Assembly: GCA_010093705.1 (NCBI GenBank)
Contig: MU006091.1
Coordinates: forward strand, 1,240,001 to 1,304,000
Direction of reading: 5' to 3'
Source of the DNA: Patellaria atrata CBS 101060
Taxonomy: Eukaryota
Length of the DNA: 64,000 nt
The translations under genes were made by a program, and so were the position numbers. Within the stretch, counting starts at the first letter, position 1. The number at the start of each line of letters is the position of its first letter. Of the stretch, positions 1 to 64,000 are shown piece after piece. The notes under the pieces are model-generated. The model did no database searches. It saw only the letters and a program-made list of their open reading frames with translations, and was not told the origin of the DNA.

Positions 1-433
1 AACAGACGGTATCTACAACAAGTGACAGCTCCCCGGGAAAGACGACCGTTTAAGAGACTGATATGGACGTACCAACAATAAGAAACACATACAACACATT
101 GACGGAAAGAAAGTAAGTCACACCACGTATGCATTCTGGACATTGTTATCCAACGTCACCACGATCACTGTCAAGAAACATTGGTAAATTGTTCTAAATC
201 CTATAAATATCCTTTGATCGACCTCTGCTCTCTTTAGTCTCTACCTCAGCACGAACTATATCTTACCGAGTTTTATAGAAATCACGTAAAACTCAACAAC
301 TGATTTCTACGTTCGAATCCTTTCCGATCAACCATTCCGTATACCGACTTAAATTGATTTGATATCTACACCGAACATCTTCTACCCTAAAGACAACATA
401 CCTCATTAGGGAGACTTTAAGATATTCGAGGCA

Positions 434-592
434 ATGTGTTACCGCAACACATTCCATTGCAACTGCGGCAACATCGTGAAGTCGTCCTATCTAAACACTT
501 GCGACAAGAAGGCGTTCCATCTGCCCGAGGAATTCCGTGTTTACAATTGGGAATGCTGGGATTGCATGCAGACTAGGATTAGAGGATTGTAA
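434..592 (+). CDS. Putative 52-aa cysteine-rich microprotein (MCYRNTFHCNCGNIVKSSYLNTCDKKAFHLPEEFRVYNWECWDCMQTRIRGL)
   Basis: ATG at 434 (context GCAATG) to TAA at 590-592; six Cys including CxCG and CxxC; TATAAA at 202-207 followed by a pyrimidine-rich tract; below the ORF-track length cutoff. Confidence 0.5.
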   Translation: MCYRNTFHCNCGNIVKSSYLNTCDKKAFHLPEEFRVYNWECWDCMQTRIRGL

Positions 593-1407
593 GAGCATCA
601 AGGACATCGGCTCTGATGGAATGATAGGTTTGAGCATCAAGTGATTCCACACTTATCTGAAGGATAGCCTAAATTGGAGGACATATGACAGACTATTGAC
701 CTGTTCGATAGCTAAGGAGACTAATACTAACTTGATCAAACAATCTCTTGACGTGAATCCTTTCCTTGAATCTTGACGCATGTTTGCTTTATTTACGAGC
801 GATTCCTTGCAATTATGATGAAGTATAACGACTAGGAAAAAGGTATACAATACATAGAATTGATTTCTCGCAGTCGCCCCTTCAAGTACTTGGAGTTATC
901 TCCAAATCATGGCCAGAACACCCTATCTTAGGTGTCACGAAACAATGAACCTGCGTCTCTTGAACGGTAGAGTGTCACATTTGCTATGACCCTCTGCAAA
1001 TGTATAACGGTCAAGCACAAGCAGAGACACCTCAGACCCTCAGTCCCGTCTGATAAGTTGTGAACGTTCCCGCTAACCGGATTTGGGGAGCACGCATTGA
1101 CCAGCCGCGAGCCGCGAGTGAAGAACCCAAAGAAAGTCATCACAACCACTTTACATTCTCCCACTACGTCTCATAGTGATAATCGCTCTTTGCTCTTCTC
1201 GTATATGTATTATTCCGTTTCTTGAAACAACTTGCCGCTTCACTTCACGTTTTTGCACGCGCGTACCCTCCACACTGTTCTGCAGGGCCCCTTTCGACCA
1301 CCTCACCTCAACTTGACCCTAGAGCTTCCCTTGCCGGGAAAAGCATCTCCTACCGCATGTCATAACACTGCGCACAACCACCCACGTGTAAAGCATTCTC
1401 GCTATTG

Positions 1408-4191
1408 ATGGCTTGGCAATCGCCCTCAGCCATGGGTAGCGGAGGGAATGCTGGTGGAGGGGAAGGCAATGCGCCTGCGGGGACAGAGTATACACTTCAG
1501 GGTAAGTGGATGGAGATGCAGAGGCTGAGTCCATACATCATCCCTGACAAGAATCATACACTATGTAAGTATGAGATGCTAACATATACTTATTTATCCA
1601 GGTGTTATGCGCTTCCTCCAGATAGAATGGCACAACCACGAGCGGGCTAGGAATGCATGGGACATTGAGCGCGCTGAGATGAAAGCAAAAATTGCAAAGC
1701 AAGAAGGCGAGTGCCGTAGTGCGAAAAAACTGAACGATCAGTTGGACAAGCAAATTCGGATGCTGGAGCTGGCACTGAAAGCTGAGCGGACCAAATCCAA
1801 AGCTTTGCAGACTGGTGATAAGGTCACTGTTGAAGAGGAGTCTAAACGAGAACAGAAACGCAAGATTGCTCTGAAATCAGATTCGAAAAGCGGTACGAAG
1901 CAGACTAAGCGTGGGCATCCATTTTGCTCAATTACACCTTTCCCATATTCATAGTGCTGACTGCTATATCTCAAATCAGCGCCTAACAAGCCCCATAATT
2001 CCTTTCTCGATATCGAACCTGAGGGACGCGAGTTACAGAACTTAAACTTCGAGTCACAACGGGAAAAGTCTAAACATTACCTCCAGAAATGTGTAGAAGA
2101 GATAACGTATCTCCTCACACCACCGTCTCACCCCCCTCCCCAACAAGCTATGCAAGCATTCGCAAACCAGTCAGCTCTTTTCAACCAATCAGAGGCCCAG
2201 CAACCTCTAGAAGAGCTGTATATGCAACAGCGGCAGAAGAATCAACAACAACTTGGGCCAAATATCTCTCATCCCGCTCCGAATCACAAACCTCCTCCAA
2301 TTCCATCCTTAGCCGACCTTCCAAACCTTACGCACAATTCTCAACCACAACATCAAGCCGCTTTCATGACAAGAGAAGTTCCAAGCCAACAACCCTTACC
2401 TCAGCCGACCGCTCCTCTCCCTTCTGTGAACAATAATAACAACCAACATGCTCAACTATCCTTATCCGAGGATCCTCTAGATATGGCTCACACTTTTAAT
2501 TCTTTCAATCGGGACCTCCCATCAAAAGAGGATCAGCTTGCACCTCGTCAACCTCTTGCGGAAGACCAAGATGTGTGGAACTTTGATGAGTCAACCACCC
2601 TAGCTGAACCGACGCCGAACGCACTTCCTCCGAGACGGCCCGATACAGACCTCTTCCCCAGTGCAAACAGTATACCAGCGAAGTCCCCACCTAGGACGGG
2701 TCTAGGGCCTCACAGAAGGAAAAGTTCAGGATCACAGCCAATGTCACGACGACGTAGTGAAGGCTACGAGGCGCGAGATTCTGCTGCAGGTCAAAACACG
2801 AAACAAGATCCTCAGTTTAAGGTTCGATTCGCACTAAGGGGTCATATGGATGTGGTCAGGTCTGTTATATTTACAGGGGGTGGTAGCCCTGCTGAACCGG
2901 AGATCTGTACTGCTGGTGATGATGGGCTCATCAAACGATGGATAATCCCTGCGAGCTACAACAACTTCCCTCAGCAACAACAGCAACAGCATGGACAAGC
3001 GGGTGATTTGGACATATCGTCGTACTTCACGCACAGAGGGCACGACGGTATCGTTACCTCACTTGCTGCATGTTCGGCATCTGGAAGCTTTTCAACTGGA
3101 GGACGTGCTTCTGGAGACGGTTGGATATTCTCGGGAGGCCAGGATTCCACAATCAGAGTATGGGAACGCGGACGTGTGGACCCTAAAGCTACCCTAGATG
3201 GCCATACTGATGCTGTGTGGGCTGTATGCATGTTGCCAGCCACCTGCGCCAGCGTTTTTAGTCAGGATAGCAACGGCTTTGGGGGTGCTGATCGGCTTCT
3301 TCTCGCTTCCGGTTCTGCAGATGGAACCGTCAAGATATGGGCCGTGAGTGCACCACCTCAACTCGCATCTCCCCAATCCGGGTCAAGAAGAGGCGTTGGT
3401 GGAAGCAGAAGGGTGTCGGTGACTTCAGGCTCTAACTATCCATCTTCCCCTCAACCTAGCGTCGCAAGCGCGACACCATTCCATTACACTTTAGTTCACT
3501 CCATAGAACGCGCGGGCCACCCCTCACCGACGTGTATAACACCTCTATCTATCACCGGTGAGAACTTCGTCGTCTCATACAACGACGCTTCCATCCTCAT
3601 CTTCGACACCCGCACCGGCGAAGAAATCATCGGTATGGCTTCCGGCGAGACCTACGACGGTACCCCGGCCACAGGCGTCAACGCCGTCGTCGCAACCACA
3701 GTCGGACTCGAGGGAACCGCAACACTGGACCCCAGCCGCGGCATAACCGAAGACGAGAACGTCGTCCATGGCGCCACAGGCTCGAGTACCAGCGGAGGCG
3801 TCGAGGGCGTCATTATCAGCGGGCATGAAGATCGCTTTATCAGGTTCTTCGATGCGAATAGTGGTATGTATCTATCTCCCCCCGTCCCCCTCCACCGAAT
3901 CTTCCTCCGCGATCGAATCTGATATTAATAGGTCAATGCACATACAACATGCTCGCCCACCCGGCCGCCATCTCCGCCCTCTCCCTCAGCAAAGACGGCC
4001 GCGAAGCCGTGTCCGCGGGCCACGACTCCAGCATCCGCTTCTGGTCCCTTGAGAAGAGGATGTGCACGCAGGAAATCACGAGCCATCGGCCCATGCGCGG
4101 CGAAGGCGTTTGCAGCGTCGTGTGGAGCCAGGACGGACGGTTGGTCGTTAGTGCGGGCGGTGATGGCGTTGTTAAAGTTTTTGCGCGATGA
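1408..4191 (+). CDS. pro11: Striatin (Pro11/StrA/Far8), STRIPAK scaffold with N-terminal coiled coil and WD40 repeats, ~842 aa
   Basis: Exons 1408-1501, 1602-1892, 1980-3863 and 3932-4191 join in frame; striatin N-terminal motif [39 protein letters not shown]40 repeats ([31 protein letters not shown]). Confidence 0.95.
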
Positions 4192-4890
4192 GGGACTGGA
4201 GATGGGGAGGATGGGAGTGGTGTTGATGTATAGGGGAAGTAAGATTACGTTTGGGGGGAAGGGGGGCCCTTTTCTTGTATCCACTCACACTTACACACAC
4301 TTTTGTGTCGTTGTACGCATCGTGTTGTTTTTCGCTCATTTTTCTGCCCGGGTGGGAGGGGTTGGAGCGTGCATGGCATCAGATCTTCTATTCTTTTCGC
4401 TGCTTTATAGGGATATCTGGTTAGTGTGACCGGTGGGGTGGAGAGGGGGAAGAGAGGGTGCGAGGTGCCTCATAGCTGTATTATAGAAACTTGACGGATC
4501 TGTTCTGTCTTGAATGAGATTTGTCCGGTGTGGTCGGGGGGATGGATGGGACAATAGAGACAAGTTACGCTACTCGAAAATGGGAAAGTGCGACTGTGTC
4601 CTCTGTTCTGTGTGTGATTTGTGCAATCAATTTCGCATATCGCTCGATTCTTTCTACTGTTCTCTCTTTTATGGTACAGAAGTATCTGATCCCAAGTTCC
4701 TACCCCAACCTCATGAACAACATCTGGCCAACCCCAGAGTGCCGGTAGTGGGTAGAGATCATAACACATGCCAACATCAGGAACATACCCGCCAGACCAT
4801 CAAGCAGACATCCAACGCCGCGCAATGCACAAGCAGTAACAGTCCCATATCTCGGATCCAGTCACAATATAGACCCACGGTCACAACATC

Positions 4891-7587
4891 TCACTCAACC
4901 GCAAACTCAATATGCCTTCTTCCTCCATCCTCAGCATCACTCCCAAGTTCAACAAGCATATCATCATCCGCATCCCTCGCCTTCTTCCCCGCCGCACCTT
5001 CCAAATCGCCCAACCCCCCGATCAACGTGCCGCCAGCCCTCTCCTCCATCTCGACGCCCTCGTCCAGGGCCCTGCCCCACTCATCGTATTTGGGCGGATT
5101 TTCCGGGTCGTTTTCGAAGCTCCAGGGCGCGGTGTCGAAGTCGTCCGTTTCGCGCGTATCCCAAATCTCATCGTCGTTGACGGAGAGGAGTTCGGGAGCG
5201 GCGGCCTCCTCGTCAGCGAAGTGGGCGTTGTCTTTCTCTATGAAGCGGGTCAGGGGCTCTGGGAGCGAGATGCTGCGAGGCGCGGTGGCGTAGGTAGAGG
5301 CGTAGACGAGTAGGACGTCGCGGGACGTGTTGGCGGCGGCGTCTAGGACGGCGGATTCGGTGGTGCGTTCTTTGGTTAGGGCTGCGTGGGTTTCGGTTAT
5401 GTATTCGATTTTCCACCACTGTGGTTGGGTGGGTTTGGACTGGGATACAATGGTCTCGTCAGTGTTGTCGGCGTTGACGGTATTGCCGATATTGTCACCG
5501 TTACTGACTAGAGTGTCGATGTTGACGGTATTGCCGGCATTGTCGCTGGTATTGCCGGTGTTGTCGCTAGTATTGTCGGTACTATCGGGGGTCGTTGTAA
5601 GGAGGTATGTAATGCGAGGGGAAGTGGAGACACCGCGTAAGGTGTAAATATGTTCTGGCATGAGACTTGGATCGTCGGACGGCTTCGTTAAGATCTTTGA
5701 TATGCTGTCTAGGGTAGCACGTACCCTCTCCTTTTCGAGATTCAACACTATGACTAAATTAGTATCGGAGACGTGGAGCAAGGGAGGGATACCGTACTTT
5801 CGACTTTACGCTCGACATTTTCATAAATGTATTCAAGCTGTTTGATAACATCGGCATTGTGAGCGTCCAAAGCAGCTTGTTGTGAGTCAGTGTTGTCAAC
5901 CTCAATGAGCTGGTTTTCTGAATTAACGGGTTTGTATTTGACATCTTGGAATGCAGACATGGCTGTCTTGAGAAGCAGAAGTGCGTCTGTAGCCTTGCCA
6001 GTTTCGGGATGCCGGTAGGTCTGCATTTTATGCTGCTTCTCCTCAATTTGATTGATAACATCTCTACATTTTGCCATTTGCCTTCTCATGTCTTTGGTAA
6101 CAGTCACGTTATCCGCCAGATATCGATCCACGTACCACGATGCTGGAATATTCATATTCAACTTCGTCGCCGATGAGTCCGGTTGGTTTAGTCGTATGAT
6201 TAGTACGTCTGCTAGCTCTTTCAGGGCGATATTGTCTTCCGCTTTTCCATCCATATCTATGCCCCAGATATGATTATCCATCGCATCGTACAAAGACCAT
6301 GTCGGTCCGCTGGGTGTATTGTCCAAAGTGCAATCGACGCACCAGAAATCCACGTTGTTTGATTGATCTTTGGTGCTTTGTTCTGCCACTGAATGAAACA
6401 AGTGTCTGAAGTTCGCTTCAGGGGATAGGGTAGAAACAGCTATTTCCCAAGCAATCAAGAACCTATCACTTAGACTCTTGGGGTTATGCATGTCGACATC
6501 GGTCAGGGCCCTAAGATTGCTCAAGGCTTCAGCGCTGCCATATGATCGATCTGTATGCACCAAGAATGCCATCAGGCGCTGGGTTTCTACCAAGAGGTCA
6601 AATTCCGGGTCATAGGTCGGCTCGTCCTCAAGGTGGATTGGATCCCAGTTTTGAATGGGTGATCCAGTCCACCAAGTGCTGTTTTCTCCATAATCATCCT
6701 TGAGACCTGGACCACATCGCTGGAGAAGTTCTCGAGCGGCCGGAATATGGACGAGGATGGACAGTAGGTTTGGCAGGAAGTCGGGAGTGCCCAAGGGTTT
6801 AAGGATCACAGGTTCACCGGTAACTCGCCTACGATAGTGCACCGGAAGGTCCTCGATTACCTCGTAACTACTGGCACGTGGAATTGTCATCGCCCAGTCA
6901 CTAGTTTCATAATGGGATCGTGTGGCAGGGCCAAAATGACCACTTCCTATGACACCGCTTTCCTGTTGCGAGTGGTTATTGCCCATTTCCCAATCTGTTC
7001 CTGAGGAGTGCCTTTAGTATATTGCCCATAATTCGGAAGTATTATTGATTCGTGAAAGGTTGCGCACCTGAATCTACCCGTTTTAGACCACCTGAAGCCA
7101 CAGATCGATTGCTGGCCCTCGAGGGTGGTCTAGTAGGCGCAGTAGAACTGACATGATATTGTGTGAGCGAATCATTGGCATAATCGATCTGGAAAGCTGA
7201 TAGAGGGAAGATGTGTTAGCGCAATGAAGCAAGGCCTTATGACAGCTAGAGATAATACCAGGTATGCCACTTTGTATGTCACCGTATCGGTCCTGTGTAA
7301 ACGCACTCTCGTCATATCCAGTGTTGTTCTGCCAGATAAATGAGTACAGGAGAACAATGAGGTATGTGAATGCTCCACCTTGTACTGGTCTGGATTTATA
7401 TAATAAGCCTCGACAGCAGCTGACAAATCTGATAGATTCTAAAAGGACCATGGCATTAGCATCCATTATCCAAATAGGTGTGGTAAACCTTGGGCGTGAC
7501 TACCTTAAGAAAGCGAAGAGCAGTCTCACGATCAGAGCTCGTAAATTCTATGAACTGTAATATAGCTTCTTCGGAAGGGCTTGCCAT
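4891..7587 (-). CDS. RUP1: Rup1-like UBA/ubiquitin-associated protein, multi-exon
   Basis: First exon 7587-7504 (MASPSEEAILQFIEFTSSDRETALRFLK) plus the next small exon (NLSDLSAAVEAYYINP) form a UBA-like N-terminus; further GT-AG exons lead into the 410-aa and 296-aa ORFs (HFGPATRSHY..WAM, LVETQRLMAFL, YTLRGVST, VLLVYAS, PEPLTRFIEKDN), which I recognise from fungal Rup1-like proteins. Confidence 0.7.
5480..5590 (-). repeat. Degenerate in-frame repeat encoding DNT/GNT units inside the Rup1-like gene
   Basis: Translates as DSTDNTSDNTGNTSDNAGNTVNID..GDNIGNTVNADNTD, with repeated GACAAT/GGCAAT ACC codon blocks. Confidence 0.6.
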
Positions 7588-8330
7588 GGTGGGAAGTGCA
7601 GAGACGAAATCGCTCAAGGCACGGTAAAGGTTACGAATGGGTGCTTGGAGGAGTATTCAAGGAAGCTATATCAGAGGTCCCAAGTCAGATACAGTGGGTA
7701 GATGTGTTGTTGTTGACACCAGAGAGAGAGAGAGAGTTACCTCATCATCAGCTCGTCAAGAAGTTCATGAGCAATGTTTGGGCAAGAGCGACCGCACACC
7801 CAGGCCAGATAAAGAAAGGAAGGTACGACAAACACTATTTTTATACTTGGCGTCTATAACGGGAAATGTATCTAGGACGACACAGTTGGGATTGCTTCCA
7901 TAGATTGTGAGGTTTTTGAGGGGTGCAGTAAGGCACAGTACAGGGGTTTAGGTTTGCATGGGCTAAGCCGGGAAGCTCCCTATTACAGCATTTCTTATGG
8001 AAATAACGACATCCAGGGTTCTATAATGTGATAAATAATGATTTGTACGAAGTAGTTTATTACGAAGAATACTGTTCCAGGATCCAAAGAACCCAGTCCG
8101 ATCTTCCAGAATACACTCTCCGAAAAAACCACCTCACCTATGGCGATTCCTATATCAGCGTCTTTGCTTCAGAGTCTGAACTCCAGGCTTCACGATCAAG
8201 AGTTGTGAGGTGCAGACATGGTAGCTGAGCCGCATAGACCGAAGTCCTCGTAGTCCCTGAAACTTCGATTCATTCTATACTATTACATCCTACTTCTTCT
8301 CTTCCCCCCCAAAATAGCGCCCTTTGCCCC

Positions 8331-9945
8331 TTACAAATACAAACCCTCTGGTTCACCCTCACTCTTCGTCTTGAGGACGCTTTCCCTTGCGCTCCTAAAG
8401 TCCGCCATCTGCACCCTCATGCGACGCTCTCGTAGAGCCCTAAGGCCAGCTTCGGAGCAGATGGCTTTGATATCGGCGCCGGAAAGATCGTCCTTCTGGC
8501 TGATGAACTCATCCAGATCGACGTCATCGGCGAGAGACATTTTGGAGGTGTGAAGTGTGAAAATCTTTTTCTTCGTATTTTCTGTTCGGTATCAGTAAGA
8601 GTTCTAAAGGGGACGGGGTGGGGGCGGGTTGAGGGCACTTACGATCAGGGTTCTCGAAGAGAATCTTGCGGTCGATACGACCGGGACGGATGAGCGCGGG
8701 GTCTAGTGTATCAATCTTATTGGTAGCCATGATAACCTTGACATCACCGCGGTCGTCGAAGCCGTCAAGCTGATTGAGAAGCTCCAACATGGTACGTTGA
8801 ACCTCACGTTCGCCACCAGAGGTAGAGTCATAACGTTTTGTGCCAATAGCGTCGATTTCGTCGATAAAAACGATGGAGGGTGCGTGTTCAGCGGCGACTT
8901 GGAAGAGCTGTCGTACGAGTCTGGGCCCGTCCCCGAGATACTTTTGAATGAGCTCGGAGCCGACGATACGCAGGAAGGTTGCACTTGTTTGGTTTGCCAC
9001 TGCCTTTGCGAGAAGGGTTTTGCCAGTACCCGGACCGCCGTAAAGAATCACACCTTTCGGAGGCTTGATGCCCATTTCCTCGTACAGCTCGGGGTGCAGC
9101 AAAGGTAGCTCGACAGCCTCTCTGACTTCTTGAATCTGTGACTCCAATCCACCTATGTCGGCGTAGGATTCTGTGGGCGCTTTATCAAGCTTCATGACAG
9201 AGACCAGAGGATCTGCATCGTCCGTCAAAACCCCGACAACGGAAACCGACTTGTGGTGAAGAAGGATGCTCGCGCCAGGCTCTAAAAGATCCTTGTCCAC
9301 AAATGACATGATGGAGACATAATATTCAGGACCAGTGGCGCTCGAAACAATGGCATGATCGTCATCTATGAGCTCCTCCAAGTTGCCGACACCCATAGGA
9401 CTTCCCCTCATATCATCCACTCGCGACCTTTCATCTGCATTACGATCCAAAGCTTCGGAATCTCCTCCCGCTGAAGCCGCTGGTTGGCTCTGGACAGCCT
9501 TGGCCTTACGGAGTCGCTCTTGATTCTCAACATATTCCTCTTCGAGCAAAAGATGGTCGTGTATCCTTTGCATACGTAGGTATCTTAGTTTGCAACGAGC
9601 TGTAGGGTAAATGATGGGTAGCTTGGCAGCAGCATTGGGACCAGCCGCCTTACGCTTCTTGCGTCCGATACGCGTTGTCGGTTGCGGGGGAGGTTCATAC
9701 TTGGGCTTGTCTTTCTGTATATCATGTAGTCAGTAAAGTTCGCCTTCAAATTCGCGGCATGAAGGAAACCGTGGGATATGGAACTTCAAGCACATCCAGC
9801 TCAGATTTGAAGGGGCGTACCTTAGAATCTTTCTTGTCCTTGCCTTCACCCGGGGCGTTGCCACCGATGTTAGATTGATTCGCACCCTGATAATATGTCA
9901 GCTTGGAAGCATCGGAGGTAGGCTCGGAGGCTTTGAGCTCACCAT
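8331..9945 (-). CDS. RPT2: 26S proteasome regulatory ATPase subunit 4 (Rpt2), ~463 aa
   Basis: Exons 9945-9943 (ATG only), 9886-9821, 9714-8643 and 8581-8331; Walker A GPGTGKT, Walker [25 protein letters not shown]-terminal HbYX tail GLYL; Gly2 N-terminus. Confidence 0.97.
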
Positions 9946-10239
9946 ACTAGTGCTCTATCGGAGGATACAGTAGGAGGAGATTATGAAGATGTCGTTGGAG
10001 CTATCCGTAGAACAACTGAAGCGCGTTGCTCCTCTGAATTAGGGAGCGCGAGAAGACTTGGAAGTGATGATGTTGATGAGGTCTACAGACGCCAGGCACA
10101 AGAGATGTCGCGGCTATTACAATCTTACAGAGCTGCTTGGGGGTGCCTAACAATAGCACCGGCTGTTAGATCCGGAGCACTCTACCAGGGCAGTCGCGGG
10201 TTAGTCATTACGGTCCGTGCAGCTAGCTCGATTATCGGC

Positions 10240-10300
10240 TATATAAACTCTTCGTTCTTCCTCCTCTTCCTCTTCTTTCTCTTTTCTTCTTCATACTTAC
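10240..10300 (+). promoter_or_regulatory. TATA box followed by a CT-rich tract (core-promoter-like)
   Basis: TATATAAA immediately followed by ~45 nt of almost pure C/T; no convincing ORF before the ABCB ATG 1.8 kb downstream. Confidence 0.4.
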
Positions 10301-12061
10301 CTTCTTGGGGTCGTCTGTGATCAAGAATACGGACACCTAGCAGTTTGCCCTTCATTGCACATCGAGGTGGCTGAGCCGCTATAGATCTCCTTCGGGGGCT
10401 CTACCGGGGCAATTTTTGCTTGTAAACCACTTTTTCATTGATGTTCTCACCATGAGTGGGAGCTTGAGGAAAGGGTTCTTGATCTCGTCGACACATGCAG
10501 ATTCAGCCTATAGCCCCTGCTAAAACGCGTGTATTCCACCATAGTCATAAATAATTTTCTTAAAACGTACAGTGTGTTCCCGGTTCGCTAGAGAACTTTG
10601 TAGATTCTAACTTCTAATCCTAACGGTCGCAACTGGAGCGTAACGCTACTACCGTATGCAAAAAGAAGTGACTAGTTTCTCGGCCTTGTCTCACTGTACC
10701 ATTCCACCCATTTGTTGGAGAATGTATTTAACATACCGTCGCATGCCTTACGCACACTTGTGGCTCACCTCTACTTGCGGCATCGTAAAGAGGGACATCA
10801 CAGAGTCGTCATCCTATGACGCGGAGTACTTATCGAGTCACCGCGAGGTCCAAGGCAGCAAGCTGAACAGGGAGAAGGGAAATTGTAGCTCTATGGTGAT
10901 ATTGCTGTGTGTTCCGATTACGACAAACGCCGACCCTGTTGTATCAGAATCGGCTTCAATCATTACCTTATTGGCTTGTCGCTTTTTTTTTAACGCCCTT
11001 CTGCGACTAAGGGAATTAGGTTTCGTGTTGCGAAGATGATACCCAACTTCGTACTCTGTACTGTACGTTAAGATAGACGAGAAAATAAGCTCTGGAATCA
11101 CAGCACGTTTTTCCCGTAGATTTAGTGGCGTTTATAGCTGCCAGATGGCAGATTGCCCATTAACCCATTTTTTGGTATCTACGCCCACCTGCCGTATGGG
11201 GATTAAATAAAGGGATATCGAGAAACGGAAACATGGCGAGCGAGTTATGAAAACGCGCCTGGGTACGGGCGGTACTTTACTTACTCTAAGGTACACGGTA
11301 AAATTTTCTTTTCTGTCTCCTCTTCGTAACCATTTCCCGTTTTGTTCTGTCTAAAGCTTACATGTCGGTAAGTCGGTACTTTCGGTCGCTCGATTCGTTG
11401 CAATCCCATCCATATAATTCATCGTTATTGGTTCGATTAGAAGCGAATTCGAAGCGATGTGGACGGGATGTGTAAAGTCAGGTCGGTGCACGGATGGTGG
11501 ATGCTTGACATTCCGAGCATTGCGAGGGCTTCCACATATACTCGTGCCGGACGAGACTAATAATATTTTGTGGTTGTTTGCATCGCAAGGCAGCTGTGCC
11601 AGACATATTACAAGCCATCCCTCAGTGTAGACTTCATCTTCACTTCATCTTCCTTTCAGCTTTCTCACCCAGCCTTACACGCTTCTACAGCTTTCTGTCA
11701 TTTTATCTTAGGGACCCTTTATTTTGCCTGACATCTTTGACAGACGTGAACTATTCCTCACTTGCTCTCTTCTCTATCTGCACTAGGTTGCCACAGCTGT
11801 ACACAAACTCTGCATTGCTATTATATACCGGATACCTTAACATGTAGTTATTTCCTATCAAAAGTCAGTCGCACCTTCCCGCCATCTCAACACTTCCTAC
11901 TTCATCTTTTATTACCCCGTCACTCATCTATACGAGCCGAGTCAACAGTTCATAAGGTTCTTTCCCAATCTGGCCGAGGGTTTGACAAATTCCTTGGCTT
12001 CTACATCGGTACTTTCTATACTTTAGACTGACGGGCCTAATCCCCGGAACTTCCATGCGAG

Positions 12062-15000
12062 ATGGGTATAAATGAATCTCCGGATTCAAGTTCGGGCACG
12101 TCTTCCATCGACCATGTTACCGCCGACAATGAGAAGACCATCGCAGGACAAGTACCAGCGCCAACGGACCCTGCTGGTGTTAATGTCCTATCAAAGTTGG
12201 ATTCGCACGTTGTCAAACCTATCGATGAGAAGAAACAGAGTGCCTTGGACCATCTACCCGAGGACGAGCAGACCATCATCAAACGTCAAGTGGATACCCC
12301 TGATATCAAAGTCACCTATTTCACCCTTTACAGATACGCGACCCGGAACGATTTCATCATCATGTTTATTTCGGCCATCTGTGCTATTGTGGCTGGTGCT
12401 TTGTTACCACTGATGACTGTAATCTTTGGCCAGCTTGCTGGGACCTTTCAAAATATGTTCAATGGGACGCTGAATCAAGACGAATTCAACGACGAACTAG
12501 CTGACTATACTCTCTACTTTCTTTACCTAGGAATAGGAGAATTTGTGATGACCTACATCTTCACAGTTGGCTTCATTTATGTTGGAGAGCATTGCTCCGG
12601 AAAGGTCAGAGAGCATTACTTGAAAGCGATTCTGACGCAGAATATTGGTTTCTTCGATAAGCTGGGTGCTGGAGAGATCACTACCCGTATCACTGCGGAT
12701 TCAAATCTGGTTCAAGATGCTGTTTCTGAGAAGGTTGGCCTTACTCTGAACGCGGTCGCTACGTTTATTGCGGCCTTTGTCATCGGCTTCATCAAATACT
12801 GGAAACTTACCTTGATCCTGACGTCCACTGTGGTTGCTATCACTGTCATTATGGGAGGTGGTTCGAATTGGATCATTAAATTCAACAAGCAGTCTCTCAA
12901 CTCCTATGCGGAAGGTGGTACGGTAGCAGAAGAGGTTATGAGTTCAATCAGGAATGCAACGGCTTTCAATACCCAAGAAAAACTTGCTAGGCAGTACGAT
13001 AGCCATCTGGCAGAAGCTGAAAAGTGGGGTAAGAAAATGAAGTATGTTCTTGCCGTCATGCTTGGAGGTATGATGACTGTCATCTACTTGAATTACGGAC
13101 TCGCATTCTGGATGGGCTCAAGATTCCTGGTCAGCGGTGATGTAGATCTGTCTGATGTCCTCACCATCTTGCTTTCCATCATTATCGGCGCTTTCTCTCT
13201 CGGACACGTGGGGCCATGGGTACAGGCTTTCCAGACTGGAACTGCTGCAGGAGCGAAAATATTCAATACAATTGATAGAGAGTCTCCCTTGGACCCCATC
13301 TCAATCGAAGGCGCAACTCTCGATAATGTTAAGGGTACTGTGGAACTCCGTGGTGTTAAGCATATATATCCTTCCCGTCCCGAGGTTATTGTCATGGAAG
13401 ATGTCAACCTTCTCATTCCCGCTGGCAAAACTACAGCATTGGTCGGTTCCTCCGGCTCCGGGAAGAGTACAATCGTCGGTTTAGTCGAACGTTTCTACGA
13501 TCCCGTTAAAGGTTCAGTGTTTCTTGATGGCCACAATGTCCAGGACCTCAATCTCCGCTGGTTACGTCAACACATCTCACTGGTCAGCCAAGAACCGACA
13601 CTCTTTGCCGTCTCGATCTATGATAATATTCGACATGGACTCATTGGTACTGAATATGAGAAGATGGGCGAAGAGAAGGTCAGAGAATTGATAATGGAAG
13701 CTGCTAGGATGGCTAATGCCTATGACTTTGTTACTCAGCTGCCCGAAGGGTTCGATACCAACGTTGGTGACCGAGGATTTCTGCTATCAGGAGGCCAGAA
13801 GCAGCGTATTGCTATTGCCCGAGCAATCGTCAGTGACCCCAAGATTCTACTTTTAGATGAGGCGACTTCCGCATTGGATACCAAGAGCGAAGGTGTTGTG
13901 CAACACGCACTGGACAAGGCTGCTCAAGGGAGGACCACAATTGTTATTGCCCATCGATTATCGACCATCAAAGATGCGGATAACATCGTTGTCATGTCGC
14001 ACGGGAAAATCGTTGAGCAAGGCACCCATTCTGAGTTGATTAGCAGGCGAGGTACATACCATAAGTTAGTCGAAGCTCAGCGTATCGCGGCCGCCAAAAA
14101 CTCTCCAGCGGACGAAGAGGAGGCTTTGCTTAGCGAGAAGGATGCAAACTTAGTTGAGGGACAAAACGGAGACAATGCTGTTGATCCGGACGATGCAGAC
14201 CCATTAGGCTTGAAGAGAACACAGACTTCAAAGTCCAAAGCGAGTGTAGCCCTGCAAGGCAAACAGGCCGAGAAGACGAGACAATACTCACTCTGGACAT
14301 TGATCAAGCTAATCGGCAGCTTCAATAAGCAAGAATGGCATATCATGCTCTTTGGTTTATTCTGGTCTATCATTGCAGGAGGAGCCAACCCCGTACAAGC
14401 AGTTTTCTTCGCAAAGTCAATCGTGGCGCTCACATATCCGCCATCTATGTACGACAAACTTCGTAGTGACGCAAACTTCTGGTCACTCATGTACCTCATG
14501 CTTGCGCTCACGCAACTTTTGTCTTTCACCGGCCAAGGAATCTGCTTCGCTTATTGTTCTGAGCGACTCATACACCGCACCCGTAATAGAGCGTTTAGGA
14601 CGATACTACGTCAGGACATTCAGTTCTTCGACCGCGAAGAGAACTCTGCTGGTGCTTTAACTTCATTTCTCTCAACAGAAACGACGTATTTGGCTGGTCT
14701 CAGTGGATCAACTCTAGGCACGATCCTCGTCGTCCTGACAACCCTAATTGCCGCTATCTCCCTTTCACTTGCCATCGCATGGAAGTTATCTCTCGTCTGT
14801 ATCTCCACCATTCCTCTCCTCCTGGGTGCCGGTTTCTTCCGCTTCTGGATGCTCGCCCGTTTCGAATCGCGCGCAAAGAAAGCCTACGAAAGATCCGCTA
14901 ATTATGCCTGCGAAGCCACCTCCGCGATCCGGACTGTCGCCTCCCTCACCCGCGAAGAGGAAGTCATGGCTCAATACCACGAACAGCTCGTGTCACAAGG

Positions 15001-16110
15001 TGCAAAGAGCCTTCGCTCAGTCCTCAAATCCTCGACACTTTACGCGGCCTCTCAATCGCTCATGTTCCTCTGCTCCGCGCTCGGATTCTGGTATGGTGGC
15101 AGACAAATGGCGAGCGGCGAGATCTCTATGTTCCAGTTCTTCGTTACGTTTTCTGCTATTATTTTTGGTGCGCAGTCCGCGGGGACAATCTTCTCGTTCG
15201 CACCAGATATGGGAAAAGCTAAGCATGCAGCTACTGAGATGAAAACTCTGTTCGACCGTAAACCCGACATTGACTCTTGGTCTACGGAGGGGAGAAAGTT
15301 GAGCGGGATGGAGGGCCACATCGAGTTCCGCGACGTCCACTTCCGCTACCCCACCCGTCCCGAACAACCAGTGCTCAGGGGTCTTAACCTCGAAGTCAAG
15401 CCCGGGCAGTACGTCGCGTTGGTCGGCGCATCGGGTTGCGGTAAATCCACCACAATCGCGCTTATGGAACGGTTCTACGATCCCCTCGTCGGCGGTATCT
15501 TCGTCGACGGCCAGGAAATTTCAGGCCTCAACATCAACGATTATAGAAGCTATCTCGCGCTGGTGAGTCAGGAGCCGACGCTGTATCAGGGAACGATCAG
15601 AGACAACGTCCTCCTAGGCTCCGATAGGGAGGATGTGAGCGAAGAGGCAATCGCAAGGGCGTGCAAGGACGCGAATATCTACGATTTCATCATGAGTTTA
15701 CCGTGCGCGTTCCCCCTCCCCCAACCATGACAATGACGTACTAACAATCGTGTAGAGAGGGCTTCCAAACAATCTGCGGCTCCAAAGGCGCACTCCTCTC
15801 CGGTGGGCAGAAACAGCGCATCGCCATCGCGCGCGCGCTCCTGCGGGATCCGAAGATCCTGCTCCTCGACGAAGCTACGTCCGCGCTTGACTCGGAGAGC
15901 GAGAAAGTCGTTCAGGCTGCTCTCGATGCCGCGGCGCAGGGTAGGACGACGATCGCAGTCGCGCATCGACTGAGCACGATCCAGAAGGCGGACGTGATTT
16001 ATGTGTTTGATACGGGTAGGATCGTGGAGAGCGGGACGCACAACGAACTCCTGGCAAGGAAGGGACGGTATTTCGAGTTGGTGAATTTGCAGAGTTTGGG
16101 GAAAGCGTGA
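12062..16110 (+). CDS. mdr1: ABCB full-length multidrug transporter (P-glycoprotein/MDR1 type), ~1331 aa
   Basis: TMD-NBD-TMD-NBD; Walker [10 protein letters not shown] and GASGCGKST, two [14 protein letters not shown] signatures, [12 protein letters not shown]; one intron at 15703-15755; stop TGA at 16108-16110. Confidence 0.95.
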
Positions 16111-16646
16111 GGGGGGGAAGATGGCGGTGTCCATTCTCTTGCGATAGGGTTGGGTGGTTGCATTTACGGAGTTTGCGGGTATCATCTCCCTCTGGGTAAA
16201 AGAGCATTTTTATGGCGTCTCATTACATAAGATTTTGGATATATACCATGGGGTATCTTAGTAATCTCGCAGGCATATTTTCTTTTTATTTTCCTTTTAT
16301 TTTTTTGTAGTTTTTTTCCCCTCTTTATTCTTTTTTGATTGTATATCTCGACTCGCTATAGCATAGCTCTTTCTCTCTCCTTTTTGATAGTTTGGATAGG
16401 ATATTGGATCAACGCGATACTGTGGTTTACCCCGGACCATCCCAATCTTCCACACCTCGCTGTCATGTTCATCAGTATTTCACACGGAATGCAGATTGTA
16501 GAAGCACGACTTACACATCTATAAATATTCCTCTTCCACGGACGCGGCAATCCCCGATTCGTCAATCATTCTTTACGTCTCACCCATACATCAAGTCATT
16601 TCAAACACCCTCTCTCTGTCTCCCTCCCTCTCTCTCAAGGGAACAC

Positions 16647-17115
16647 TCAATCACCCTCCCCCATTCCAAACCCCTCCTGCACCTCTCTAATCCTAACCCC
16701 CCTACTCTCCGCCAACAAGCCCATGAGGCCCTGCCCTACATCTTTGATCTCGTTGTACGCATGCAAGAGGCCGATGTGGCGTTTTATCGTCGCTTTTGCT
16801 GCGGTTGTTATGGTTTCTTCGTCTGGGCTTTCCGGCTCGTCTTCCGAGTCGGGGATTATAGTTTTGGGTTGGGAGGTGGAGGATAGGGTGGAGAGGAGGG
16901 TTTGCCGCTCGCTGGTTAGGAGGGAGAGAGTGGTGGTTAGGGTGATGGTGTGGGCGTTGAGGGAGGCCTGAGGGGGGTTAGTGAGGGTGGGGATTGGAGG
17001 GGGAGAGACGTACTAGTTTCTTTTCGCGGGATGAGAGGGGGGCTTTTGTAGGGGTTGGAGGTTCTTCGGTGGGTTTAGAAAGGGTTTGCTTGAGAGGGAG
17101 AGTTGGGGAGGCCAT
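16647..17115 (-). CDS. swi5: Swi5/Sae3-family recombination mediator (Rad51/Dmc1 accessory factor), 140 aa
   Basis: Exon 17115-17014, intron with GTACGT donor, CTAAC branch and CAG acceptor, exon 16967-16647; encodes the Swi5 signature IKRHIGLLHAYNEIKDVGQGLMGLLAESRGVRIREV. Confidence 0.9.
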
Positions 17116-17544
17116 TGTTGCTGTGATTGGGGTGTGGGAGGTCGAATTGCTCGTCTTGTAGCTTGGTTTTAAGCTGGAGGTTTGGTTTGAGGATATGATG
17201 ACGCTCATGGTCCGTTTCCCGTCCCGTATTCGCAGCTTCGCCACTAACCAATCCTATGCCATGGCATTGTAAGGCTGTACCGAGTAACTTCAAAGTATGG
17301 ATGCTTACGTATAAATTTTATCTGCACATCTACCTATTACTTCTACCTCGCCCTCATAGCTCTAGAAGGTCTTCTATACACTGTCTTCCATAATCGAAGC
17401 TTCGTCGGTTGGATATTGAAACGGTCTCTTGTATGGTTCGCCGCCCTTCCTTTTGGACTTAGTTCTAGTCTGTACGACTCCTGAGCTCCTGTTCGCGAAT
17501 CACTTCTCTACATATCCACCAACTCAACACCTATTTAAACGATC

Positions 17545-19165
17545 ATGGCGACCAGAAGAGCAGTAATTTTTGCCGCTACCGCAATCCTCGGCACCGTAAA
17601 AGCACACGAACACCATACCGACCATATCGAAGAAGGAAACGCTATATCCGACGATCCGATTGTACGGGGCTCCAAACCCAAACAGTTGAAAGAAGATGGT
17701 TTACTAATGGGGGATTGTAGGATTCTATATTATGGATGCATATTTTAATACAATGCCTCGCATGGGGTGTACTATTTCCAACGGGAATGGTGCTCGGCGT
17801 ATGTTCTCACCGTTCTAAAATTAAAAGCTATGTGCTGATATCAGGCTGGAAATAGATTATCCGATCAAGATGGCACGTCCCTCTCCAGTCCACCGCAACG
17901 GTTCTGTCGGTAGTAGGATGGTTTCTAGGTCATAAACACAAGGGACGACAGTTCGCTCCAAATGTCCATGCCGCATTTGCCCCAAGCCCTATGCTCTTAC
18001 TATTCCTCCAAGTGGCCCTAGGCGTATATTTAAAGCTACATCTCGAGCGTGGATTCCACGGACGCATAAGAGGAGTTATTGTGAAGTGCCACGGCGTTGT
18101 TGGGAAGCTTTTGCCTGTAGTTGCGTGGGTCCAAATGCTTTTCGGTGGCATCACAGCGTTGGGCTTCTGTCGGGGAGACCATTTGGGCCAGTGTCTGGCT
18201 CATTTTATCATGGGCAGTGCATTTATCGCCTATGGGATTGTTCTTACTATTCTTCTGCTCGTGGGACAATTGTGGATCAAACGGACAGGTCGCAGCCAGG
18301 AATTCTTTGATTCCCTCGTCATCGCTGCCTGGGGTTGTGTCAATACTTTCACTGAACACCGTTGGGGAGGTCCCTGGGTACACAATGATCTTCAGCATAC
18401 GTCCATGGGCATCATTTGGTGGAGTGCTGGTTTAGTCGGTATCTGGCTCAGTAAGGACAGACAAGGTCGTCCCAAACGCAACCTTATTCCTGGGATCGTT
18501 ATTTTAATGACTGGATATGCCATGTCCGCGCACCCGCAGAATTTGCCGTTGTCTACGATGGTTCATTCTGTCTTTGGCTACACGCTTATGGGAGCTGGTC
18601 TCACTCGCATCATTGAGATTTCTTTCGTCCTGAAGGATAAACCATCGTACTCACCGGACGGAATGGAGACACACAGCTTCCAATACCTTCCAGTATTCGT
18701 AAGTTTCCAGAGACCCGTGGGATGCATGCATCATTACTGATGAGAAATATTAGCTTCTCTACGCCTCCGGTTTCCTTTTCATGGGCGCCACGGAAGAACA
18801 GATGAAACTCCTATCTGACGCAAACGTCACCCACGTTTCTTATGTTCTTATCCTCTACAGCATTGCTTTCATTCTATTTTTATGTAAGTCCTCCACTCAA
18901 ACGCCTTCTCCTATTTTCTCTTCTGACCTCTTCTTCAGTTGTTAATATGCTACTCAACCTCTACTCCGCCTACGCCTGGCCCGTAGACCCCGTCAAGGCC
19001 AAACTCGATCCTGAACGTGCGCCCCGTGCAAACGGACATGCGAACGGCCACGCACGTCCTTCGAGAACGAGTCTCAGGGATGCGGAGGAGTTTGAGCTCG
19101 AGGGGCTTATGAGCGATGATGAGGGATTGGATTCGCCTAGGAGGAAGAATGCAACCAGCGGGTAA
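17545..19165 (+). CDS. YTP1: Ytp1-like integral membrane protein, multi-exon
   Basis: Signal-peptide-like N-terminus then HEHH; conserved LGFCRGDHLGQCLAHFIMGSAFIAYG, QEFFDSLVIAAWGCVNTFTEHRWG, DLQHTSMGIIWW and FMGATEEQM; several GT-AG introns. Confidence 0.88.
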
Positions 19166-20581
19166 GGGCTGTACGAGTTATTGATAGTGGGATAAGGGAA
19201 ATGGGGTTCGGGTAGCATTGGTTTGGGCGTTCATGGCTTCTTTTGTGCAACTGTTTTTGTATTGTTTTTCCTTCTCCTCATACGCCCGAGTTACTGTGTG
19301 GTTGATATCAGATGTGTATTCGGTTTCTATGCACGCAAGTACTATATTGTCCAAAATGGTCCACCTGTACAGAAGAGTCGGACTGTACAGAATAGTCAGA
19401 CTGTACAAATAGTCTGCATGTACGATGAGACCGTCTCAATACTAATATCATCTTCCGCACTGGGCCTTGCTGGTCCAGGCCGACATGCTTCTCGCACTTA
19501 GCTACACAGTGCGGCTGTACGCATATTCAAAGCGCCGGTCAGGCTTTACATTGCTTGCCTTAGATCTAGACGTATACGGCCTCGGTACCCCTTCCGGACG
19601 GTGCATATGAGGATCTCTGGAGGGGTGCACGGGGACCAATGGGTTCGACGCGGATTTGAGTTGGAGTCGGTCTGATTTGTTCAACGGTTGTGGGGTCAGT
19701 AGATTGGGATCTGTACGGTAGAGGCATAGGTCCTGTACAGATATGTACATGTACAGTATCAGGGGGTTTGAGATCTAGATGTTGCATTACTGTAAACACC
19801 ATATACACTTTCGAACAACTGTGGTTTTGAATCATACATAGGCTACAATAGCCAACGACACTCGGTACAGTACATTAGTGAAGATGACAAGTAGGTGTCT
19901 TCTCTTCCATGGTTATCTGTAAAGGGAGTCCTTATGTTTGGAGATAACGGTTGCGAAGGAGGGAGTTAGATCGGCTGCACATACCAGCATCCCCGCCGTT
20001 CGTGAACTTCGTATAACTCAGGCATGTCCCAAGATGAGCTAAACCTTTTAAAGGTTGCTATGCTGATGTTGCATGATATCGGTGCATTTCAACTACATAA
20101 ACGCCTCTGAAGCCATTGACTCACGGTTTGTACATTCGTCTTTGATATATTGAATTAAGTTGTGTTGTTGAATCACATATCACTTTCAGACGACAGCGAC
20201 TTCTCAAGATCAAAAAGTCGCTACTTCCTATTCACATAGTAACATAGTAACATAGTTCTACGTCACGGTTAGATAGCGCTTGCACTTGCCCTCCTGGAAG
20301 CCGACTTCGCCGAACCACCTGAGACCGAAGCTTGAGCTTTCTTTTCAATAAGAGCTACCTTACCCGATATTCTCAATTTATTAGCAATAGCCCACCGCAA
20401 GTCCATACCATATTCTTCGCCCATATTGAGTGCTACATATCTGCACTTCAAGAACATCTTCTTCAGCATCTTCCTCCCTTGTCATCGAAGACGCGCCCTC
20501 AGATGTCCAGGTATCATTGCTCAAGATAACCTCTGTGTAACCGGTGGATAGACGAGGATCTTCTGACGTTAAGTGGCGGTC

Positions 20582-23500
20582 ATGTTTGCGAAGTGCAAGG
20601 GCCCAATATGGAGGCTTGATGACTTTTCGCGCTGTTTCGAACAAGAGTATGAGTATCTAATGCCGTCAAGATACACCATCTACTAACTTATTTTCCATAG
20701 TTACCTGCAAACGTTATTTCCTCTAATAGTCTGCGGCGCATCTCTAAGTTACCTATCAATCCAAATCTTCCGTGCTACTGCACGTTCAAAACAACGCCAC
20801 GCATACCAACCTTTGAAGAATACCGGCCATGTGGATTCCAGAAATGGTTTGGATCCTCGGCCTAACGGACCCTTCTCCGATGAGGACGACCCAGATTCAG
20901 ACGACGAATTCTTACGGAATGAACGGTCTGCTCTTCACAGAGCACCGAGCAATGCAAACGAATCATTCATACAAGTGGATAGGCCTCGAGGGGAGTTACT
21001 CGTCGTTGTTGTGGAAGAGCTGGCCGTTTTGAGCGAGGTCGGAATACACCTAGCAGTCGTCTTGACGGAATCATGGGGGCATAGAGGTCGTGTTGCGGCA
21101 ATATCTACCCTTGCGACATGGGTTTATGTCGCCATACTAGCATCGCTCCGGCTGCTCTTGTCCAGTTCCTCAAGGTTTTCCTTCCCGAGGCTCTGGTATC
21201 ACACTTCGTTCATATACATATTTCTATGGATCTTTACAACTCTGATGTTCCGTTCAGCAATCATCCATCCACTATCCAGACTGAGCCGGGATCTGACGAT
21301 AGCGAACTTCTCTCTTGTCTCTTTGCTAGCTACCATTGCCCTGACGTCACGAAAGGGTAACAAGGCTGTCGAGTTAGAATACGAGGGAGATCTAGAACCC
21401 TCTAAAGAGCAAACAGCCAGTGTCCTGTCATTAGCAACCTTCGGGTGGGTTGATGGCATAGTCTGGAAGGGTTACAAAAAGACTTATGAACTTTCCGATG
21501 TGTGGAATCTGGCCCCAAAGGACAAGGCTGCTTGGGTACTCAACGATTATAGACAAGTCAAGAAAACTACGATCCTCGCCTGGCACATTTTGAAATATTT
21601 CAAACGTGGACTTATAATTCAAGCTCTATGGGCCGCATTTTCTGGTCTCCTTCTCTTTGCCCCTACGCTGCTTCTTAAGGCTATACTTGAATATGTCGAA
21701 CAACCTGAAATGACTCCACAGAATGCAGCATGGTTCTACGTCATCCTCCTTTTCGTCTCGGGTTGTGCATCAGCGCTTGCTGATGGCCAAGCACTTTGGA
21801 TTGGCCGGAAGATATGTATCCGTATGAGGGCGGTCATCATCGGTGAGATTTACGCAAAGGCTCTCAAACGAAGAGTATCTGCGGGTGCCGACAAAGTCTT
21901 GGGCGAAAACAAGAAGACAAAAGGTGGGAAAGAGTCCACCAAACAGAAAATGAAGAGGGTGTTGTCATTCGGTCGAAAGAAGAAGGCGGAGAACGCTAAG
22001 AATGATGGCTCCCTAAAGTCTGAAAGCTCTGAACAAGTAACTTCTGGTGCTATCATAAATCTAATGGCGGTGGACTCGTTCAAAGTCAGCGAGATCTGTG
22101 CTTATCTCCACTTTCTCTGGGCGAATACCCCCGTCCAGGCTGTGGTTGCAATTTTTTTGCTATATCGAATCCTAGGCTACAGTTCGATTGCCGGTATTGG
22201 GATGATGGCTCTGTTACTCCCGATCAACCTTACAATCTCAAAGAAGTTTGCGAAGATCCAGAAACAAATTCTTGCTGCAACCGATGCCCGGATCAATACA
22301 ACTAATGAAGTGCTCAGTAACATCCGGATCATCAAGTACTTTGCTTGGGAGCAACGATTCATGGGCGTCATCGATGAAAAACGCTCGGTTGAACTCAAGC
22401 ATCTTCGTAGGCGATATACGTGGTGGGCTATAGCAGCAACTGTGTGGTCTGGAGCACCAATTATGATTACTTTTCTGTCCTTCTTCGTTTACACGGTGAT
22501 TGAAAAGAAAGATCTTATACCCTCGGTGGCTTTTACTGCGTTGTCATTGTTCCAGATTCTAAGGATACCTCTCGACCAGCTTGCCGACATGGTTGCACAC
22601 GTCCAAGAATCGAAAGTATCTGTTGATCGTATAGAAGAATATCTGAAGGAACCTGAAACAGACAAATACAGACAACTACATAAGCGTGACCTCGATGAGA
22701 ACGGAGAACCGATTATCGGATTTGACAACGGTACCTTCTCCTGGGGTAGTAATGATCCTAACGACAAAGATGCTGCGGATGCATTCAAGATGATCGGACT
22801 CAATATGCGATTTAATGTAGGCAATCTCAATGTCGTTGTAGGCCCAACTGGGTGCGGAAAGACATCGCTTCTCATGGCTCTCTTGGGTGAAATGACTGCG
22901 TTGGAAGGCCGAGTTCACTTACCGGGAGCCGTTAGCCGAGAAGAACTCAAGCCGGATCCCGAGAGCGGCTTGACCGAGAGCGTCGCATACTGTGCACAAC
23001 AAGCTTGGCTCGTGAACGACACCATCAAGGAGAACATTCTATTCGCTGGCCCATGGGATCCGAAACGGTACCAAGATGTTATTGCCGCTTGCTCTCTGAA
23101 ACGGGACTTGGAGATCCTCGACGATGGGGATCAAACCCTAGTTGGTGAGAAAGGAGTCACGCTATCCGGTGGTCAGAAGCAACGTATTTCGTTAGCCCGC
23201 GCCTTGTACAGCAAAGCAAGGCACGTCCTTCTCGACGATGTATTAAGTGCTGTCGACTCTCACACAGCTAAATGGATCTTCGACAAAGCTATCTTGGGAC
23301 CATTGATGTACAATCGAACCTGTATCCTTGTAACACATAATGTTACCCTCTGTCTACCATATGCACAATTTGCGGTAGTTCTTGATAACGGAAGAGTCGT
23401 GGCGCAAGGTTCAGCTCACGAGGTGATCGATTCGGGAACCTTGACTGAAGACCTTACCAAGTCGCGGCCTACATCAACAGTCCCTTCAAGAGTTCCTTCC

Positions 23501-25807
23501 AGGTTACCCTCTGATGATGGTTCCGAATTAATACCAACCGAACTCCATCAGCCGGATGCGGTAACTGAAGGTGCCAATCCAGGTTCGGATACGGACGTCA
23601 CATTAGTCGGAGAGCCTGCTATGGGGTCGACATTGGATAAGATCCCGGATGCCGCACGCAACAGCCCTCATCTTGAGACAAAAGCCACGGGAAGTGTGAA
23701 ACTCAATATCATCATACTGTACCTACGCTCAATGGGACCTTGGTACTTTTGGATGATTGCGGCGCTAGTCTTTGCATCACAACAAGCTTCCTCCGTTGCA
23801 ACAAATGTCTGGATTCGGGCATGGGCCAACGCGTATGCTGATAAGCAAGTGAGCTTTGCCACTTCTCATAAAGCTAGTCACGTAACACACTTCGGCCCTA
23901 TCAGTGGCCTTGGTACTTGTCTCACGAGCGGTTCTTGTGTATGGCCCTGGCCGACTAAGTCGATTTCATCTACGGAGGAATACGATGTAAGTTGGCAAAC
24001 GCGCGTTTTCTCCGGGGCTTCAGAAGTAGATGCTGGCTACTACCTTACCGTGTACGCAACACTGGGTCTATGTTTCATGGCCGTCACTCTCTCCCGAGAG
24101 GCTGTTCTATTCGGAGGATCTCTCCATGCATCCAGGATGATTCACACTCGTCTTATCTCAAGCGTTACCCATGCAAAATTCCGCTTCTTTGATTCCACAC
24201 CACTCGGCCAACTCATGAATCGGTTTTCAAAGGACATCGAAGCCGTCGATCAGGAAATTGCTCCCGTCGCTGTTGGCGTAGTGCATTGCCTTGCGTCCAT
24301 AATCACTATTGTCATTCTGATCTCAGTTATTACACCGGGGTTCCTCATAGCGGGTGTTTTTATTACCGCATTATATTTCCTCATCGGGAAATTCTATATA
24401 AACTCTTCGAGAGATCTCAAGCGGTTGGAGTCTGTACAACGTAGTCCACTGTATCAACAGTTCGGCGAAACTCTTTCAGGAATGACTACCATTCGTGCGT
24501 ATGGTGATGAACGTCGATTCATCAGGGACAACCTCAACCGCATCAACACCCATAACCGACCTTTCATCTTTCTTTGGGCAGCCAACCGATGGCTTGCCTT
24601 GAGGGTCGACGTTGTCGGAGCGATGGTCTCTTTCTTCGCGGGCGTGTTTGTTGTGCTTAGTGTTGGTAGGATTGATGCAGGTGCGGCTGGTTTAGCCATG
24701 ACCTACGCAGTGACGTTCACCGAAAATGTCCTTTGGTTTGTGCGGTTATACTCTTCTAACGAACAGAACATGAACTCAGTCGAACGAATCAAAGAATACC
24801 TTGACGTAGAGCAAGAAGCCCCGCCGATCATACCAGATAGCCGACCCCCTGCAAACTGGCCTAGCAAAGGATCAGTAGAGTTCGCTGATTATAGCACCCG
24901 TTATCGACAAGACTTTGGTATGGTGTTGAAGAAGGTGTCTTTCAAAGTCTTACCGGGGGAGAAGGTGGGAGTGGTTGGTCGAACAGGTGCAGGCAAAAGC
25001 TCACTTGCCTTGGCTTTGTTTAGAGCACTCGAGGCTGAAGAGGGAAGAATTCTTGTTGATGGACTTGATATTGGAACAATTGGCCTCCAGGATTTACGAG
25101 AGAATATAGTCATGGTCCCACAGGATCCTACGCTCTTTACCGGAACCGTCAGAAGTAACCTGGATCCTTTCAGCTTGTTTACAGACGAGGAGATCTTTAC
25201 TGCGCTCCGAAGGGTGCAACTTATCGGACCTGCGGGTTCTCAGCCTGCATCTGGGAGTGGCAGTCCTAATGGTACTGCCTCTAATTCACCCCCTCCTTCT
25301 TCAAACGGCAACAAGAAGCGAATCGATTTCTCAACTGATACAGTTTCTTCCTCGCCCACCACGACTACCGATACCCTTGGATTAGAGAACAAAAATATTT
25401 TCAATACGCTTACATCACCTATCTCCGAGTCTGGTTCCAATCTTTCCCAAGGCCAACGTCAGCTTCTATGTTTAGCACGAGCCTTACTCAAGGAGCCAAA
25501 GGTTCTTCTGATGGACGAGGCTACCGCATCCATTGACTACGCAACGGATGCCAAGATTCAGGAGACGATCCGTGAGATCAAGAATACCACCATCACTATT
25601 GCGCATCGATTGCAGACGATCATCGATTACGACAAGGTCATAGTCTTGGAGAAGGGTGAGGTAGTGGAATTCGGTAGTCCATGGGAGCTTATAAAGAAGG
25701 AGAAAGGGAGATTCAGAGGGATGTGTGAGATGAGCGGCGATCTAGAGGGGTTAGAGCATGGAGCAGAGGAAGCATCCAAAGCGAAGAAATTGGTGGACGA
25801 TACCTAA
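20582..25807 (+). CDS. YBT1: ABCC/MRP-family transporter, Ybt1/Bat1-like (vacuolar bile acid/conjugate transporter), ~1723 aa
   Basis: Exon 20582-20646 (MFAKCKGPIWRLDDFSRCFEQ), intron, exon 20701-25807; NBD1 GPTGCGKTS / [14 protein letters not shown] / LLDDVLSAVDSH; NBD2 GRTGAGKSS / LSQGQRQLLCLARA; NRFSKDIEAVDQE and SRDLKRLESVQRSP ABCC motifs. Confidence 0.9.
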
Positions 25808-25838
25808 AAAGGCCGCTATCAGAGCTTGAGGATACTCA

Positions 25839-25851
25839 GGGGGGGGGGGGG
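25839..25851. repeat. G13 homopolymer
   Basis: 13 consecutive G just downstream of the ABCC stop. Confidence 0.9.
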
Positions 25852-26456
25852 TAATGCTGCTTGGAGGTAATTGTTATTCTGCCGGATATTGGTATGCACT
25901 AGAGCGATTCGTATCGTTTCTTGTACATATTCTTGTAGGTAAATGCGTACTTAGGGGTGTAAATATTCTGAGAGGGGGGGAGATAGTAACAATAATAACG
26001 CCACCGTCACCGCCCTCATTCAGGAGTCAAGTTTCTTCACCTTTCACTATCACAATTCACTCAATTCAAAGTCACAAAATCGACTTAGCGAGCCCACAAA
26101 ATCTTTTTCTTTACGCCCCTAAACATCTCTCGCTCTCTTCCTTCTTCCACAAAAACAATCTCACATCTCGCAGCCCCAACACCAACAACACTACGTTGGT
26201 GCGGTACGCACAATCAATTGTAAGTTCTGATCCTACATTCCCCTGATCAACGACAAAAGAGAAATCATTCTTTTCTCCGCTGCGTACACGAGCCTCTCAC
26301 GCTGCATACGCGTCTCCCATCAAAAAAAAAGACAACAGACCACGATCCTGAATATCGTGTGCCCGCGTCACAAAAGCACAACCCCTGACACATGAACAGC
26401 GCAAAAAGACAGCAGCCACGTATACAAGATCATCCATATCTTCTATCACAGGCGAA

Positions 26457-26565
26457 ATGTCGAACCAAGGTACCACAACATCCTTCCATCCACTGCCCCC
26501 AATCATCCATCCAACCATACAGTACACGACGCTAACCCGTCCCCCGTACAGCGAATTTCTCAACC

Positions 26566-26597
<32 letters not shown>

Positions 26598-27264
26598 CAA
26601 CAACAACAACGACCTTCCCCCCTTCCCCCACACCCCCTTCCTCCGCGCCCTCACAACCCCCTCCGACCTCTCCGAGCCATCCTCCTTCCCCCCTCTCCCG
26701 CCACAGCCCGTACAGCCACCGGAGCTGTACAGCACGATGCTCCCCCCCCCCGGTCCCCGACAAGTGGCCCTTTTCATCGTGGCCCCCTCCCACGACCCTA
26801 CCTTCCGCGCCGCCCTCCTCACCCTTCCCACGCTGGCGCCGCACATGTCGGCGTACTTGAAGGACTGGCTCTGTCCCGCCACCCCCTCGGCCGTGGTGTT
26901 CGTCCCGTTCGCCGCGTCCCGCGAGGAGGGGAGGGTTGGGGTTTTCTCTGCCGCGAATGAGGGGGGGATTGGGAAGGGGGTTGGGGAGTGGTTCTCCGTT
27001 GGTTTCCCGCGACGTGGGGATGAGGAGGAGGATGTGGAGAGGGGACTGATGGGGAAGTGGTTGGAAGGGGGTGTGGAGAGGGGTGTGTTGAGGAGGGTGC
27101 AGATTCGGGAGGAGAAGATGGGGAGACTTGAGGAGTTGAGGGCGGGCTTTGAGGGGGTTGTTGAGATGGGGTGGATGGCGCATGGGGATGAGGTTTGGCC
27201 GTTTATGAAGGGGATTGATGGGGTCGTTGGGGAGACTTTGGCGGAAGAGGGGGTGGGTGCTTAG
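26457..27264 (+). CDS. Hypothetical protein, ~241 aa, with an N-terminal poly-Thr/poly-Asn tract
   Basis: Exon 26457-26469, intron 26470-26551 (GTACCA, GCTAAC branch, TACAG), exon 26552-27264 in the frame of the 175-aa ORF; spliced start MSNQANFSTTTTTTNNNNNNNNNNDLPPFPHTPFLRAL. Confidence 0.65.
26562..26610. repeat. Compound trinucleotide microsatellite (ACC)6(AAC)10
   Basis: Directly visible tandem repeat. Confidence 0.95.
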
Positions 27265-27707
27265 GTTGCTGGCGTCGTGGATGGCCCTTGGGCGGTTTAT
27301 CTGGTTCCGTGGGATCATTGGTGGTGCTGCTTCGTGTTGATCTTTTCTCTGGTTTATGGTCCCAGCTGGGTGATTTGCACGATTGAGGGGTTGGGCAGGA
27401 GGGGTTTTTTGGTTGCTGTTTAGCAGGGTGTCTGGTGTTTTCGGTGGAGGGATCGTTTGCTTGAGGACCTCTTTCGACGATTTGTACGATTTGATGATGG
27501 GTGAAAAGTGAGTTTTTAATTACGTTTTGTACTTCTATATCGACGAGGAGATGTCTTTCTTCCTCATACTAGCATAAGATGAGGATGATTAATCCACAAA
27601 TAATTTCTAATTGCAAAGAGAAAGTACAGTTATGCGATTATCGTTTGATCATAGTGAAATAAGTTTATGTATTGCTCCTGAATATGTACATAGTGCCAAT
27701 AAAGTGA

Positions 27708-28416
27708 TCATTCCGCCCTTCCCTCCCTCGGTCTAGCTACTGGAATCCATGGTGTGTATTTGGGCTTGGTCCTGAACGTCTTTAGTACGGTTTTGGTAGT
27801 ATAAGAATAGCTGAGGGTGAAACGTACGTGCTATAAGTCTTAAAGCCCGACCTACTCCAAGTCAAAGTCGGACGATGTTCCTTGGGCTCCCATTCCCGCA
27901 CCCTCGTCTGATTGATGGGGTCTTGTGTTGGTGGCTTATCCACTACGTACGACATCCAGGCGTGCCTATCATCGTAGCTTAGTATCATCCTCCTCAATCT
28001 CTTACATCCGTAACGTACCAGCCTGGCTCTATCTGAGACGGATCAAACTCTTTATCTTTGTAATCCACCCAGCGTGTCCTCACTAGCTTTCGTTACTATA
28101 GGGTTTGCGTCTTTTGCGGGTATACGAACATGGCAATTCCTCCGCCAGATTCTCGTAGAAGCTGTTGCCATATTTGTCTTTGCCGATGAATGTGCCCGCC
28201 TTGGTGTCACCCATATACTGTTTTCAACGCGATCCGAAGTCAATGGATTATGTTCTAGTCCAAGGAATGCCATGGATATCCGTACCTGCATCTGATGTGC
28301 GTACTCCTACAGTGCCCAATTGGTTAGCTTCAGGGTGTTCGAGCGAGTTCTGATTCGGTACATACCTTTAATCCTATTCTCCGCAGGTTGCGGAGCGTTC
28401 TCATAATGGTAGACAT
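27708..28416 (-). CDS. NDUFA12: NADH:ubiquinone oxidoreductase subunit NDUFA12 (B17.2), six exons
   Basis: Spliced product MSTIMRTLRNLRRIGLK|EYAHQMQ|YMGDTKAGTFIGKDKYGNSFYENLAEELP|LRTRWVDYKDKEFDPSQIEPGW|HAWMSYVVDKPP..GFKTYST|TKPKYTPW matches the family motifs. Confidence 0.93.
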
Positions 28417-28619
28417 GGTGGCGGTGGTATGAAGTGGGAAATAAGATGTCGCAACACCGCAAACGTTACGGTTGACGTTGAGATGCGGACTAAGATTGGA
28501 GCGAAAAGGGTTTAGCGTAGATTTCCACGATCATATCAAGCTTCCACTGCGACGAGATCATTAATACCTGACTTCGGAGTTTTGTTGATTTCAGATTAAT
28601 TATACAAGTCATTGGGATA

Positions 28620-30433
28620 ATGATAGTGCGGTCCTTCTCAAGATGCTCAAAAGCTAGAACTTTATGTCCCCAAACGTATCGGGTATCTGGTCGTAGAGCT
28701 TCAAGAAGGTACTCTACGTCCAATGCGCCAAATGGAACATATGGATCATTATCCTCAAGCCCGGCATCAATGCTAGGGAGTATCACATCAGAGCTAGATA
28801 AGATATCTCCAAGGTTTGAGGTCCAGCCAACACAAATCCAAATTTTACGGTCACCAAGCGAATTCTATGAGACTCTTAAAGTCAGTATTCATACTCCCTA
28901 CCCCTTTTTCTATGTATAATCTTGATAACATCCTTCAATCCTTTTCAATTAGTCATGGGGATCTAATATCTATGGAATCAAATGACTAATGATCGATAGA
29001 CCAAAATATCATTAGCTAAAAGGAGAGTATATCTTTCCACGCTCTATATTGGTAAAACTGAGCATGAATTGGTATGGAGGCATCCCGGATGCACCAAGAT
29101 AGACACTAAAGCCAACAGATATCAGTAATCAGGATGGCTCTACGCCACAATGCTGACCTCAAAGTCTCGTTTCTAACAGACGCCCTTCGCGGTACCCGGG
29201 AAACCCCCAAAGCTTCTTGTGCATCTCTTCTAGCACCACTCGTTGCGGAATTCGGTTCTGATAGAGTTGAAATCCGTATGTTTCATACGCCTAACTTGAC
29301 TGGCTTACGGAAAGCAATTGTTCCTCGACGAATCAATGAGGGATGGGGCCTCCAGCACATGAAGCTTTACGGAGTCGACGATGAAATAATCATGTCTGGG
29401 TGTGAGCTCCCGTACTATCTTGAAATCAATTGCAATCTTGTGGTCTAACTATCACCACAGAGCAAACTTATCAGACGACTATTTCACCAACCGCCAGGAT
29501 AGATATCACGTCTTCTCTTCCAAGAGGATCACAGACTACTTCAAGCGTGTCCACGACGCCGTCAGCGAGCTCAGCTACAGGATCCTCCCCGCCCCAGAGA
29601 ACCCAGCCGGCTACCAAATGGTCTGGCCAGCCGACAACCCTGGCCCCTCGCCCCTAACAGACATATGCGGTTTCAAAACCCAAGCAACCAAATCCCTAAC
29701 CCCCCTCTTACAACCATCCTCCCTCCCCTCCCCAAACCCCCAATCCAACACTATTATCTACCCCCTCCTCCAATTCACCCCCCTCCTCGACCCCGACACC
29801 TCAACCGAGCTCCCCGCCCTCCGCACTATCCTCAAAAAGCTCGCCACCCCCTCCCTCGCACACTCCTCCTGGACCTTCACAGCCGGCTACTTCAACATGA
29901 CGCCCGAAGTGCGCGGTCTCCTCCTCGCCACGCGTCCCGCGCGCGCAACCGTCATCGCCGCCTCGCCCTGGGCCAACGGCTTCTACGGCAGTAGCGGCGT
30001 CTCCGGCATGCTGCCGGCGGCCTACACTTTGCTCTCGCGGCGGTTCCTGGACGCGGTCGCGCGGGTCGGGCTGGGGGAGCGGGTTGTGCTGAAGGAGTGG
30101 CGCCGTGGCACGGTCAATGAGGAGGGCGGGTGGACGTATCATGCGAAGGGGTTGTGGGTTACGCTTCCAGGGGATCAGGGGGTAGGGCCGAGTGTGGCGT
30201 TGGTGGGGAGTAGTAATTATACGGCTAGGAGTTATCGTTTGGATCTGGAGGCTAATGCGTTGGTTGTGACGGAGGATCAGGGGTTGATGGGACGGTTGAG
30301 GGAGGAGGAGGAGTGGTTGCAAGAGTTTGCGGGTGTGGTTGGGGAGGAGGAGTTTAGGAGGACAGAGAGGAGGGTGGGATTGCATGTTAGGGTTGCTATG
30401 TGGATTGTCACTGTGCTGGGTGGGGCGTTGTAG
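28620..30433 (+). CDS. PGS1: Mitochondrial phosphatidylglycerophosphate synthase (PLD superfamily)
   Basis: Arg/Ser-rich presequence; LSTLYIG, LTDALRGTRE, GWGLQHMKLYGVDD, SGANLSDDYFTNRQDRY, GWTYHAKGLW, VGSSNY; three introns. Confidence 0.93.
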
Positions 30434-31619
30434 GTGGAGTGAGGGGAAAGGGGTGTAGGATATGTGGACTTGTTACTAACTTCGTATTTGTGGAGTCATT
30501 TTTTAGAGGTTGAACTCCACCTCTGGGAGGATTTGGTACATTCGGGCTTCTATGATAGCTCTAAACTATACGAAAGAGCCTTATTAGAGCTAACACAACC
30601 CTATCCAAAGATACAATAACACCCCCTTCTCCTTCCCGCCCAGCCAGTAAATCTTAGGCCAATTGATAGACCATGTCCCTCCCCTCTCTGCGATCTCACC
30701 TCCCTCAAATCCACCAATCTCCCATCTAGTTTGCAATGCGCTTGCTATATCCAACGAAGCGTACGTGCAGTACAATATAGTCCAGGTTCTTTGGTAAGAC
30801 TGCAGGCGTGTTTCGTGATGTGGTGGCGTTTGTAGGCTGGGTTGTGCTTGTACAATGTTCTGTTGTATAGGTATATCAGGGATGCTTGGGAGGGTTGAGA
30901 GGGGAAGGGAAAGGACGGATCGGGGTGTTTGTCTGGTTGTGGAGAGTAAGGCGGATGGGGAGTGCCCTAAGTAGATATCAGCGATACGGTAATAGTATGG
31001 TAAATTAAGGGATTGGAAGGAATGAACCGAGTGGGATGGGACTGGGGGGTGTAGGGATATGGAAGGAGATGTGGGATATATGTATAGGGAGGACAGGAGG
31101 GGAGGGGTTTGTGAAAGTGTAAGGTAGGTGGTGTTCCAATTGGAAGGCATGGGCGGTGCTTGGGAAGGCGATATTTTGAGATAGGATAAGTACTACTCCA
31201 AGGAGTTGACGATCGAGGAAGATGTTATATTCACAGCCTTGGCTCAGGGGTGGGCTCGTCCAGATAGGTGCATGTTTGAATCAAGGGAAAAAAGGGAAGT
31301 ACTCAAGGTTAGAATAGCAAAGACAGGTAGATGTTAAAACAATGCATTGTTGGCTCTATACTAAATACTAAGCCATCTGCCCTATTCGCAGAAATAATGG
31401 TATTCAATCGACAGACTAGTCGTTAACAGAGCAATTCTCTCCATCAAGAGACCCCATATTGGGTCCCTCCCAACTTCCTTCCACAACACCTCCTACTTCC
31501 TCGCGAGCTCATTCCCCAACACCTCGAATACAACCTCACTCAACTTCTCTCTAACCTTAATCCCAACCCCCCCGGACAACGCAATCCCATCCATCCTAGC
31601 CACATCACTTTCCCTCATC

Positions 31620-32711
31620 TCAACCGGCGTGACGGCCTTTCACCAGGACCTCCCTATCAAGGCCCTTAACCTGAGCCAAGCACTTCCTCGGCGCAAGGTA
31701 GAACTCCCCGTCCCCGCTCATCCCCTTCCAAAAAATCCCAACCCAGCCCTTACACTTGCCCTCAGCATCCTGGTAGAACGGGACGTGAACGAAATACTCG
31801 AAACGGAACTGCGCGCACTCCCACAGAAGGAAATTGACCATGTCCGGGCTGTCGGCCGGACTGAGCCAGTCCTTGATCTGGACCGTCAGATCCTCGACGC
31901 GGGCGGGATCGACGGCCCAGAGCGTGGTGTGCGCCAGGACTCGCTTTGGGTCGGACTCCTTGGGCTTTGGTCTCAGTCGTAGCTTTAGTGTTATCTTTGG
32001 CTGCGGGTTGGACGTTGCTGGCGTCCTGGTCGTTCCTTGCGCCTTGGCTACCTCGAGGGCCTTGAGCGAGGACTTGCGGGCACACTTGGAGACGCGTGTT
32101 TGTTGAGGGCTTGGGTGGTGCTTTTGGGGGGTCGAGGGTACTGGAGCGTTGCGTCTGCCCGTTCGGCCGCGGCCTGAGCCTGCTAGGGTCCTGGAAGACA
32201 TCTTTACGGTATGATTGGAATTGAGACTTTTTTCGGATTCGGTGGTAGAGTTTGATGTGACGGGGGACTGTGTCCGACTGAGGTGTTCAGGTTGTTGAAT
32301 ATCTTCTACCCCTTTTGCAGATGCAGATGAGGTTGTAGTTCGTGTTCGATCCACGAGTTCTAGGTCATGGTGTATGAGATTGTTAATTGCGAGAGCGTCT
32401 TGTGGATTTCGAGTGCGATGTGTAAGGTTGAGGGGGTTGGTGTTTTGAATCTGAGTTTGATTGAATGTTGGCATAGAAGGTTGAGGACTTGGTTTAGCTG
32501 CAGTTCCCCTTTCTCGACTGTGCTGACTCTGATTATCTTGTGATTCAAGCCATGAATTTGGCTTGTAGAATATGAAATCTATTGGTGAAGTGGAAACTGA
32601 GATTGACGGATGGTTCCCCTGAGTTTGAGTAAGGTGGCGGGGAGGCACGGGGTTGGATACTGAAGTGTCGGAATTAGGGGTCACGGGGAACGAAGACATA
32701 AGTCTTGTCAT
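31620..32711 (-). CDS. Hypothetical protein (up to 363 aa); disordered basic N-terminus, compact aromatic C-terminal region
   Basis: Uninterrupted 1.1 kb ORF; the real start could be the internal MSSRTLAG; no recognised family. Confidence 0.5.
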   Translation of the reverse strand: MTRLMSSFPVTPNSDTSVSNPVPPRHLTQTQGNHPSISVSTSPIDFIFYKPNSWLESQDNQSQHSRERGTAAKPSPQPSMPTFNQTQIQNTNPLNLTHRTRNPQDALAINNLIHHDLELVDRTRTTTSSASAKGVEDIQQPEHLSRTQSPVTSNSTTESEKSLNSNHTVKMSSRTLAGSGRGRTGRRNAPVPSTPQKHHPSPQQTRVSKCARKSSLKALEVAKAQGTTRTPATSNPQPKITLKLRLRPKPKESDPKRVLAHTTLWAVDPARVEDLTVQIKDWLSPADSPDMVNFLLWECAQFRFEYFVHVPFYQDAEGKCKGWVGIFWKGMSGDGEFYLAPRKCLAQVKGLDREVLVKGRHAG

Positions 32712-34399
32712 CGCCGCAAGATGTTCTCCTTGCAGAGGTTGTTTTTTGTTTATGATTGTGAACGATGAGAGGTGTCAATATCTCTCAGAGGGGACAGATT
32801 TTGAATAGGTGTGGGATTAGGAAATTGACTGAAAAGGCCACTCCTGTACAGTACCATCCCTTCGTCAGACTGGTTCAAAATTGAAATAGTTGTAATGGCA
32901 CAAGACCTTTCTGGATTGCTTATGCTAGCGAGAACATGTCGAAATACAAAAAGTCATAGCCCCGGACACATTCTGGAAGTGTAATTGTAGTTCCTCCGGA
33001 AGGTTTATGCTTAATACATCGGATCGTGAAGGTATAGTGCCGACCTCCCGACAAACGTTATGTTTGATTGAGTACACATTTCGATGGATCATACTGAAGT
33101 GATAATCATACTCTACTGTTGGCTTTTTCTTTGAATTACAGCTCCAAATCACTTGTAAGTAAATTTAGAATAGCTGAGGATTAGGTGACAACCAGGGACG
33201 ATAACAAGTGAGCATAGGAACATCAACGAATACACGATATAGTTATAGGGCAAATCTTGGATGACTAATTAGCAAATAAAGGGTTTGACTCGGTGATTAT
33301 TCTTTCTTAAGCAAGTCGACGTTCTGCACTGTGATGAGCGAGATAAAAATGCGCTTAAAAGTTCCTACATTGTGTCTGTTTGTCCCAAATTTCAATTCAA
33401 AACCCAATGCGTTCTTCTATGTCGGTATTGCCCGGTAGTATACACATTTGGGGCATATATACCTTTGTGTTGTTAAACGATCTTCATTGTGTTCAGACTA
33501 TGTCCTTTGACCTTCGCCATCTCATCGTCCGGATTGACCGACCATCCTGACGAATATCATTACTGAAATTAAACTTCTTCTAGTAGATATTGTTCATCAG
33601 AGTCATGGATTGTGATGATAGTCTGATAATGGAAGTTTTGAGATGGAACGGGATAAAATTGAGTATTCCATCTGAGGATGCTATGCTCCATTCGTAGCGA
33701 TATCAGACGGGTGGTCCAGATGCGCCATTCAGGTTTCGCTGCGTACAGAGATCAACGGCGTATTGCCTCCAACGGTTCATAAGAGGTCACGCACGCAATC
33801 ACTAGTGACTTTAAACGCTTGACTACAGTTAGGCAAAATCGCCTCTTCCATCCATTCATCCTCTTACATTTTCGCGCGAGGAAGATGAAAATTTTCAACG
33901 GCGGCGGAAAAAACCAAGTAGATCTCGTGTGAGATTCAGTACAGAGTAGGGCATTGTACAGTGGCAGAGGTACAGTAGAGTAGTTTCTCGATAAGGATGG
34001 GACGGGAGCAAGGGAGTCTTCACGTTGAACTGGAAGTATTAAGGTACAGAGGGCAGAGGGTAGAGGCGGCTTTGGGCCTTCTTAACAGATTCAAATGATA
34101 CCTAATAAAACAACAGTAACAGCTGAGTCACCTCAACAGTCGAGGTTAGCACGTGGTTAGTAAAGGTTAGTGAATACCTTACCTAACAGTACCCATGTCC
34201 GGTACTGTAACGCTGATACCGAAGTGGCCCGTTTACATCACGCACTTTGTGAGTGGAGGCACTAACCACCTTTGTAGGGTAGCGAGGAAATTCTTTGGGG
34301 ACAACACCTGCACCGTCAAACTCCCAACCTTTACAACTTCTACAATCCTCACCAAATCCCTCACCTAGAAAATTCCCTTCCTCTCCAAACTTCCTCATC

Positions 34400-35921
34400 A
34401 TGGCCGAACCCATCAGGAATAAGAAAGTCGACAACATCACCGCACCGTACGTCTGCACATTCCTTAGTTCTGCCTCAACTGCTTCCCCGCCGCGCCCCTC
34501 CCTTTGAGAGATATCACCGCCCCTCAGCAGTCTCAAACACGCAACTGACATTAACATGGCTACTAGGACTCCTCAGAACACACCTGCAAATGCAGCCCCG
34601 ATATCTTCAAGAGCACAACAGCCCGGTGTAGCAAGTATCAAAGAAGGTGAGTTAAAATTTGCCCTAGAAGCCTTGGATGTTGCGCGTCTGGAGCCACTCA
34701 AGCTAACCAGATTCTTCACCGCTAGAGGACCTCGACCGCGCTGCTGCAGCGTCTTTATTTGCACAGAATCCCGCACTCGTCTCCATGATTCAAGGCAAGC
34801 TTGGCTCGCTCGTCGGCCGTTCATCTGGTTACATTGAGTCGTTACCTCCGATCGTTCGTCGTCGCGTTGCGGGACTCAAGGGTGTCCAGAAGGAGCATTC
34901 AAAGTTAGAAGCAGATTTCCAAGAAGAAGTATTGCAACTTGAGAAGAAATACTTCGCCAAATTCACACCTCTTTATGAGAAGCGTTCTAAGATCGTCAAC
35001 GGTGCTGCGGAACCAACGGAAGATGAAGTGAAGGCAGGAAAGAATGAGGATGAAGCAGAATCCGAGGAGACCGAGAAAGTCGAAGAGACTGGAGAGGCCC
35101 CTAAGGGTATCCCAGAGTTCTGGCTGTCCGCGATGAAGAATCAAATCTCTTTGGCAGAGATGATCACCGATCGAGACGAGCAAGCTCTCAAGTCTTTGAC
35201 CGATATTCGAATGGAATACCTTGATCGTCCTGGATTCCGCTTAATCTTCGAGTTTGCTGAGAACGAATATTTCACCAATAAGACAATCACCAAGTCTTAT
35301 TTCTACCAAGAGGAGAATGGTTACGGTGGAGATTTCATCTACGATCATGCAGAGGGTGACAAGATCGATTGGAAAGCAAACAAGGATCTGACCGTCAAGA
35401 TCGAAAGCAAGAAGCAGCGGAATAAGAGTAAGTACAGCACAGATACTGGGAACTTACCTTAACTGACATCATTCTCTTCTAGACACCAAGCAGACTCGTG
35501 TAGTCAAGAAGACAGTTCCCACCGAATCATTCTTCAACTTCTTCAACCCCCCAAAGCCTCCAACTGATGAGGATGATGATGAGGTTTCATCTGATATCGA
35601 GGAGCGCCTCGAACTCGATTACCAACTTGGCGAAGATATCAAGGAAAAGCTCATTCCTCGTGCTATTGATTGGTTTACCGGTGAAGCGCTTCAGTTTGAG
35701 CAGCTTGATGACTTCGACGAGGGAGAGTTTGAGGATGAGGACGATGAGGAGGAAGATGACCTGAGTGAAGACCGCGATGATGATGAGGACTCAGATGAAG
35801 GCGTACGTATAACCTCTTTACAGTCATGAAAAGCTAACTTGGGAATCTGCCCTCTAACATGGTTACATAGGACGATGGCTCTAAGCCTAAGCAAGAAGCT
35901 GCAGAGTGCAAGCAAAGCTAG
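34400..35921 (+). CDS. NAP1: Nucleosome assembly protein 1 (histone chaperone)
   Basis: [16 protein letters not shown] start; [51 protein letters not shown]; acidic tail; C-terminal CKQS CaaX-type motif. Confidence 0.95.
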
Positions 35922-36482
35922 AGGACATGCGAAGACACAGATGGACGATGACTAAATGAAGCCAGCAAAGTCTTACGCTTCATAATCATCAGCCCAGTTA
36001 TTCATGGTCTCGGCTCTAATGAACTGCTCTAATGAACTGCTGTACATCTAAACTTGTCCTTTACGTTTTATGTCCCACGGTTCTTCTCTTGCATTACACG
36101 GCATAGTAGTAATTTCCACTGCTTGATTCTAGGGTCTAGAAGCTGAAAGCGTCATGCACCAAATCTCAAAAATTCTTTCCTTTAATGATGTGGGTTCAAG
36201 TTTACGTACAAGTAGCTCAGGGTGGAGGCGTAATTCGAATGGGATACGGGGTGCGGTTTTCGGAACAGGGGATCTTGCTGGATTTTAGAAAGATCGTAGT
36301 AACGAACCATATTCCAACAATAGCACTTTCAGCTTGAGTAATCTTCTTTATTAATTTACATGAAGCCTAAGGTAATTTATGCCCCAATGGAGAGGCCGGA
36401 ATCCGTGAGAAATTTTGACGTGCCACGATGGCATCATACTTTTCGAAGAGCTTGTTGTTAGCTAGCGCATGCTACCACTTCC

Positions 36483-36507
36483 TTTTTTTTTTTTTTTGGT
36501 TGACTCA
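36483..36507 (+). promoter_or_regulatory. Poly(dT)15 tract adjacent to a Gcn4/CpcA-type element TGACTCA
   Basis: T15 at 36483-36497 and TGACTCA at 36501-36507, ~90 nt upstream of the serine-biosynthesis gene ATG. Confidence 0.65.
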
Positions 36508-36597
36508 GAACAAAAGATCGTTCTTCATTTAGCTTTAGAAGACCGTCCTCTACAAACGATTTTGATAATTGCTATAGATATTCATTCTAAAATCATC

Positions 36598-38223
36598 ATG
36601 ACTCCTCCGAAAGATATTCCATACCGAGTGGACATGGCTCGATCTGTTTCGAATAGTTTGAGCCTGTCCACATCCCCCACTTCGCACTTCCACTCCCCGC
36701 CTTCTAGCTTCAAAGACAGGCCCCAGTACAACAAACAGCTTAAGCCCTTTCAAAGGGAGAGCATCAAGGTCCTGCTACTGGAAAATGTAAATCAAACAGG
36801 AAGGGATATTCTAGAACAGCAAGGCTATCAGGTTGAATTTCTCAAATCCTCACTACCAGAGGACCAATTGATTCAGAAGATTCGGTGCGCATATCCATTC
36901 ATCACTTGCTCGCTGTATACTAGAACGACAAATGCTAATTGAAATAGAGATGTCCATGTCATCGGCATCCGTTCCAAAACAAAGCTCACAGAGAACGTCT
37001 TGAAACACGCGAGGAACCTCATTGTCATCGGTTGCTTCTGCATCGGCACCAATCAAGTCGACCTCCAGTACGCAGCACGCAATGGCATTGCGGTCTTCAA
37101 TTCACCTTTCAGTAACTCCCGCAGCGTTGCAGAGCTAGTAATCGCCGAAGTAATCGCTTTAGCCCGGCAACTCGGTGACCGTTCTATGGAGTTACATAAT
37201 GGTGTATGGAACAAGGTCAGCAATGGCTGCTGGGAAATCAGAGGAAAGACTCTCGGAATCGTCGGATACGGTCATATTGGAAGTCAACTATCCGTACTAG
37301 CCGAATCAATGGGCATGTCAGTCATATATTACGATGTTGTTAATTTGATGTCGATGGGAACCGCAAGGCAGGTCTCCAGTCTCGAGGAACTATTGGGCGC
37401 TGCAGACTTCGTATCTCTCCACGTCCCAGAACTACCCGAAACGAAGAACCTATTCACCTCCAAGCAGTTCGAGCAGATGAAGAACGGATCATACTTGATC
37501 AATAACAGCCGCGGTAGCGTCGTGGAAATTGCAGCTCTAGTAGATGCTATGCGGACCGGTAAAGTGGCAGGCGCAGCTCTCGACGTGTATCCCAACGAAC
37601 CAGGTGGGAATGGACCGTACTTCAGTAACGAGTTGAATTCGTGGACGGCGGATCTGACCAAGTTGAAAAACGTTATTCTTACCCCACACATTGGTGGTAG
37701 CACTGAAGAGGCTCAGAGCGCTATCGGCATCGAAGTCGCCAACGCATTGGTTAGGTTTGTTAATGAAGGCGCAACTCTTGGTGCGGTCAACATGCCGGAG
37801 GTCAATCTACGTTCTTTAACTCTAGATGAGCCCAACCATGTGCGAGTGATTTTTATCCATAAGAACGTCCCAGGTGTATTGAGAAGAGGTAATAATTCTA
37901 TATCGTTCAAGTATTATCCACCCTGCTAACATACGTAGTGAACTCCATTCTGGGTAATCACAACGTCGATAAACAGATGACTGATAGTAGAGGCGAGGTA
38001 AGAAAGCACTTAATTCACTCCGCAGAGGGTTGAGCATAAGCTTACATTGGGATAATAGGTAGCGTATCTGATGGCGGATATAAGTGATGTAGACCAAGGT
38101 GAAATAAAAGATTTATACCAGAGTCTAGAGGAGGATTCCTGTAAGTGACTGCTGTATCTCGCTGATTGCAATCGGTCATGCTCACTGTCCATAGCAAGAA
38201 TCCGCGTGCGAGTCCTTTACTAG
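36598..38223 (+). CDS. SER33: D-3-phosphoglycerate dehydrogenase
   Basis: IKVLLLENVNQTG, IGIRSKTKLT, GCFCIGTNQVDL, Rossmann motif GIVGYGHIG, LTPHIGGSTEEAQ, C-terminal ACT-like region (HKNVPGVLR); ends RVRVLY-TAG. Confidence 0.95.
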
Positions 38224-38991
38224 GGCTGTCTTTCGAGATGAAGCTTTTATGTTTCTCTCTAACTCAACGCAACGGCAGCATTCAACATGGAGTTTGATTT
38301 ATCAGGTCAGGAAAAGGGAACTAAGAACGTAAAAAGTGTTTCAGGATATCAAGGCCTTCACGTTTGGGGTTAGAGGTTCAACAATATTTCCATCACGCCT
38401 ATTGGCTATATAATTTTTTCCTAGAGGAGTTGGTTTTTAGAGGGGTACTTTGGCATAACATGTAGAAGTGCTTATGACAGTGGAACTTGATAGTCATCCT
38501 TAACCTAAATATCACCTTGTTGAAATACTGAGGTCTCCGTACGGAAATATATCTCTTCAATATCACCCAGGGTCGAAGTCTCAAAGACGGAGAATTACCC
38601 TTGAGCATGAGTCGCAGTATGCAGCTGTGAAACTTGGCGGAGGGTTCCTCTCACCGCCTTGTGGGCGCCCCTGAGAAAGGTCCAAGGGGTCGCATTCACT
38701 GAGGTGGAACTTGCATCGCCAGAGGTTCGTGCGCGTTCAACCACCTAAATTATTATTGTACGAGTCCAGCTCAAAACATCCCTCCATGTGCCTCCTCTTT
38801 CCATGAGCAACGATCTCCCCAAATGATCCCCAAACCTTTTCCCAATGTTTATATCCATTCCTGACCTTGGTATTCCTCTTTAGCGCTGGAGTTGGGGTTT
38901 TATTCGCCGAATTTTAGACGTCCTAGCGTAGAGGTATCACCTTGAAGGTGTACACCGCAGCTTTGTCTGCCGCATTCCCAACGTCAACACC

Positions 38992-41900
38992 ATGGCTCAT
39001 ATTTACGATGTCGGCACCCGTGCGTGGCAGCCCGATGCTACAGAAGGCTGGATTGCCTCTGAGGTGCAAGATAAGGTGGTCGACGGGGACAAAGTCACGC
39101 TGGTCTTCAAACTGGCAAATGGAGAGGCAAGTCAGCACAGCTGAAATACCGAGAGGATGCAATGTAGCTGACGACATTTATAAAGACTAGAACGGTAACA
39201 ACTACTGCTGCTGCTATCCAAGATGGCAATAATGGGGACCTCCCCCCTCTAATGAATCCGGCTATGCTTGAAGCTAGCGACGACTTAACGAATCTCTCAC
39301 ATCTCAACGAACCGGCTGGTAGGATCATACGGATAGTGTAGAGGGTTATATACTAATGTTATGGACATAGTATTGCAAGCTATCAAACTTCGTTATGCCC
39401 AGAAAGAAATATATACCTACAGTGGTATTGTCCTCATTGCGACTAACCCTTTCGCGAGGGTGGATTCTCTATACGTCCCGGGAATGGTACAAGTTTATGC
39501 AGGGAAGCAGAGGGCATCTCAAGCGCCCCACCTGTTCGCCATCGCTGAGGAGGCATTTGCGTAGGTCTAATGCTCTTTAGCTCGAGTGAAGGAAAATGCT
39601 AACCTGCAAACAGGGACATGCTTCGGGATAACAGGAATCAGACTATTGTGGTCTCAGGTGAATCTGGTGCTGGTAAGACCGTTAGCGCAAAGTACATTAT
39701 GAGATACTTCGCAACTCGAGAGTCCCCAGATGCGCCCAGTAAACGGACTAGGAATCGATCAGATGCCATGAGCGAGACTGAAGAACAGATTCTAGCCACG
39801 AATCCTATTATGGAAGCGTTCGGTAATGCTAAAACGACGCGAAATGACAACTCTTCAAGATTTGGTAAATATATTGAGATCATGTTTGACAGGAACACGG
39901 ACATCATTGGCGCAAAGATTAGAACATACCTACTGGAACGCTCCAGATTGGTGTTTCAGCCCCTCAAGGAGAGGAATTATCACATCTTCTATCAGCTAGC
40001 CGCAGGAGCTTCGGACGCTGAGAGAGAAGAACTAAGCCTCCTACCGGTTGAGCAGTTCGATTATCTCAACCAGGGGAGTTCGCCAAAGATCGATGGCGTA
40101 GACGACAAAGCTGAATTCATAGCGACTAAGGATGCTCTAAGTAAGATTGGCGTAGACTCCGGCGCGCAGAGCCAAATATTTCGTATATTAGCCGCTCTTC
40201 TCCACCTAGGTAATGTCCAAATCAAAGCAACACGGACCGAATCTACCCTTGCACCGGACGATAAGTTTTTGGTCACTGCTTGTAAACTTCTCGGCATCAA
40301 TGCGACCAACTTCGCTAGATGGACGGTAAAGAAGCAGCTGATCACACGAGGAGAAAAAATCACATCGAATTTGACCCAGCAACAAGCCGTAGTCGTAAGG
40401 GATTCAGTTGCGAAGTTCGTCTATTCTAGTCTTTTCGACTGGCTTGTCGAAAACATCAATCATGGTCTGGCTACCGAGGAAGTTCTTAGCCATGCTCACT
40501 CTTTCATTGGTGTTCTCGATATTTACGGGTTCGAGCACTTCGCTAAGAATTCGTTCGAACAATTTTGTATCAACTATGCTAACGAGAAGCTGCAGCAAGA
40601 GTTCAACCAACACGTGTTCAAGCTGGAGCAGGAAGAATACCTTCGCGAAGAAATCGATTGGACGTTCATCGACTTCTCTGATAACCAGCCCTGCATTGAT
40701 CTCATTGAAGGCAAGTTGGGCGTGCTCTCACTCTTAGATGAAGAATCTCGACTTCCCATGGGCTCGGACGAGCAATTCGTAACAAAACTACACCATAACT
40801 TTGGTTCGGACAAGCAGAAGTTTTACAAGAAGCCCCGCTTCGGCAAATCCTCTTTCACAGTATGCCATTATGCAGTTGATGTCACTTACGAATCCGACGG
40901 CTTCATTGAAAAGAATAGAGATACGGTCCCCGACGAGCATATGGAAGTACTTAAAGCGTCTACCAATCCGTTCTTGGGTGAGGTTTTAGAAGCAGCATCA
41001 GCAGTAAGAGAGAAGGAATCCGCTTCCGTCGCCAAACCTGGTGCAATGGCCGCCTCTGGCCGAAGGATTGGCACCGCTGCTAACAGAAAGCCAACATTGG
41101 GTGGCATATTCAAGTCTTCTCTTATCGAACTCATGAACACCATCAACTCTACCGACGTACACTATATTAGATGTATCAAGCCCAATGAGGCAAAGGCAGC
41201 ATGGAAGTTCGAGGGCCCAATGGTATTGAGCCAGCTACGAGCTTGTGGTGTCCTTGAAACGGTCCGTATCAGTTGCGCAGGGTATCCCACGAGATGGACA
41301 TATGAAGAATTCGCTTTACGGTACTACATGCTTGTGCCATCTAAATCATGGACTCCCGAAATCAGGAACATGGCAAACGCAATCTTAAGCAAAGCGTTCG
41401 GCGCGGGAAAGAAAGATGCGGACGATAAGTACCAAATGGGCCTAACTAAGATCTTTTTCCGTGCAGGTATGCTTGCATACCTAGAGAATCTGCGAACGAC
41501 CCGATTGAATGATGCTGCTATTATGATCCAGAAGAATCTCCGCGCCAAATATTGGCGGCGCGTGTTCCTCGAAGCCAGACAGTCCATTATCACATTCCAG
41601 TCAGCGGTACGAGGTTCCATTGCGAGACAACATGCGGAGGAGGCGCGGCAAGTTAGAGCGGCAACCACGATCCAGAGAGTCTGGCGCGGGGCGAAAGCGC
41701 GCAAGTTCTATCATTCAACTCGACGCAACGTCATCCTATTTCAATCAGCCGCGAAGGGTTACTTATGCAGAAAGCACATCCTTGACACGCGACTTGGTAA
41801 CGCAGCAGTACTCATTCAACGAAACTGGCGATCTGCTAGGCAGCTCAAGGCCTGGAGGCAGTATCGCCGTAAGGTGGTCATCATACAGAGTTTGTGGAGA

Positions 41901-43950
41901 GGAAGGAAAGCTAGGAAGGGTTATAAGGGCATGCGTGAAGAAGCTCGCGATCTCAAGCAGATCTCGTACAAGCTTGAGAACAAAGTTGTCGAGCTCACAC
42001 AGTCCTTAGGTACCATGAAGACTGAGAACAAGGACTTGCGAAGGCAGGTGCAGAATTACGAAAGTCAACTCAAGTCGTGGAAGAGTCAGAGTAGCGCACT
42101 CGAAGCCAGGGCGAGAGAGTTGCAGGCAGAAGCAAATCAAGCCGGTATCACTGCTGCACGTCTAAGCGCAATGGAGGATGACTACAAGAAGTTGCAACAC
42201 AGTTTCGAAGAGAGTACAGCAAATATGCGTCGCTTGCAAGACATAGAGAAGGGTCTACGGGAACAATTACGTTCCACATCGGAGGAACTCACCGTTGCAA
42301 AGAGACGAGGAAGTAGCTTTGAGAGCGAGAAGAACTCGTTACGTCAACAGCTCATTGATATGCAAGATCAGCTCGAGTTGGCGAAACGGTCCGGTCCTAT
42401 CAACGGGGAAATTCTCAACGGCATATCACACGCGCCCCCAAGTGGCCTCATCAATCTTGTGTCCTCCAAGAAACCCAAGAGACGAAGCGCTGGCCCTGAA
42501 CGTATCGACATGGATCGTTTCAGCTCCGCATACAACCCTCGACCCGTGTCGATGGCTCTTCCAGGTACTACCGTCCATCGCCAGAACCTCTCTGGGTCAA
42601 CATTCACACCTGGACTTGACAATATTGAGCTCGAGTTGGAGAATCTTCTTTCTGATGAAGATGCTCTCAACGACGAGATCACGATGGGTCTCATTAGGAA
42701 CCTCATGATTCCCTCTCCAAGTACAACGCCACCTCCAACGGACAAGGAAATTTTATTTCCTGCATATCTCATCAATCTCGTTACATCAGAGATGTGGAAT
42801 AATGGCTTTGTGAAGGAGTCTGAACGGTTCCTTGCAAATGTCATGCAATCGATCCAACAGGAGGTCATGCAACACGATGGCGAAGATGCGATCAATCCAG
42901 GCGCTTTCTGGTTATCTAATGTTCATGAGATGCTGTCTTTTGTGTTCTTGGCAGAAGATTGGTATGAGCAACAAAAGACTGAAAACTATGAGTATGATCG
43001 TCTCCTTGAGATAGTCAAGCACGATCTGGAAAGTCTTGAGTTCAACATTTATCATACTTGGATGAAGGTACTGAAGAAGAAGCTGCAGAAGATGATCGTT
43101 CCAGCAATCATCGAGTCTCAATCGTTGCCAGGCTTCGTTACAAACGAGAGCAATAGATTCCTCGGCAAACTCCTACAATCAAATAACACACCGGCTTTCA
43201 GCATGGATAACTTACTCAGCTTGTTAAACAACGTATACAAGGCTATGAAGGCTTACTATCTAGAAGATTCGATCATCACGCAATGTGTAACGGAACTATT
43301 GCGGTTGGTTGGTGTCACTGCCTTCAACGATCTTCTGATGAGAAGGAACTTCCTTTCGTGGAAGCGAGGCCTGCAAATCAACTATAATATCACCAGGATA
43401 GAAGAGTGGTGCAAGAGCCATGAGATGCCGGAGGGCACTCTACAACTGGAGCATCTAATGCAAGCGACGAAGCTTTTGCAACTTAAGAAGGCAACTCTCA
43501 ACGACATCGAAATCATCCAGGATATCTGTTGGATGCTCTCCCCCAACCAGATTCAGAAGCTCCTGAACCAATACCTTGTGGCAGACTACGAGCAGCCCAT
43601 CAATGGTGAGATCATGAAAGCAGTTGCTTCCAAGGTAACGGAGAAGAGTGATGTTCTCCTGTTGACCGCTGTGGATATGGATGACAGTGGACCTTATGAG
43701 ATTGCCGAACCCCGTGTAATCACCGCTTTGGAGACCTATACACCATCATGTAAGGCTTCATTTTGAACTGTATGCAAATATGTTACTAATAACTTTCCCA
43801 GGGCTCCAAACACCTCGTCTGAAGAGGTTAGCAGAAATCGTCTCGGCGCAAGCTATCGCGCAACAAGAGAAGCTTGAGTTTGAGCATGTTAATGGTAACG
43901 GAACCGAGGCTGCGCAAGGTCTCGCCATCAGTGAGGTTGAGGTTGTATAG
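38992..43950 (+). CDS. MYO2: Class V myosin (Myo2/MyoE), ~1580 aa
   Basis: Exons 38992-39126, 39186-39318, 39371-39560, 39614-43749 and 43802-43950; DDLTNLSHLNEPA, P-loop GESGAGKT, NDNSSRFGK, LDIYGFE, IQ repeats, coiled coil and DIL tail (FNDLLMRRNFLSWKRGLQINYN); first intron is GC-AG. Confidence 0.97.
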
Positions 43951-44702
43951 ATCAAGCTCAATTATGACCTTAGGAGTTTGATGTACGAGCTATGTTTGCT
44001 AATAGAGGGCGATGTGTTGGCTACGTTTTTCTTTCACACGATGCAGCAGTAATTCTAGGGGAACGATTATTTAGTGCCTGAGTGTTTTGCGAGAGCAGTA
44101 TTCATGGGTGATCTTGGTATTTTCTTTTCATCGACGATGCATGCTGGGTTTTATCCTCCTATCTGTATATACGGTTCGTTTGATGCGGACGACCTTGGCT
44201 GCTGAGGCGATGATCAGCCCATGTTACGGTGTAATGATTAGAATGGAATCTGAAGTTTATGTCTGACGTGCTTGACACTTTTTAATCTGCAGGAAATGCT
44301 CCAAAGTGTGAAACTAAGACTGTAGGTATAAAATGCAATTAGGAGTGCGAAAGTCTTAATTAGTCAGCTCGAATTCCATTTTCAGTTACTGCACTACGAA
44401 CGTCAGAACGAGACGACTTAAGTTCTAATCGTTACCTTAGGTTTGCCATGGGGCAACAAACGAATATGAAATGTCGACTCGATAATATAATCCACAAAGG
44501 AGATGTTGTCCCAAGACATAGATCGTGACAAGGCGCATCGCCAGCTGTGTACAGTACGTTTCGGGTCGAGCTTGCCGTGTTCACGTTGACCTGACCTTTG
44601 TCGACCTCACCTCGCCTTTACATCGCCTGCTTCAAATAATTTTTCTGATTTCTACATATTGAGGACAGAAGGCGTGTCCTAAAGGAATTAGAACCTTGCA
44701 TC

Positions 44703-46296
44703 ATGGTTTCCTCTTCTAGCTTGTTTACCTGTCCTTTCTGCTCTTATTTAGTCGACGATGAATATGTCATCACCCTTCACGTTGAAGAAATGCACACGGA
44801 AGATTCGCCGTTCGTAGTGACAAGCACCTCTCCACCGGAAAAGTCAAGCAGAATGGATGTGCTGCAACATAGTTCCTCAAACTACGACACTGGTTCCAGC
44901 GATGGTACAGATGGGTGGGTTACTTGCCCTGTGGAGGACTGCGAAGAGGAGATATTGATCTCCGAATGGAACGATCACATGGACTATCATGAAGCAGACC
45001 GACTTGCAGACGGACAGAAAGACGTTAGCGAAAGAAGAGCGGACGAGTATGCTTTTATTGAGCAAAATTTCAAAACAGATATACCAGGCGAATTGCGTTC
45101 AAGCCCGCAAAAGCGTAGTCGCCATCATCGTAGCAGTAGCGAGAAGACCACCCTCTCAAGAAGCATATTTAGCTTCGGTTCGAGCACGAAGGAGAAAAGT
45201 CGTCACAAGTCTTCTACCAAATCACAATTTAATGCCACGGAACAAAGTGCTCGATTGGGGGTACGTTTGACAGGTCCTTCTTTGGTTCAATCTAACATCA
45301 TCACAGCGAAGTGAGCTAGGTCCGCACGCTTACGAGGAAAAGATGCCCAGGTGGTTATATGACCAACTTGAGCGAGGAGGGAAAGTGACTGCGAACAACA
45401 TCATTGGTCCCGATGGCAGAACTCTTCGAGTAGAAATGATAGAAAACGAAACGCAAGGCCTCATTGCCCTACTCGCGCAGCTTTCCAACTTAGACAAGAC
45501 CGTTCGTGAAGCGTTCTTTTGCCATCCAAGTACTACACATGTCGGCAAGACGCCTAGAGAAGGAGGCTTCTGCGGCTATCGGAATATACAGATGTTTGTT
45601 TCGTACATTCAAGGTGCAAAGACAGCCGGACACGAACACTTTCCGGGAAGGCTCCCGACAATATTAAAGATTCAAGATTGGATCGAACGAGCCTGGGACC
45701 AAGGGTTCAACGAAATCGGCCGCGTCCAAACCGGTGGTATACGAGGCACACGTAAATATATTGGTACCCCGGAAGCTCAGGCGCTATGCCTCTACCTTGG
45801 GATCCCTTGCGATATAGTAGTGATAAGTGATATTCGAGATGGTTCTCAAGCACACGAACAGTTGTTATCCTTTGTCGAAGAATATTTCAAGACCGGAGTC
45901 TCGTCAAATAAGGATTCGAAGGTCCACAGGACACATCTACCTCCGATCTACCTACAACAACCAGGTCACTCCCTGACAATCATTGGGTTTGAAAAGCGAA
46001 GGGATGGGTCATGCAACCTTCTGGTATTTGATCCAATGTTCAAAACTACCGATCACACGCGACACCTGGTCGGTCGAGATAACCTCCGCACGGCACGGCC
46101 GCAGGTAATACATGTCTACCGTCGAGGAGCAAAACGACTCAGAAGACATAGGGACTTCGAACTACTGTGGTATATACTTTTCTACTCCCTGTTCAATCCT
46201 TTACCGCGTTTGAATAACAACATTCTCTATAGTCTCAGACCTTCGGTAGCGTCGAACGCTCATCCTGGCCCTGAATCGACTGTCAGTTATTATTAG
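44703..46296 (+). CDS. Zinc-finger C78-family cysteine peptidase, ZUP1/Mug105-like deubiquitinase
   Basis: Two C2H2-like fingers (CPFC..HVEEMH; CPVEDC..HMDYH); intron 45261-45306; catalytic motifs GFCGYRNIQM (Cys), QQPGHSLTIIG (His) and LVFDP (Asp). Confidence 0.85.
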
Positions 46297-47082
46297 TTCA
46301 GCTGTTACGTATGAGATACCACTTCAAATCACTGCTTATAACTAGGTTTCGAACCTATTCGGTCTTTGGAGTATGATCAGACCTGAGGGGGTGTCCACTG
46401 GATGGGGACTCTAGGGTCCTAGAGAGTTTAGATGGTGGATAGGTCGAGGGCAGCAAAATAGGGTAATGACTGGTGGATATCACTGCTTTGGCACGATTAC
46501 AGCAATCTCTAATTAGTGATGACCGATTATGGCTAAGTATAGTGCTAAGAAAAATTTTGGTTTTTCATCACAGTCAACCTCAACACTTCCCAAAATTCCT
46601 CCCCTCCTTAATATTAGCACTGATCTGATAGTATACGCATAATATACATGCTATAAGTTATCATGTTTTGCAATTCCGAATGCCTCTACATTGTACACGT
46701 ATATATCCTCGTCCTTCACTGTTAACCCTCCACAGCGTCTGTACACTTGCTGTAGACACAATGGCCAGTATCGTATTTAAAGAATTGGTATAATTCATGT
46801 ACAGATATAATCAAAATGTCGGTACAGCTTAAAATGCATTCATATGATTCCATTGTGCCACTTAGTTGAGTCGAAGTCCTAGCAATGGTCACGTTATAAT
46901 GAGCCTTTTTTGGTCACGGCAGGTGATAGGAACCTCAATTTCAGCTTCGGTTTATATGATTTCATAAAATTAGTACTTCGGGGTTTACTAGAAGGTTTTA
47001 ATAGGTCGGTTTGAAAGTTTCGAGAGCGCTATAAGATTCTTAAGATAATTTGGATTTGTCGCAGCACATTATACATACCATA

Positions 47083-47101
47083 CCCCCCCCCCCCCCCCCC
47101 C
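47083..47101. repeat. C19 homopolymer (G19 on minus strand)
   Basis: 19 consecutive C, ~280 nt upstream of the orphan gene ATG at 47377. Confidence 0.9.
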
Positions 47102-47376
47102 ATAATTGTGAAGTCACATTATCTCTCTCATCCTTCACTCTATAACTGCAATACTCGAGGTTCCCAGCCACCAAGCTCTATTGTAAAGCTACAACTGCGG
47201 GCACACGGGCCAACTGCCGCTCTACTTGCAGCTTCTAAAGCTTTTACTTCTAACTTTCTTAATTTCCTCTTCCAACTTCTCTCACAACATTTCCTTACAA
47301 CTCTATCACACCACAACTTTCCAACCATACAACACCACACCATTTGAAGAACTCTACGTAATATCATCATCTGAAA

Positions 47377-49454
47377 ATGGCTAGAAAGAGTATGAACCCT
47401 ACAAGCACTCGTCGCACTCGTGCGACCAAGCCCAAGTCCACTGCGTATAGCGCCATCAACACTGATGGAAATATGCCGTCGACCTCATCAGATATGTCGA
47501 CACCACCAGTCAGTGAGGGATCTAGCACTCCTGTAATTGCGACATCTGGAACAACAACTCAGACGTCGAACACAACTATCAGCCCAGGTAAGTGCATCCT
47601 TGATTCAGTTTAACCTTCTAATATCCTAACACATACTCGAACTCGATACTAACTGCTTTCTAGATGTGCAAGGAAATAACAGCACAGTATTTGTGCAAGA
47701 CGTGTGGGTTGTTGGGCGCAAATACGAGCTCAATTCTTGGAGGAAGCACAAGTCGCCCTCCGGTTCAGAGGGCGAATCACCCGCAAAGCGGGTCAAGACT
47801 GCCCACGACGGTAGCATCGGCGATTCTACAGATGCTAATCTAGAAGCGTCTGTCGCTGTTCCATTCTCGCCTCCAAAGGCAAATTCTGAACAAGTTGCTT
47901 CTGTAGAAGCAATCAAGATGGAGGTCAAAGTAAGCAATATCATACCCCAAATACCATCACAGCAACATTCATACTGACGTTGAGGTACAGGAACCTACTA
48001 AGTCTGGCCGAAAGCTAAAGCGGAAGGCAGACCAGCTGGAACCTGTACGACATTCAGCTAGACTGAAGAATAAGGCCACTGGGAAGGCCGAAGAGAGCCA
48101 AGAGTCTGAGCCAATTCCCACGGTGAAGATGCCTGGTGGGAAGAGGAGGAAATTAGATTCAACTCCACCATCGAAGAAGGATGTTGCTGAAAGTTCGAAT
48201 GCCATCATCCCGGAGACACCACAAGGTGAATCTCTCCCAGTGCTTCCAACTATGGATTGGAATCCCGCAAAGAGTATCACTATCCGGAGGTCTCCTCGTA
48301 AGGAGCAAACCCAAATTCCAGAATCTAGTATTACAAAAGTTCCTCACGGCGAAAGCCCCCTCTCCAGCATCTCTGAGACTCAGGACACAGAGTCCAGCAC
48401 CTTATCATCTCCTCCTAGCAAATCCTCTTCTCCTGTACCAGCAGACGTCGTCCCCGAAACCACTGTAGGACCGTCAACCACCTCCCACGACCCCGACGGC
48501 CGCATCCTTCTCTCCGGTGCCCGAATTCTTTGTCGTGATCAGGAAGGTATACAAAATACCTATATCATCAAGGACAGCAAAGGCCTTCACGAAGCTACCC
48601 CCCGAACCATCTACAACTCCGTCTCCCAGGCCGAACTCGAACGCTTCGAACACGCAATCGTGCCAGTCGAGGCAAAGATGATCAAGGGCCTAAGGGAAGA
48701 TAACACGCAGGCTCGTAAGAAGCATCCGATTCTGGGAGCCACGCACGTTGTATGGTCCAATCTTTCCCCAAACACTAGCTCAAAGACCCTGAATGCGGTT
48801 CACGTCAGGGCCATGCAGAAGTTGGAGAAGGAGCGCGACCATGCGGTCAAGAGGGCCGAGGATGCGGAATATAGACTGCGAGCTTATAAGCGGGAGATTG
48901 AACTTGCGGATCTTGTCAATGAGAATGCAGGGAAGAAGCCCATGAGGGATAAGAGCAAGCCACTCCATGAGATGAAGTTGGATCCTAAATTGAAAGGCAA
49001 AATGAGGAGTATGGATTGCTGGAGTGCATTTGAGAAGTGGTACAAGGGCGAAATGAACGAGAACGTGGAACTGCATGCGAGAGTTGAGGCTCTACAGGAG
49101 CAGCTTACCGATCGTGAAAAGTCGAGAGCTGATTTGCGGGCTTCGACTGCTACGATGTCAACTCACGATGGGGGAGAAATTATGTCGAAGAAGGCACATA
49201 TGGCCGTTCTCTTGAGAGTGGAGCAGATGCTCGAAGACGAGAAAGATAAAGTTGAGGATCTCGAAGATGCGCTTACGAAGTTCTGGCAGTCTGGCAAAGG
49301 GAATATTACTTCCGAGAATGCTGGGTTGACGGATAGAATCGAGGAATTGGATATCGAGAAGCAGGAAAAGCAGAATGAAATTGACAGCTTGAAGGTTCGG
49401 TTGAGGATGATTGAGGAGTCTGAGAAGGAAAAGCAGTCTTCTAATGAGGGTTAG
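47377..49454 (+). CDS. Hypothetical protein, ~646 aa; Ser/Thr/Pro-rich basic N-half and C-terminal coiled coil; probably nuclear
   Basis: Exons 47377-47587, 47664-47929 and 47991-49454 join in frame at consensus sites (GTAAGT..CTAAC..TAG; GTAAGC..CTGAC..CAG); NLS-like PAKRVK and KRRKL; EK-rich heptads. Confidence 0.8.
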
Positions 49455-50174
49455 TAAGGGAAATGGTGGATAGACGCCTCTGATTTCGGTTGACCTAAAT
49501 TGTTTATTCCCGGCTGAAAGGGGCGGATGTCGTAGATGTGAGGGCAAATTGCATATTGGCGGCGTTATGGGTTTGGGATGAGATTTGGACAGCGATGATG
49601 TTTGCGGAACGATTTCTATGCACAGCGAACGGTGTTTTCGGATGAGTTTCTATGCATAGCGTGGTGTTTGAATCTGATTAGTATACCCTGGTGTTTGGGT
49701 CTGATTTATCATAGCCTGGTGTTTGGGGCTAATTAGCATAACGTGTGGAGTAAATTGATCATTTCCCTCTTGTTCCCTTCTTGTGCATGACCCTATCGTG
49801 ATGTTGCTACCGCGTTTGAGGGCGTAGAACATGATATGGAGTAGCAAACGAACGTATCTGCTGATTTTTAGCAGGCCATCTTGTCTTGTTCTCTTTCTTC
49901 TCTGCTGGTTTTCTCCCTGCAGCTTTCCTCTGCAGCTTTTATCTCTGCAGCTTTCCTTTCCTCTTCCACTTCCTCATATCTTAACATCCCTCGGCTCTAA
50001 GCTCTAAACGCTTTCTATAATACGAGGTAAATCTTAACCATACACCGATACTACTTAACCTTTCTTTAATACCATATACTTCTATAACCCTTTCTCTTCT
50101 CTTCTTTATTGAAAATAATTTCCCCCTCCTTAGAAAAACTTTACCCTTTTTACCTACCTTATCCGCCTTATTAA

Positions 50175-51136
50175 CCCTTCTCTAAATCCTTCTTTACCGC
50201 ATCTCCCTACGCCTATGCTCTGAAACCACCCCTAGATATCCCTAAAACAGCGACCTACCTCAAAACCCACAAGGTCAGCACCACCAACCGCGACCCCCCA
50301 CCCAGACCAAAGCTCCAAACCCATCACCTCCCTTCTCCCACCAAGCGCACACATAGCATGCCCACCCCCCAACTCAAACAGTGGACTGGCTACCCGCCTC
50401 TCCAACCACAACGAACTGGCCCCCCTCTCCTCCCTCCTATACAGCAGGAAGACCACCCCACCAAACTCCTCGCGCGCCTAAAGTACGCGGAGCAAAATGT
50501 ACGTTTTCCCCTATCAGCTTTCCTTAATATCCAGCCTAGGATCTTCGGGTTAGGTTAAGCTCTAAAAGGAATTAGCTCTCGATCCTTAAAACGTTTCTTA
50601 CGGCGCGGGATGGGCGAATAGTATCGCTAGAGAAGGGGGCGGGGGAGAGGGATGTGGGGTTAAGAGCTGCGGAGCGTCGGGTCGCTGAGAGTGAAACGTA
50701 GCCGAGGGAAAAGGAGGAGGAGAAGGAGGATGGGGATTGGGTGGGTACTGAGCCCCTTTCCGGAACCAGGTGGAGGTTTACCGGCTGCGGAAGCGGGGCG
50801 AGGACCTCGCGGTTGAGAACCGTAGGTTGGAAGTAGAGGTTAAGAGATTCAAGGGGGAAGTGAAGAGAGAGGAAAAGGAAGTGGGATTGGTTCGTTGCGG
50901 CGAGGGAGATGATGAGGGGGTATGAGGGACTTGGGAAGAGGGCGGGGGTGTCGGGGTGTGAGTTGGATCCGGTGCGGTTTGCGCTAAGGGGTGTGGAGGG
51001 GAGGAGGGACGGGGTCTTCGTTGCGAATGGGGATTATGTTAGGGAGAAGGGGGTGTATGGGTTTGGGAGAAAAGGGGGGAGGAGGGGTGTTGAGGATTTG
51101 ATTGGGATTTATGAGGTGCTTTATGAGATGGGATGA
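50175..51136 (+). pseudogene. Possible decayed spliced gene with coiled-coil-like fragments
   Basis: Open frame 50175-50498 (ATG at 50358), intron-like GTACGT..ATTAG, then an E/K/R-rich reading broken by TAG at ~50698 and by frame changes; flanks look TpA-rich. Confidence 0.35.
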
Positions 51137-51289
51137 CGGATCATTGGATGGGAAAATGGACGGAACGGACTGAAGAGAAGCACGATTGGGGATTTGCACA
51201 TTACTGGGTGTTTGAAATACGTACACATCTTCATTCCAGCGGGACCGATACTCGGATATACAGAGCAGATGCCGCACATGACAGCCTTC

Positions 51290-52380
51290 TTACTCCTTCT
51301 CCTGCAAGAACTCAACCGCGGCTAAATCAAAACAATCAGCACAAACTCTCTAGTAGCAAACTAACGATATTAGATAAACTCACCTTTCCTAAACGCTTCC
51401 GGATTCTCACTAACGATCCAATGACCAGCCTGGATATCCACGACATCAAACCGTGGAAAGAACCGTCCAATAATCGGCAACGTCTCGTCAGCTACATACC
51501 TACTATCCTTTGCCCTCATAAACAGAACGCGGCCCTCATATCTCGCCTCCGCGGGATCCTTAAAGGGGAAATCCGCCATGTTGTCCAAAGCCATTCCCAG
51601 CCTCTTGACCGGGATCCTCCACTTTAGCACCCCGTCGGTACCTTTGAGCAAGTTCGTCATGAGGAATTGCCGGACAGGGAGCTCTTTTGCGTAATCTTGC
51701 AGGATGGCGTCCGCGTCTTTTTGGGATTTCACTTGCGCCTTTTCGACTTCCCGCATTCCTTGGATGTATTTGGGGAAGTCGGATGAGAGTGATGCGTCCA
51801 CGGGCGCGTTGTCGATGGCGATGAGGTCACGGACTAAGGAGGGCGCGCGGAGTGCGAGGGTTAGGACAGTTTTCGCGCCCATGGAGTGCCCGATTAGAGA
51901 GGGTGTGGAGAGGTTGTGCGTGGAGATGAAGGTCTCGACGTCCTTAGCCAGTGCGACGTAATCGTGCTGTGGGTGATGGGGGGACTCGCCATGGTTACGG
52001 AGGTCCTATATCAGGGGGATCAGGGGGAATCATTAAGAGAAGAAAGGGGGTGTTTACGATCGCATATATTGGCCGATTAAGATCGCGGGCAAGGACCCTG
52101 CGTATATATGAGCTTCCGGTTCGAGTGGGATAGAATATAGAAATCAATTGACGTACTTGCTTATAGTCCTATTATTCTGTTTTGACCCAAACAAGCCGTG
52201 TAGGAAAAGTATCGGCGCGCCATCGGAGGGCTCGGAACGCTCCTTGTTCTTCGGCGGCTCGTGTAGAGTGTAGGCAAGCTGAAGCTCATACAGGGCTCGT
52301 GAGGTAGAGAAACTCCGGGAAGAGCGATGAAGGCATGGCTGCGCGAAGAGCAAGCGTGCCCTGGGGCGGAGGGATGACAT
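51290..52380 (-). CDS. Mitochondrial alpha/beta hydrolase (ABHD11/Imo32-like), four exons
   Basis: Arg-rich presequence MSSLRPRARLL; LHGLFGSKQN, DLRNHGES, nucleophile motif GHSMG, AGHWIVSENP. Confidence 0.9.
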
Positions 52381-54701
52381 GATGTTGAATTGAAGTTGAG
52401 TGCGGAAGAGCTTCGGAGGAGCTTGGAGTTGAGCACGGACGGTAGCTTTTTGAGACGACATGGCAGCATTAAATAGCATCATCACAGCTCAGGAAAGTAT
52501 ACTTAGCAAAATATTCCCCTCATAATACTGGAGATGCTATCTTATATTCGGTTGTACCGACTTTTCAATATTTGCTGCTTAGACGGGGTTAGAACCAGGA
52601 CTCCGTTGATGAGGACCGTTAACATTACAAGCTTGGTAGACCAGAACTCAGCGAGGAAAGATAATCTACGTATAAAAACTGTTGAGACCGTTATCTCGCT
52701 TACTGGAGGGCATTTCAGCCTGGTAATAGCATTATTTCACATATGGGTGGCGTGGATGTGGTGCGCTATAATGGGTATGTGATGTGAAGGTAACCCTGAG
52801 CGTTAATGATACTTGAGTATGGGAATTTGGGGAGAAGTGAGAAAATTGATGCGATAATCTACGAGTCTAGTTTTCTTTCAATTTACTAGCACTAGTAGTA
52901 CTCAAATTCGAATCAGTACCAACAGCAGTGGACTATCCCAACCACTTGGATATTCACATAGAAGATAATCGATAGGAAATGAAAGGAAAACAGCCATGGA
53001 TCCCGCTCATCCCATTCCCCTGAGGCAAGGAAATCTAAATCATCCAGGGTTGATATAATGCACTGGTACTCTATCAGCTTTTTCGGCGTCTCTCCCTTGA
53101 CTAAGATCCTACTTCGTACTTCCGGTTGTAATTCAGACAAGTTGCCTATTCCACGGGTCGGTCGGTTTAATCGGAATGGCTGGGGACCCATGAAGATGGA
53201 GTTTATAAAGGGTACGAAGAACGAGATGCCGGAATCCCTGGATGAAGTCAGTTTGGATAGAGTCCCGCCAACCTCTATTCTCTCAGGTCCAACACATGCC
53301 TGAGTCCCGTCATTTTGTTAAAGAGGAATGCAAACCTTGTTATGAACAAGAAGCAGAAGGGTTAAGACAAGGGGTTGGATAAACGATTGGGTAGAAGAGT
53401 TTTGGGGGGGTTGATATGATATGTATAGATCGATAGAGGTCGAGAAAAAGGATCGCATGGTTGGATAAAAGTGTGTACGAAGGGCGGCGGTTATGATGAT
53501 ATAATATTGATTATTTATCATGCGATGTAGATACGAAGTGATGTGAAAGATATGCAAAATAGAAGGTAAGTGATGTTAGATAGATATAATATGAACTAAC
53601 TTAACATAGAGGTGGATAGAGCAAGCGGTGGAAAGTGTCATGGGTCAACCTCAGATGAAAGCTGAAAGGTATATTGCTATATGTACATGAAGTTTAAACT
53701 TAAGGAAAGAAAGTGTTGAGACAGCCTATGCTGTTCTACTAAAGTACAGTATGACTAAGCCGCTGGATCATCCAAGGCACTGATACCTATCGGGTCTGAC
53801 CCGTGAGAGAAAGAAACTACAACGTTCGATGGTCCCGAACTGTGGTAAGAATGCATATAAATTCTGATGATGGGAAAAGATATCTGATATGCAATGAGAT
53901 ATAAGAGTGAAAACACGATATTAGGGATGCTCTCGAGATAAGACTAGAGGGGGGCAATGCAAAAGATACCAGGTGTTATAGATGACCGAAGATGGAAAAA
54001 ACAGAATAAGATGCTAAGAATTAGATGCTAAAAGCTGACCGAAGAGCGGAAACTTACGTGAAGAAGCTGAATTTATACCTAGAGCGTTGGTTGAATTTCC
54101 ACTGTGCCTTGACGAATTCTGGGCGCAAGATACAAAATTCCGATTTGAGAGGCGAACCATGGTACTCCTCAATGCTTAAAACCCAAAATGGCATTGTTCG
54201 ATTTCGTGCCCAAGAGCAAGAGCCGGCCGGGGTTCAGTAGCTGTCAAACGAATTATAGGTCGGTATTCGGAATAAATCCGACTTCGAATTTCTCAGATAA
54301 AAGGAAGATGGGGTATAGATTAGTACCCGGATCCTGGAAGTGGATAAATATACCTGATATTTGTTGCGAATCCGCGATAGTCCCTCCTCCTAGATCTTAT
54401 CCTTCCCGAAGTAGTCTCTATAGAGTACCCATAACACGAGAGACTCTCACCTCCCCTACCTTTTCAACAAGCTAGGATTTGAACGAAGGACAAACATAGA
54501 TGGGCAAGAAAGGAGTTGGAGAAGCTTATAGTAACTTCAACTATTAGCGAAAGGATCTATGATAAGAATATGGACGGATATATTCCAAACATATACAGAA
54601 GTCATTCAGTCTGCGCACCCTACGCTGTCATGTATCATCAAATCGGATGAAGGACAACCAAGCAGTAAAAGAGAAATAAAAAATAAAAAATAAGGAATGT
54701 C

Positions 54702-54866
54702 AAAAATCAGAAAACCAAAACAGTCCCCACGCCCTCCGAAGAGGAACGTGGTAGTCTGCCGGACCCTCCAACCGGGGGCCGAGGATCGAACCTAGGACGT
54801 GCTGATGACTGGACCCGATCGGTGTGGTGGGAATTTCCCACCACTAGGCCATAAATCCTGGGTTAT
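54702..54866 (-). ncRNA. Putative RNA polymerase III-transcribed structured ncRNA (tRNA-type internal promoter, not a canonical tRNA)
   Basis: Minus strand: TATAAA 54895-54890; A box TGGCCTAGTGG 54851-54841; B box GGTTCGATCC 54792-54783; hairpin GTGGTGGGAAATTCCCACCAC; 3' hairpin capped by C(UUCG)G; T4/T4/T5/T6 runs from 54720. Confidence 0.6.
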
Positions 54867-55428
54867 AGAAAGTAGTCACGCGTTATTAATTTATAAGCTG
54901 TAGGGCGAAAGATCGCGTTGGGGACGTGGTTGAGTGTACCTTCGCAGAGGGTGTGGTGGAGTAGGAACTATAAATTCGCTAGCAGTCGATTTGTAGTGCT
55001 AGCAGCACCTGTACATGTCTTGCTTGTACCTTAAAGAGGAGAGTAATAGTTTTTACGTTTTTAATATCAATTCGCACTCATTAAGGGTTCAGTGGAATTT
55101 GTACTATTCATAGAGCAGTGTGGTGTTCCTGATGTTGACTCCGACCAATCTAATTAAAAACCTAACGCGATCCATCTGCTAATCTTGTGCATACCTCCAT
55201 ATCAGGTACCTGAAATTGTGACTCTATACAATGATTTTTCTCCATGAAAGGGCTAAAAAAGCCTGTCACGTGATGAATTAAGCTACCTTATCTTATCTTG
55301 ATCAGATCTTTCCGTCTCAACTTCACCTCTTCTCGACACCATCTTCCTGAGCCAGCCTTCTATCATTGAATCTCGCTCTCCCCAATTCTCCCAATATAGA
55401 ATTAAAGGTCCTGGAGGATAAAAAGGGG

Positions 55429-56306
55429 ATGGACGTAGTAGGAGATGCTTCGGGCAATGACTCTATCACAACACCTACAACTACTCTTATTTCCTCAACC
55501 TTAAATGTCCTACTTCTCATTCTTTCCTCAGTTTCCTATTACATTCTCTACGTGCCTCTTCGCTTCATTGCTTTGATTCTTTATGCAGTGCTTAGTAGCA
55601 TTCTCAAAGGCGTCTGGAGCATAGTTTATTTTATCCTATTACCCGGGATCGTTATTGTGGAATGGCTGGGACGGATGGCGGGTTGGGTGGGCGCATTTGT
55701 GGCAAGGTTTGAGGTATGTAGTTCCCTCTTACTCTGATGTTCTTGTTGTATCATGTCCCGTTTCCGTGAATCCCCTGGTTGTCGTATTGCTTCCGTGATA
55801 GGGAGACAGGGAGATTGGGGAGTTGCAAGGTCATTTCTTGAGTATGCATAAACGAAGGAAATGTGTAAAGACTGTTTGAGATTCTATTTAGGCTTCAATA
55901 CTATACTAGACTTCAGTCGCGTATTCATTCAAAACACAATACGTTTTGCTAATCGCAAAGGAGGAATCATCTGGACTTATTTCTTTCTCAATAGACCCTC
56001 TATATCTATCTCGGCATTGCATCCCTCATCGGCGCAGCTTTTGGCCTCTTACTATATTATCTTTCTACGCTCCTCACCTCTACGCTCAACCTCGAAGGCT
56101 CCTCCTCATTAACAGGGTATGAAAATGGGCGCACCATCAAGGCTTATAGGGAGCAACGGCGCCGCAAGAAATTGCAAGAGAGCGGATTAGACAGACTAAA
56201 GTTACACGCGATTAGAACCGGGCGAGTAGATCCGGAATATCTGGAAACTCGGGAAAGAGGTCAAATGGAGGAGACGATCATGGAGGAGGAGGATTCAGAG
56301 TTCTGA
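55429..56306 (+). CDS. Hypothetical fungal membrane protein, ~198 aa
   Basis: Exon 55429-55713, 281-nt intron, exon 55995-56306; hydrophobic helices, junction FE|TLYIYLGIASLIG, acidic end TIMEEEDSEF. Confidence 0.75.
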
Positions 56307-58519
56307 GTCTTTCGAGATAAGAAGCCATGCGCTGGTTCAGGTTTGACCGAAGTACTCAATTATTAGCTGCGAAAGGGGGAGGAATAAGGAGTAGGTATTT
56401 GTATTCGGATCATAGCGATGGATCTTCAAAATGGCAAAGTTAGCGCAGATCCTACATCATGATACAACTTTAATGGTATGGAGGATAAGTTCTAGATCTA
56501 TGATAAACATTGCTGAAATTCTGGTAGTGAACATCGATCTGCCCCGGTTGCCCTCGCATCACGGGATAATATATTTCGTTCCACTCTCGCAATGCCCTAA
56601 CTATGGGTAGTAAAAGATATGGACCAGGATCCGATGAAGTTGAATGGAGGTCCACGAAGAACTTGTACGTCGATGTGAGACTTTCTTCGTGTCTACTGAT
56701 ATTGTAGGCCAGGATGCTAATCGGCCCTGCAGAGGATAATTGGCTTAACGGAGAAGTTGAAGCTCACCTAGAGCAGAAGGCGAACAGACAAAATAGACTG
56801 CATAGTTCAGGAATGAATGACCTCCAGTCTAAATAGCAGGTCTTCTCTTCCGAATTGTAGCCGTGGCGGAAGGAGCGCCCCCTCCCTTCCACTTCCACCT
56901 CCGCCTCCTGATCCCGCTCCTCCCTTTCCTCCCGCACGCACTGCCGCCGTCCCTTCCTTTCCCGCAAACGAGACAAACAACAATCTAACCCAATTGGGCT
57001 GCCTACATAACCTTATCATCGAACGCAGCAGGACATTTGAAGCCATAGATAGGAATTGATGATTTTTCCTGTATAGACGTGTATAGGCTCAACCATCACA
57101 TCTATCGATAGTTTAATTTATATCGGCTGGGTCTGGAGAGATACTAGATTCAGTCTCTGGCAAATTTCTATGCATAGATTTTGGGGTTGCCCAATATTGC
57201 GGATTATTCCTTTTATGAGGCAAAGGTTGGATGGTGTGGAGGTTGGGTTGCTCATGCACCCTATGCTACGAACAACTATGCAACGAAACGAACAAGCACA
57301 ATCCAAACAGCTAAGGGAACCCAAACTTCAGTTTACATTCATTCCTCTGGGATTTAGAGACCGATTAATCCGATTTTGAATATAAGATTATTTCCATCTT
57401 CCCAGTACCAGCCCTTTACTGAGATTATCAAAGCGTCGCTTGGCCAGAAAGGACACTTCTATGCGCTCTAGACATATACGTATTCCTGAGCGGGACTCAT
57501 AGATTCAATGGTTTGCATTGGATTCGATAGCATGGTTTGAGTTTTTGTGGATAATTGGACATATATCTGTCTGGTCTGCTCATCTCTAAGTAGGTACCCA
57601 CTTCAGATCTCTCATACACCTTATATTCAAGACGTGTAAATGACTGGAAAGTGTCAGCCGCTTTGAGAAAGCTCAACGACCATTGGTGTCTGTCACCCTT
57701 CGTGACAGCATGTTCGCTCGGTTTATCATAGAGTTTATTGTCAAATCTTTTCTGCAGTGAGTGAGTGCGAGTTCATCCGTCTAAAAGTCCATACCCACAC
57801 TTCTGCATCTCTAGCTTCGTGACTATTTGTTCAAATTATCAAAATCTTTCATAGAATCTGTCATAAATAAACCCGTCAATGCGATTATGTCCAGAGCCTC
57901 TATTTTCTTGTCTACTACTGTCGTTAACTTTTAACCACCAAGCGAAGAAAGAAAAAATCACACAAGGTGCAGCCTTCAGTGAAGGTCCAGGAGATCTAGT
58001 GGAACAGTTTTGACTATAGTGAAACTTCAGAATATGATGGTAGTGTGCTTCATTTCCTTGAACTTAAGTGAGAGAACCCTAAGCAGTCTCAAGGGGGTTG
58101 AGAAGCTTCCTCGAGAAGTAAGAGATGAATTGAAGCACCGCGTACAACCACTTATCCATCACACACCATAACGTTATAAGACCTGTCATGCACTCATAAT
58201 CAAAGGCATTAGTTCATCTTACTAAGCCCCCAGTCCATTTCCTTCACCTAAGGTATTCACATGCATTTGCCGCACTTGTCAGTACCCGACAAACGCACAT
58301 CATCTTGCCTTCATTTCTCTAAATCTACAATAGCTACAGTCACCTGGTCTTAGAACTAGCGTCATTACCCGCAAAACACGTCCACATAAACAAACTTCTT
58401 CCAACCCACAACAACAAAACATCTTACACATCTCGACCGGTAAACAACAATCATCACATCTTCGCATGTTAGTTCCAGAATACCTTCTCCCGTCAATTAC
58501 TAATTCCAAGTAGAGCACA

Positions 58520-60054
58520 ATGAATAAATTTCACCGCAATGTCGTTGCGGTCGAAGAGTACCAAGAAACCATTTTGATCTACCGCTCGACGTCCAGATTC
58601 ATCTGGCGCATCCTCTACGCGTACCTCCTCACCGCACACTACCCGAACGAAAACAACGAAAACAGATCTACCCTCCTGGGGATCGGGGAAGCACCCCAAC
58701 CAGAAACCATCATTGACGTCGTCTTCATACCACACGCGTTTCTTAACGGCGACCCGATCGCCGGATGTTCCTGGGAGCATGGGCGGATGTTCATGCGATA
58801 CACGAAGTCGCTCCGTGAATTCGAGTGCACAATCTTTCACCAGGAAAGGATGGAGAATGGTAGTTTAAGCAAGGAGGCGGAACCAACCCGATACCTGCCA
58901 GTTCACTCTCACGAGTATCTGGCCGAGCCTCTTGCGTTTACGAAGCCGCGAACTGGATCACACGAAGGATCCCAGATGAGAGAGTGGGTGGAGAGGTCGC
59001 ACCTCCCCCCAAACCCAAACCCAAACCCAAAGCTCTGAAAAAAGGTCACAAAAAGGTAGTTAAGCCGATCGACGTCTCCGTACCTGAAAATAGGAGTAAC
59101 GTGGTCGTAAGTAGTGAACTAGATTTCCCCGCGTGCCCCCGTTCCCCCCCGTCCCCTCTCGTCGTCGGAAACGCCGATGACCGTCCCGCCCTAAAACCGT
59201 CTGCCGAATACGTCGAGACGATACGGGTCTACCGTATGACGAACTTCAAGCTGGCCCAAAAGATCCGCGAAGCGTACCGAAGTCGCCGCGGCGCCGCCCT
59301 CCCTCCCCCCTCCGCACTATTCGGCCATCTGGGCCCCCCACCAGCCCTGCAGAACGTCCCCGCGCCCCTGATCCGGCGCCAGAGGAAGATCTTGGCCCGC
59401 GTCTCGGAGCTCCGCGCGCGCCGCCTCGGATCGGACACCCCGGCCGCCCTCGCCGTACCGGCGGCGCCTTCTCGCATCCGTGCGATGAAGCAGCGCCTGC
59501 ATCCCTCACTCCGACCCGCCATACGCGTCTTCAGAGCGTCCCTGGCCCATTCCGTCTTCTTCTTCTTCGTGCCGCACGTGTACAGCGACGGGACCTCTGT
59601 GATCGGGTATTCGTACCCATCGTCTCCCGAGGACGTCGTCTGGACCACGTGCGGTGCGGACGGTCTAGCCTTCTTCATGAAGGGGGAAGGGGTGAGGGCA
59701 ATGTACCGGTACGTACGGGAGGAAATGGTGGCCTGCAGAGCCTCCACTACCGGGTGTGCGGCTCGGTCCCGCGTTCCCTCGCCAGCGGCCAAGATGCGGA
59801 AATAGGGGGTACGGATGGTTTACAAGAAGGGCGGGACAAGCGGGACGTGGGGATGGAAGATGAGTGGGACGAGGAGACGGAAATGTTGTACGGTGAGTGA
59901 GGTAATATTGTATTGTACCCCTTTTCGGTATACACATATAGCTAACTGATTAGGGTTCATTGGGACGGTCTGGTATGGATGTTCTAATATCCGAAGATTG
60001 TGTTGGAGTACAGTTGGTAAGGCGGAGGGTTCAGGAAGATTCATGGCTTCTTGA
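58520..60054 (+). pseudogene. Orphan locus of three overlapping ORFs in successive -1 frames ending in a consensus intron; frameshifted pseudogene or recoded gene
   Basis: ORFs 58520-59038, 58984-59805 and 59649-59900; GTGAGT..GCTAAC..TAG intron at ~59894-59953 lies in the third frame, after the stop of ORF2. Confidence 0.4.
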
Positions 60055-60233
60055 TGATCAGATTGGGCTTGTACTGTACGATAGTTTAACATAAGCATAG
60101 AAGCAGAAGATGATACTCTAACGGGAGGAAAACATTTTTACTGGGCGGAGGGATTCACTTGGGACACGAAACGATAAGAGTTATCATTTTCTCGTCTCGC
60201 ACCTATGTACAAATATGATGACGTATCAGACCC

Positions 60234-61752
60234 CTACAACTTTCCCTTACTTATCTCCCTATCTAATTGCAGTGGATCCCTCAGTGTGATCCCATACTGC
60301 CTCGCTAACTCCTCACTTCTTGCCTTCTGGGCCCTAATCTTCTCCAGCACCGCCTTCCCCCTCTTATTCTCATTCTTCCCCAACTGCAGAATATGTACTT
60401 CATCCGGCCCATCTACAATGCGCATGGTGCGTCCATTCGCCCACATGGCCGCTAACGGGGTTTCCTGACTGACACCCTCACCTCCATATGCTTGAACCGC
60501 CCGATCAATGACAGTGAGTAAAGTTTGAGGGATTAGAACTTTGGCCTCCGCAATTTCTTTGAGCGCGCCTTTGGCGTTAGACTCGTCGATCTTGATTGCT
60601 GCTTCTAATACGAGGAGGCGGGCGGCGTCAATCTCGACCCGGGAGCGTGCGACACGCTCCAGCATTATACCATGTTCGGAAAGAAATTTACCAAAGGGCT
60701 TTTTGTGCGGTTCGTTGAGGCGCTTGATGAACCATTCGAGCGCTTTTTCAGCCTGGGATAAGGTTAGTATTGGGTAGGCATGGGGGACTCAAGGCAGGTA
60801 AGGAAGTATAGAGGTAAAATGAAAAGAAGAAAGGATGTACATACGGCGCCAATAGACCTCATAGCATGATGAATCCGCCCCGGCCCCAGTCTCCCCTGAA
60901 TGATCTCGAACCCCTTGCCAGGTCCAAGGACCATACAAGACTCTGGCACACGTACGCTCTTAAAGGAGATATGACCGTGGCCGTGAGGAGCATCGTCGAA
61001 ACCGTATACAGACAGCATGCGGTGCACAGTGATACCAGGGGTATCAGCTGGGACAAGGATAACGGACTGTTGCCTGTATGGGTCGGGATTCCGAGGGTCA
61101 GATTTACCCATCACTATATAGATCTTGCATCTGGGGTCACCGGCGCCGCTGGACCACCATTTCTGCCCGTTAAGAACCCACTCGTTTCCTTCCTTCTTCA
61201 TGGTCAATTCGATGTTCTTAGCGTCGCTTGATGCTACTTGTGGTTCCGTCATTAAGAATGCAGATCTAATCTTTCCCTCTAGCAGAGGTTCCAGCCACTG
61301 CTTCTTCTGTTGTTCGTTGCCATATTTCGCCAATACCTCCATGTTTCCCGTATCTGGAGCCGCGCAGTTGGTAGCCTCACTCGCTGTCCTACTCTTCCCC
61401 AAATACTCCGCCATAAGCCCATACTCCAAATTGCTAAACCCCGCTCCCTCTTTAAAGTGATTCTTCGGTAGGAACATATTCCAAAGACCCAACTTCCTAG
61501 CTTCTTTCTTCAAATCCTCTAGAATATGGGGGTGTGCGGAGAAGCGCTCCTTGGTAGTTTCTCCAATTTGTGAGAGGTAGACGGAATCGGCGGGGATACA
61601 TTGTTCCTCGACGAACTTCTCCACCTGAGAGGGATGTTAGTATGGAGGAGCTTGTAGTAGCAGAGCGAGCTCACAATATCCAAGGTCTTCTTAGCTCTCT
61701 CCGAGACGTGCGGACGCGCGATGGCGGGGATGCGTTGGCTTGCTGTGGCCAT
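60234..61752 (-). CDS. Acyl-CoA dehydrogenase (ACAD10/11-like), probably peroxisomal
   Basis: LGLWNMFLP, NCAAPDTGNMEVL, SAFLMTEPQVASSDA, NGQKWWSSGAGDP, QGRLGPGRIHHAMR, MRIVDGPDEVH; two introns; C-terminus SKGKL. Confidence 0.92.
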
Positions 61753-62170
61753 TATGAGAGTTCTTATGGGGTATTAAGCTTAAGAGGGGAGGTCTTTAAG
61801 GGGAAAATACAGAGTTCAAAAGAAAATCTCCAAAGATTGAAAAATAGTAGCTATAAGGCGTTATTGCTGACATATGGTGTCTACGGCATCCCCGAGCTTG
61901 GATTTGGTTACGCGGGGAAGTTACCGAGGCTTCTCTACGAACAACTTCCAGATCGGAATGGACGAATCACAGCTCATATGATCATCAGGAGAGATAAAAG
62001 TGAGATATTGAATGATTCAGTCCATGGCTGATTCATATTCATATTCAGTAGCTAAGAGAAGCTATTTTACACGTTGTAGCCGCATATCCCAACTCATCAT
62101 CACCTCTATGCCTTTCCAGTACCTTTATCAGAATATCATAAACGCATAATGTTAGAGGAAATGAAACAAA

Positions 62171-64000
62171 TCATTCATACTCCGTCCTGGTCTTTCCCCG
62201 CTTCTTGCTCCCCTTGAAGTGCTTCTTGCTACTCGTCTTTAAATCCGCAGGGTTAATATCGTTTTCGAGCGCCACCACAGTCTTCAACTTTCGCCCTGAT
62301 AACTGCTTTCCTGTAGAACTACCCACATGCTGATATGGTGTAGTCAGATGTCCGCTATTGCCTTGACCGGAAGCAAAGAATCTCTTGTCTAGCCTGTTAG
62401 TCTTCTCGCCCTGAACTGGGAACGACACGATATCCGTCTCAGTCATCAATGACGGCGCTTCGGAGCCGGTCACCGACTCTTCATAATTCGTGGAAAGAGC
62501 TGCTCTCCGCTTCTGCGGTAAGTGTGCCTCGTCGTAAAGCTCGCGGTTGAAGTATTTAGGGTCTACCGGCGGATCTACCGGCGGGGGATGGCAATATAGC
62601 AGCTTCCCTTTCACAAAGTCCTTAAGAACAAATCGTGCTGCTCTTGATTCATCAGGTTGCCCTAGTCCTTGCGTTGAAAAGCCGCGTGCTTTGGCATACG
62701 CCCTTAAAAGCTCTTCCGCGGTTGGTATGCCGGTACCACCTTCTTCTAGAGGCCGAATATGAATCTTCATGCCGTATATCGCTTCCAAGAATGTTTGCGG
62801 AATCCGTTGTGCCACAAGTGCCGCAGGGCCGGTGAATTCGCGCAGTTGGTCGATTGGAAGGACACCACTACAGACAAGCTCAGCTTTGGTTGTTGCGAAG
62901 TTGGGGAAGACAAGACCTGGACAGTCACAGAGAATGACCTGATCGCTGAGGTGAATAGTTTGGAAGTGTTTTGTTTTCCCTGGTGTCGCCGAGACTGACA
63001 CCTTCTTTGCACCGATGAGAGCGTTGATAGTAGATGACTTTCCGACATTAGGATATCCTACGAGACCGATTTGAGTCTTTCGCGGAGGTAGATCAGGTCC
63101 TGTATCTACTACTTCTGGGGCGTGTTCTAGGAATAGTGCTTCCAACTCGTTCGTAGTCAATATTCTTGTTCGCTCCTCGTTGGATAATGGAGCTCCACCA
63201 TCTCTACCCTCAAGATCAAGCTCCTCTTCGCTAGCCCACTCCTCATCTTCATCTTTTTGATCTTGGAGATCTATCTTCTTCGCCTCTTGCGCTAGGTAGT
63301 CCCCATCTGCGGCTATTTCTTCCTCTATATCGTCATCCATATAGTCCTCTTCATCAGTCAACCCCCTAGCCTCGTTCATCTCTTTGGCCAGCTCAGCAGA
63401 GAAAAATTTGAAGCTGATACCTGCATTGACAAAGTAATCTGCCCATGCTTGTCTCTGCTCCAAAGTCATCATATCCGCCTTGTTGACTAGGAGTAAGTTG
63501 TTCTTTCTCGGATCTACTTCCTTGACATAGCGTTCTAAATCCTCCGATCGGAAGAGTAGGGGATTCCTTGCATCCACAATCTGTACGACAAGGTCTGACC
63601 GTTCTATCACTCGCCACAGTTGTCTCCAGACCTCCAGATTCCGCTCAAAAGGTGTCATAAGCAGATCATTCGTTTCTTGTAACTCTGCTAACCCTCTTCT
63701 CCAATCTAGCAATGACTGCCTCTCCCTTTCATCTAACTCCCGTGGTGTGGTATTCTCGTCCCATTTGGGTCTCCGCGGCACCGTCAACCGTTGCTTGTTC
63801 TCCTTTTGCTTCTTAATCGCAGCCCTCTCCTCAGCGGCAGAAAGAAGATACGGGTTCTTCTGATCTCTGTGTATGATTTTAACACTATTGATTTTCTCTG
63901 CCGTGAAATCCGTGCCTGCTAATTCCGCCGTGCTCAGAAACTCATCAAGTGCGGCTTGTTCGGTGACACTGCGCATTTTGACCCATGATGCTTCTTTCTT
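62171..64000 (-). CDS. LSG1: Large ribosomal subunit GTPase Lsg1 (circularly permuted GTPase); 5' end lies outside the window
   Basis: TPFERNLEVWRQLWRVIERSD, VDARNPL, G4 NKAD before G1 GYPNVGKSS, G2 TPGKTKHFQT, G3 DCPGLVFP. Confidence 0.96.
   Translation of the reverse strand, partial: KKEASWVKMRSVTEQAALDEFLSTAELAGTDFTAEKINSVKIIHRDQKNPYLLSAAEERAAIKKQKENKQRLTVPRRPKWDENTTPRELDERERQSLLDWRRGLAELQETNDLLMTPFERNLEVWRQLWRVIERSDLVVQIVDARNPLLFRSEDLERYVKEVDPRKNNLLLVNKADMMTLEQRQAWADYFVNAGISFKFFSAELAKEMNEARGLTDEEDYMDDDIEEEIAADGDYLAQEAKKIDLQDQKDEDEEWASEEELDLEGRDGGAPLSNEERTRILTTNELEALFLEHAPEVVDTGPDLPPRKTQIGLVGYPNVGKSSTINALIGAKKVSVSATPGKTKHFQTIHLSDQVILCDCPGLVFPNFATTKAELVCSGVLPIDQLREFTGPAALVAQRIPQTFLEAIYGMKIHIRPLEEGGTGIPTAEELLRAYAKARGFSTQGLGQPDESRAARFVLKDFVKGKLLYCHPPPVDPPVDPKYFNRELYDEAHLPQKRRAALSTNYEESVTGSEAPSLMTETDIVSFPVQGEKTNRLDKRFFASGQGNSGHLTTPYQHVGSSTGKQLSGRKLKTVVALENDINPADLKTSSKKHFKGSKKRGKTRTEYE

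Follow-up and report, generated by a model that had tools for sequence, protein, structure and literature searches.

What does the minus strand encode between positions 54895 and 54678 of the stretch of Patellaria atrata CBS 101060 DNA considered here (64,000 nucleotides of contig MU006091.1, positions 1,240,001 to 1,304,000, hereafter the window)? The locus has an A box, a B box and an oligo-T terminator, the sequence features of a type-2 Pol III gene. The initial annotation read it as a stand-alone gene of this type for a structured non-tRNA RNA that belongs to no catalogued family. Most of this reading is backed by the boxes, by the TATA-like box upstream and by stems that covary across copies. 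The claim that the gene stands alone is wrong, as the same genome contains at least 56 dispersed copies. The question is therefore what kind of family this is, how it spread, and whether its RNA has a role.

The element in the window

All features described below lie on the minus strand. The TATA-like box TATAAATTAATAA (54895-54883), read from the sequence, is located about 30 nt above the predicted transcription start at 54864..54866, which is placed by spacing. Its A at 54894 is invariant in all 20 copies of alignment A1, and its T at 54895 is found in at least 90% of them. A weak CACGT-containing element (54922..54929), recognised by eye, precedes it, and in many paralogues CACGTG or CGTGAC can be made out, again weakly and by eye, about 25-30 nt above the TATA-like box. 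The A box (54841..54851), supported by the sequence and by the family alignments, is followed after 48 nt by the B box (54783..54792), which bears out the spacing originally proposed. Next come a variable middle hairpin, GGCCC/GGGUC (54762..54780), in place of which other subfamilies have none, one or two GC hairpins, and a 3' module (54720..54759). The stacked oligo-T terminators (54678..54720) comprise T4 at 54720-54717, T4 at 54714-54711, T5 at 54706-54702 and T6 at 54690-54685 and at 54683-54678.

The 3' module consists of a GCAG/CUGU helix (54759-54756 with 54723-54720), an asymmetric loop, and a hairpin of free sequence capped by a UUCG loop (54740-54737). The asymmetric loop reads ACUA over GGA in the window copy, the usual form being A(U/A)GUA over GAA. 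The TATA-like box, the A and B boxes, the inverted repeat at 54844-54824, the GGCCC/GGGUC and UUCG hairpins and the T runs are all found where the initial annotation had placed them. It had missed the best-kept part, the GCAG/CUGU helix that closes the asymmetric loop below the terminal hairpin.

The head domain is closed by the stem P1, with its 5' strand at 54855..54862, taken from the head alignment, and its 3' strand at 54791..54798, continuing into the B box. Within it, P2 (54850-54846 with 54816-54812) carries the hairpin P3 (54844-54824) on top, the two together spanning 54812..54850. The closing stem first described is present, but it contains a C.A mismatch at 54860/54793, where the window copy has A for G at 54793. 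An AUGGC/GUCAU stem, also part of the first description, pairs by eye in L002, L003, L008, L009 and L053 as well, and may be an alternative to the P2 pairing that the family alignment gives, GGCCU at 54850-54846 with 54816-54812.

Since the 5' end pairs with bases 5' of the B box, the element is not a cloverleaf. Consistent with its description as a non-tRNA gene, ARAGORN found no tRNA gene in the window, and none in the fetched stretches of 49 out of 49 family loci. The Rfam 15 scan, which covered the window copy of the family, gave no match at the gathering score in the whole window and none at E<=10 between 54500 and 55100, in agreement with the absence of a known family.

In comparison with the family majority, the window copy carries four CpA>TpA or TpG>TpA changes (54885, 54867, 54852, 54793), the kind of change that RIP makes. 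One of the RIP-type changes breaks a P1 pair, and GGA replaces GAA at 54725. The boxes, the TATA-like box and all hairpins are still present, and the copy may be either a working member of the family or a fading, weakened one. The hairpins of the RNA described as compact and highly structured are present, but taken alone this copy has only a modest advantage in folding over shuffled sequences (z -1.36 for 171 nt, 22 of 200 shuffles as good; z -2.09 for 149 nt, 7 of 200). The structural support comes from the family.

Copies in the genome and their common fold

By its Pfam content the window belongs to an ascomycete with introns, and relatives of one of its proteins indicate the Dothideomycetes. 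A BLAST search with the element against its own genome (G000; 28.7 Mb, 127 contigs) returned 30 matches in 25 distinct places, the main matches being 72-86% identical. A pattern for the 3' end gave 36 exact matches, against none with the reversed control, and a 14-mer with one mismatch allowed matched 60 times, against 9 in the control. A covariance model, R1, was built from 22 copies and matched 49 of 64 sources at E<=0.1, including the 22 copies used for building it; in a second set of 20 sites it recognised seven (E<=0.01). With L058, L089 and L091, which were assigned by eye, the family grows from at least 56 to 59 loci, dispersed over more than 20 contigs; the count is a lower bound. Eleven of the 20 new 14-mer sites (L083-L088, L090, L092, L094, L096, L099) were dropped as chance or unclear matches, about 9 being expected from the control. 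The 20 reviewed sites are those other than window position 35509 and G000:C33, two new sites that were left out. R1 acts mainly as a sequence profile, because it was built on the structure that RNAalifold gave for alignment A2. This structure has 15 pairs only, including a 5'-3' pairing that we rejected because the variable middle is misaligned.

By eye, the copies fall into about seven subfamilies, plus hybrids and singletons. These are the window-type subfamily (L001-L004, L006, L007, L009), the MITE-associated subfamily (B), the L008/L053 variant, a short-headed subfamily with two middle hairpins (L018, L020, L047, L049, L050, L054-L057, L061-L063), and three divergent groups (L051/58/60/93/97; L091/95; L064/81). 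Deleted or degenerate members are L006, L017, L023, L058, L089, L097 and L098. A young repeat of 171 bp, located 900 bp from the element, looks different: it has at least 41 copies of 88-100% identity with uniform ends.

The copies are built alike. In nearly every one a TATA-like box precedes the start by about 30 bp, often with CACGTG or CGTGAC above it. P1 joins the 5' end to the bases just before the B box and encloses the A box, a subfamily-specific hairpin and a single strand. None, one or two GC-rich hairpins follow, and then the 3' module, directly before the T run.

Pairing in the 3' domain was scored in 32 copies. Of 464 cells 92.9% are paired, and 9 of 15 pairs change on both sides; none of 500 shuffles does as well, and slid controls pair in 37-59% of cells. 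The two parts of the domain differ in character: two-sided changes affect all eight pairs of the lower hairpin stem, while four of the five pairs of the closing helix never vary. This invariance is partly due to construction, since the pattern used to choose 18 of the 32 rows requires this helix to be present. In the 12 copies with the best BLAST match in the head only, the 3' module is intact or nearly so in eight (4/4 free copies, 4/8 MITE-borne ones).

Two-sided changes are found in 7 of the 23 pairs of the head (8 of 500 shuffles as good). P1 contributes five two-sided changes in 10 pairs, with 81.7% of its cells paired, compared to 82.9% for P2 and 94.4% for P3. The short-headed type, with D-type arms, has two-sided changes in 5 of 20 pairs (5 of 500 shuffles as good). 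By the measure of further pair types, neither the head (87/500) nor the short-headed type (121/500) rises above the shuffles. The rows of all these tests are paralogues, so that relatedness inflates the covariation, and the structure was drawn from the same sequences. Folded singly, 9 of 13 copies reach z<=-2, down to -6.9, and the other four do no better than -2.

The loop of the 3' module reads AUGUA, AAGUA, ACUA or AUUA opposite GAA, and AGUA in L091 and L095. Four sequences have been derived for the sarcin-ricin (loop E) motif, AGUA/GAA among them, and AUUA/GAA has been modelled to fit it (PMC1865062). We infer that the loop folds as a loop E, with the qualification that the commonest form, AUGUA over GAA, exceeds the canonical motif by one base. 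The module also resembles loop E of 5S rRNA in that an AGUA-like strand faces GAA where a hairpin begins (PMC1865062), and the ordinary 5S genes of the genome (13 matches) have the same AGUA...GAA arrangement. Nevertheless, the element is not a 5S gene or a 5S-derived repeat: it has neither 5S sequence nor 5S fold, R1 matches none of six 5S loci, and Rfam gives no match at the window element.

Judged from the sequences, the two-sided changes outside the boxes and the fixed loop beside the terminator are signatures at the RNA level. The same fold and end piece have been kept while the letters drifted, a pattern more suggestive of a functional RNA family than of junk.

Spread of the copies and rival readings

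The family could also be an old family of tRNA-derived SINEs with a T-rich tail, its 3' hairpin being read by a LINE reverse transcriptase and its subfamilies going back to several master copies. The tRNA-type head, the unrelated body, the kept 3' stem-loop and the dispersal fit the head-body-tail plan of such elements (PMC5786205), and AfuSINE2 of Aspergillus fumigatus likewise combines a tRNA-type promoter head with dispersed copies (PMC5063351). The initial annotation had named many copies with target-site duplications as the mark of a SINE. The copies are many, but direct repeats abutting both the start and the T tail were found at none of 23 non-MITE copies, among the matches listed (five largest repeat families per locus; seed 7). 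Old duplications decay, and some A. fumigatus SINE candidates are described as lacking them (PMC5063351).

The window copy and L002 (G000:C21) share a DNA-level duplication from 54625 to 54933 (minus strand; 313 columns, 76.7% identity), which extends upstream of the start by about 65 bp and beyond the first T run by about 90 bp. L049 and L055 share about 170 bp above the start, and L047 and L050 about 90 bp. Overall, the copies have 50-170 bp of upstream DNA in common, with the end of the homology differing from pair to pair, whereas the 5' flanks of SINEs are very diverse (PMC7279448). Shared upstream DNA argues against an RNA intermediate, which would not carry it. The headless copies L023, L089 and L098 retain upstream TATA or CGTGAC sequence and hence look like internal deletions rather than 5' truncations.

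The presence of LINE remains in the genome favours a SINE origin. There are two LINE-endonuclease loci, both broken, one of them an EN-RT-RNase H element, but the 3' module, or a shared tail, is absent from both (among LINEs, those with the endonuclease domain were considered). L023 is situated downstream of a kinase gene rather than of a LINE. The tail of the element is T-rich and ends in a T run; A-rich or simple-repeat tails are a mark of SINEs, and T-tailed SINEs exist in plants. The family has the tRNA-type promoter and the dispersed copies of a tRNA-derived SINE, but we found neither target-site duplications (among the matches listed) nor unrelated 5' flanks nor, at the two LINE-endonuclease loci, a shared tail, and a SINE origin seems rather unlikely.

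A different route is visible for a part of the copies. Fifteen adjoin a terminal inverted repeat (TIR) of 19 bp or more that starts GGGAGCTG and is found 26 times in the genome (control 0). Two-ended examples measure 339 and 368 bp. The RNA gene is present at seven of 18 new TIR sites and absent from the other 11. A sibling MITE, about 520-560 bp in length, has a TIR of this kind but lacks the RNA gene; a perfect 8-bp duplication flanks two of the three two-ended copies read. At the RNA-bearing copies, the duplication matches in 7 of 8 bases (L021) or is displaced (L016), and no clear duplication was seen at L015, L024 and L029. Going by the 15 copies beside MITE ends, part of the spread of the family is DNA transposition. 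Since free copies of the MITE-type RNA exist (L011, L012), the MITE most probably picked up a single gene. No TIR accompanies the window copy: an inverted-repeat search around 13 loci gave none for it, and the MITE TIR is absent from the window at 3 mismatches.

Merlin elements have TIRs starting with GG and duplications of 8-9 bp (PMC8101967), and the carrier MITE resembles Merlin/IS1016-type transposons in its GG-starting TIRs and 8-bp duplications (PMC8101967). A search of the genome for an IS1595-type transposase found none, and the MITE may belong to another superfamily with 8-bp duplications.

On another reading, the DNA itself is what matters, the copies being landing pads for TFIIIC and Pol III (boundary or chromatin elements) or passive transposon cargo, and the RNA a by-product. 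Several observations fit: the boxes and the TATA-like box are kept, 15 copies lie by MITE ends, and MITE-borne copies decay. The TCGA core of the B box is intact in all 15 rows without a TIR and in 4 of 7 with one, so that free copies look better kept than MITE-borne ones. However, the two-sided changes occur in hairpins outside the boxes, the fixed loop lies next to the terminator, and most copies, including the one in the window, have no TIR. We regard a role of the DNA alone as decidedly improbable.

As to precursors of microRNA-like RNAs, that is Pol III transcripts with hairpins that Dicer or exonucleases process for loading onto Argonaute, the main milRNAs of Neurospora are indeed Pol III transcripts, one of them tied to tRNA genes (PMC3547838), and the P. 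atrata genome encodes an Arb1 Argonaute-chaperone protein. Yet milR-1 is described as having neither A nor B box (PMC3547838), the hairpins seen here are short, and free sequence with kept pairing is the opposite of what a guide strand needs, which makes such precursors very improbable.

That the copies are solo LTRs of a Helenus-like TRIM with a tRNA-like promoter inside the LTR would explain the shared upstream DNA, and such elements exist in fungi (PMC10886601), but it is scarcely credible, as no common sharp ends, TG...CA termini, 5-bp duplications or two-LTR copies with PBS and PPT were seen by eye in alignments A1, A4 and A10, the upstream homology ends elsewhere in each pair, and the fungal cases described in that source are basidiomycetes.

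Readings as a hairpin, hammerhead or HDV ribozyme, or as SRP, vault, Y or small nucleolar RNA, were dropped by eye on their known features, in agreement with Rfam for the window copy. For a Y RNA, moreover, no Ro60 partner was found, as the genome assembly contains no TROVE match (absence from an assembly falling short of proof).

A putative Pol III RNA family and its relation to known RNAs

The copies, on the reading we favour and hold to be fairly probable, form a dispersed family of about 60 type-2 Pol III genes with a tRNA-type promoter, spread by DNA-level duplication and encoding a functional RNA with a protein docked on its 3' module. One subfamily would have spread as MITE cargo. With TFIIIC bound to the A and B boxes and TFIIIB to the TATA-like box, transcription would start near 54866-54864, and the RNA would end in the first T runs, with a length of about 145-165 nt for the window copy and about 110-190 nt across the family, including a U-run end. 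These steps of initiation and termination rest on established Pol III biology. La would hold the U tail, and a second protein would dock beside it, on the GCAG/CUGU helix and the loop-E-like loop. Letters are fixed only there, and elsewhere only pairing is kept, from which we infer that the closing helix, together with the loop and the U tail, is what the protein recognises; any name for this partner is a guess. The head and the middle hairpins would be subfamily-specific. The most likely role, by analogy with stand-alone type-2 RNAs of rodents and viruses, would be that of an abundant scaffold or protein-sequestering RNA. The genome encodes La, as well as a Bin3 domain of the MePCE/Bin3 type at G000:C14:378078 and an xRRM of the LARP7/Pof8 type at G000:C6:789273 (one match each over the cut-off); their presence is permissive only. 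Two sequencing runs, X1 and X2, are probably of DNA, from one sample and with flat depth over the contigs, and speak neither for nor against expression. The argument for function draws on comparisons within one genome.

Adenovirus VA RNA, the EBERs of Epstein-Barr virus and rodent BC1 are strongly folded RNAs of about 150-170 nt with a type-2 promoter and a U tail, and act via protein binding. They are viral or mammalian and come from one or two genes. In the P. atrata element, unlike in these RNAs, the partner of the 5' end is the sequence immediately preceding the B box rather than the 3' end. The rodent 4.5SI and 4.5SH RNAs are also lineage-restricted products of stand-alone type-2 Pol III genes with A and B boxes, a TATA-like box at about -30 and an upstream factor site at about -50, and they are likewise multi-copy, with several to hundreds of copies (PMC7279448). 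They are 94-98 nt long, SINE-derived, and encoded by three clustered genes or by tandem arrays (PMC7279448), in contrast to the roughly 60 dispersed genes, the approximately seven structural subfamilies and the loop-E-like 3' module of the fungal family. By analogy, the family would work most like 4.5SI and 4.5SH, and like VA, EBER and BC1 RNAs, while being a member of none of these groups.

7SK, also a Pol III RNA, has its conserved 3' hairpin next to the U tail, where it is bound by the La module and the xRRM (PMC10083321, PMC8917221), and Bin3 and xRRM domains are encoded in P. atrata too. It is much longer and metazoan, and its xRRM site is the apical loop (PMC10083321, PMC8917221), whereas in the present family it is the internal loop that is fixed, the apical loop being free. 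The fission yeast proteins of this type, Pof8 and Bmc1, serve telomerase RNA and U6. It is conceivable, though quite unlikely, that La or Pof8/LARP7-Bin3 binds a constant 3' handle, while interchangeable heads display subfamily-specific single strands to different targets, so that the family, instead of being copies of one gene, would amount to a class of fungal RNP RNAs. It would then be either the fungal equivalent of 7SK or a so far unrecognised class of guide RNAs, diversified and in part spread by a DNA transposon.

We found no such family described in two fungal structured-RNA screens (PMC8216456, PMC5640933), and the 17 structures of the first are mostly single-copy (PMC8216456). A description was not found in the literature searched either, which included few subscription papers. 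Scans with the 3' pattern, in collections that cover few fungal genomes, gave three matches in metagenomes, all in protein-coding sequence without boxes or hairpin and thus attributable to chance, and one in viral sequences, also read as chance.

If the favoured reading is true, the family of about 60 Pol III genes would be a third class of dispersed Pol III genes in this fungus, beside those for tRNA and 5S RNA. The carrier elements would be an example of a MITE that transports a complete Pol III gene. A single probe and a single pull-down bait, both based on the fixed 3' module, would serve for the entire family. Finally, elements that have been filed as fungal SINEs could, if the reading holds, be RNA genes under selection.

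Surroundings of the RNA gene in the window

Near the RNA gene, at 53636-53806 of the window, lies a 171-bp repeat that resembles a solo LTR: it starts with TG, has a short terminal inverted repeat, and is flanked by a 5-bp duplication. At least 41 copies of this repeat were found, with identities of 88-100%, and it is not related in sequence to the RNA gene. The neighbouring gene at 55429, next to which the initial annotation had proposed to look for synteny, belongs to an open frame (window 55351-55737) without a Pfam match; this frame and the RNA gene lie with the frame pointing in the direction leading away from the latter. Elsewhere the window carries ordinary fungal genes (12041-15730, 20687-25807 and 39603-43766), among them two that encode ABC transporters and one for a DIL-domain myosin.

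Other elements and genes of the same genome

The MITE family that carries the RNA gene has a sibling of about 520-560 bp from which the RNA gene is absent. Its members (loci L030, L032, L033, L035, L036 and L040-L043; for example L033:501-1022, in locus coordinates) have TIRs starting with GG, internal tandem repeats and 8-bp duplications. No transposase was identified for this sibling family. A broken LINE at L100:1737-5476 retains pieces of the endonuclease, reverse transcriptase and RNase H, and another, more decayed LINE is found in L101, close to solo-LTR copies. The 5S genes are dispersed and fall into at least two clearly distinct sequence types, with divergence greatest in the 3' half (examples are L065:1501-1620 and L069:1501-1620). 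In a single gene at L105:1495-3165, a La motif is fused to an Arb1 (Argonaute chaperone) domain.

A CUUAC stretch in two RNA copies

By eye, the RNA copies L091 and L095 contain CUUAC in the single strand that precedes the 3' side of P1, the stem pairing the 5' end with the bases just before the B box. This stretch could, also by eye, base-pair with GUAAG as it occurs at 5' splice sites, a match that may be due to chance.
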